Shown piece after piece: positions 1-33,887 of a DNA stretch of 33,887 nt. Both the position numbers and the translations under genes were made by a program. Under the pieces are notes generated by a model, which had not been told where the DNA came from, did no database searches, and saw nothing but the letters and a program-made list of their open reading frames with translations. Within the stretch, counting starts at the first letter, position 1. Each line of letters begins with the position of its first letter. This stretch comes from a virus (lineage: Duplodnaviria > Caudoviricetes): IMG/VR virus record IMGVR_UViG_3300032290_000864, positions 1 through 33,887 of that record; one strand, written 5' to 3'.

Positions 1-123
1 CGTCGTCCCCGGCACCGTGTACCGCGGTAGTACGTCGCTCATGCCGCCCCCATAATCCGCGCCACGATCACGCTAAAGGTTTTCTGCATCCGCTGGATGT
101 TCTCGACCGCCGTCGGCACCCAG
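1..123. repeat. 123-bp direct terminal repeat, left copy (circular assembly overlap)
   Basis: 1-123 is identical to 33765-33887, and genes read through the junction. Confidence 0.97.
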
Positions 124-428
124 AGTTGCACCCGCTCGTACTTCCGCGTGAACACGTTCCGGTGCCCGAGCTCCCAGTACAGCGCCTCAATAAACTTGGT
201 GCCCACGCTCGTCTCCCATCCTGTCCCCGACCGGAACGGCATCAGCTTCCGGATCGACTGCTTGACCTGCAACGTCGACCGAAACCGTCCCCCTTTATAG
301 TAGGACGACCCAAACGCCTTAACGATCTCGACCCGCAGATGGTTCGCCGCCGCGTCCAGCCCGAGCCGCGACGCCTCGTCATATCGACGGATCGCCGCGC
401 CGGACTTGTCGACGACGGTCACGCTCAT
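39..428 (-). CDS. HK97 gp10-like neck/tail-completion protein
   Basis: Basic 129-aa protein with G.F..TL and 'EALYWELGH' motifs; directly upstream of the tail terminator across the circular junction; ATG 428 overlaps the upstream stop (ATGA). Confidence 0.65.
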   Translation of the reverse strand: MSVTVVDKSGAAIRRYDEASRLGLDAAANHLRVEIVKAFGSSYYKGGRFRSTLQVKQSIRKLMPFRSGTGWETSVGTKFIEALYWELGHRNVFTRKYERVQLWVPTAVENIQRMQKTFSVIVARIMGAA

Positions 429-778
429 TGCGCCCACCGCGGCACCGACACCCGCATTGGCGTCACCGCCCGGTACGCCGCGTCCGTCCCGCCGCTCACA
501 ATCTGGTACACCACCGTCCCCGACAGCGCCGCCAACGGCGCCAACTGCGCCGCCGAAATCACGCGAAAGTACGTCCCCGACACGCCGGACGCCGCGAGCG
601 CCAAGCTCGTCAGCCCCGCAATCGGCGACGTGCCGTCCGCGTTTGCCGCAAACGACACCACCAAATTGCCGGCCGTATACGGCTCGTACGCGTTCGTCGT
701 CGCGTTGTACGTCTCGATCGCCTGGCGCGTCAAATGCGCGTTGGCCGGGTAAATCGGCTTCGTCGTTACGACCGTCAT
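425..778 (-). CDS. hypothetical beta-rich virion-associated protein (117 aa)
   Basis: GGAGGGGG Shine-Dalgarno (SD) before ATG 778 (MTVVTTKP...); translationally coupled to the next gene. Confidence 0.7.
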   Translation of the reverse strand: MTVVTTKPIYPANAHLTRQAIETYNATTNAYEPYTAGNLVVSFAANADGTSPIAGLTSLALAASGVSGTYFRVISAAQLAPLAALSGTVVYQIVSGGTDAAYRAVTPMRVSVPRWAQ

Positions 779-791
779 CGTCCCCCCTCCG

Positions 792-2075
792 TTACCAGTA
801 GCTTTCCGAAGTATCGCGCGACCCGAACTCCGGACCGCTTCCATCCATCCCGAGCACCAGCGGCCCGCTCAGATCGTCCGACGGCATCAACGGCCCGCTC
901 AGATCCCGACCGCGAAGCCGGACCCCCTGCAACGTCGCCACGATCAGTGTCGCATCCTGACCAGACAGCAGGAACGCGCCGACGCCGGCCGACAGTACCC
1001 GACCCCGACGGAACCCCGCATCCCGACCCGCTAGGACAAACGCGCCGCGCTCGAGCTGCGCCACCCGCGCCACCCGGAACGTCGCCACCTGCCCCGCCAG
1101 CAGAAACGCGCCGGCATCCGACGCCATGCGCAGCCCACGCCGGAACGTCGCCGCCTGCCCGTCCACCGCAAACGCGCCCGCGTCGCTAATCCCGCGGATC
1201 GACCGCCGCAGCGTCGCCGGCTGACCGCTGACCGCAAACGCGCCGGCATCCGCCGACATCCGCCGCGCGACATTGAGCCCCGCCGTCTGCCCATCAAGCA
1301 CAAACGTCCCGACGTCCGCCAAGATCCCGCGGAACTTCCGCAGGTCTGCCGCTTGCCCATCGAGCACAAACGCGCCCGCGTTTGACGCCATCCGCCGCGC
1401 AATGACCAGCCCGGCCGCCTGCCCATTGAGAACAAACGCGCCGAGGCCTGCGTTAAGATGATGGTTGCGGTAGAGATCCGCGGCTTGCCCGTCCACCACG
1501 AACGCGCCCGCACCCGCCGCCATGCGCCGCGCAATCCGGAACGTCGCCGGCTGGCCGGCCAGCAGGAACGCGCCGGGATCGGACGCCATCCGTCGAGCGA
1601 CCGCAAACGCCGCCGGCTGTCCGGCGAGCAGGAACGGCCCAACGCCCGACGCCATCCGCCGCGCAACCGCAAACGTTGCCGGCTGGCCGCCCAGCAGGAA
1701 CGCGCCCGCGTTAGCTGGCAGCGTATACGCAATCGCCGCCGTCGTCGTCTGCGCTCGTATGATCTGCGGCGCCCGCCGCATCGACGGCGCACGCTTCGGC
1801 ACGAACACGGGCCGGACGGACCCGCGCGCGACTAAACCCTGCGCGGCCGGCGTGACCGTGAGCGTCGCCGCTTGCCCGTCAAGCCCGAACGCGCCAACTC
1901 CGCCCGACATCGTGATTGCGACCGCCGTCGCCACAAACGCCGCCCGCACGATCTGCGTTGCGCCGCGCTGCGCTGGCGCGCTCGACTTCGGCACAAACAC
2001 CGGCCGAATGACGCCACGCGCCACCACGCCACTAACCGCCGCCGCGCCCGCCGAGAGCAGCGTTAAGAGCGACAC
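792..2075 (-). CDS. tandem-repeat protein (22-aa repeats), putative fibre scaffold
   Basis: 12 tandem copies plus 1 separated copy of RRMxxxxGAFxLxGQxAxF/L; abuts neighbouring genes. Confidence 0.75.
   Translation of the reverse strand: MSLLTLLSAGAAAVSGVVARGVIRPVFVPKSSAPAQRGATQIVRAAFVATAVAITMSGGVGAFGLDGQAATLTVTPAAQGLVARGSVRPVFVPKRAPSMRRAPQIIRAQTTTAAIAYTLPANAGAFLLGGQPATFAVARRMASGVGPFLLAGQPAAFAVARRMASDPGAFLLAGQPATFRIARRMAAGAGAFVVDGQAADLYRNHHLNAGLGAFVLNGQAAGLVIARRMASNAGAFVLDGQAADLRKFRGILADVGTFVLDGQTAGLNVARRMSADAGAFAVSGQPATLRRSIRGISDAGAFAVDGQAATFRRGLRMASDAGAFLLAGQVATFRVARVAQLERGAFVLAGRDAGFRRGRVLSAGVGAFLLSGQDATLIVATLQGVRLRGRDLSGPLMPSDDLSGPLVLGMDGSGPEFGSRDTSESYW
950..1730 (-). repeat. imperfect 66-bp (22-codon) tandem repeat array
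   Basis: Recurring + strand motif (CAGC)AGGAACGCGCC/AAACGCGCC at ~66-bp period; boundaries approximate. Confidence 0.85.
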
Positions 2076-3299
2076 TTACCGACGCGCCCCGGCAATGCGG
2101 TAACGGCCAAATGCTGGCGTGTTGCCAGCTGTTGCTGAAACGGCGCGCACCGCAAACAGATAAAGGAAGCCACCTGTGATGCTGCTGCCGGTCCACGACA
2201 TATTGGTAGACGTGCCCGTTGCTCTGCGAGTAGAGGATAGTGCAAAATATTGTGATGCTGGCGCCAACAACTGCGTGTTAATGCGCGCAGTTTGTCCTGA
2301 TTCCGTCGTACTAAACGTGTTTCCAATTACCGCGCCAAGATCAACAACCAGATCGTTCGTCGCGCTTGTCACCGCTGACGTCCACGGTCCCGTAAACGTT
2401 GTTCCGGTTGCAAGAGCACCGCGTTCCGGCGTTGTCTGATCTGCGTCGAACAGCGATAGCGCCATCAGCAATGGATTTGACCCAGTTGTCCCAACCGCGA
2501 CAACGTTTGCCGTGCCCACGTTTGGCGCAATCACTCGCCACACGCCGCCATCGCCTGACACGTCAGTCATCGCCTGACCATCTCGCGACACACTGGTGGC
2601 AGCATTATCCGTATAGAAGTAGAGCACGCGATTACTGTTAGCAGCAACCGTGACCGACAACGTGCTTGCTCCGGCAACCACTGTCACAAACGCCGCATCA
2701 ACTTTCGGACCATTTTGTGCAGGGATCAACGCCACCGCAATCTGCGCTTGTCTCTGCCCTGAACCGTTGGTCGTCCAGCTGAACGTTGTCGTCGTACCGG
2801 ACGCAGTTTGACGAGACGCCGCGTACATCTTCGGCGTGACGGCAAACGTCGTTGATAGAATGAGCGTCTGCGATCCACCCGCCGTCGCCGTGGCGTTTTC
2901 TTGGATGACGATGAAATCGGAACACAAATCATCAGCGACCGACGTTACGCCGAGTGAAAACGATGTGGCATAGTTTCCGCCCGCCGTTGCACTTCCTCGC
3001 ACTGAATCAATGCCATCGTAATACTCAAGTGTTGCCTGACCATACGTTGCGGCAGAACTGTATGCGAGGGCTAACGACCCAATTGCTGGCGATACCCTTG
3101 AATAGACGCCAACAGCTAGAGAGTCTCCGTTATCCCTCGTTGCAACCGTTGTGACAGCCGTCCCCCCAAGCGTCACAGACGTAGGCGCCGTTCCTGTGGA
3201 AACGGCCAGCTTCACCAGCAAAAACGTGCAACCGGCCGGCACCGTAAACGTGCCGCCGCCGCCGCTGACATCAAGTGTCTCTGCACTCAGATAGCCCAT
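2076..3299 (-). CDS. Thr/Ser/Gly-rich beta protein with two internally duplicated domains, putative fibre tip/adhesin
   Basis: Halves share motifs (VTSVADDLCSD vs VTSATNDLVVD; ASGTTTTFSWT vs ATGTSTNMSWT); lower GC than the flanks. Confidence 0.65.
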   Translation of the reverse strand: MGYLSAETLDVSGGGGTFTVPAGCTFLLVKLAVSTGTAPTSVTLGGTAVTTVATRDNGDSLAVGVYSRVSPAIGSLALAYSSAATYGQATLEYYDGIDSVRGSATAGGNYATSFSLGVTSVADDLCSDFIVIQENATATAGGSQTLILSTTFAVTPKMYAASRQTASGTTTTFSWTTNGSGQRQAQIAVALIPAQNGPKVDAAFVTVVAGASTLSVTVAANSNRVLYFYTDNAATSVSRDGQAMTDVSGDGGVWRVIAPNVGTANVVAVGTTGSNPLLMALSLFDADQTTPERGALATGTTFTGPWTSAVTSATNDLVVDLGAVIGNTFSTTESGQTARINTQLLAPASQYFALSSTRRATGTSTNMSWTGSSITGGFLYLFAVRAVSATAGNTPAFGRYRIAGARR

Positions 3300-4438
3300 T
3301 AAGCGGCACTCTCGTAGTAAAGTTGCGCGATCTGCACAGTCTGATTGACCGGCGGTTGAGTGCCACCACCAAACGTCGGATCAAACCAAAAGTTAGTAAA
3401 CCCTGGTGTCATCAGCGAGCCGAAGAACGCTACCGTGCTCGAGTTAATCACTTGGATGCCGTCTACCCACACTTGCGCGATACCGTCCGCGTTGCCTGCC
3501 GTGCCTGCTTGCAGGATCACTTCGAGGTCGTGCCACTCCCCGTGATTAAACGTCTGCGACGGACTGATAATATTGCTAAACCCCCATCCTGTTGACTGAA
3601 GGTTGACCGAAGTACTGACCTTATCCGTCGCCCCAATAGTCATGTTGACGTAATGGTTGGTCGTTTGACCTGACGCAGACGCTTGCGAAAAGAAGATCAG
3701 TTTCGTGCCAGCGTTGCCGTTGTCCGTCCAATCCGACGATGTCTTGAATCCCATGCGGAAATACAAGCGTGTCGGAACGCCGGTAAAGCTACCAAAGCTG
3801 CCTCGCGCAGGAGCTTGACCCCCTTGCATTCCAACATAGACAGTCGCGCTCCCCGTCATTGTTGCCGTTGCTTTGACGCGGACGTACGCGTATGCGCTTT
3901 TTGTTGCCGCAGAATCAGCAAGCCAATACGCATTGGCGGTCGTGCTGCTGACTGAGGTCATTGACACCGGGTTGTACATACTCAGCGCCGTCCATGTCGT
4001 GCCGTCTGTGCTGTTCTCAAAGCTCAGCGTGCCCGTCCATGTCCCCGTAATTTTGACCGCTATGTTCGTGTACTGGTTTGACGCCCACGGCCACGCCGTC
4101 GTACTCTGCCCGTTGGTCGTGATACTTTCGACCTGACCCGGATACTGCAACTGAAACACCTGCTGCGTCCCCAATGGCGTGACCACTGTAGGGTAGGTGA
4201 CACGCGTCGGCAGCCATGTCTCGCTGTACGCGTTCGGAAAGCCTTGAAAGCCTTGGAAACCTTGAGCCGTCGCCGCTGTGGGATAGACGGGAAGCACCGT
4301 CGCAAACTGCTGCGTCGGATACGTCGTCTTTCCACTCCACGTCGGCGCATTGGCGCCAGCGCCTACAGTCCACCCAGACGGAGGCGGTGGAGGCGCTGTG
4401 CCTGCGGGCCTTGGCTTCCCCATCACAACGCGGCGCAA
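3299..4438 (-). CDS. polysaccharide-lyase-like / ConA-type beta-jelly-roll protein (start may be ATG 4423)
   Basis: LYFRMGFK...W....GTKL, GEWHDLEV...GNADGIAQVWVDG and FWFDPTFGGG resemble PL14-like jelly-roll motifs; N-terminal polyproline linker. Confidence 0.55.
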   Translation of the reverse strand: MRRVVMGKPRPAGTAPPPPPSGWTVGAGANAPTWSGKTTYPTQQFATVLPVYPTAATAQGFQGFQGFPNAYSETWLPTRVTYPTVVTPLGTQQVFQLQYPGQVESITTNGQSTTAWPWASNQYTNIAVKITGTWTGTLSFENSTDGTTWTALSMYNPVSMTSVSSTTANAYWLADSAATKSAYAYVRVKATATMTGSATVYVGMQGGQAPARGSFGSFTGVPTRLYFRMGFKTSSDWTDNGNAGTKLIFFSQASASGQTTNHYVNMTIGATDKVSTSVNLQSTGWGFSNIISPSQTFNHGEWHDLEVILQAGTAGNADGIAQVWVDGIQVINSSTVAFFGSLMTPGFTNFWFDPTFGGGTQPPVNQTVQIAQLYYESAA

Positions 4439-4897
4439 TTATTCCTCGTACGTCAGCGTGCAGCGGACGTTGCTCAACGCCTGCTGGCTGGTCAGTCGCA
4501 CGCCAAGCAGCTTGTTGGTCGCGCCCGCCATCGGCTGCGACGCGAAATCGAACGGCTCGATCAGCGTGCCGCCGACCGGCGTAATGCGCTTCTCGTCGAC
4601 CACCGTAAACGCGGTCGCTTCGGCGCTGTAGTTCACAAAGCCGCTGCACAGTGCCGCCGTCTCCGCAGAGTCGATCGGCACCGGCGTGCGGGCGGTCGCC
4701 GTACCGGCCGCCGTGCCGTCCGACCGCACGATCTCAACTAGCACGCTGCCGTCGGTCGCGGTCACGCTGTCAAAGCTGACCGACACGCCGACCAGCTTGG
4801 CGCGACGGGTTGCCGGCGTGCTCACGGCTGCAATCGTCTTGGCCGTGCTGGCGACCAGCGAAACGTTGGTTTGGGTCGTAATGGTATATCGTGGCAT
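4439..4897 (-). CDS. hypothetical beta-sandwich virion protein (152 aa)
   Basis: Clean ORF, Thr/Ala/Val-rich, tightly packed between neighbours. Confidence 0.7.
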   Translation of the reverse strand: MPRYTITTQTNVSLVASTAKTIAAVSTPATRRAKLVGVSVSFDSVTATDGSVLVEIVRSDGTAAGTATARTPVPIDSAETAALCSGFVNYSAEATAFTVVDEKRITPVGGTLIEPFDFASQPMAGATNKLLGVRLTSQQALSNVRCTLTYEE

Positions 4898-4908
4898 CGT
4901 CTGTCCGG

Positions 4909-5073
4909 CTAAGCGTTAGGGCGCGCCCACCAGACGCACCAGGGAGTCCCGATTGGTCCATCTTCCACAATTGACAGCTCGAGCACCGGAACGCCAGTAA
5001 ACACGCCGCTGTCAATCGCGGACTGCGCGTCGGCTTCCGTCTCGTATGCGCCCATCACGATATTGTCAGTCAT
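4909..5073 (-). CDS. small hypothetical protein (54 aa), not in the ORF track
   Basis: Hand-translated MTDNIVMGAYETEADAQSAIDSGVFTGVPVLELSIVEDGPIGTPWCVWWARPNA*; fills the gap between two genes. Confidence 0.6.
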   Translation of the reverse strand: MTDNIVMGAYETEADAQSAIDSGVFTGVPVLELSIVEDGPIGTPWCVWWARPNA

Positions 5074-5076
5074 CCG

Positions 5077-5682
5077 TCACCCGTAGTATGCGTTCTGCCC
5101 TACGATCTCAAACGGCGATACGTCCTGTATGTCGTCTGTGCAAAAGTTTTCCGTAAACGTCAGAAAATTGTCGCCGCTTGCCGCCGCCGCCGCGCCGTTG
5201 TAGTGCATCGTCACCGTGCCGGCGCCCATCGTGCCCACGTTGATGAGCGACACGGTGACGCGTATCCGCTCGCCCGCCGTAAACGCCGTCGACGTCGGCG
5301 TGAGGGCGGCGGTGCGGGCGGTTTCGGCGGTCGTCAGCTCGGCGCCAATAACCTGCCGCGCAATGACCGTCGACTGCGCCACCCCTGCGTTGTTCGCCCG
5401 CTCGACCAGCAACGCAAACCCCGAGTTGACGCCGTTCGCCGACTCGAGCCCTCGGAGGTTTGGCGTTACCGTCCCGCTAATGGTGACGCCCGACGTCAAC
5501 GGTTCTGAAAAGAACGTCAACGCCTGCCCACCGGCCGTTGCCGTCACTTGAATATTCGTTCCGCTTGCCGTCGACGTGGTTACGGCTGTCGTCACCGCGT
5601 TCCCACGCCGTTGCCCCATCGAAAACTGCCCAGCGCCACCAAGCGTTGAGGCAATGTTGCGGAGAAAGAACGTGGTCGCCAT
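5077..5682 (-). CDS. hypothetical Thr/Ala/Gly-rich virion protein (201 aa)
   Basis: Clean ORF abutting the upstream stop; beta-rich composition. Confidence 0.7.
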   Translation of the reverse strand: MATTFFLRNIASTLGGAGQFSMGQRRGNAVTTAVTTSTASGTNIQVTATAGGQALTFFSEPLTSGVTISGTVTPNLRGLESANGVNSGFALLVERANNAGVAQSTVIARQVIGAELTTAETARTAALTPTSTAFTAGERIRVTVSLINVGTMGAGTVTMHYNGAAAAASGDNFLTFTENFCTDDIQDVSPFEIVGQNAYYG

Positions 5683-6345
5683 CTAGATCTCGTATCCGTA
5701 AACCGTGAGCGTGATCGACTGCGCGTTCGTCGTCGTCAATCGCAACACAAAATCCGCCGTCCCACGGATTGGCGTCGGGAACGTCGCGTAGACGCCAGGC
5801 TTGTTCGTCCCCGACGGCGCGAACTCGCCATCAAACAGCGGCGCGTCGGTGCCTCGCGTATAGGTGGCGTCGGCCGTGCCACCAAACCAGACCTGCGCCG
5901 TACCCGCCGTCGTGCCAAACGACTGAATTTGCATCGACGTGACGATTACCGCCTTGCCCGCCGCTGGCGTCCAGACCGCAAAGCCCGTCTGCGCCGCCGC
6001 AAACGTGACACACTTAAACGTCGCGACGTTCCCGCGGACCCGATCCCACGTTGCCCCGTTATAGCCCATACTGCGGGACAACGTCTGCAACCCGTTCACC
6101 GTGTTCGTTTCGCTGTCCGCTGGCGCCGTGTCAACGGCCACGGCGTTCGTGCCGTCACCGATCTGTACGTTGCCCTGCACCCGCGTCACGTCAACCTTCA
6201 TCCCGTTCGTGCCGTCGCCCGGCGCATCGACGGCCGTGCCGTCGGCGCCGAGCGAGATCTTCACGCGCTGGTGCAGCACGCCAGAGATGTCGTCGGCGGC
6301 CACCGTAGCCCCGACGCCGGGCGTATAGCCTACGTTATCCGCCAT
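5683..6345 (-). CDS. hypothetical virion protein (220 aa), fibre-like N-terminus with 'GYNGATWDRVRG' motif and beta-sandwich C-terminus
   Basis: GAGG SD before ATG; composition typical of phage fibre/decoration proteins. Confidence 0.65.
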   Translation of the reverse strand: MADNVGYTPGVGATVAADDISGVLHQRVKISLGADGTAVDAPGDGTNGMKVDVTRVQGNVQIGDGTNAVAVDTAPADSETNTVNGLQTLSRSMGYNGATWDRVRGNVATFKCVTFAAAQTGFAVWTPAAGKAVIVTSMQIQSFGTTAGTAQVWFGGTADATYTRGTDAPLFDGEFAPSGTNKPGVYATFPTPIRGTADFVLRLTTTNAQSITLTVYGYEI

Positions 6346-6354
6346 AGATCAGCC

Positions 6355-6777
6355 TCAGGTAATGGTAAGCACGCCGGTCGTCGGATCGAAGTCGACCGTG
6401 AACGAATCGTTATTCGTCAACGTGACCGTCGAGCCGTAATCCCACCAGCCGATCAAGTTCTTAGACGCCGCCGTATCGTTGTACAGGACGGCGTATCTGA
6501 ACGCCGCGAACGAGTTACTGGTCGCCACCCACGTCGCCGGATCAGCCAGCACCAGCTTGTAGACGCCGGCCGTTTGCGACGACGTCGTTTGCGCTGCCAC
6601 GTTCCCGCCAGCCGTGTACCCGTGACCGGCCGCAATCTCCGTGATGTCCGCAAACACGCTATTGGCCTGCGCCGGCGCGACGTTTGACAACGCGACCTTG
6701 AGCGAGTCCGACGCCAGATTGTGCACCTTTTCCGCGACCGCTTCGACGAACGGAAAGAACTTATTAAACGTCGCCAT
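6355..6777 (-). CDS. small phage structural protein (140 aa), putative fibre subunit
   Basis: Pattern LKVAL...EI..G.GYTAGG...A.P.TW.A...FRYAVLYNDT...LIGWWDYG recalls small beta-sandwich phage fibre proteins; GGGG SD. Confidence 0.6.
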   Translation of the reverse strand: MATFNKFFPFVEAVAEKVHNLASDSLKVALSNVAPAQANSVFADITEIAAGHGYTAGGNVAAQTTSSQTAGVYKLVLADPATWVATSNSFAAFRYAVLYNDTAASKNLIGWWDYGSTVTLTNNDSFTVDFDPTTGVLTIT

Positions 6778-7060
6778 CTCGCATCCCCTTGTTATGTATG
6801 TGACCCGCTTCCGTCGCCGGCTGGCCGTCCATGTCGCGCAGCACCGTCGACAACATCCCCAGCACTTCGCCCGCGTCCGCGCCCGACAACGTCATTTTAT
6901 ACCCGCGCCGGTCCGACCACTCCACGCATACCCCGTCGCCACCGCACCCGACGACATACGACACCACCCCGTCCCACCGTTCCGCCAGGACCGCCGCCCG
7001 CGCCCGATCGGACGCCGACCAGACCATCCGCCGCGGATCTCGCCCGATCGACTCCGTCAC
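6764..7060 (-). CDS. hypothetical protein (98 aa)
   Basis: GTGA overlap with the upstream gene; fills the gap. Confidence 0.5.
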   Translation of the reverse strand: MTESIGRDPRRMVWSASDRARAAVLAERWDGVVSYVVGCGGDGVCVEWSDRRGYKMTLSGADAGEVLGMLSTVLRDMDGQPATEAGHIHNKGMRDGDV

Positions 7061-7473
7061 GGCACCACGACCGGCGACGTGACCAAATGCACCCCGTCCT
7101 CGACCGCGTTTTCGTCAAACAGCGCGAACGACGCGTACGCCGTCGGGTCGATCCGCTCGAGCGTCACCCGCTGCTGCCGCAATGACCGTTGCAGATACAC
7201 TCCTCGGACAAAATACAGCGGACCCGCCCCGTCTCGGATGATGCCGTTGACAGGTACCGGCACGTAATCCATGACCGTCGCGACCGCGTCGGCTCGCAGC
7301 TCCATGTGCGCCTGCGGCGCCAGCGGGATCTCTTGCGCCGCGCTCGTATCGTCCAGTCGGCCCCACCATTCGCCCGTAAATCCGTACGTCGGCCGCTGGA
7401 ACCCATCCGCGCCGCTATCCTGACGCGCGTACAACAGTAGGCGCCGATCCAGTAGACCCGGCGCGACCGTCAT
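7057..7473 (-). CDS. head-closure protein (SPP1 gp16 / HK97 gp7-like), 138 aa
   Basis: True start is ATG 7473 (ATGA overlap); 'PGLLDRRLLL...DGFQRPTY...EWWG' pattern; follows the connector gene. Confidence 0.65.
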   Translation of the reverse strand: MTVAPGLLDRRLLLYARQDSGADGFQRPTYGFTGEWWGRLDDTSAAQEIPLAPQAHMELRADAVATVMDYVPVPVNGIIRDGAGPLYFVRGVYLQRSLRQQRVTLERIDPTAYASFALFDENAVEDGVHLVTSPVVVP

Positions 7474-8030
7474 TGCGCGACCCCGAGCTTCAACTGTCGC
7501 AGCGTTTTCATCACGCGCGCCACCGTCTCCCGGCTCGCATCCCACTGGATCGTCGTGCCGCCCGCGTTCTCCGACGCTGCGCCTGGCGTCCGTCTCTGGT
7601 ACAGATCGGCCGCGAGATCGAGAATTGCTTCGTTTAGCATCGGCTCGAGCGCCGCGTAATCTGACCGCAGCGTTAACCCGACGTTCGCCGTCAGCACATA
7701 CGGACCGCTCGGAAACGCGATCCCGTATTTGGCGTACACCATCCCCGACCGCACATCGACCGTGTAATCGCCGACCGGGACCGTCGCGCTTTCCGCGTCG
7801 ACCACCGACGTCACCTGCGCCGGCCGCCGCGGGAACACCAGCGACTTGACCAGAATGTCGAGCGATTCGGCCCGATCGACCGCCGTCTGGATGGTCGCCG
7901 TGATCGGCGTATCGGTCCACATCTCGAGCATCGACTTGGCGCGCGCCATAATCAACGCTAGGAGCGCGTCCTCCGCGACCGACTCGATGCGTAAATAGCT
8001 TTTGAGATCCGCCACCGTCGCCAGCGCCAT
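7470..8030 (-). CDS. head-tail connector (HK97 gp6 / SPP1 gp15-like, long form)
   Basis: 'LATVADLKSYLRI...EDALL..I..A' N-terminus and 'AIL.LAADLYQRR' C-terminus. Confidence 0.85.
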   Translation of the reverse strand: MALATVADLKSYLRIESVAEDALLALIMARAKSMLEMWTDTPITATIQTAVDRAESLDILVKSLVFPRRPAQVTSVVDAESATVPVGDYTVDVRSGMVYAKYGIAFPSGPYVLTANVGLTLRSDYAALEPMLNEAILDLAADLYQRRTPGAASENAGGTTIQWDASRETVARVMKTLRQLKLGVAQ

Positions 8031-9311
8031 TCAGCACTCCCTCAGATATGTGCGGTACCGCGCGCCAACCGCCCGGTAATCATGCACCCGCCCGACATAC
8101 TCCCGCACCCGCGCCGCTTCCGTCGCGTAATACGTCGCGTCCGTCGCCAGCCGGCGGATCGCGTCGATTAGTCCGTACCGCTCATCGGCAAACGTCCACG
8201 GGACCGCGCCACCGTTGAGCACCGCCGCCTCCGCCGCCGCCTCCGGGTCGCCGGCAATGACCGCCTGCCCCATCGCCGCGCCCTCGATCCCGCTGCCCTG
8301 CATCCCAAGCCAAAACGAATCAAACGTGACGTCGCAGGTCGCCTTGAGCCGGAGCGCATCGCCGTGCGCCATATCCTCGATCAGCACGACTTCGGCCCGC
8401 ACGCCTTCCGATTCCCGCAGCCAATCCACCGCATCGAGCAGCACCGTCGTCCCCTTTATCGCGCGCTTCGTCGGACTGTGCGCGATCCGCAGCACGTCCC
8501 CCCGCGCGCGACCTTTCGCCGCCGCCTCGTAATCCGCCACCGGCACCGGGATCGGCAGGTACCGCGTCACCCCGTAGCGCCCGTGATACGGCCGCGCCCC
8601 AAACTGTACCGCCCCCATCCGCTCGTCGGCCCTATGGTCAACCAGCACGCGCGTATGATCTCCGTCTATGACCGATCCATGATACGTAATCGCGGCCCGC
8701 TGTCCGTCTCGCAACGCGTACCGCAGATCGTGATGCAACGCCCGGTAGTCCATATGGCAATGAATGACGTCCGCCGTCATCGCCAGCAGCTCGACCGTCC
8801 GATTGTGCAGCAGCCCGTCCCACTGACGCAACGAGCAATGCGGGTTGCTGTCGCCGTGCCGAACCATCGCCGACACCACGCCGTCAACCGTATTCGCCGC
8901 GCTATGGTACCGGTACACGCTCGAGCCGGGATCGTATTGCGTTAATTGCAGCACCCGCAACGCGCCCGCCGTCACCGGCGCCGCCTCGTACGCCGTCGAC
9001 TCCCATCCCGCCGGCGTCAGCACCCGCCCGCCGGCATCGTTCCAAAGCCGCGTCGCCGTCGCCTCGTCGCACACCAGCGACTGCCCCGTCAGCCCTTCCC
9101 GCTGCGCCGTCCGCCAATGCGCCGCCGCTTTGGGCTGCATCGCATCGAAGTACGCGTCCGGCATGACAAACCCGAACGCCACCAGATCGACCACGCGCGC
9201 CCGCGGCACGGTAAACCATTCCCCGACCTGCCGCCGCGTGCCACCAATAATGCACTCCGTCAACGCCATGACCGGCGTCAACGGATCGGCCTCCGGTGGA
9301 ACCGCGACCAT
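8031..9311 (-). CDS. GT-B fold glycosyltransferase (GT4-like) with N-terminal extension
   Basis: ADVIHCH, ITYHGS, IAHSPTKRAIKGT and G.SGIEGAAMG.AVI motifs; start uncertain (ATG 9311 has an SD; GTG 9347 and ATG 9269 are alternatives). Confidence 0.8.
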   Translation of the reverse strand: MVAVPPEADPLTPVMALTECIIGGTRRQVGEWFTVPRARVVDLVAFGFVMPDAYFDAMQPKAAAHWRTAQREGLTGQSLVCDEATATRLWNDAGGRVLTPAGWESTAYEAAPVTAGALRVLQLTQYDPGSSVYRYHSAANTVDGVVSAMVRHGDSNPHCSLRQWDGLLHNRTVELLAMTADVIHCHMDYRALHHDLRYALRDGQRAAITYHGSVIDGDHTRVLVDHRADERMGAVQFGARPYHGRYGVTRYLPIPVPVADYEAAAKGRARGDVLRIAHSPTKRAIKGTTVLLDAVDWLRESEGVRAEVVLIEDMAHGDALRLKATCDVTFDSFWLGMQGSGIEGAAMGQAVIAGDPEAAAEAAVLNGGAVPWTFADERYGLIDAIRRLATDATYYATEAARVREYVGRVHDYRAVGARYRTYLREC

Positions 9312-9348
9312 CGCGACCCCACCGGACACCAGACCCGCATCCGTCACA

Positions 9349-10701
9349 TTAGGATGCAGGAACATCCAGCACGACGAACGGCGAGTGCGCGTCCACCTTG
9401 TTGCCGCTGCTGTCGACCTTGTACGCGTACGTGGACGTCGGGAGCGGAATACCGCCGCCGCGCGCCACAAAACGGTACGTCGTCACGTCCTGAATGAACG
9501 CGACGTGGATCGAGCTTTCCACGGTCAACGCCTGACGCAAGCCCATCGCGTAGAAGTCACCGTTGACCAGCGCCACGTCGCCCTTGGTACCGAGCGTCGG
9601 GAGCAGGTCCGTCACGATCACCGGCAGACCAAGCAACAGCATCTGCGGCTTATCGCGCAGATTCGCGAGCCAGGTGACCATCGTGTTGTTGGTCGTCTGG
9701 AGCGCAAACAGCTTGTTCAGCACGCGACGCGAGATCATCCACGCCGAGTTCGGTCCGTGCGTGTGCTTCTCGTACATCGAGAACGCGTCCGCCGCCGTGA
9801 ACGTGCTGGCCGTCGCGCGGTTCACCGCGATCAGCGAGCCGTTAGCCGCGTTCAGTGCGCCGAGCGGCTCGCTCGAGCCCGTGCCGTCAATCGTGATATC
9901 TTCGTTCATCTTGTTCACGATCTGACCACCGACCGCGGTCGTGACTTCGCTCGGGAGTTCGCCCGTAAAGTCGTCGCCCAGCAATTCGTCGCCAAACTGC
10001 GTGATTGCCGCGTACTTGTACATCGTCAGCAAACGCTGGCCGAACGTCGGCTCGCGCACCGGCTTCGTCGCGCCTTCGCCGACAATCGACACGTTGGCGA
10101 TCTTACCGGCCATCGGACGGTTGAGCGTCGTCGTGCCTTCATCCTGCACCAAGTACGGGATGCGCAGCGAACGACCCGGCACGTTGTAGCGCCGCGCGTA
10201 CTGGAACAGACCCGGCTGCTGGTTGCTCACCGAGAAGATCTCCGGAACCTGCGTCAGCGGGAGCAAGTACTCGCCGCCGTTCGTAGAGCCCGTGATCGTA
10301 CGCGTAAACTGGTCGACCTGCTTCAGCGCCGCCGCTTCCGCTGCGTTTGCCGGACCACGCGTCGCCGCGCGGATGTACGTGCCCACGTTAGAAAACGCGT
10401 TGACGATCGTCGAGCGGACTTCCTGCATGGCGTCGCCCATATTGGCGAACTCCGTCCGCTGTCCGCCGGCATCGACGCGCACCAGCCCTTCGTCGCCGCC
10501 CTGACGCGCAACCTCGGCATCGGCCGTAAACTCGGCCGCGGCCTGCGCCCGCATCTCCAACGAGCGAATGTCGCCCGTCATCTTTTCCACTTCCTCGGCC
10601 GTGAACGAATTGGTCGCGTCGACCAAATCGTGACGGATCTTGTGGGCCTTCTCGCGCAGCTCAGCCGCCGCGCGGTTCTTCGACACCAATGGCGCCTTCA
10701 T
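9349..10701 (-). CDS. HK97-fold major capsid protein with N-terminal delta/scaffold domain
   Basis: GGEYLLP, VGEGATKP, GTGSSEPLG, LLGLPVIVT and GDF motifs; helical N-terminus; downstream of the protease. Confidence 0.95.
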   Translation of the reverse strand: MKAPLVSKNRAAAELREKAHKIRHDLVDATNSFTAEEVEKMTGDIRSLEMRAQAAAEFTADAEVARQGGDEGLVRVDAGGQRTEFANMGDAMQEVRSTIVNAFSNVGTYIRAATRGPANAAEAAALKQVDQFTRTITGSTNGGEYLLPLTQVPEIFSVSNQQPGLFQYARRYNVPGRSLRIPYLVQDEGTTTLNRPMAGKIANVSIVGEGATKPVREPTFGQRLLTMYKYAAITQFGDELLGDDFTGELPSEVTTAVGGQIVNKMNEDITIDGTGSSEPLGALNAANGSLIAVNRATASTFTAADAFSMYEKHTHGPNSAWMISRRVLNKLFALQTTNNTMVTWLANLRDKPQMLLLGLPVIVTDLLPTLGTKGDVALVNGDFYAMGLRQALTVESSIHVAFIQDVTTYRFVARGGGIPLPTSTYAYKVDSSGNKVDAHSPFVVLDVPAS

Positions 10702-10713
10702 ACGAACTCCGTG

Positions 10714-11517
10714 TCAGTAATTGAAACTTGACCGCACCGCGGACACCCGCTGCGCGTGTGAAAGATGCCGTGAGCCGTTCGCGTCCGGCACGATCGGAAG
10801 CGCCGCGGGATCTGGCGTCGTCGGCCAGTTCGCGTTCGCATCGAGCACCGTAGCCCCGTCCCCGCCATCGGTCCTACTCCCTACATACCGCGCCAACAGC
10901 GACGCCCGCGCCTCGGCCGGCATCGCATCCAACGCCGCCGCCGCCGCTATCGCCAACAGTTCCGCGTCGCTCCGCTCGAGCGCCGGCTCCGGATCGGTCC
11001 GCGCCGACACCACGTCCGCGCCAGGGACCGCCGGCATCGGCGTAATCGACACTTCGCGCAGTTCGATTTCGAGAAACCGCTCCGCCACGCGCCCGTCGAT
11101 CGTGACCGTCTCGGCCTTCCGCGGGACGAACCCAATTGAGAACCCCGTCGACGCGCCGGCCGCAATGACCGTCTTGACGTAGTCCAACGCCGCCCGACCT
11201 TCCGGCGTGTCGAACAGATCCGCCGTCATCATCAGACTATCGCCCGCTTCCTGCATCATCGACACCACGCCGACGTGCGCGCCCGTCCTCCGTTCGTGAT
11301 CCATCAACAGCGGCACCTTCCGCGCCGCGACCTTGCCGGCAATGGTCAGTTTCGCGCAGCCGCGCGCGAACAACGTCCCGTAGCTGTCGACCGTCTCATA
11401 CGTCAGCGCCACGCCGGACACGCGACCCGCCACGCCGTCCGGGAGCACAGCGTCGGCCCGCATCTGCAAATGGGCATCGGACTGAAAATGGACCTGCGGC
11501 TTCGGTCGTGCGCTCAT
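10714..11517 (-). CDS. HK97-family prohead protease
   Basis: DSYG..F..G, VPLLMDH, GFSIGF and LREVSITPMPA motifs. Confidence 0.93.
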   Translation of the reverse strand: MSARPKPQVHFQSDAHLQMRADAVLPDGVAGRVSGVALTYETVDSYGTLFARGCAKLTIAGKVAARKVPLLMDHERRTGAHVGVVSMMQEAGDSLMMTADLFDTPEGRAALDYVKTVIAAGASTGFSIGFVPRKAETVTIDGRVAERFLEIELREVSITPMPAVPGADVVSARTDPEPALERSDAELLAIAAAAALDAMPAEARASLLARYVGSRTDGGDGATVLDANANWPTTPDPAALPIVPDANGSRHLSHAQRVSAVRSSFNY

Positions 11518-14072
11518 ATCGGAGCCTCGTCAACACTTGTGATATACGGCGCCAGCACGCACCGGCAGTTAATCACCTCGGCCGCTTCGCCGGCCGGGTC
11601 GAGCGGATAGGCCAGCCCGTTATCGAACCGATCGTTAAACGGGATTCGCCCCTGCGCCATACACGCCGTATGCGTCTCGCGTGTCTTGGCATCGTCAAAC
11701 GCGAGCCACTCTTTCGACAGATATATCCCGTCGGCCCGCGCTTGGTCCCACGTCCCCTGCGACATTGCGCCGGCCGACTCCGTCCGCGCGATCGTCCTTG
11801 ACCGCGCGTCCGTAATGACCTCGTTATAGACCGACGCCTGCACCAGCCGCCCCGTTTCCTTTACCGACAGCCCGGCCAACTCGGCCGCGCGGATCGCCGC
11901 TAGGATGTTGTCAGACGTCGTCTTGCCGACCAGTTTCGCCAGATGGCCCGCGCGCTTGTCGATCGCCGCGAGCACTTCCGGCGATTGCAGCGAGAACGAC
12001 AGCAAGACGAACGCCACCTGACGCGCGCCGACCATATACATCTCGCCAATCAGGTCCAGATACGCCGCGCGCCACGCCTCATAATACTCGCCGCCCGGCT
12101 TGTATCCGGCCTTTATGCGCCGCTCGATCTCCGCCAGGATCTCGTCGGCCGTCTTATACGCGCGCGAATCCACGCCGAACAGCGCGCCGACTTCCGTCCG
12201 CTCGGCCGCAAACCGCGTGACCGCCGTCTGGTAGTACGGCTCCTCGCGACGCGTGAGCTCCTCCATCGCACGGGACCAGAGCTGGAACCGCGGCTCCTCG
12301 GCCAGTTCCGCGTCGCTTAACCGCTCCCACCACGCCCGGCCGTCGTCCGCCGGCATGGACTCCTCCGGCTCCTCGTCGTCCGGCTCGGGCTCGTCGTTCG
12401 GCCGCGGCTTGACCGCAAAATTGACGCACGCGTCTACCATCGCCTGCACCGCGTCGGGCTTGAGTTTCGGGAACGCCGCCAGAATCAACTGCACGACCGC
12501 CGCCGCCGGCAGCTCGGCCGTCATCACCGACTCCAGCAGTTCCGCCACCGCCTCGATCTGGTCGCCCGACATCGCATCTTCGGTAAACGACCGCACCACG
12601 TCCGCGCGCGTCAACGCGCGCCCGTCGATCGTTTCCTCGTCCGTGTCGAGCGCGTCCTCTTCGTCCTCCGTCACCAACGGCCCCGCGCCACCGCCCGGAG
12701 GCGGCGACTCGACCGTCGGCGTTGCGTCCATCACCGCGCGCGGGTCGATCACCGCGACCGCCGCAGGAACCAGCGACATGCCACTGGACAGCGCAATTGT
12801 GTCCGTCGGCTCCGGCACCGGCGACAGCTTCAAGGCGCGGCGCGATTCCTCCCACGTCCGCAGCCCGATCTTAAACTCGGACTGCACGCGATTTGACGTG
12901 ACGACGTCGTTTTCGACCAGCGCCGACAGCACTTCCGTATCGTACGCGATCCAGACGTCGCCGAACTCTGGCGCTAGCCAATGGTTTAGTTCGTCCTCAA
13001 TCGACGCGAGCATCGGCTCAATCGTATGCTGCACAAGCCGCATACGCGCCTCGACGTACTGCGCGCCCGATAGCCCGGCGTCCGACGTCGCCGACGCAAT
13101 CCCGATCATCCGCGGATCGACCCCGAACGCCGCGCAAATGTCCTCACGCGAGACGCGCCGCAAGTCCGGAAACTCCAGATCGGACAGCGTGAACCCCAAC
13201 GGCTTAATATCTTTAACCGAACCAAAAAACGCCGGCGTCCCGCGCTTGCCGCGATCCACCACCCGCGCGCGATATCGGTCCTGCATCGCTGTCGCGTCGT
13301 CTTGCGTCGCCTCGTCGCTCAGCATCACGGCAAACGTCGGCGTGCCGTCGTTCGTGACGACCTGCCGCACGTATTGCGTCGCCTCGTTGTCCGCCGTCAT
13401 CGACGCAATCGCCGTCGCGCCGCGCGGGAACCCGAACACGTCCGGATAATACGGACGCGGCATATCGAGATCTCGAAAATGCAGCACGTCCTCCGCCGGC
13501 ACTTGGATAATGACGCCCGCCCAATTGCCGTAATCGTACCGCCGCGGATCGCCTTCCGCGTCCACCCAGACCGATTGCAGCGATTCCGGATTAATCGACC
13601 GGATCGCCAACGGCATACGTCCCGGCGCCGGCCGCTCGAGCTGCATCATCGCGTTACCGTAGCCCACGTAATCGACCGCGATCCGCGCCCGCATCGCGCG
13701 CGACGTCATCCGCGGCCCCGGATAATCCAACAGTCGCTGCAACGGATGGTCCGCCGGCACCTTTGATTCGTACATCCCGCGTTCGCGCAACACGACGTAC
13801 GGGACAGACGCGACAATATCCGCAATCGCGCGGATACACGCGTGCACCACGGGATGCTTATTGAAGCCCTGCGCGCGGACCGTCGCGCCGTCCGGCTTGT
13901 ATTCCTGCGGGTTCGCCGTCCTGACCAGCGACAACCCGGCCATGCCGGCCGCGACTTTATTTCCCGCGCCGACGTTTGCCGGCGTGATCGCGCGCTCTTC
14001 GGCCGTTCCGCGCAGCGCCGACAGCGCCGTTGTCACTCGCGCCAGAAACGGCGCCTTCGTTTCGTCAGCCAT
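11514..14072 (-). CDS. HK97-family portal protein fused to a MuF (SPP1 gp7-like) head morphogenesis domain
   Basis: Portal motifs (VHACIRAIA, GNA, DVLHFR, EDICAAFGVDP, IEDELN), an acidic linker, then MuF motifs (RSRTIARTES, KEWL, RETH, INCRC). Confidence 0.9.
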   Translation of the reverse strand: MADETKAPFLARVTTALSALRGTAEERAITPANVGAGNKVAAGMAGLSLVRTANPQEYKPDGATVRAQGFNKHPVVHACIRAIADIVASVPYVVLRERGMYESKVPADHPLQRLLDYPGPRMTSRAMRARIAVDYVGYGNAMMQLERPAPGRMPLAIRSINPESLQSVWVDAEGDPRRYDYGNWAGVIIQVPAEDVLHFRDLDMPRPYYPDVFGFPRGATAIASMTADNEATQYVRQVVTNDGTPTFAVMLSDEATQDDATAMQDRYRARVVDRGKRGTPAFFGSVKDIKPLGFTLSDLEFPDLRRVSREDICAAFGVDPRMIGIASATSDAGLSGAQYVEARMRLVQHTIEPMLASIEDELNHWLAPEFGDVWIAYDTEVLSALVENDVVTSNRVQSEFKIGLRTWEESRRALKLSPVPEPTDTIALSSGMSLVPAAVAVIDPRAVMDATPTVESPPPGGGAGPLVTEDEEDALDTDEETIDGRALTRADVVRSFTEDAMSGDQIEAVAELLESVMTAELPAAAVVQLILAAFPKLKPDAVQAMVDACVNFAVKPRPNDEPEPDDEEPEESMPADDGRAWWERLSDAELAEEPRFQLWSRAMEELTRREEPYYQTAVTRFAAERTEVGALFGVDSRAYKTADEILAEIERRIKAGYKPGGEYYEAWRAAYLDLIGEMYMVGARQVAFVLLSFSLQSPEVLAAIDKRAGHLAKLVGKTTSDNILAAIRAAELAGLSVKETGRLVQASVYNEVITDARSRTIARTESAGAMSQGTWDQARADGIYLSKEWLAFDDAKTRETHTACMAQGRIPFNDRFDNGLAYPLDPAGEAAEVINCRCVLAPYITSVDEAPI

Positions 14073-14100
14073 AGAGCCCGGCTAGAGTAATCGCTCCTCA

Positions 14101-14129
14101 ATTTTACCGACTCCCGCTCCGCGCGGCAA
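14101..14129 (-). promoter_or_regulatory. putative sigma70-type promoter for the head operon
   Basis: TTGCCG-17 nt-TAAAAT in the terL-portal intergenic gap. Confidence 0.65.
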
Positions 14130-14165
14130 TATCGCGCCGCGCCGCTGTTGACACTACGCCAGCCG

Positions 14166-15419
14166 CTAGACCACGAACGGCGTCGCGCCACTTAACAGCA
14201 GCGCCGACATCCCCCAGACCAACGCGTCGACCCGATCCGGCGACGTCAGGCTTGATTCCGGATTAAACCCCGCCATCTGCGATTCGAGCAACGGGAACGT
14301 GCCGCAATGGTATACCCTTCCCTCTTGGTACAGCGAATAGACCGGCTCCGCGCGCGCTAGCTTGCCTCGGCTCGCCCTGACGTCAATGATGCGGACCCCG
14401 TGCGCCCGATCCCCAAGCGACCGGATGACCGCCGCCACCATATCGCCGCCCTGGTTAACCTCGGCCACAATTGAGCCCTTCCAGCGCCGAGCCGCGTCCA
14501 ACGCCACCGTCGCCCATTCGTTCGGCGAATACCGGCCAGACAGATCTTCCAGCACGTAGCCTTTCCGGTGCCGATCGGCCCCGACCACCACGATGCCCGT
14601 CTCGTCGCTCGACTCGTTTGCCGTCACCGCCGGGTCGATCGCGACCAAGACCCGCGCCAGATCGTCCGGCCGGCTCACGATCCTTGCCCGCTCAATCTCG
14701 GCCCGCGTCCAGAGCAGCCCCGACACTTCGCGCCGCCATTGCCCGCCGTAGACGTGCGCGTACCGCGCCGGATTGTCGGTCCGCGTCTGCTCGATCTTCG
14801 CCAGGAACGAGTCGCTGAGGTTCTCGCGGTTATCCTCCCACGTCGTATGCAGATACAGCGTATCTGAGCGTCGGGACGCGACGAACAGCTCATGCAGGAA
14901 ATGGTCGACGCTGGACGGGTTGAGCGACAGAATCACCCGGTTCGGCTGCAACTGCGACCGTATCGAATCGTCGATCGTGTCGAACGTGCGCCGGTCCACC
15001 AGCTCCTCGGCCTCGTCAAGCACCCACGTCGTGACGCCTTGTATCGACTTGAGCTTTGCCGTCTGGTTGCCGCTGCTTGTCTTAATGCCGCGGAACAAGA
15101 TCCGCGACCCCGTCTTGGTATTGACGATCTCTTTTTGCGTGATCGCAAAGTCGGCGCCGCACCCGAGCCGCTCGATCTTATCCACAAACTCCGGGATGAT
15201 CGACGCGCCGGCGGACTCCATCGTCCAGCGGGTAAACAGAATGACATGGTCCGGCTCGTACGTGAGATTGAGCAGGAACACCGCCAAATGCCACGACTTG
15301 CCCGACCCGCGCCCGCCCGTCATAAACGCGTAGCGCCACGCCGGCCGCGCCGTAAACAGCGCCCGATACGGCGCCAGCAGGACGACCGGCTCCGGATTAG
15401 ACGCGGCCGCGCTCGCCAT
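14166..15419 (-). CDS. terL: terminase large subunit
   Basis: Walker A GGRGSGKS, Walker B WVLDEAEE, LSLNP coupling motif, nuclease motifs AIDPA and DRVDA. Confidence 0.95.
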   Translation of the reverse strand: MASAAASNPEPVVLLAPYRALFTARPAWRYAFMTGGRGSGKSWHLAVFLLNLTYEPDHVILFTRWTMESAGASIIPEFVDKIERLGCGADFAITQKEIVNTKTGSRILFRGIKTSSGNQTAKLKSIQGVTTWVLDEAEELVDRRTFDTIDDSIRSQLQPNRVILSLNPSSVDHFLHELFVASRRSDTLYLHTTWEDNRENLSDSFLAKIEQTRTDNPARYAHVYGGQWRREVSGLLWTRAEIERARIVSRPDDLARVLVAIDPAVTANESSDETGIVVVGADRHRKGYVLEDLSGRYSPNEWATVALDAARRWKGSIVAEVNQGGDMVAAVIRSLGDRAHGVRIIDVRASRGKLARAEPVYSLYQEGRVYHCGTFPLLESQMAGFNPESSLTSPDRVDALVWGMSALLLSGATPFVV

Positions 15420-16029
15420 GCATGATCAATAGCCAATCCTTACTTGCTTGCTTCCACGTATGCGGAGCGTCCGCCGCCGTTAAGAACGCCGAGATCGCGG
15501 CCTGACTGTACATGTTATGGTAGGTATCCGGCACGTCGCTTACCGTGTTCCATAAGATGACGTCCTTCGTCGCCGTCGTATCGAGCCGCCAGAACACCGC
15601 AACCGCCGCCCGACGCGCCACCCGCCGCATTTCGAGCAACGCCGTTTTATAGCTCGGCAAATGCTCTAAAACGTGCCGGCAATACACCACGTCAATGCAG
15701 TTCGCCGGATACGGCAACGCCTCAATCGAACCGCACCGGACATCGTCCAGCCCGCGCGCTCGCCCGTCCTCAACAATCGTCGGCGTGACGTCGACCGCGG
15801 AATAGCACACCACCGGCCGCTGCGACCAGACCGTTTCCCAATCAAGGTACGTGCCGGGACCGCACTCCAGCACGTCGACCATCCGGCCCTTATGCCCTTC
15901 GGCCGCAATCGCGTCCACGATCGACCCGACTGCTTCGCGGCTCGAGCCGTCCGAATCCGCCAGCCACGTTGCGAACTCCGCGCGCCGCCGGCTGAGGTTG
16001 TTTTCCCACCACCGTTCGTAATGCTTCAC
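15397..16029 (-). CDS. class I SAM-dependent methyltransferase (small-molecule/sugar type)
   Basis: VLECGPG motif I, AVDVT, GSIEALPY...DVVYCRHVLEH; no DPPY/NPPY or PCQ DNA-MTase motif. Confidence 0.85.
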   Translation of the reverse strand: MKHYERWWENNLSRRRAEFATWLADSDGSSREAVGSIVDAIAAEGHKGRMVDVLECGPGTYLDWETVWSQRPVVCYSAVDVTPTIVEDGRARGLDDVRCGSIEALPYPANCIDVVYCRHVLEHLPSYKTALLEMRRVARRAAVAVFWRLDTTATKDVILWNTVSDVPDTYHNMYSQAAISAFLTAADAPHTWKQASKDWLLIMHGERGRV

Positions 16030-16337
16030 CGCTGGTCGCTCCAGATGATGGGCGGCACGATCGGGTTCCCGCCAGACGTGACGTCCACCGTCTGCGACGA
16101 CTTGCCGAACGCGCGATCGAGTAGCACCTCGGCCGCGCGAACGTCGCCCGATTCGGCCTTCATCCGCAGCGCCGCGAGCATGGTATCCAACGCAACCGCC
16201 CCGTCTTTTTCGTCCGACAATAGCCGCGCCATCGCCTCGCGAATGTCGGGTAACTTCGGGCGCCCCTTGGGGTTGCCGCTGACTCCCTTCGGGAACGGCT
16301 TGTTGCCCTTAATTGGATTGGGTCGTTTTGTGCTCAC
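16026..16337 (-). CDS. terS: putative terminase small subunit (DUF5681-like)
   Basis: PFPKGVSGNPKGRPK and GDVRAAEVLLDRAFGK motifs; upstream of terL; GTG 16337 taken as start. Confidence 0.7.
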   Translation of the reverse strand: MSTKRPNPIKGNKPFPKGVSGNPKGRPKLPDIREAMARLLSDEKDGAVALDTMLAALRMKAESGDVRAAEVLLDRAFGKSSQTVDVTSGGNPIVPPIIWSDQR

Positions 16338-16369
16338 GGCTGATCCTCGGCTGTTTGTGCTTGTCCTGC

Positions 16370-16534
16370 TCAGGCTGCTTTCGCCGGCTTTGGCTCGCCC
16401 ATTTGCTCGTTTTGCCGGCGCGCGTAAAGCACCATCGACAGATGGTCCCAGTGTATGGTCGACGTGATCCACTTCCCGCCGGTCAGCGCGCGGACAATCT
16501 CTACCCGCTCCATCGGCTCGGTTTCTTGGTACAT
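16370..16534 (-). CDS. small hypothetical protein (54 aa)
   Basis: ATG 2 nt after the upstream stop; fills the gap. Confidence 0.45.
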   Translation of the reverse strand: MYQETEPMERVEIVRALTGGKWITSTIHWDHLSMVLYARRQNEQMGEPKPAKAA

Positions 16535-16536
16535 GG

Positions 16537-16872
16537 TCAGAATGGGTTGAGGTTCGGCAGTCCGGAGAACGTCGCCGGAATCTCCGGCGGCTTCGGCACC
16601 ACGTCCCGCCATAGCGCCGCCGGGATCGGACCGACCGGCAACCCCGCAGCGATCCGTTCCTCCCGCCACGCCAGGACAACGTCGAGCTCAATCCGGATCT
16701 GCACGCCGTCCCGCGTCCCGCGCCCTTCGCTCGGCCGCACCGTCGCATCCAGCGGCCGGCCGTGCTTGTTGTCCTCCGCCACCGCGCCGGCCACGCGTTG
16801 GTACACCCGCTGCCGCGATACGCCCAGCATCCGCGCCGCCGCCGCCACCGACATCTCCGGGATCGCCGTCAT
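16537..16872 (-). CDS. HTH DNA-binding protein (excisionase/MerR-like HTH)
   Basis: MSVAAAARMLGVSRQRVYQRV helix-turn-helix; ATGA overlap at 16872. Confidence 0.75.
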   Translation of the reverse strand: MTAIPEMSVAAAARMLGVSRQRVYQRVAGAVAEDNKHGRPLDATVRPSEGRGTRDGVQIRIELDVVLAWREERIAAGLPVGPIPAALWRDVVPKPPEIPATFSGLPNLNPF

Positions 16873-17261
16873 TTGTTGATCCCCAGATAAACTTCCAAAA
16901 TGTGCCACGCGTCCGCCGCCGACGTCACAACAAACACAGCCCATTGCTGGCATCGCATCGCTTCGTGAAACACGTCCTGCGCCGGCGAGATTTTACCCTT
17001 CCCCGTCGGCGACTTAAACTCAAACGCCAACCCGGACGTCCCGTCAGCCGGCACAAATAGCACCCAATCCGGCGCGCCGGCCGTCACCCCTTCCGCCTTC
17101 AACAGCGCCGCCTCGCGCGGTCCACGCCGTCCCCCGTTTGGGATCGCGCACGCCGGCAAGTCGCGCGTCCGCGGATCGAGCCGGAACCGCTGCACAAACA
17201 GCCGCTGCTCGATTGCTTCCAAATGCCGCGGCTTGCGCCGCACCGTCCCGCTGTCCGTCAC
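16869..17261 (-). CDS. VRR-NUC domain nuclease (PD-(D/E)xK, probable Holliday junction resolvase)
   Basis: AIPNGG.R...A..LK.EGV.AG.PD...FEFK...G..S..Q signature. Confidence 0.88.
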   Translation of the reverse strand: MTDSGTVRRKPRHLEAIEQRLFVQRFRLDPRTRDLPACAIPNGGRRGPREAALLKAEGVTAGAPDWVLFVPADGTSGLAFEFKSPTGKGKISPAQDVFHEAMRCQQWAVFVVTSAADAWHILEVYLGINK

Positions 17262-17626
17262 CGTGTCCCCTCCGTCTGAATCCCGCTAAACAGCTCCAGC
17301 GTGACGCGCAGCGCCTCGGACGCCGTCGCTTCTCGCTCCGTCCCGATCGCTCGGTGCCACTGTAGGGTACGAACCATCACGTCCGCCTGCATTGCCGCGA
17401 TTAGCCGGAGCCGGTCCGCAACCGCCGTCAAATGGCCGGCCGACTCTTCCGCCTGGCGTAGCTTGGCCGTCCTCCGCTGGAGCACCTGCGACAGCTTTTC
17501 GTACGTCTGGTCGTACGCCGCCGCATACGCCGCCAGCCGCTCAACCCGCTCCGATAGGACGTCCCGCGGCAAGCTGGCGACGTGCGCCAGCCCGAAATCA
17601 TGCAGCAGATCGTCGGCCGTTTTCAC
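17258..17626 (-). CDS. hypothetical helical/coiled-coil protein
   Basis: GTGA overlaps at both ends; ATG 17644 is an alternative start. Confidence 0.6.
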   Translation of the reverse strand: MKTADDLLHDFGLAHVASLPRDVLSERVERLAAYAAAYDQTYEKLSQVLQRRTAKLRQAEESAGHLTAVADRLRLIAAMQADVMVRTLQWHRAIGTEREATASEALRVTLELFSGIQTEGTR

Positions 17627-17988
17627 GGTGCGCCGACCCGCCATTGCACGATCGGCGCGCACTTGCGACGCCTCGAACTGACGTATCCGATTTTGAACCA
17701 TAGCCCGTCTGCCGCCCCGCGCGTAATGATGGTGGAGCAGATCCGGCGCCGCGTTGCGAGATCGGTAGCGACTTGCCGCTGGTCGAGCATGACGCCCAGA
17801 TCGTCCGCCGAGAACTCGCCCCGGCCGGCGTCCGCGAGCTCGGCCAGCAGCGCCAACGTGACCGTCCGGACCACGTCCGACTCGCTCGGCGTATCCGTCA
17901 CCCGCGCGTCAACCGCCGCGATCGCCTCGGACCGGGCAACCATCGCCGCCCACGCCGCGGACTCGTCCCACAGATCTAGTAGCGTCAC
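17623..17988 (-). CDS. hypothetical protein, possibly winged-helix
   Basis: EFSADDL...GLWFKIGYVSSRR...IVQWRV pattern; coupled overlaps. Confidence 0.6.
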   Translation of the reverse strand: MTLLDLWDESAAWAAMVARSEAIAAVDARVTDTPSESDVVRTVTLALLAELADAGRGEFSADDLGVMLDQRQVATDLATRRRICSTIITRGAADGLWFKIGYVSSRRRKCAPIVQWRVGAP

Positions 17989-18686
17989 GGCTGCACCGCC
18001 GTCGTCTCGAAGTCCAAATCAAGCACCGGCCCCGCGGCCTCGTACAGCGCCGCCGTCGCCCTGACGTCGTCCATGCAATACGCCGCGATCTCGTCAAACT
18101 GGCCGGCCGCAAACATCGGCCACACGCTTGCGCCCGTCATCCCGTCCGTCTTACCGCCGACGCCGAACGCCTGCGCCCATTCGTTCAGCCCTTCTCCGCG
18201 AACCGGCGCCTCCCAGTTCGTTAGCATCGCTTTTACGTCGCAATGCGGATGCGTTGAATACTTCCGGAGCCACCCGCGCACCGTCGCCGGCCGGATCGGG
18301 ACCGGCACCTTGAGCAGCATCGACCGAATCAGCAGGAACCGGAGATCCCACGACCCGTTCCACGTCACGACCCGCCCGTCCGCATCCGCGATCACATCCC
18401 ATACCGTCGCCAGCGCCCGCGCCTCGCGCGCTTCCGTCTTGGCGACCACAACCTGCTCAGACGGTCCCGACTTGAGACCGACGCACAGCACGCGCCCGAG
18501 TCGCGGGTTCAAGCTGCACACCTTTACGCGATCGGCCCGCCATGCCGTGACGTCCGCGTCGCGCCACTTGGCGACCGCTTCGTCCGACTTGTAGTTCGCC
18601 GGCGGCATCCGGTCCGCTTCCGGATACGGCATCTCGAGCGACGCGATCAGCGGCACCGTCTCAATGTCCAGCACGACCGGCGCCAT
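17985..18686 (-). CDS. stand-alone DEDDy 3'-5' exonuclease (PolB proofreading-like)
   Basis: ExoI VLDIET, ExoII VTWNG.WDLRF, ExoIII YCMDDV; ATG 18686 in a TAATG overlap. Confidence 0.88.
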   Translation of the reverse strand: MAPVVLDIETVPLIASLEMPYPEADRMPPANYKSDEAVAKWRDADVTAWRADRVKVCSLNPRLGRVLCVGLKSGPSEQVVVAKTEAREARALATVWDVIADADGRVVTWNGSWDLRFLLIRSMLLKVPVPIRPATVRGWLRKYSTHPHCDVKAMLTNWEAPVRGEGLNEWAQAFGVGGKTDGMTGASVWPMFAAGQFDEIAAYCMDDVRATAALYEAAGPVLDLDFETTAVQP

Positions 18687-18826
18687 TATCGCGCCCGCCC
18701 GATCGACGCCCGCACCGCCGACGCCATCATATAGATGCAGCAACCCGCCCACATCACCACCACCGTCTGCGTGACCGCGTCCGCCAGGACCGCCCGGACC
18801 GCCTCGTCGTTCAGCATCTCAACCAT
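18686..18826 (-). CDS. small putative membrane protein (46 aa), not in the ORF track
   Basis: GGAG SD; MVEMLNDEAVRAVLADAVTQTVVVMWAGCCIYMMASAVRASIGRAR*; stop overlaps the exonuclease start. Confidence 0.55.
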   Translation of the reverse strand: MVEMLNDEAVRAVLADAVTQTVVVMWAGCCIYMMASAVRASIGRAR

Positions 18827-18848
18827 TGTCTGTGCTCCGTCCGCTAGG

Positions 18849-18876
18849 GAAAAGCAACCGCGGCTACGGCTGCCCC
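18849..18876 (-). terminator. putative intrinsic terminator within the early operon
   Basis: GCAGCCG-UAGCCG-CGGUUGC stem followed by UUUU, just after the stop at 18878. Confidence 0.45.
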
Positions 18877-18877
18877 T

Positions 18878-19519
18878 CTAAACTACGTCATCCGGGTTAA
18901 CTGTCAAGGGCGATTGCGCCACCGGCAACCCGAGCGCACGCCGCCGGATCGGATGTATCCACGGCTCGGCCTTTACGTGATCCGCTCGATGTGGCTTGAC
19001 CGTCTTTTTCCGTGGCTCGTGCGTCACCACGCCCACGGTATACGCCGTGATCTGCCGTTCGCCGACCATCACCCACGACCGGCCCAGCTTATGGCTGTTC
19101 GCCAGTTTGCCGCACGTCGTCCGGATACTCTGCGGCAGGATCTGCGGCAGCAGCTTGGCAAGCTTCGCCGTCGTCAGTGGCCCGTGCTGGTGTATCATGG
19201 CCAGAATCGACGCCCCGATCGTCTCCTTCTTCTTGGCCGGCGCCGGATCGTGACGGCATTGGTCGATCGGCGTCCACTGGCTCCGCGAGCCTTTCATGCC
19301 AGGACTGCGCGCCGTCGCCACGGCCGCGACCGTGCCTGCCTCAATGACGGCGCCGCGCGGCGAATGCCGGCCGGCGGCGATCTGACGGAACCGCTGGTCG
19401 ACCGCGTCCCAACTCGCCAGCACTTCCCCGCCGGTGATCTTCCTCACCAGATATTGCTCGTCGTGGACCAGCGTAATGACGCGGCGGTCACGATACGTCG
19501 CGTAGTCCTGATCGGTCAT
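18878..19519 (-). CDS. hypothetical protein with C-terminal winged-helix DNA-binding domain
   Basis: ILAMIHQHGPLTTAKLAKLL...SIRTTCGKL wHTH pattern. Confidence 0.6.
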   Translation of the reverse strand: MTDQDYATYRDRRVITLVHDEQYLVRKITGGEVLASWDAVDQRFRQIAAGRHSPRGAVIEAGTVAAVATARSPGMKGSRSQWTPIDQCRHDPAPAKKKETIGASILAMIHQHGPLTTAKLAKLLPQILPQSIRTTCGKLANSHKLGRSWVMVGERQITAYTVGVVTHEPRKKTVKPHRADHVKAEPWIHPIRRRALGLPVAQSPLTVNPDDVV

Positions 19520-19758
19520 TCGCCCATCTCCGCCTTGAGCCGGCGCACCGCCGCGTTAAAGATCTTCAGGATCACGGCCTCCGTCTCCGTCGCGTACGCC
19601 GCGGCCGTCTTTATCCGCGGCTTGTAGATCTCGGCGTCTCGTGCGTTCCGCGACGCCAGAATCCGGAGCGCGCCCTCGTCCTTCGCGTGCCGGTGCAGCG
19701 CCGCCGCCGCCTCAATGATCTCCTGCCGCATCTTGTGGACCGTCCGTTCGCTCGTCAT
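19516..19758 (-). CDS. hypothetical protein (80 aa)
   Basis: ATGA overlaps at both ends. Confidence 0.6.
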   Translation of the reverse strand: MTSERTVHKMRQEIIEAAAALHRHAKDEGALRILASRNARDAEIYKPRIKTAAAYATETEAVILKIFNAAVRRLKAEMGE

Positions 19759-19883
19759 CGCCCCATCTCGTCGTCGCGCTGTGTATCCACATCGTGCGCC
19801 GTCCAATCAGACCGCAGCCACGCCGCCGTCAACCCGACCGCGACAAGCACCAGCCACCAGAACACCCAATTCAGCCACGTCAT
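19755..19883 (-). CDS. small single-pass membrane protein (42 aa)
   Basis: MTWLNWVFWWLVLVAVGLTAAWL hydrophobic helix; GGAGG SD; ATGA overlaps. Confidence 0.65.
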   Translation of the reverse strand: MTWLNWVFWWLVLVAVGLTAAWLRSDWTAHDVDTQRDDEMGR

Positions 19884-20068
19884 GCGCCGGCCTCCTCGTC
19901 GTCGTCCGCCGTATCCCAACGGAACGGCTCGAGCTGCATCCCCGTGTGCCGATCTTCCCACGCCTGCGCGTTGACGTGCCGCTGGACGGCGCGAGCAAAT
20001 GCCCGCGCCTCCTGCTCGTCGTCCTCGACCGCAAACCACTCCTCAACCCACTCGCCGCCGGCGCTCAA
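19880..20068 (-). CDS. small acidic hypothetical protein (62 aa)
   Basis: TTGA/ATGA overlaps with neighbours. Confidence 0.5.
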   Translation of the reverse strand: MSAGGEWVEEWFAVEDDEQEARAFARAVQRHVNAQAWEDRHTGMQLEPFRWDTADDDEEAGA

Positions 20069-20772
20069 AACGGTAACCGGTCGTCGTCAAACGCGCCGTC
20101 CTCCTCGCCGCCGTCCGCTTGACGCGCCGCCGCGATCGCATCGCACGCCGCCAGGACGTAGTTATTGGCCTTCTCTGCCGCCCAAGCTCGGACCGCCGCC
20201 AGCCGTGCGTCGTCCATATCGGCCAGCTTCGTGCCCTTGAGCTCGACCGTCGCCGCCTTTGCCAAGCTCATGGCGGCCGCCGGCGTCGCCGGTACGCGAT
20301 CGTGCAGCCGCTTGCCTACTTCCGGCTCACGCTCGGCACGCTTCGGCGCCGCGCTCGTCTCCGGCCGCTTAGACGCGCCGTTGCCGTCGTCGTCCTCCGC
20401 CGTGAGCCCGAGCATTGCCGACAGCCCGTACCGCCGGCCGTAGCTAATCGCCGATCCCGCGCCCTGCGCTGTCGGCTTCTCGACCGGGACGACCACCACC
20501 GACGCCATCCACTCGCCCGACAGATGCAGGAGCCGCGTCTCGACCGCGATCCCGACCACGCGCCCGCCGTCCGTCTCCGGATGCAATACGCCCTGCATGA
20601 CCGCCAGCCCGTGCGCCGCGAGCACCGGCCGCACCTGCTCCATGATCGCGTCGAGCGTCGCGTACTTGTTCCGGAACGCCGGGTTCGTCGCGTCCTTGGT
20701 CACCGGCCCGAGATCCGCCGACGCTTTCACGATCGCCGGCGCGATCAGCCCAATTGACTCGCTGCTCTTCAT
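20065..20772 (-). CDS. erf: ERF-family single-strand annealing protein with acidic C-terminal tail
   Basis: KDATNP.F.NKYATLD, LLH.SGEWM and Q..GSAISYGRRY.L..MLG...EDDDG signature. Confidence 0.92.
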   Translation of the reverse strand: MKSSESIGLIAPAIVKASADLGPVTKDATNPAFRNKYATLDAIMEQVRPVLAAHGLAVMQGVLHPETDGGRVVGIAVETRLLHLSGEWMASVVVVPVEKPTAQGAGSAISYGRRYGLSAMLGLTAEDDDGNGASKRPETSAAPKRAEREPEVGKRLHDRVPATPAAAMSLAKAATVELKGTKLADMDDARLAAVRAWAAEKANNYVLAACDAIAAARQADGGEEDGAFDDDRLPF

Positions 20773-21317
20773 CGCGCGTCCTCCGTCCACGGTAGGGTAT
20801 CCGACAGATCGAACGCCAGCAGGATCGCCGCTTGATGGTCGAGCCCGTCCGTCGCGTCTAGCGCGATTTGCAGATCCTGCCGGACGTGCTCTAGGCTGGC
20901 TGCCAGCTTGGTCAGCAGATTCCGCGCCGCGCGCAGATCCGCGGCCCAGACCGCGTGCGTAGTGCCGAGCGCCTCAATCTGCGCCGTCACGGCCGCATCG
21001 GCGTCATTAATGGCGCGAAAACACGCCTGATAGTGCACGAACAACTGATCGAGTGTAGCTCGGATCTTGTCGCAATAATGCCACGTCATGTGACCGGCCG
21101 CGAGCACTTGGTCGCTGGTCATCGTCCGCCCCTCCCGCAATGCCATGTCCTCGGCCTGCCGGTATCGGGCTTCCTCCTCGATGATCCGCGCGAGCGTCAC
21201 CAACGACGCCGGCATATCCTCCTCGGCGTCCCACCGCGCCATCATGTCGCGCGCTTCTGCGAGCTGTGCGTCGGAATACCGCGCCACAATCTGCACCAAG
21301 CTGTCGATCGTATCCAT
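20769..21317 (-). CDS. first early gene, hypothetical helical protein (182 aa)
   Basis: AGAGGGGAG SD before ATG 21317; directly downstream of the early promoter. Confidence 0.65.
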   Translation of the reverse strand: MDTIDSLVQIVARYSDAQLAEARDMMARWDAEEDMPASLVTLARIIEEEARYRQAEDMALREGRTMTSDQVLAAGHMTWHYCDKIRATLDQLFVHYQACFRAINDADAAVTAQIEALGTTHAVWAADLRAARNLLTKLAASLEHVRQDLQIALDATDGLDHQAAILLAFDLSDTLPWTEDAR

Positions 21318-21373
21318 TGTCTCCCCTCTGGTCCGCGTGAAATTGAGCAACACGGCTATGCCGCTCAGGTCCT

Positions 21374-21401
21374 ACAATACATCGCATTTGCTACGTGTCA
21401 A
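21374..21401 (-). promoter_or_regulatory. putative sigma70 early promoter with AT-rich upstream region
   Basis: TTGACA-16 nt-TATTGT, with A-tracts immediately upstream (21402-21435). Confidence 0.7.
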
Positions 21402-21429
21402 TAGCTTATTGCTGATAGTTTTTGTGTTC

Positions 21430-21948
21430 TTTTTTCCGCACATAGCGGAGCCATACCCGGTCACCACCGCTTTTCCGGTGACCGTGCGTCGGATCTCTTG
21501 GACCCGTCGACTCTCCGAAAGAGCCGGCAAACGGACTGGCCATCGCATGGCGCTCCTGCCCGCGCTCGCCCGCTCAACGAGTCGCGCCCTCGGAGGGTAC
21601 CTATCGGCCAGGATGTGCGGCCGTGGAACAGCAGCTCGAGCGTTGGTGACCGGCCGGGATGTAGGCTCGACAGCGCCCGGATTGGTGGAACACGCTCGTC
21701 TGGATCGCTTAGGATTGGTGCGCGCAGGGTCCGCATAGCGCAATCGGGAAAGCAACGGTAAGCCCGATCACCCGCCGTCGGTTCTTCGCCTAGACGGGTC
21801 GTACCAACAGTACCGACCGACCGACGGACCCGCAAGACACAAAAAGACCCCAGCGAAGAACTGGAGTCTTTTGCATGGCCGTCTTGCGACGCCACTAGCC
21901 TGTTGCGGACAGAGATCGGCCGGCCGCTTGCGCGCCGTCACCGACCCC
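21430..21948 (-). ncRNA. candidate large structured non-coding RNA (~520 nt), family not recognised
   Basis: Dedicated promoter; more than 10 hand-identified stems; G-U pairs that work only on the minus strand; two GCAA tetraloops; no convincing long ORF. Confidence 0.55.
21836..21872 (-). terminator. intrinsic terminator-like hairpin (end of the lysis operon and/or of a ~110-nt small RNA)
   Basis: AAAAGACUCCAG-UUCUUCG-CUGGGGUCUUUU followed by UGUGUCUU. Confidence 0.7.
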
Positions 21949-21951
21949 CCG

Positions 21952-21980
21952 AATATGCCGCCCAGCGCGCGCGCTGTCAA
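21952..21980 (-). promoter_or_regulatory. putative sigma70 promoter firing into the non-coding region
   Basis: TTGACA (21980-21975)-17 nt-CATATT (21957-21952), starting 3 nt after the holin stop. Confidence 0.7.
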
Positions 21981-21983
21981 CGG

Positions 21984-22316
21984 CTAGCCAAGCTCCGCCG
22001 TCGTCGCTTTGCGCTTGTTCTTGATCCAATGCAGCGCCATCGCAATCAGCGCCGCAATCGCCGTCTCGACCGTCGCGACCGGCAACGTCGCCAACCCGTC
22101 GACCGACTCGCCGCTCACGCCAAAGTTGACCCCGGCCAGATTGCCTAACGCCGTAAACAGCGCCGCCACCGCGACCACCACGCCGCGCTTCTGCCACGCC
22201 GGGAGCGCCTCCACCTGGCGAACGCCGACCTTCAACCACTGCATCGCCAGCATCGCCAACGGCGCCACGACCAGCGACAGCCCGTATTCCACCACCTTCA
22301 GCTTAACCCAATCCAC
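21984..22316 (-). CDS. putative holin
   Basis: 2-3 hydrophobic helices and a basic C-terminus; follows the endolysin; GGGGGG SD. Confidence 0.65.
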   Translation of the reverse strand: MDWVKLKVVEYGLSLVVAPLAMLAMQWLKVGVRQVEALPAWQKRGVVVAVAALFTALGNLAGVNFGVSGESVDGLATLPVATVETAIAALIAMALHWIKNKRKATTAELG

Positions 22317-22328
22317 GCTTCCCCCCGG

Positions 22329-22847
22329 TTAGATCGCCCCTACCTCGCGCCAGACCGCCGGCGGACCACCGTCCGCCACCAGACGCGCCGCCCTCGGACT
22401 CGGACTCCGCCGCATCGGCGGCCCCCACTGAATGTGCGGCCGATCCAAAAACCGCTCGTCGCGGCTGTCGCCGTCGCCGTTCCAATCGCCGCCCCACGTC
22501 AACCGCTCGCGCCCGCACGCCCGTCCCAACGCCGCCCAGAACTCGTCCGTCGCCGCCCAGAACAAATCTCCGCACACCACGTCGGCCGCGAGTCCGTACC
22601 CGTGCCACGTCTCGTCCCAATCCGCGGAGTGTGTCACGATGCCGCGCCCGTCGTCGTACGTCCGCCCGAACCCGTAGATATACCGCTGCCGCTCGCCCGT
22701 CCGCAGCGTCTCGACCACGACCGGCTTATGCCCCAGCCCGCGCACCGTCGCGAGCACCCGCTCGAGCGCCGCGCGGAACTTCGGCGCTAGCACCGCGAGA
22801 TCCCGCACCGGACGCACCTCCGCCGGGATCGTGCCGCGTTTGGTCAT
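22329..22847 (-). CDS. endolysin, peptidase M15 family (L-Ala-D-Glu peptidase-like)
   Basis: ETLRT.ERQ..IY..GRT, H.YGLAADV, WGGDW and D.PHIQ zinc motifs; true start is ATG 22847 (ATGA overlap). Confidence 0.9.
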   Translation of the reverse strand: MTKRGTIPAEVRPVRDLAVLAPKFRAALERVLATVRGLGHKPVVVETLRTGERQRYIYGFGRTYDDGRGIVTHSADWDETWHGYGLAADVVCGDLFWAATDEFWAALGRACGRERLTWGGDWNGDGDSRDERFLDRPHIQWGPPMRRSPSPRAARLVADGGPPAVWREVGAI

Positions 22848-23119
22848 CGCTCGAGCTTTGACTCGATCCGGCTTAACCGCTGGACGGTTTCCAACATCAG
22901 CGCCGACAGCTTTTCCACATCGGCCCGCGTCCGCCGACTGTCCGCTTTCTGGACACCCCACGCGACCGCGCCCGCGACAATGATCGACACCACCGTCATC
23001 CCGAGCGTTAAGTACGGAATCGGATTGGCGGTCGCGTTCGCCGCCTGCAATCCGTACGTGCCAGTGCCGGCGATCGCCGCGACCAGCGCCGGGACTGCTT
23101 GTTCCATGTGAAACGCCAT
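22844..23119 (-). CDS. small membrane + coiled-coil protein of the lysis cassette (holin/antiholin-like)
   Basis: Transmembrane helix YLTLGMTVVSIIVAGAVAWGV then a coiled coil; start set at ATG 23119 (or 23107) because a promoter-like element lies in 23162-23214. Confidence 0.6.
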   Translation of the reverse strand: MAFHMEQAVPALVAAIAGTGTYGLQAANATANPIPYLTLGMTVVSIIVAGAVAWGVQKADSRRTRADVEKLSALMLETVQRLSRIESKLER

Positions 23120-23161
23120 TTTCGCCGACGTAAATGGTCGAGTGCCGATCCTCTGCCCTGA

Positions 23162-23191
23162 AATGTGGGACCGAACTCGACTGCTCGGCAA
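23162..23191 (-). promoter_or_regulatory. possible promoter for the lysis cassette
   Basis: TTGCCG-18 nt-CACATT; same -35 hexamer and upstream element as the portal promoter. Confidence 0.45.
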
Positions 23192-23223
23192 CCCGCGCGC
23201 CGTCGACTCTTGACGCCTCACCG

Positions 23224-24342
23224 TTACCATCCGGCCGCCGGAAACGTCCCCGTTTCCAGCCGCTCCGCACAGACCGTTAGCAAATCGTCATAGATCCGGC
23301 CGACCTTCGGGACCGAGTACAGCCGGATCGCCCGCGCTCGGATATACCCGCGATCGAGCTCGAGCACGCGATCGACCGCCGACGCGAATTGGTTGATCGT
23401 CTGCGCGCGGAACCCCGTAATCCCGTGCTGCACCGTTTCCGAGAACGCGCCGAAGTCCGACGTGATCGCCGGCGTGCCGCATAACGCCGCCTCAACGACC
23501 GCGCCGCCAAACGGCTCGACGTACCGGCTCGGCGCAATAATCGCCCGCGCGCCACCCAACAGCGCCGCCCGCTCCGGACCGAGCGCGCCCACGTATTCTA
23601 CGTTCGCCGGCAGGTCGCCCCACACGTCGATGTCGCCCTGACCCGCCAGGACAAACCGCACATCCGGCCGACGCCGCGCCACATCAAGCACGATCCCGAC
23701 GCCCTTGCCTTCTGTTAGTCGCCCGAGGAACACCACTGGCGCGCCCGCCCGATCTATCGCCGGACCCGCCGGCCAATCCGCCACGTCGTAGTAATTGGGC
23801 GCGACGAACTCTAGCCGATTGGATTCTACCGTGACGCCGTACCGCCCCTCCTTCGCCATCACCGCGTGCCGGACCGCGTACGACTCGTACACCCGCCACG
23901 GGAGCAGCGTATCGAAGTACCCGATCCCCGACTCGATCGCGCCCGCGCCGGCCGCAAGCACCGGCAACCCGCGGATCGCCGCCCCGTGCGCGTGACCGAA
24001 CGGACACAAGATTAAGTCGCCAGGCTCAACCCGCTCGCGCAGCTCCTCGCGCGCGTAGTGATTCCACTGCCGGTAGCAGTCGTTCCCGTCGACCGCATCC
24101 GCGCCGTATAGCGCCGTCCCGTGCGCGTACGGATGCCCGAGCAACGTCTGGTGCTCGTCCTGATCCATCAGCACGACATCGACGTCCGCGCCCGCGCTCG
24201 AGCCGGCCACGCCGTAATGCGTGACGTGATGCCCGAACGCCCGCAGCATCGGCCCCAATCGCCGGACCTTTTGCGTAAACGCGCAATGACTCCACGCCGC
24301 GTCGGTCACGGTATGGGGAACCCCGAGCACATGAAGCCGCAT
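23224..24342 (-). CDS. GT4-family glycosyltransferase
   Basis: GHHVTHY, FLGRLTEGKG and PSRYVEPFGGAVVEAALCGTPAITSD.GAFSETV.HG.TGF (E-X7-E) motifs; GGGAGG SD. Confidence 0.92.
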   Translation of the reverse strand: MRLHVLGVPHTVTDAAWSHCAFTQKVRRLGPMLRAFGHHVTHYGVAGSSAGADVDVVLMDQDEHQTLLGHPYAHGTALYGADAVDGNDCYRQWNHYAREELRERVEPGDLILCPFGHAHGAAIRGLPVLAAGAGAIESGIGYFDTLLPWRVYESYAVRHAVMAKEGRYGVTVESNRLEFVAPNYYDVADWPAGPAIDRAGAPVVFLGRLTEGKGVGIVLDVARRRPDVRFVLAGQGDIDVWGDLPANVEYVGALGPERAALLGGARAIIAPSRYVEPFGGAVVEAALCGTPAITSDFGAFSETVQHGITGFRAQTINQFASAVDRVLELDRGYIRARAIRLYSVPKVGRIYDDLLTVCAERLETGTFPAAGW

Positions 24343-24362
24343 CTGGTACGCCTCCCGTCTGG

Positions 24363-24713
24363 TTAGTTCGTCGGTCCGACCGGCGCCGGATAGCCGCCGT
24401 TAATCACCGCCTGCTGGTCCGTATTCAGGTCGATCAGCCCGACCCGGATCTCTTGCAGCAACGCCGACAACCGCTCGATGCGATTCTGCAGGAACGACGT
24501 GCGCTGGTACGCGTTATTGAGCGGCCCGATCAACGTCGGATCGGTTTCGGTAATGACGGCGTTTTGCAGCGGGACCGACTCGATTGAGAGTTCGGCACCG
24601 TACATTGGCACCGTGCCTTGAAACGCCACGACGTCTGCTTGAAACGACGCCAGCGACTTAATTGGCGGCGCCTCAATCAGCGCGATGTATTCCTGCGTTG
24701 CGGTAGTTGCCAT
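24363..24713 (-). CDS. hypothetical protein (116 aa), possible tail-tip accessory/chaperone
   Basis: GGGGGA SD before ATG 24713 (MATTATQEY...); C-terminal coiled coil. Confidence 0.65.
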   Translation of the reverse strand: MATTATQEYIALIEAPPIKSLASFQADVVAFQGTVPMYGAELSIESVPLQNAVITETDPTLIGPLNNAYQRTSFLQNRIERLSALLQEIRVGLIDLNTDQQAVINGGYPAPVGPTN

Positions 24714-24723
24714 CCGTCCCCCG

Positions 24724-27700
24724 TTAAATGTTTTGGTCCGTCGTCGTCTTGTCGTACTCGGATTCGATCCACGCCACGCGCAGATCAGACGAAATTGCTG
24801 CGTCGTTCCACACTGAGAAAATGTCCACGTAATAACTACGGTTTGTTGTGTCCTCGGACAACGACGTGACCGCCAGCGTTTGCCATCCGCCGTAAAGGTT
24901 TTGCACGGTCGATCCGACAAACGTCGCCACGCCGTTATCCGTAATGCGGTAAAAGTTAATCGTGATAATGTCGCCCGAACCGCCGCCGCTTGGCGGCTGC
25001 AACGCGTAGCAATTCACGCGAATAGCGCGCAGCGTCACGCCGCGCGGCACAATGACCTGCCCGAGATGTCGACCTGCTGGCGGGAAACTTGCCGGCATTT
25101 GATACCCCGGCACGTAATAGCCGGCCTCTCGTACGTAGTCTACAACTGCGCTTTTTGGGTCGCATACCTGCGTTGCCGGCTGACGATTGAGCACCGTCGG
25201 CGCCGTGTTTTGCCGGATAAACTGGTATTGGAAGATCGGCGACTCCTTGCCGGTCCCACTCGCGCCCGTATACGACACGCACGACACGTACAGACTGGTG
25301 CCCAACGCAAACGGACCCGCCAACGTTTGCGTCGAGTTCCGACTGTTCACCGGCGACGCCGCCTGCACCGTCGCCAATGTGGGAAACGCGCTGGTGCTCG
25401 TCGCGAACTTAAACGACGCCACGGTCGAGTCGCCCACAAACGACACCGTTGCCGCGCCGGCCGCACTAAACGCCACCGATACCGCCATCATGCCCACATC
25501 TTGCGCCGGCACGTCGACCGCGTCGCTGTCGCTGACGCGCCCCGTCGCCGACGCCGTGAACGTCACCCGACCCGTCGGCAGCCCCGTCACGGGCCGCGTA
25601 ATCGTGTAGTCGACGTAGCTTCCGACCGTCTCCGGAACCGCGTACGTGTCACCGACCGCCGCCGACACCGTCTGTGGCGTCCCCGGCGTGATCGTTGCAA
25701 TGCCCTGCGTCAGATACGAAATCGACGTGGACAGCGCCGTGTACTTATCGAGCACCGCATACCGGACCGTCACCGTCGTCGCCGTCGTCGCCGTCACGCG
25801 CGCCCGACTTGCCAGATAGGTCGTATCCCGACCTTGCTCCGGAATCTCGATAAAGTCGTCGTCCGATTGCGCGCCTGCCAAGACTGCGCGAAACTGTGCG
25901 CCGCCGGGCTGACCAAGCGCCGCGCCGCGATTGAACGTCCAGCTCGAGCCCGACGCGACTGGCGTTCCGATCGCCGCGCCCGTCGCCAGCGTTGCCGAGC
26001 CCGTAATCGCCACCAATTGCACCGTCGGCGATCCGGATGGCGCCGTGCCCGTCACCGTTACCACGATCTGCGTCGCGCTCGATGTCCCTGGCGTTGCCAA
26101 GCACGACGTATACACCAGCCCGCCATCTCGAATAAACGAGTATTGAAACAGCACCGACTCAGAGCCGCCGCCGCTGACCGCGGTATATCCGAGCACCGAC
26201 ACAAACACCGTCGTCCCCGACGTAAACGGACCCGCCAGCGTCGTCACATAATTGCGCGTGTTTTGTGGCGTCGCCGCCTGCACGGTTGCCAGTACCGGCT
26301 GCGACACGGTCGACGTCGCGAATCGGATTGACGCCGTATCGGAGTCCGCACTAATCGCCAGCGTGAACGCGCCGGCGGAGCTAAACGTCCCGACCACCGA
26401 CACCATATCGCTCGACGTGCCTTGGTCGAACGACTCCGTCCCGCTCGCCAGCAACCCGTACACGCCCGACGCCGTGTAGCCGTTCACCTCGTACTGGATG
26501 TCGACGAACCCCGTCGCCGGGATGGTCGCGCTGTACGCGTACGGCACGCTGGTATCCACCGTCCACGCTGACCACGCGCCGCCGCCCGTCCGCTCGCGAA
26601 ACCGGACCTCGGCGACCCGCCCCTGCGGATCAGTAATCGCCAACGTTACCGTCGCAATCCCAGACGCCTCCGTCGTCGTCACCTGCACGACCGGCGTCAC
26701 TGCGTCCGGCCGCACCATATCCCGCGGCACGCCGCGCGCGATCGCGCTCACCTCTTGGCTGTACGTGGACAACGCGAACCCGCCCAACGCGTGCGCAATC
26801 CGGTAGTAATACGTCACGCCATCCCGCGGGAGCGCGTCCGCGTACGTCGGCGTCGAGCCCGCCACGCGCGCGATCTGCGCGAACCCGGACCCGCTCGTCG
26901 TGCTCCGCTCGATCACAATGTCGAGCGTCTGGTCGCTTGCCCACATCGCCAACGCGACGCCCTGCTCGAGCGTGACGTCGTCCACGCCAGGGATGACCGC
27001 CAACCCCGCCGGCCGCGTCGATGCGTCCGTCGTCGAATTGGTCGTGACCGCCACCGACACCACCGGCCCGACCGCGCCGGGACCGTCGTACGCGACGCCC
27101 AACCGCCACGCAATCGTCGGACCCGTTAGCGATCGGACAATTGTCGACGTCGATCCCGCCGGCAACGTCGCCACCTGATACGCCGACCAGTCCGCCGGCG
27201 CGCTTGCCCCTTGGTACGCGTACACGATCAGCGGGAACGCCGTGCTCGTATTCGTCCACGCGATCGTCGCCGCCGTCTGCCGGATATTGGACGCCGCCAG
27301 ACCCGTTACGCTCGGCAACGCGTCCAACGCGACCGACGTCCACGCCGTCCAGTTTGACGGCCGCAAGCCCGACTGCTCGGACCGCGCCCGCACCCACATG
27401 GTTTGCCCTGCCACCGACTGACCCGGCAGCGTTTGCGCCGTCGTCGGGATCTGCCCCGCCACATAGACCGCGTGATCGGCGCCCGCGCTTGTCGGCGACG
27501 TCGGGCTTGCCGCGTACTGCACCCGCACCGAGATTACGCCGCCCGCGTTGAGCGTCGCCGCGTTCGTGATCGTGTACTGCGCCGTCGTCGTCGGCGCGCC
27601 GGTCGCTTTGGCGATCGTGATCGTCGGCAACGTGGCCGGCTGCGCCGCCAATCCCGAATCCAATAGCCGCAGCACGGGACCGCTCGGCGACTCCGTCCGC

Positions 27701-29478
27701 CGGATGACCTGCATAATGCGCGCCCCGACCGACGACTCGCCGATCCGGTATCCCTTGTTCGGGAAATGCGCCGCCTCAAAATAGATTTCGTCCCCAATCT
27801 GCGCCGCCGCCGCGCTCGAGCCCGCGAGCACCTGCACATCGGCCGCGGACGCGCCGCGCCCGTACCGATCAAACGTCGGAATCGCAATTGCGTCGAGCTG
27901 CTCGCTTATAGACGGTTGCCAACTGGTCGCGGTATGGATCATGCCAGGGACCGCGTATTCAATCGCGCGTCCCGTGAACACCGTCAGGTTGACGTCCAGA
28001 TATTGCGCCGTCTGCCGTAGCTCGGACACGATTACGCCGTCGAGTGGCGTACTAGAGCCGTTTGCCTGCGTTGAGCCGTTCGACGTCGCCGCCGCGCCGT
28101 CAATCCACAACGTCGGGTTCATCCATTGCTGCGACAACGTGATCGACGCGATCGCCGTTTTGTCGTCCAAATCAAAAACGACGTCCTCGCCCGAACGGAG
28201 ATCGTTCGTTCCCAGCGTCAGCGTCGGCAACAGCGACGTCCGAATCCGCGTCGGGAACAGTTCCTGCTGGCCGGCCGACGTTGTCCGCGCGCTTACTCCG
28301 AACGGCCCATAGATTGCCGACTCCAAAAACGATGCAATAATGGGCGCTTCACCAAACCGGCACGCGAGCCGAACCGAATCCCCAATCAGTCCGCGCACCG
28401 TTGCCACCCACGCGCCCGCCGGGTTGTACGCAATCCGCGCGTTCGTCCAGATCGCCGACACTAGATCCACCGGATGCGCGTCTAGATACAACGGCGTTTG
28501 CTCCGTCACCTCAAACGTCGACAACGAGCAGTACACCGTCTGCCCTGTCGAATACGGACACGTCGGCCAATACAGATACACATGGCTCACGCCAAGCGCC
28601 TGCCCGTACGGCGTCCCGCTGTAATTGCACACGATCGCCTGCACCGGTGCCGCGTTCGTCGCTGTTGTCCCGATCCACGCCGTCACGCCGCCCGATACGA
28701 CCCACGTCCCCGCCGTGAAATCGTACTGCGTTGAGGTATACGCCGTGACAAACTGCGACGTCCCGCCGGCAATCGCGAACGGGTTGACCTGGCGGCGCGC
28801 CTCGATAAAGTCGCCAATCTCCGGCCGCGCGAGTTTCCGCCAATCCGTAATGACCGGCGAATTAATACTCGGCGCGTACCCGTCAATAAACTCCAAAAAC
28901 ACGTTGCCGCTGCCGGCGTTCGTGACACGATACCGCCACCCGCCGCGCGCGACAACCGGTCCCCAGTTCGACGTCACCGGCCCGCCCGTGATCGTGCCGC
29001 GGGTTGAATACGACCCAAGGCTCGAGCCTTGAAAGATCGTCTGCGTCTGATCCACGCGCCGCGTGTCGCCGATCTGCACCGCGTACCGCATCGGGCTCAC
29101 CAGCCGGATCGACGTCACGTAGCCCGCGATCAGCGTCGTAAACCCGCCGCCGTTCGTCTGCGTCTCCACGTACGCGCGCCGGCTCAGCAACTGCTGACGC
29201 GCGCCCGCGTCCTCTAACAGCGCCGTCAGATACCGAATCGTGCCCGTCGCGTCCGTCCCCGTGTTCGCGTCGACGATCTCGACCGTATACGACCCGGTCC
29301 GCACCGCGCCCGTCAGCGGGTCGACTTCCTGACCGTCACCGCTTGGCGCGCTCGCGATATAGGGAGCCGCCGCCGCCGGCGCCGACGACACCGACACCAC
29401 GTCCGCCGTCCCGTCCGGGTTCGCGACCGTGGACGCGTTCCGGATGCGGAGCCGGTACTCGATCGTACTTGCTGGCAT
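24724..29478 (-). CDS. large tail-tip / baseplate hub-central fibre protein with FN3/Ig-like repeats
   Basis: 1584 aa, located after the tape measure and Dit-like genes; FN3-like motifs (WVRARSE...SNWTAW; YAD..P..GVTYYYRI); duplicated 93-aa domain. Confidence 0.8.
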   Translation of the reverse strand: MPASTIEYRLRIRNASTVANPDGTADVVSVSSAPAAAAPYIASAPSGDGQEVDPLTGAVRTGSYTVEIVDANTGTDATGTIRYLTALLEDAGARQQLLSRRAYVETQTNGGGFTTLIAGYVTSIRLVSPMRYAVQIGDTRRVDQTQTIFQGSSLGSYSTRGTITGGPVTSNWGPVVARGGWRYRVTNAGSGNVFLEFIDGYAPSINSPVITDWRKLARPEIGDFIEARRQVNPFAIAGGTSQFVTAYTSTQYDFTAGTWVVSGGVTAWIGTTATNAAPVQAIVCNYSGTPYGQALGVSHVYLYWPTCPYSTGQTVYCSLSTFEVTEQTPLYLDAHPVDLVSAIWTNARIAYNPAGAWVATVRGLIGDSVRLACRFGEAPIIASFLESAIYGPFGVSARTTSAGQQELFPTRIRTSLLPTLTLGTNDLRSGEDVVFDLDDKTAIASITLSQQWMNPTLWIDGAAATSNGSTQANGSSTPLDGVIVSELRQTAQYLDVNLTVFTGRAIEYAVPGMIHTATSWQPSISEQLDAIAIPTFDRYGRGASAADVQVLAGSSAAAAQIGDEIYFEAAHFPNKGYRIGESSVGARIMQVIRRTESPSGPVLRLLDSGLAAQPATLPTITIAKATGAPTTTAQYTITNAATLNAGGVISVRVQYAASPTSPTSAGADHAVYVAGQIPTTAQTLPGQSVAGQTMWVRARSEQSGLRPSNWTAWTSVALDALPSVTGLAASNIRQTAATIAWTNTSTAFPLIVYAYQGASAPADWSAYQVATLPAGSTSTIVRSLTGPTIAWRLGVAYDGPGAVGPVVSVAVTTNSTTDASTRPAGLAVIPGVDDVTLEQGVALAMWASDQTLDIVIERSTTSGSGFAQIARVAGSTPTYADALPRDGVTYYYRIAHALGGFALSTYSQEVSAIARGVPRDMVRPDAVTPVVQVTTTEASGIATVTLAITDPQGRVAEVRFRERTGGGAWSAWTVDTSVPYAYSATIPATGFVDIQYEVNGYTASGVYGLLASGTESFDQGTSSDMVSVVGTFSSAGAFTLAISADSDTASIRFATSTVSQPVLATVQAATPQNTRNYVTTLAGPFTSGTTVFVSVLGYTAVSGGGSESVLFQYSFIRDGGLVYTSCLATPGTSSATQIVVTVTGTAPSGSPTVQLVAITGSATLATGAAIGTPVASGSSWTFNRGAALGQPGGAQFRAVLAGAQSDDDFIEIPEQGRDTTYLASRARVTATTATTVTVRYAVLDKYTALSTSISYLTQGIATITPGTPQTVSAAVGDTYAVPETVGSYVDYTITRPVTGLPTGRVTFTASATGRVSDSDAVDVPAQDVGMMAVSVAFSAAGAATVSFVGDSTVASFKFATSTSAFPTLATVQAASPVNSRNSTQTLAGPFALGTSLYVSCVSYTGASGTGKESPIFQYQFIRQNTAPTVLNRQPATQVCDPKSAVVDYVREAGYYVPGYQMPASFPPAGRHLGQVIVPRGVTLRAIRVNCYALQPPSGGGSGDIITINFYRITDNGVATFVGSTVQNLYGGWQTLAVTSLSEDTTNRSYYVDIFSVWNDAAISSDLRVAWIESEYDKTTTDQNI

Positions 29479-29493
29479 GGTCGCGCGTCTCCG

Positions 29494-29934
29494 TTACGGG
29501 TATTGGCACAGCATATCGGCGCCGCTCAGATTCACGAGCGTCAGCGATAGGCTATACGTCAGATACTGCGCGTCCTGAAACGCCAGGGACGGCGATCCGC
29601 CCTCCGGGTCGATCGAGCAGTTCGCATACGTCCGTGCCGCCGCGTCGTCCGTCGTCACCGTACAGACGCCGCCGCCTTCCAGATGCCGGACCAGCCGCAA
29701 CGCCACCGATTGCGCCGTGTTCGGGAGATCCCGCATCGTGAACGACGCGCCGTAGTCGATCCGGAACGTGAACGCGTAGCTCGCGCCCGTCCCAAGCGCC
29801 GTCGCCCGCTCACCCACGCGCCGCGTAAACGGCACCCACTCGCCGAACCGCGACCCGACCCCGCCGGCCGACCCCGTCAGCCCGTTGTCGAGCGTTGCCG
29901 TCCCCGTCCCGTCCGTAAATGTGATCGACGCCAT
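29494..29934 (-). CDS. putative distal tail (Dit-like) protein
   Basis: Size and position between the tape measure and tail-tip genes; TAATG overlap. Confidence 0.6.
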   Translation of the reverse strand: MASITFTDGTGTATLDNGLTGSAGGVGSRFGEWVPFTRRVGERATALGTGASYAFTFRIDYGASFTMRDLPNTAQSVALRLVRHLEGGGVCTVTTDDAAARTYANCSIDPEGGSPSLAFQDAQYLTYSLSLTLVNLSGADMLCQYP

Positions 29935-31889
29935 TAGACGTTCCCCCGGCGATCCGCCTTGGTCATCAGTTCCTGCATGGCCCGCTGCGCGCTCGGATCG
30001 TTCGGCCCGATAATGGTCACGTTCATCGACGACGCCGGCCGGATTGCGGATCCCGCCGCCGCAGACGTTGGCCCGTACGTTGCTGTCGGTAACGTTTGAT
30101 TCCCGCCCATCGCCGGCGCGCTGTACGCACCGCCGCCACCGCCACCACCACCAAATCCGGCTTGGCTCATGGCTCGACCGCCAGCCCCTTTTAACGCCGA
30201 TCCAACGGCTAATATTGCAACGCCAGCCGCAATCATTCCGTAGGGATTGCCGCTAGAAAACGAACTCATCGCAACCTTTAGCGCCACGCCGAGCTGAATC
30301 AGATGTTGCCCAAATGCTACCATGACGCTTCCAAGCCCGCTCAACAATGTGGCGCCAAACGCTTTCATAGAGTCGCCAAAGTTTGCGCCTTTTGCAAACG
30401 CCGCTTGAATACCTGTCGACAGTGCATCGCCAAGCGCATTTGCCAGCCCATCGCGAACGCTTTGTGCCATCCCTAATGTTTCCGCATCAAGAGCTTTCTT
30501 TATTTGCGCTACTTCTTCTCTTGCTCTTGCTTGGTATTCGGCAACCTTGCTCGGATCAGTACGAGGCGCACCGCCAGCGCGCGCCGCTTCTGCATCAAAC
30601 GGCATCATCGACAACGGCGTTCGTACTTGATATGCCGAACCAATGCTGTCAACCTGAGCCAACTTCAACGTTGCTTGTTTTTTTGTTTCAACCGTCAGCG
30701 CTTTCTCTATCTCAAGAACCTGAGTGGCAAGGTCAATTTTTCCTTGCAACGAAAGCCCCTCGCGATCACGCGCTTTAATCAGCAGCTGCAATTCACCGCG
30801 CAGTAACTGCGTCTGTGATTTGTTTAGCTTCATCACTGACGACAATTGAATCAGCTGTTTGATTTCAAGCTGTCGCTGTTGCAATCCGACAAACGCGTCT
30901 GCTAGTACTGATTTTGCAGGAGCAACCGCCGATTGCGCGTCCGCTAACGCTTTTGCTGCGTCTTGCGCCTCTTTACCTTTCCGAGCAAGCAAGAGAAAAA
31001 CATCGGCAATTGGTCCGTATGCTTGATACAGAGTTTGCCCTAAGATTTTAAACACACGCGACACGGCTGGCACCGAATTTGCCAGCCCATCAATTGCGAC
31101 GCGCAATCCGATAACAGCATCTCTTAGAGTAATAACAAAGCCAACCGTCGTCGTACTGCTGTCTTTTGACAACGTCAATAAATTCCCAAATTCGTTGGCA
31201 AGTTGTTTTAACGCACCACCTAGAGTATTTGCCGCGGCCGCTGCGCTTCCTTCAAACTGCGTTTTAAGTTCCGCCAGGATGACGGCCTGCGCCTCAGCCA
31301 CGCGTCCCGTTTCCGTCAGCGACGCAATAACTTCCTTTTGCGCCTCGCTAAATTGCACGCCTGCTCGACCCAGCGCACTAACACCGAGGATAGGATCGTT
31401 CAGCGCTTTGCCAACTTGCAACGTCGCGCTTTTAAGATCCGTGTTCATCGCCGCCGCCATATCCAAAATGGCTGCCGTCGCTTTCGGAAAGACGTCGCCC
31501 TGAATCTTTGTAAACGTCAACAGCAACGCCTGCGCGCCCGTAATCGCGTCGTCGTCGTACGCCGTCATATAGGACAGCGCCTGCGCGTGCGCGTTTAAAG
31601 CTTCAGCGGATTGCCCGGCGGCTCCCTTTGTTGAGATCAGCGCGGCATTAAGCTGTGCCGTCGCGTATTCGGCATCAATTGTTTCTGAGACAATCTTTTT
31701 GAAGAGGGCGCCAATAGAAGCCGCAGCCGCAAGCCCGCCAAATGCCGTCTTAATTGAACCAAGCGCCGCGTCGTAGGCTTTGGCTTGAACTGTTGTTTTT
31801 TTAAACGAGTCCCCTAGTCGATCGGTCGCCGCCTTAACCGCGCCGGCGCCTTCCTCCTTCAGCTTCATCGTTAACGCGAAGACATCCAT
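29934..31889 (-). CDS. tail tape measure protein
   Basis: Ala-rich helical protein with 'QVGKALNDPILGVSALGRAGVQFSEAQK' TMP motif; follows the chaperones. Confidence 0.92.
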   Translation of the reverse strand: MDVFALTMKLKEEGAGAVKAATDRLGDSFKKTTVQAKAYDAALGSIKTAFGGLAAAASIGALFKKIVSETIDAEYATAQLNAALISTKGAAGQSAEALNAHAQALSYMTAYDDDAITGAQALLLTFTKIQGDVFPKATAAILDMAAAMNTDLKSATLQVGKALNDPILGVSALGRAGVQFSEAQKEVIASLTETGRVAEAQAVILAELKTQFEGSAAAAANTLGGALKQLANEFGNLLTLSKDSSTTTVGFVITLRDAVIGLRVAIDGLANSVPAVSRVFKILGQTLYQAYGPIADVFLLLARKGKEAQDAAKALADAQSAVAPAKSVLADAFVGLQQRQLEIKQLIQLSSVMKLNKSQTQLLRGELQLLIKARDREGLSLQGKIDLATQVLEIEKALTVETKKQATLKLAQVDSIGSAYQVRTPLSMMPFDAEAARAGGAPRTDPSKVAEYQARAREEVAQIKKALDAETLGMAQSVRDGLANALGDALSTGIQAAFAKGANFGDSMKAFGATLLSGLGSVMVAFGQHLIQLGVALKVAMSSFSSGNPYGMIAAGVAILAVGSALKGAGGRAMSQAGFGGGGGGGGAYSAPAMGGNQTLPTATYGPTSAAAGSAIRPASSMNVTIIGPNDPSAQRAMQELMTKADRRGNV

Positions 31890-31892
31890 CTG

Positions 31893-32321
31893 TTACCCCT
31901 CCGGCGGCTCGGCCGCTCGCTGCTGTTCGTGGATCGCTTGCGCCGCCTGCATCCGTTCGGACAACCCGCTTAACCGGGACCGCGTCGCGTCTAGCATTGA
32001 CGACAATCGGCCCGCTGCGCTTAGGTACCGCATCTCGGCCTGCTGCAACTTGGACGGATCGTGGAACGCGAACGCTACTAGCCCAGCGAGATCCGTCCGT
32101 TCGCCTAACCGTTCAACCGACGCCTCTTGCGCCGCCTGGCGCACGCCGGCCCACGTCCACAACGTCAGCGCAAACGACTCGGCCGCCACAGCGCGCACCG
32201 ATTGTCCGGTCGCCGTGGCGGTCTCAATAATCACGCGTTGTATGTATTCCGCGATCGACCAGCGGATCGTGACCGCATCGCCGCCCGCCGGCGTCGCGTC
32301 CGATCCACTGGCCGGCGTTAG
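31893..32321 (-). CDS. tail assembly chaperone, C-terminal (gpT-like) part reached by -1 frameshift
   Basis: The -1 frame is open from the slippery site through GTG 32234 to the stop at 31893. Confidence 0.8.
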   Translation of the reverse strand, partial: LTPASGSDATPAGGDAVTIRWSIAEYIQRVIIETATATGQSVRAVAAESFALTLWTWAGVRQAAQEASVERLGERTDLAGLVAFAFHDPSKLQQAEMRYLSAAGRLSSMLDATRSRLSGLSERMQAAQAIHEQQRAAEPPEG

Positions 32322-32632
32322 TTTTTTGCCGCCATCTCCGCAATCTGCTGCTCCACTTCGGCAACCTGACCGCGCGAGAGCTGCACAATCGCCCCTATCT
32401 GGTCGACCGTCAGCCCCGCGCGCTCCTCAGCCGTCAGCGCCGGGAGCAGCACCGCGATCACGTCCAGCAGCGCGCCCAGCATGCCCGCGCCCGTCGGGTC
32501 GCCGTCCTGCACGATCGCCAACCGGTGCGCCGCGGCGCCCGTCAGCGGATGCACCGTCATCTCGCGGCCGCACAGCTGCACCTTCGGGAGTCGCGCCGTG
32601 TTCACCAGCGCATCGAGATCAATCGTCGTCAT
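32318..32632 (-). CDS. tail assembly chaperone (gpG-like)
   Basis: Between the tail tube and tape measure genes; ends in the slippery heptamer. Confidence 0.8.
   Translation of the reverse strand: MTTIDLDALVNTARLPKVQLCGREMTVHPLTGAAAHRLAIVQDGDPTGAGMLGALLDVIAVLLPALTAEERAGLTVDQIGAIVQLSRGQVAEVEQQIAEMAAKN
32321..32327 (-). other. -1 programmed ribosomal frameshift heptamer A AAA AAC
   Basis: GCA AAA AAC TAA at the end of the gpG-like gene, in the correct X XXY YYZ phase. Confidence 0.85.
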
Positions 32633-32675
32633 CGGATCTGGTCCTGTTTGACGGGTAGCCTACAAATCAGCGCCG

Positions 32676-33239
32676 TTAGACGCTGGCGATATACTCAATC
32701 CGGTACGGCGCGTCGCCCACGTTCGCGCCCGACACCGACATATCCAACCGCGCTTCCAGCTCGATCGAGATGGCCACTTCCTGCCCGTCCTGCGACGTCG
32801 CGTCGTACTTAAGCAGCAGCGCCGACGGGAACCGGATTTGCACGAAGTTGCCGCCGCCACGCAGCCAGATGCACCGCACGTCTGTCAGATAGTCGCCGGC
32901 CACCAGATAGGACGCCGCGCGCTTTGGCGCATAGCTGGTCGAGCCCGTCCACGCGCCCGTCGCGGTAACCGTGGCGCCCGGCTCGATCTGCGCCACGTTC
33001 GTGGTCGACAACTGGATGACGGTGCCGGTAATCTTCGGCGTCATCATCGACTTACGATCGAGCAGCCGCACCGGCGACCGCTTACCGTCGAACACCGTGT
33101 TCAGATACTCAACGCCAGGATCGAACTTGAGCCCGCCTTGAAACGCGCCAAACACGGCCGCGCCGACGTACAGCACGCCGGAGTCCACCAGCACGTCAGT
33201 AGGGAACGTCGAGGTAAAGCCGGTCAATGGTGCAGTCAT
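32676..33239 (-). CDS. major tail tube protein
   Basis: VLVDSGVLY...GA.QGGLKF pattern; position after the terminator and before the chaperones. Confidence 0.75.
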   Translation of the reverse strand: MTAPLTGFTSTFPTDVLVDSGVLYVGAAVFGAFQGGLKFDPGVEYLNTVFDGKRSPVRLLDRKSMMTPKITGTVIQLSTTNVAQIEPGATVTATGAWTGSTSYAPKRAASYLVAGDYLTDVRCIWLRGGGNFVQIRFPSALLLKYDATSQDGQEVAISIELEARLDMSVSGANVGDAPYRIEYIASV

Positions 33240-33302
33240 CGCGTCATCCGTAGAAAAGGTTCGACCAAAATATAGCCCCGAACGCCCACGCGTTCACGGC
33301 CC

Positions 33303-33806
33303 TTACGCCCGATCTGTCAACACGCGCGGCCAAAAATACACCTGGTAACTGGCAACCACGCCCACCGTCGCCGACTCCGCCGGCGTCGAAAACATCGGCA
33401 CCGTCGCCCGCGTCCGCGATCGCCCGACGATCAGCCCGGACCGCGCGTCCGTCAACCCCGTCAGACACTGGTCGACCAGATCCATCATCGACTCGACCAA
33501 CGGGAGCTGCGACTCTGGCTTGCCAATCGCCTGCACTTCCAACAGCGCCGTCTCGCGATACCCGTTATACGCCGCGTCCGACGTCCGATTAAGCAGGAGC
33601 GTCAGATACGGGAACGCCGGCGGATCGGGTTGCGACCGGACCCAGATACCGGGATCGCGACCGAGCACCGTCGCCAGCGTCTCGCCCGACGGCCCGACGT
33701 ACGCCAGCATCGCCGCTCGGATCGTCGCGTAGATCTGCACCGTGCTCGACGTGGACGGCGTCAACGTCGTCCCCGGCACCGTGTACCGCGGTAGTACGTC
33801 GCTCAT
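33303..33806 (-). CDS. tail terminator protein (SPP1 gp17-like)
   Basis: IYATIRAAML...P..PAFPYLTL pattern and gene order. Confidence 0.7.
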   Translation of the reverse strand: MSDVLPRYTVPGTTLTPSTSSTVQIYATIRAAMLAYVGPSGETLATVLGRDPGIWVRSQPDPPAFPYLTLLLNRTSDAAYNGYRETALLEVQAIGKPESQLPLVESMMDLVDQCLTGLTDARSGLIVGRSRTRATVPMFSTPAESATVGVVASYQVYFWPRVLTDRA

Positions 33807-33887
33807 GCCGCCCCCATAATCCGCGCCACGATCACGCTAAAGGTTTTCTGCATCCGCTGGATGTTCTCGACCGCCGTCGGCACCCAG
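33765..33887. repeat. 123-bp direct terminal repeat, right copy
   Basis: Identical to 1-123. Confidence 0.97.

Follow-up and report, generated by a model that had tools for sequence, protein, structure and literature searches.

A conserved multi-pseudoknot RNA predicted to stand in for the replication initiator gene in a group of tailed phages

Introduction

How does a tailed phage start the replication of its DNA when no replication gene can be recognised in its complete genome? This question is raised by the window analysed here, a stretch of 33,887 bases that represents a complete phage record with terminal repeats. All recognised genes of the window lie on the minus strand, in the order head, tail, lysis and then an early block that comprises an ERF recombinase, a 3'-5' exonuclease and a VRR-NUC nuclease. 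Comparison of its open reading frames with PHROGs and Pfam named no initiator, primase, helicase or polymerase, and a six-frame search of the same genome (G000) gave no initiator, primase-helicase or DnaB match. The window also contains a 213-aa gene with a winged-helix-like segment (18878-19519, minus strand) that is absent from the other clustered genomes, and which leaves room for a protein initiator of an unrecognised type.

An intergenic element separates the putative holin (21984-22316) from the first early gene. For this element an earlier note, made from the letters of the window alone, had proposed a single promoter-driven, structured RNA of ~520 nt, possibly a pre-primer resembling ColE1 RNA II. 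Comparison with homologs supports the view that the conserved part of this element belongs to an uncatalogued family of structured RNAs from small uncultured phages, made in the promoter's direction, and good comparative evidence suggests that this RNA replaces the replication initiator.

Organization of the intergenic region

The region carries the following features, whose promoter and transcript assignments are predictions:

21952..21980, minus strand: promoter-like site 1 (TTGACA-17-CATATT), which would drive the upstream small RNA; retained in loci L003, L004 and L005
21836..21946, minus strand: upstream small-RNA unit of ~110 nt, with two GNRA-capped hairpins and a terminator
21842..21872, minus strand: intrinsic-terminator-like hairpin; a hairpin with a T-run stands at the same place in 10 of 10 aligned rows
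21807..21835, minus strand: promoter-like site 2 (TTGCGG-17-TACTGT), with a predicted start of the core RNA near 21800
21444..21768, minus strand: predicted conserved multi-pseudoknot RNA core, 283-337 nt (median 298) across homologs
21374..21401, minus strand: promoter-like site 3 (TTGACA-16-TATTGT), for the early genes (ERF recombinase, exonuclease)

The promoter-like site at 21980-21952 and the terminator-like hairpin at 21872-21842, both described in the earlier note, are present. Because the terminator and promoter-like site 2 split the stretch, and the conserved part begins only at 21768, it is probably not the single 520-nt RNA that had been proposed; the stretch probably consists of two units, a ~110-nt RNA running from promoter to terminator, followed by a second promoter-like site and the conserved core. 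Three of the stems drawn earlier (GGGUCCG/CGGACCC, GUCGGU/ACCGAC and GGUC-GUAC/GUAC-GACC) overlap promoter-like site 2 and are lost in relatives.

The upstream unit, which holds the two 5' hairpins and the terminator already drawn in the note, folds well on its own (z -3.34, with 1 of 200 shuffles equally stable). It lies outside the conserved family and is replaced by unrelated units in relatives: the promoter-small RNA-terminator arrangement of the window (21946-21836, minus strand) is common only to L003, L004 and L005, and other clade members have unrelated units of ~100-150 nt at this position. A search of the genome for a target of this small RNA found none, and within the region it has no complement longer than 9 nt.

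Minimum free energy (MFE) folding of 536 nt was no better than that of dinucleotide shuffles (z -0.55 for the minus and -0.39 for the plus strand), and in sliding windows z fell below -4 only over the terminator, at variance with the statement that the region folds almost end to end. By the shuffle test alone, which the note had named as a refutation, the proposed structured RNA would fail, and it is the comparison of homologs that rescues it; MFE folding is uninformative for the core because its real fold appears to be a multi-pseudoknot that such methods cannot see.

Homologs of the core

The first homolog loci were obtained through protein searches with the endolysin and the ERF recombinase, and nine distinct relatives share the intergenic region. 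Ten rows gathered in this way, without any RNA pattern, already show double changes at 26 of 48 predicted pairs. Further homologs were detected by sequence patterns and nhmmer. Patterns from the 5' part yielded 73 and 10 viral, 12 genome and 80 metagenome loci, many of them chance matches, and nhmmer combined with end motifs gave 132 full-length copies in 228 loci, or 62 at 95% identity. With seven divergent or hand-cut rows added, the final alignment comprises 69 non-redundant rows with a mean identity of 51%. Columns fixed by the search patterns are invariant by construction; outside them, 15 columns are at least 97% conserved, including the unpaired A108, C116, C122, C311, A435 and U436.

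A coding function was considered and ruled out, as no frame is conserved among the 69 rows: core lengths fall into the three classes modulo 3 in 33, 21 and 15 rows, and the best frame is open in only 10 of 69. The absence of a credible long ORF, as stated in the note, thereby holds for the whole family. Promoter-like sites (TT...TAxxxT) were found 8-41 nt ahead of the first helix, P1, in 22 of 69 rows and 122-153 nt ahead of it in 23, one row having both, in a loose scan with no shuffle control; another 23 rows have no such site within 260 nt ahead of P1, and copies without one directly follow a gene on the same strand.

The Rfam check suggested in the note returned no known family for the window or 34 homolog loci: there were no matches in Rfam 15 at the gathering score for the window and 14 loci, and a search of 20 loci at E<=1 gave one terminator-like chance match only, outside the core. 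Two short stretches, CAAUCCUGA and AAAUCCGGGC, are what we take to be short resemblances to group I intron and RNase P RNA; their covarying partners are presumably at odds with both folds, and neither RNA gave an Rfam match. Against 72,556 plasmid records, blastn reached a best E of 0.09 at 12% cover, and a search of annotated phages gave no match to the RNA. A literature search, whose coverage left out most subscription papers, found neither this RNA nor a phage RNA replacing Rep described. A fragment of it may be among the anonymous entries of the 10,000 viral candidates mentioned in the accessible text of PMC10690425.

Fold of the core

Covariation among the homologs supports seven nested-type helices, six pseudoknot crossings and one base triple. 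The predicted elements, all on the minus strand, are:

21706..21768, minus strand: 5' H-type pseudoknot, formed by P1 (21768-21763/21748-21743) and PK1 (21754-21750/21710-21706)
21739-21734/21728-21723, minus strand: P2, within the 5' pseudoknot region
21761·21750-21710, minus strand: predicted triple, C·C-G or U·U-A
21698-21692/21643-21637, minus strand: P3 (region 21637..21698), which encloses P4 and crosses P5
21680-21670/21662-21654, minus strand: P4, 100% and 99.5% paired
21623-21619/21609-21605, minus strand: P6 (region 21534..21623), with a loop pseudoknot to 21546-21541
21595-21592/21556-21553, minus strand: P7
21581-21578/21568-21565, minus strand: P8
21731-21729/21536-21534, minus strand: P2 loop pairing
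21653-21645/21465-21457, minus strand: P5, which binds the 3' end
21666-21664/21452-21450, minus strand: P4 loop pairing, which binds the 3' end
21574-21569/21449-21444, minus strand: P8 loop pairing, which binds the 3' end

The six crossings are those of the P1 loop with the strand after CAAUCCU (H-type), the P2 loop with 21536-21534, P3 with P5, the P4 loop with the 3' GGC, the P6 loop with 21546-21541 and the P8 loop with the 3' tail. Along the last 22 nt, P5, the P4 loop and the P8 loop follow one another as pairing partners, and in the 3'-end region (21444..21465) 96.6% and 99.0% of cells are paired; for P1 and PK1 the values are 99.5% and 98.8%.

In an unguided scan for mutual information, the top 17 places were all taken by canonical pairs. 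The 11 helices comprise 55 named pairs, at which 95.0% of cells are paired; double changes occur at 45 of these pairs. The covariation score is 0.561, whereas shuffles give 0.163 and slid partners reach no more than 0.104. On a tree that was built from all columns, the tested ones included, the changes at most pairs are concerted (e.g., 13/13, 11/11 and 13/13 changes). Of 30 tested pairs, 23 surpass all of their matched control columns. The triple's own pairs make up three of the remaining seven, each equalled by one control column, as fits the triple's third member, and four are weak (25:79, 54:330 and 126:438, and 140:431 with one change only). Three poorly aligned helices were assessed by swapping partners among rows in 2000 permutations, none of which reached the observed value for P3 (17.0 vs 12.9), P8, or the P8 loop with the 3' tail (16.5 vs 10.5); in the controls, 851 (P2 loop with tail) and 24 of the 2000 did so.

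At the triple positions 60 rows have C, C, G and nine have U, U, A, with no mixed combination, and all seven changes are concerted on the tree, at least five of them being forced by strong branches. Given established pseudoknot geometry, we infer that 21761, 21750 and 21710 would form a pyrimidine-purine-pyrimidine triple in the groove of the pseudoknot.

Cells with G-U outnumber those with A-C by 152 to 48, by 100 to 48 without one U-G column, and by 60 to 32 when P2 is left out as well. This excess favours the minus strand, in agreement with the note. Roughly half of the stems listed there lack support from homologs. Among those backed are UGAUCGGG/CCCGAUUG, which corresponds to P1, CGAGCGU/ACGCUCG, which is P3, and CUCG/CGAG, which is P8. 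The local hairpin CGGUCACC/GGUGACCG is not conserved, and its 3' arm covaries instead with 21653-21645; similarly, UCCGC/GCGGA is not conserved, and the P8 loop is the partner of UCCGCU. The local hairpin at 21484-21458 (minus strand), present in the window and its two closest relatives, duplicates the 5' arm of P5 and could compete with the long-range P5 helix. Two further pairings were considered and dropped, that of 21553-21549 with the 3' UGG and that of the A4 columns 236-243 with 323-328, for which 1136 of 2000 permutations scored as high.

Exchange of the RNA and predicted initiator genes

A single head and tail module is common to twelve near-complete genomes with the RNA, which in all of them lies between the lysis and the early genes. 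In four phages of the same clade the RNA is absent and a predicted replication initiator occupies its slot. One case came from a capsid search: genome G040 has a full early region without the RNA and a new 204-aa gene in the slot. Its locus (L372) and that of RNA-bearing G058 (L373) have flanks that are 91.8% and 90.0% identical, and between these flanks lies the 204-aa gene in one and the RNA in the other; the similarity stops in a shared promoter-leader and resumes at the ribosome site of the next gene. The 204-aa protein matches phrog_9474 and phrog_2509, annotated 'replication initiation protein' (E 4e-17 and 1e-9), and its gene has short direct repeats of the 12-bp type in the middle. The best viral matches of its protein model are 'Primosomal protein 1' (E 7e-5) and 'Replisome organizer' (E 5e-4); Pfam gave no match for the protein, and among solved structures the model found no clear match (best Z 4.6).

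An unbiased tally of the slot, made with the flanking gene as query, covered 32 loci, many of them near-duplicates. The RNA is present in 23, a partial RNA at a contig end in one and Rep in three, and no locus has both; four have neither within 4.5 kb, and one was too short to be informative. Two other complete genomes of the clade, G056 and G466, have Rep and no RNA; G466, like G465, was found using Rep as query. On two protein trees the RNA/Rep state needs three changes, at least two of which are forced by strong branches. Independent swaps are few, and many records are near-duplicates. The slot also holds methyltransferase, ParB-like and unknown genes, which marks it as an insertion hot spot.

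The exclusion extends beyond the slot. Whole records were searched in six frames with initiator-family profiles, covering 29 RNA-bearing records (16 of them at least 90% complete) and 12 RNA-less comparison records. None of the 29 matched phrog_9474, phrog_270 or PF13730, and only one matched phrog_678, weakly (a winged-helix protein in G004, E 2.6e-5), whereas 11 of the 12 RNA-less records have an initiator-family match. The remaining one, the unrelated phage G033, has neither the RNA nor an initiator match, which indicates that the profile searches miss initiators. The pattern recurs with another head module: in G001, which carries the RNA, neither an initiator nor a helicase was matched, and its head relatives G021, G023, G025, G026, G028, G054 and G055, whose major capsid proteins are ~69-74% identical, have an initiator and a helicase and no RNA. 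The exclusion of RNA and initiator is hence genome-wide and observed in two head families. A third head module is present in G008 (L267 9383-10905), which has the RNA together with a DnaB-like helicase, missed by gene calling and found by the six-frame search, and no initiator-family match; a 141-aa gene upstream shows a weak likeness to the C-terminal part of the G054 and G055 initiators.

In G007 (L237 12832-13117; L391) the RNA is inverted relative to all flanking genes and has its own promoter-like site, which suggests that it is a self-contained module.

Proposed function

As the RNA sits where close relatives carry a predicted initiator gene, it likely starts phage DNA replication. That it has a role in initiating replication as RNA, either as a primer or as a more active initiator, we consider probable, and within this we lean towards a core that serves as an RNA-initiated replication origin in place of Rep, working as a ColE1-like primer. 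In such a scheme host RNA polymerase would transcribe the core from the promoter in front or by read-through, and the folded RNA would stay with its 3' end on its own template as an R-loop. Host RNase H would trim the RNA to a 3'-OH, which host Pol I would extend; replication would then pass to the restart primosome of the host, following the ColE1 pattern. The pairings of the three upstream segments with the last 22 nt may hold the R-loop open. If the 3' end of the RNA forms a hybrid with the template, its sequence recurs in the displaced DNA strand, which could take over these pairings, and covariation cannot separate the two. In a ColE1-type replicon, an A-run marks the RNA-to-DNA switch; the A-run seen after the element in the window recurs, as four or more A within 25 nt of the core end, in only 15 of 69 rows. 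Of the note's replication hypothesis, the general idea is strongly and independently backed by the Rep-for-RNA swap in sister phages, while the boundaries of 520 nt and the analogy of the A-run do not stand.

A more far-reaching version, which we regard as rather doubtful, would see the RNA as a compact machine, functionally equivalent to an initiator protein, that holds the displaced strand clamped by its three segments, maintains an open origin and supplies its own primer by making or presenting it, perhaps through catalysis; that tailed phages freely swap such a machine with lambda-O-like Rep genes belongs to the same version and is equally doubtful. If true, it would account for phages in which replication genes seem to be missing.

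Other explanations of the swap were weighed against the primer model. The RNA could have a different job, such as an ornate assembly like ROOL or GOLLD, an anti-defence decoy or a regulator of the early operon, with replication left to an unrecognised protein or to recombination and the swap reflecting a mere hot spot. The slot does accept other genes, and clade members commonly have an ERF recombinase and exonucleases, but we find this reading unlikely given an exclusion that spans whole genomes and recurs in two head families, a copy in G007 whose inversion speaks against a cis-acting leader, and the finding that only virion, lysis and glycosyltransferase families are common to all 12 clustered RNA-bearing genomes. 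An RNA that initiates actively, by opening or holding the duplex for helicase loading and host primase or by cleaving itself as a ribozyme to make the 3'-OH, would account for the same Rep/RNA swap. For a primer the RNA is unusually complex, with its six crossings, its triple and 15 columns in which conservation is at least 97%, and G008 retains a helicase with no initiator match. For this candidate activity no catalogued ribozyme was matched, and the conserved unpaired bases may only make tertiary contacts; the proposal is improbable as well. Dense pseudoknots and triples are typical of RNA, and this counts against an element acting as folded single-stranded DNA. Such a DNA signal, which transcription or rolling-circle replication would expose for priming or for loading a helicase, is very improbable in view of the promoter-like sites just upstream in 22 rows and retained in the inverted copy, the G-U excess and the position of promoter-less copies directly 3' of a same-strand gene, even though covariation cannot tell RNA from single-stranded DNA, 23 of 69 rows have no promoter-like site within 260 nt, and PMC5737381, in its accessible part, raises this option for plasmid motifs such as GEBRO.

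If the primer model is true, the family would represent a third, unrelated RNA-initiated design besides ColE1 and MRB, found in tailed phages, and would explain how complete phage genomes lacking replication genes replicate. It would also show what one class of 'ornate' phage RNAs does and provide a new protein-free origin for engineering. The near-isogenic natural pairs, in which Rep versus RNA is the sole difference, make the model directly testable with a 600-bp fragment, and with six crossings and a covarying triple in 300 nt the RNA is a strong structural target.

Comparison with known systems

ARRPOF, PAGEV, GEBRO, ROOL, GOLLD and OLE are among the Rfam models, and none of these matched the window or the homolog loci. 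As far as the available sections of PMC5737381 describe them, ARRPOF, PAGEV and GEBRO resemble the phage RNA as structured motifs of 223-349 nt tied to replication, ARRPOF lying in a region that replicates without its rep gene; they are plasmid-borne, and the phage RNA has no Rfam match. ROOL, GOLLD and OLE are likewise large multi-pseudoknot RNAs of bacteria and phages (see PMC12286853), ROOL having 581 nt and three pseudoknots (PMC5737381, same sections). Compared with these, the phage RNA is half-sized, has more crossings per base and is tied to the initiator slot.

The available part of PMC3035462 describes two plasmid families, ColE1 and MRB, with RNA-initiated replicons. The likeness to the RNA II of ColE1/pMB1 lies in a promoter-driven structured RNA in the initiator's place and the lack of Rep, according to the origin scheme outlined in the accessible portions of PMC4555960 and PMC12966454; RNA II is a plasmid RNA of 555 nt, whereas the RNA described here occurs in tailed phages, has ~300-350 nt and adopts a predicted multi-pseudoknot fold. 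It has no sequence similarity to RNA II or RNA I (blastn against plasmids, Rfam), no conserved A-run and no conserved antisense RNA I, for which a consensus promoter scan gave sites scattered in 13 of 69 rows and none in the window. By analogy, the best reading is that the phage RNA may be ColE1-like in its working, yet not a member of that family. The MRB replicons of Vibrionaceae are similar in having a Rep-less, RNA-based origin unrelated to ColE1 in sequence, and differ as plasmids with two partly complementary RNAs, RNA I being ~68 nt (PMC3035462, as far as available); in the phage RNA no complementary RNA pair was seen, and the plasmid database gave no match.

Genomic context and shared leaders

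The window shows no switch of GC skew at the element; a switch near 21430 was among the checks suggested in the note. At fourfold sites of shared structural genes, G007, with the inverted RNA, has the lowest skew of 12 genomes (-0.118 vs 0.015-0.43); it is one case, and Rep-bearing G040 is also near zero. Fourfold-site skew is 0.32-0.45 in the window's subclade (G000, G006, G012, G014, G015 and G041) and ~0-0.11 in the sister subclade. A glycosyltransferase gene (23224-24342, minus strand) stands beside the tail and lysis genes of the window and occurs in 11 of the 12 clustered genomes of the clade. The phrog_1 profile, presumably that of an integrase, gave one weak match in 25 records.

With regard to hosts, five of the 12 genome hits are true matches, all on phage-like contigs in bins (two Gemmatimonadaceae, and one each of Mycobacterium, Rubrivivax and Gammaproteobacteria), and the capsid gene was found in two of 401 Gemmatimonadaceae-family genomes. 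No holder of the RNA was present among 20 sequencing runs listed; relatives at 90-99% occur in four DNA runs from four studies, which are uninformative on expression.

Variation is observable around the core as well. L063, L068, L137 and L141 have an extra hairpin inserted after P6 and leader repeats, CGGTG / CCGACAC, upstream. A leader consisting of a promoter and a long hairpin (GGCCCC...GGGGCC, then T-rich) is shared by L372 (4800-4960), L373 (4150-4300), L377 (4780-4935), L375 (2950-3105) and L420 (5870-6000), where it precedes Rep, the RNA or a ParB/methyltransferase gene alike, and it may be an attenuator that controls replication in both designs.

What the first reader, a model, noticed from the sequence alone, without database searches (positions are those of the whole stretch)
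21781..21948. ~110-nt three-hairpin leader whose loops are complementary to downstream sequence: possible antisense/attenuation switch
Seen: the first ~110 nt after the promoter comprise two GCAA-capped hairpins and a terminator hairpin, so they could be released as a small RNA. The terminator loop region GUUCUUCGC (21861-21853) is exactly complementary to GCGAAGAAC (21789-21781). The single-stranded linker UGUCCGCAACAG matches CUGUUG (hairpin loop, ~21810-21805) and UGCGGAC (~21735-21729). CGCAAGAC in hairpin 2 can alternatively pair with GUCUUGCG just past the U-tract. Established: P4 CI RNA and P1/P7 C4 RNA are short RNAs cut from a leader that pair with nearby targets in the same transcript to control immunity without a protein repressor. 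Inference: an analogous RNA-only switch (copy-number or immunity control), or pseudoknots within the long RNA.
Basis: partly seen in the sequence, partly recalled or inferred. Interest (0 to 1): 0.7.

Follow-up and report, generated by a model that had tools for sequence, protein, structure and literature searches.

The report
Phage RNA origin with separate inhibitor
This phage has no recognisable replication gene but carries a conserved, uncatalogued element predicted to fold as a knotted RNA, which in close relatives is swapped for a replication-initiator gene, so it likely starts DNA copying, and the short neighbouring RNA flagged here likely switches it off by pairing with its loops.

Summary
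The flagged ~108-nt leader (RNA-A) is real, but it is the accessory part of a larger element. A second promoter motif behind its terminator (18 of 18 homologs) would start RNA-B, about 360 nt. RNA-B has 43 distinct homologs, about six covarying pseudoknots and no Rfam match. Two RNA-A/RNA-B contacts co-vary: terminator loop with RNA-B hairpin 1 (permutation 1/5040), and a single-stranded tag with RNA-B hairpin-3 loop (97/362,880). The tag covers the bases RNA-B needs for an internal pseudoknot in 17 of 18 homologs. None of 17 near-complete RNA-B genomes has a detectable initiator, primase or replicative helicase. All 11 sizeable relatives examined without RNA-B have an initiator or primosome gene. 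In one pair with about 90% identical flanks, a rep gene and RNA-B occupy the same slot behind the same leader. Best reading: a ColE1-like RNA-primed origin, controlled by a non-overlapping inhibitor RNA. Priming and inhibition are inferred; no expression data exist here.

The parts
21952..21980 (-). Promoter P1 motif (-35 TTGACA 21980-21975, 17 nt, -10 CATATT 21957-21952)
   Evidence: 10 of 12 matches; a P1 motif in 18 of 18 window-type homologs
21839..21946 (-). RNA-A, about 108 nt: two GCAA hairpins, single-stranded linker, terminator; predicted trans-acting inhibitor of RNA-B
   Evidence: fold z -3.4; 98-161 nt in 18 homologs; 16 of 27 RNA-A tetraloops are GNRA
21904..21911 (-). Linker tag UGUCCGCA, a mimic of RNA-B's own pseudoknot partner; pairs with hairpin-3 loop 21735-21729
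21839..21872 (-). Intrinsic terminator; its loop (21861-21853) is complementary to the RNA-B hairpin-1 loop
21807..21835 (-). Promoter P2 motif (-35 TTGCGG 21835-21830, 17 nt, -10 TACTGT 21812-21807); weak here (6 of 12), up to 9 of 12 in homologs
   Evidence: 18 of 18 homologs; 16 of 18 beat shuffles at 0.05 or below
21440..21801 (-). RNA-B, about 360 nt, multi-pseudoknot RNA without terminator; inferred replication pre-primer/initiator
21770..21800 (-). RNA-B hairpin 1 with large loop holding GCGAAGAAC (21789-21781); optional (33-34-nt form in 9 of 18 homologs)
21706..21768 (-). P2 helix, pseudoknot PK1 (21754-21750 with 21710-21706) with a covarying third base at 21761 (likely base triple), hairpin 3, invariant CAAUCCU (21717-21711)
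21531..21537 (-). Internal partner of hairpin-3 loop (PK2), transcribed about 200 nt after the loop
   Evidence: 6 of 6 pairs with two-sided changes
21444..21465 (-). 3' tail held by three pairings: P6 (21652-21645 with 21458-21465), PK4 (21666-21664 with 21450-21452), PK3 (21574-21569 with 21449-21444)
   Evidence: PK4 42 of 43; PK3 permutation 0/50,000
21374..21401 (-). Promoter P3 motif (TTGACA, 16 nt, TATTGT) for the early genes, preceded by an A-rich tract
   Evidence: TTGACA-like box visible in most rows of alignment A3

Best explanation
The element is a predicted two-RNA unit that likely serves as the phage's protein-free replication origin: RNA-B likely primes DNA synthesis, and RNA-A likely inhibits it by capturing RNA-B's loops. 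Shown from sequence comparison: P1-RNA-A-terminator-P2-RNA-B architecture, RNA-B's pseudoknots, co-variation of two A/B contacts, and mutual exclusion and same-slot exchange of RNA-B with rep genes. Inferred steps: (1) host RNA polymerase makes RNA-B from P2 without terminating; (2) the folded body holds the last ~25 nt (P6, PK4, PK3), and the same loops could instead grip the displaced non-template DNA strand, leaving the RNA tail on the template as a persistent R-loop; (3) host RNase H and Pol I (by analogy with ColE1) turn it into a primer, and host restart proteins load the helicase; (4) RNA-A, released at its terminator, first kisses hairpin 1, the first RNA-B loop made, then occupies the hairpin-3 loop during the ~200-nt delay before its internal partner is transcribed, blocking PK2 and priming; (5) loop variants would define incompatibility or superinfection-exclusion groups.
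For: Origin role: complete 33.9-kb phage with no integrase, polymerase, primase, helicase or initiator hit. One RNA-B copy in 17 of 17 near-complete genomes. 0 of 17 hit by nine initiator/helicase query proteins or by PHROG/Pfam scans. 9 of 9 relatives without RNA-B have rep, primosomal or DnaB-type genes. G083 and G084 lack RNA-B and carry a rep gene (phrog_9474, E 3.8e-17; 95% identical copy in G084) between the same flanking genes where G051 has RNA-B. L313 (rep) and L309 (RNA-B) share 87-92% identical flanks and the same leader family, which ends at the rep ribosome-binding site in one and at RNA-B in the other. RNA-B occurs with two unrelated head-gene sets. Terminator-like hairpin after it in only 4 of 43. 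In G050 it is inverted and faces a convergent gene, so it is not a leader for downstream genes. No conserved ORF. Inhibitor role: permutations 1/5040 and 97/362,880 (9/362,880 with accessibility filter); RNA-A covers 5-8 of the loop bases used by PK2 in 17 of 18 and is at least as stable in 12 of 18; where hairpin 1 is small or absent, the terminator loop itself targets hairpin 3 in L008, L012 and L152.
Against: Nothing was measured: transcription, priming and inhibition are all inferred. No ColE1-type repeated tag between RNA body and downstream DNA (30,483/50,000). No antisense promoter (best 5 of 12, in 5 of 18), so control is not ColE1-like in geometry. Contacts are only 6-11 bp. The cognate RNA-A was strictly best in only 5 of 18 single comparisons, and for the window 4 of 9 foreign RNA-As scored as well. 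L005 has neither contact. L155, L157 and L158, left out of the 18, show no clear contact, and L157/L158 differ in terminator loop while sharing the RNA-B 5' part. Loops and groups were set by hand after seeing the alignment. Equilibrium cofolding gives only -3.2 kcal/mol (kissing is not modelled). P2 is weak in the window. Many RNA-B members have no RNA-A. 89 of 90 protein clusters under 100 aa were not scanned and many larger ones have no annotation. Silent-site GC skew is inconclusive.
Confidence: 0.6

Rival explanations
1. Same origin, but RNA-A acts only in cis. Transcripts reading through from P1 or from the upstream lysis operon carry A and B together, and A locks B so that only P2 transcripts prime.
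For: Short contacts (6-11 bp) work more easily in cis. P2 is weak in the window. In the second leader type RNA-B follows a terminator-like hairpin directly, with no spacer in several members.
Against: RNA-A has its own strong promoter and a 13-pair terminator. The tag moves between the 5' hairpin, the linker and the terminator loop in different homologs, which fits a diffusible RNA better than a fixed fold (inference).
Confidence: 0.15
2. RNA-A is an activator or folding chaperone: it holds hairpin-3 and hairpin-1 loops free until their partners are made, or forms a stable A-B complex.
For: Covariation shows pairing, not its sign. In 6 of 18 homologs the internal PK2 helix is stronger or RNA-A has no site, so RNA-A could be displaced.
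Against: Many members lack RNA-A yet keep RNA-B, so it is not required. Known RNA I species of ColE1 and MRB plasmids are inhibitors (PMC5043065, PMC3035462).
Confidence: 0.08
3. RNA-B is an abundant ROOL/GOLLD-like RNA or a processive antitermination RNA for the genome-long operon, with no role in replication.
For: Large, pseudoknotted, phage-only. tRNA gene downstream in L167. All 41 called window genes are co-oriented with it.
Against: Exclusion and same-slot exchange with rep; inverted orientation in G050; no Rfam ROOL/GOLLD hit.
Confidence: 0.08
4. P4 CI / P1 C4-like immunity switch in which RNA-A causes premature termination or blocks expression of the early operon.
For: No repressor or integrase hit in the window; short RNA pairing with two nearby targets.
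Against: Early genes have their own promoter P3 downstream of both targets. The targets are structural loops of RNA-B. No terminator between the targets and the early genes (one search found only the RNA-A terminator on this strand). No Rfam hit.
Confidence: 0.05
5. The B element folds as single-stranded DNA (a primosome or single-strand origin), not as RNA.
For: The link to replication fits equally. Strand polarity from wobble pairs is modest (20 G-U against 11 A-C cells).
Against: Conserved promoter directly upstream in 18 of 18 and directly abutting in L171; pairing with RNA-A loops; likely base triple.
Confidence: 0.04

Closest known systems
ColE1 RNA II / RNA I replicon (PMC5043065, passages read)
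   Same: No plasmid- or phage-encoded initiator; a long non-coding RNA read from a promoter upstream of the origin; a ~110-nt small RNA acting on the 5' part of the nascent long RNA.
   Different: Tailed phage; RNA-B about 300-360 nt with about six pseudoknots; no sequence match to plasmids; RNA-A lies upstream on the same strand and shares only 6-11-nt tags instead of being fully antisense; no repeated anchor tag.
MRB plasmid replicon, RNA I / RNA II (PMC3035462, parts 2-3 of 6 read)
   Same: About 500-bp ORF-free element as the only shared region; loop changes give replicon-specific control.
   Different: MRB RNA I is transcribed from the opposite strand and wholly complementary to RNA II; no sequence or Rfam similarity here.
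ARRPOF, GEBRO, PAGEV motifs (PMC5737381, passages read)
   Same: Structured elements of 223-349 nt tied to replication regions.
   Different: No cmscan hit; those are plasmid-associated.
P4 CI RNA with seqA/seqC (PMC4825925, passage read); P1/P7 C4 RNA (recalled)
   Same: Small RNA pairing by short, separate stretches with targets near its own gene.
   Different: CI is processed from the transcript it terminates and its targets flank it; RNA-A ends at its own terminator and both targets are loops in a downstream structured RNA.
ROOL and GOLLD RNAs (PMC12286853, PMC5737381, passages read)
   Same: Large multi-pseudoknot phage RNAs with covarying loop-loop pairs.
   Different: RNA-B is about half their length, has no Rfam hit, and swaps with rep genes.

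Membership tests
ColE1/MRB RNA-primed replicon | No encoded initiator protein | tested here: met
   (0 of 17 genomes; small ORFs mostly unscanned)
ColE1/MRB RNA-primed replicon | Long non-coding transcript from an upstream promoter that is not stopped by a terminator | tested here: inconclusive
   P2 motif 18 of 18; terminator-like hairpin after RNA-B in 4 of 43; transcript not observed
ColE1/MRB RNA-primed replicon | [quoted passage not shown] | tested here: not met
   no antisense promoter; RNA-A is same-strand and non-overlapping
ColE1/MRB RNA-primed replicon | Sequence or Rfam similarity to the known RNAs | tested here: not met
ColE1/MRB RNA-primed replicon | Upstream RNA loop repeated near the origin, anchoring RNA to the template strand (feature recalled) | tested here: not met
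   permutation 30,483/50,000 and 30,943/50,000
ColE1/MRB RNA-primed replicon | Persistent R-loop, RNase H cleavage, Pol I extension | not testable with these tools
   needs biochemistry
P4 CI / P1 C4 immunity RNA | Match to Rfam models of these RNAs | tested here: not met
   no hit at gathering score or at E up to 10
P4 CI / P1 C4 immunity RNA | Targets on both sides of the small RNA in the same transcript, leading to premature termination | tested here: not met
   both covarying targets lie downstream behind P2; no terminator follows them
P4 CI / P1 C4 immunity RNA | Released by processing from a precursor | not testable with these tools
   no reads available
ROOL / GOLLD / ARRPOF / GEBRO / PAGEV | Covariance-model match | tested here: not met
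   window and 13 homolog loci

The most novel reading that the evidence does not exclude
RNA-B is a catalytic initiator. Its invariant core (CAAUCCU, triple-stranded PK1, bulged P5 helix) clamps the 3' tail between P6 and PK4/PK3 and cuts at the few unpaired bases between them, making its own 3'-OH primer or nicking the captured non-template DNA strand. That would be a ribozyme standing in for a Rep protein, gated by a separately encoded RNA that mimics its pseudoknot partner.
Probability: 0.12. Interest if true: 0.95.

Novelty: new variant of a known kind. Interest (0 to 1): 0.82.

Why it matters
Structured-RNA replicons with small-RNA control are described in the papers read for plasmids (ColE1, MRB). 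Here a widespread group of uncultured tailed phages appears to exchange a rep gene for an uncatalogued RNA at the same locus and under the same leader. That assigns a testable job to a large orphan RNA and helps explain phage genomes that seem to lack replication genes. Control by a non-overlapping RNA that copies the target's own pseudoknot partner differs from cis-antisense control. The natural loop alleles give ready-made specificity controls and possibly orthogonal replicons.

Tried and rejected
Rfam: no hit for the window, two chance hits at E 1.6 and 9, only a tRNA and one chance hit in 13 homolog loci, one chance hit for the L313 leader. ARAGORN found nothing. BLAST to cultured phages and plasmids: only short hits at E 0.2-0.7 or none. 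GTDB genomes: no pattern match and no capsid relative, so no prophage or host was identified; the capsid homolog search gave no usable host. Sequencing runs: no RNA holder was listed. The MFE of the whole 521 nt is uninformative (z -0.85). Pairings of RNA-A with the spacer were rejected. A protein-coding role was rejected: anchor spacing spreads over all three frames (12/14/17), and no frame is open in more than 9 of 43. Second leader type against the hairpin-3 loop: no covariation (163,279/200,000). Direct-repeat anchor: none. Silent-site GC skew is +0.45 in the window and 0.01-0.45 across co-oriented genomes; it is negative only in inverted G050 (-0.04, core genes -0.09), but opposite-strand genes in G035 and G049 do not flip: inconclusive. 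Resemblances to the RNase P P4 helix, the group I intron Q element, group II domain V and the pistol ribozyme are recalled, come from no call, and do not fit the topology. Two misleading hits in RNA-B genomes: a methyltransferase matching the methyltransferase-like part of a primase family (phrog_864) and an SNF2/DEAD helicase-methylase fusion in G042. Literature searches listed no paper describing this element. The supplement search of PMC10690425 found no motif, but 3 of its 6 listed files were not searched and 3 more were too large, so RNA-B could be among its unnamed candidates. Look-ups of earlier scan notes by place and by sequence were empty.

Full report
Context. The window is a complete 33,887-base virus record with terminal repeats. 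It encodes HK97-type head, tail, terminase, lysis, Erf, exonuclease and VRR-NUC proteins. PHROG and Pfam scans of 38 and 31 ORFs found no integrase, repressor, polymerase, primase, helicase or initiator. All 41 genes called by my script lie on the minus strand. The finding sits in the gap between a putative holin (ends 21984; label inferred from position and hydrophobicity) and the early genes, bounded by two sigma70-type motifs at 21980 and 21401.

Observation. The hairpins, the terminator and all four complementarities are present. The 9-nt match is unusual on its own (5 of 5000 shuffles).

Homologs. The Erf search gave 15 loci, 12 of which carry the element. Pattern scans added 10 metagenome loci and 37 viral loci, all 37 confirmed by a covariance model at 57 bits or more. 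A model search of 41 related contigs added five strong hits. Of 60 candidate loci, one was missed by my parser and duplicates were merged, leaving 43 distinct cores down to 40% identity. Patterns were designed on known members, so the set is biased toward them.

Architecture. In 18 of 18 window-type homologs there is a P1 motif, a 98-161-nt RNA-A ending in a terminator, and a second promoter motif 10-29 nt behind the U-tract. Sixteen of 18 P2 motifs beat shuffles at 0.05 or below, and no antisense promoter scored above 5 of 12. Three further homologs with a long 5' extension (L155, L157, L158) were left out of these counts. In the window P2 is TTGCGG-17-TACTGT.

RNA-B. Mutual information on 43 sequences recovered local helices and long-range pairs (38 of the top 70 pairs at least 80% complementary). 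On 18 sequences, a 45-pair structure had 95.2% of cells paired and 29 pairs with two-sided changes. No shuffle of 500 reached that, and slid controls gave 28-44% (one pair was misassigned by me and is unpaired in all 18). These controls ignore relatedness, but several changes recur across clades. Pseudoknots: PK1, with a third covarying base consistent with a U·A-U / C·G-C triple; PK2, hairpin-3 loop with 21537-21531; PK5, P7 loop (97% paired); PK4, complementary in 42 of 43; PK3, only 61% paired in the MAFFT register but 0/50,000 by per-sequence permutation over 21 representatives. A sixth crossing (21698-21692 with 21643-21637, across P6) was seen by eye only. Three pairings converge on the last ~25 nt. 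A terminator-like hairpin follows in only 4 of 43. No ORF is conserved, and Rfam has no match.

RNA-A/RNA-B contacts. Nine of 18 homologs have a 33-34-nt hairpin 1. Over the 7 distinct terminator loops among them, the cognate assignment was the best of 5040, for example an 11-bp match in L148 against a different 8-bp match in its near relative L147. For hairpin 3, nine loop types gave 97 of 362,880, or 9 of 362,880 with an accessibility filter. RNA-A covers the same loop bases as the internal PK2 partner in 17 of 18 and is at least as stable in 12 of 18. The loop is made about 200 nt before that partner. Against this: single comparisons are weak (cognate strictly best in 5 of 18), L005 has no contact, the three omitted homologs show none, and groups were defined after inspection.

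Function of RNA-B. Sixteen other near-complete genomes plus the window each have one copy. Of 756 called proteins in 246 clusters, I scanned 114 of the 115 non-window cluster representatives of 100 aa or more with PHROG and 80 proteins with Pfam. Eighty-nine of the 90 smaller clusters were not scanned. No initiator, primase, replicative helicase, polymerase or integrase appeared. G047 and G049 carry RNA-B with a different head-gene set. Eight of their head relatives and G001 lack RNA-B, and all nine have rep, primosomal or DnaB-type genes. In five of them rep lies between the same two genes that bracket RNA-B in G047/G049. None of the 17 carriers was hit by these proteins. Among 36 loci around a shared early gene, 26 had an RNA-B hit (one partial) and 10 had none. 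Eight of the 10 are short fragments that cannot be judged. The other two, G083 (85% complete, capsid 80% identical to the window's) and G084 (70%), carry a 204-aa rep gene in the slot. L313 and L309 share 87-92% identical flanks and one leader family, followed by rep in one and by RNA-B in the other. G050 has RNA-B inverted, behind its own promoter motif and facing a convergent gene.

Mechanism and comparison. A non-coding transcribed element that replaces an initiator gene, needs no shared phage protein and has no terminator works like ColE1 RNA II, where a persistent hybrid is trimmed by RNase H and extended by Pol I and a 110-nt RNA blocks folding (PMC5043065, passages). MRB plasmids give the same logic with loop-specific control (PMC3035462, parts 2-3 of 6). 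It is not a member of either family: no sequence match, no antisense RNA I, and no repeated anchor tag. The idea that RNA-B loops grip the non-template strand is my inference; covariation cannot tell RNA-RNA from RNA-DNA pairing. P4 CI acts through seqA and seqC flanking it to cause termination (PMC4825925, passage), which does not match here. ROOL/GOLLD (PMC12286853, passages) and ARRPOF/GEBRO/PAGEV (PMC5737381, passages) gave no model hit. PMC10690425 was seen as a search listing and a partial supplement search only. Earlier AI notes of this scan propose RNA origins in other phages. They prompted the repeat test and the swap test but are not evidence, and sequence look-ups found no overlap with this family.

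Verdict. Origin role about 0.75; trans-inhibition by RNA-A given that role about 0.75; joint about 0.6. New variant of a known kind, interest 0.82.

Noticed in passing
L160, L161, L163, L172, L175-L178, L181, L184, L186, L188, L154, L156 (about 120-190 nt upstream of RNA-B); L313:2905-3030: A second uncatalogued leader: a hairpin whose loop kisses a bulge in a long hairpin ending in a U-tract (10 distinct loops, 0/200,000). It precedes either RNA-B or a rep gene, so it is a candidate replication attenuator. No real Rfam hit.
   Followed up: partly
L162, L168, L170, L193: RNA-B starts a few bases after a stop codon, with no leader or promoter evident.
   Followed up: no
L155, L157, L158 (about 170 nt before the core): RNA-B has a long extra 5' hairpin domain; the RNA-A contact is unclear.
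   Followed up: partly
L154 and L156, just upstream of RNA-B: A hairpin with a tRNA T-loop-like sequence lies between leader and RNA-B.
   Followed up: no
L306:4540-4840: RNA-B variant with a conserved 5' half and a divergent 3' half that still ends in the conserved tail motif, followed by an ORF with an HNH-like motif (seen by eye).
   Followed up: no
window, all genes: Very strong, uniform G-over-C skew at fourfold-degenerate sites (+0.45). It is 0.33-0.45 in 6 of 7 window-type genomes and in G027, but 0.01-0.10 in most genomes with the other leader or none.
   Followed up: partly
L167:3361-3431: tRNA gene about 90 nt downstream of RNA-B.
   Followed up: no
L004, L007, L146, L148 downstream of RNA-B: Inverted repeat overlapping the P3 -35 box, a possible operator.
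   Followed up: no
window 2076-6345 versus G009: Four tail-region proteins are 64-93% identical to those of G009, a phage with different head genes and a rep module: recent module exchange.
   Followed up: no
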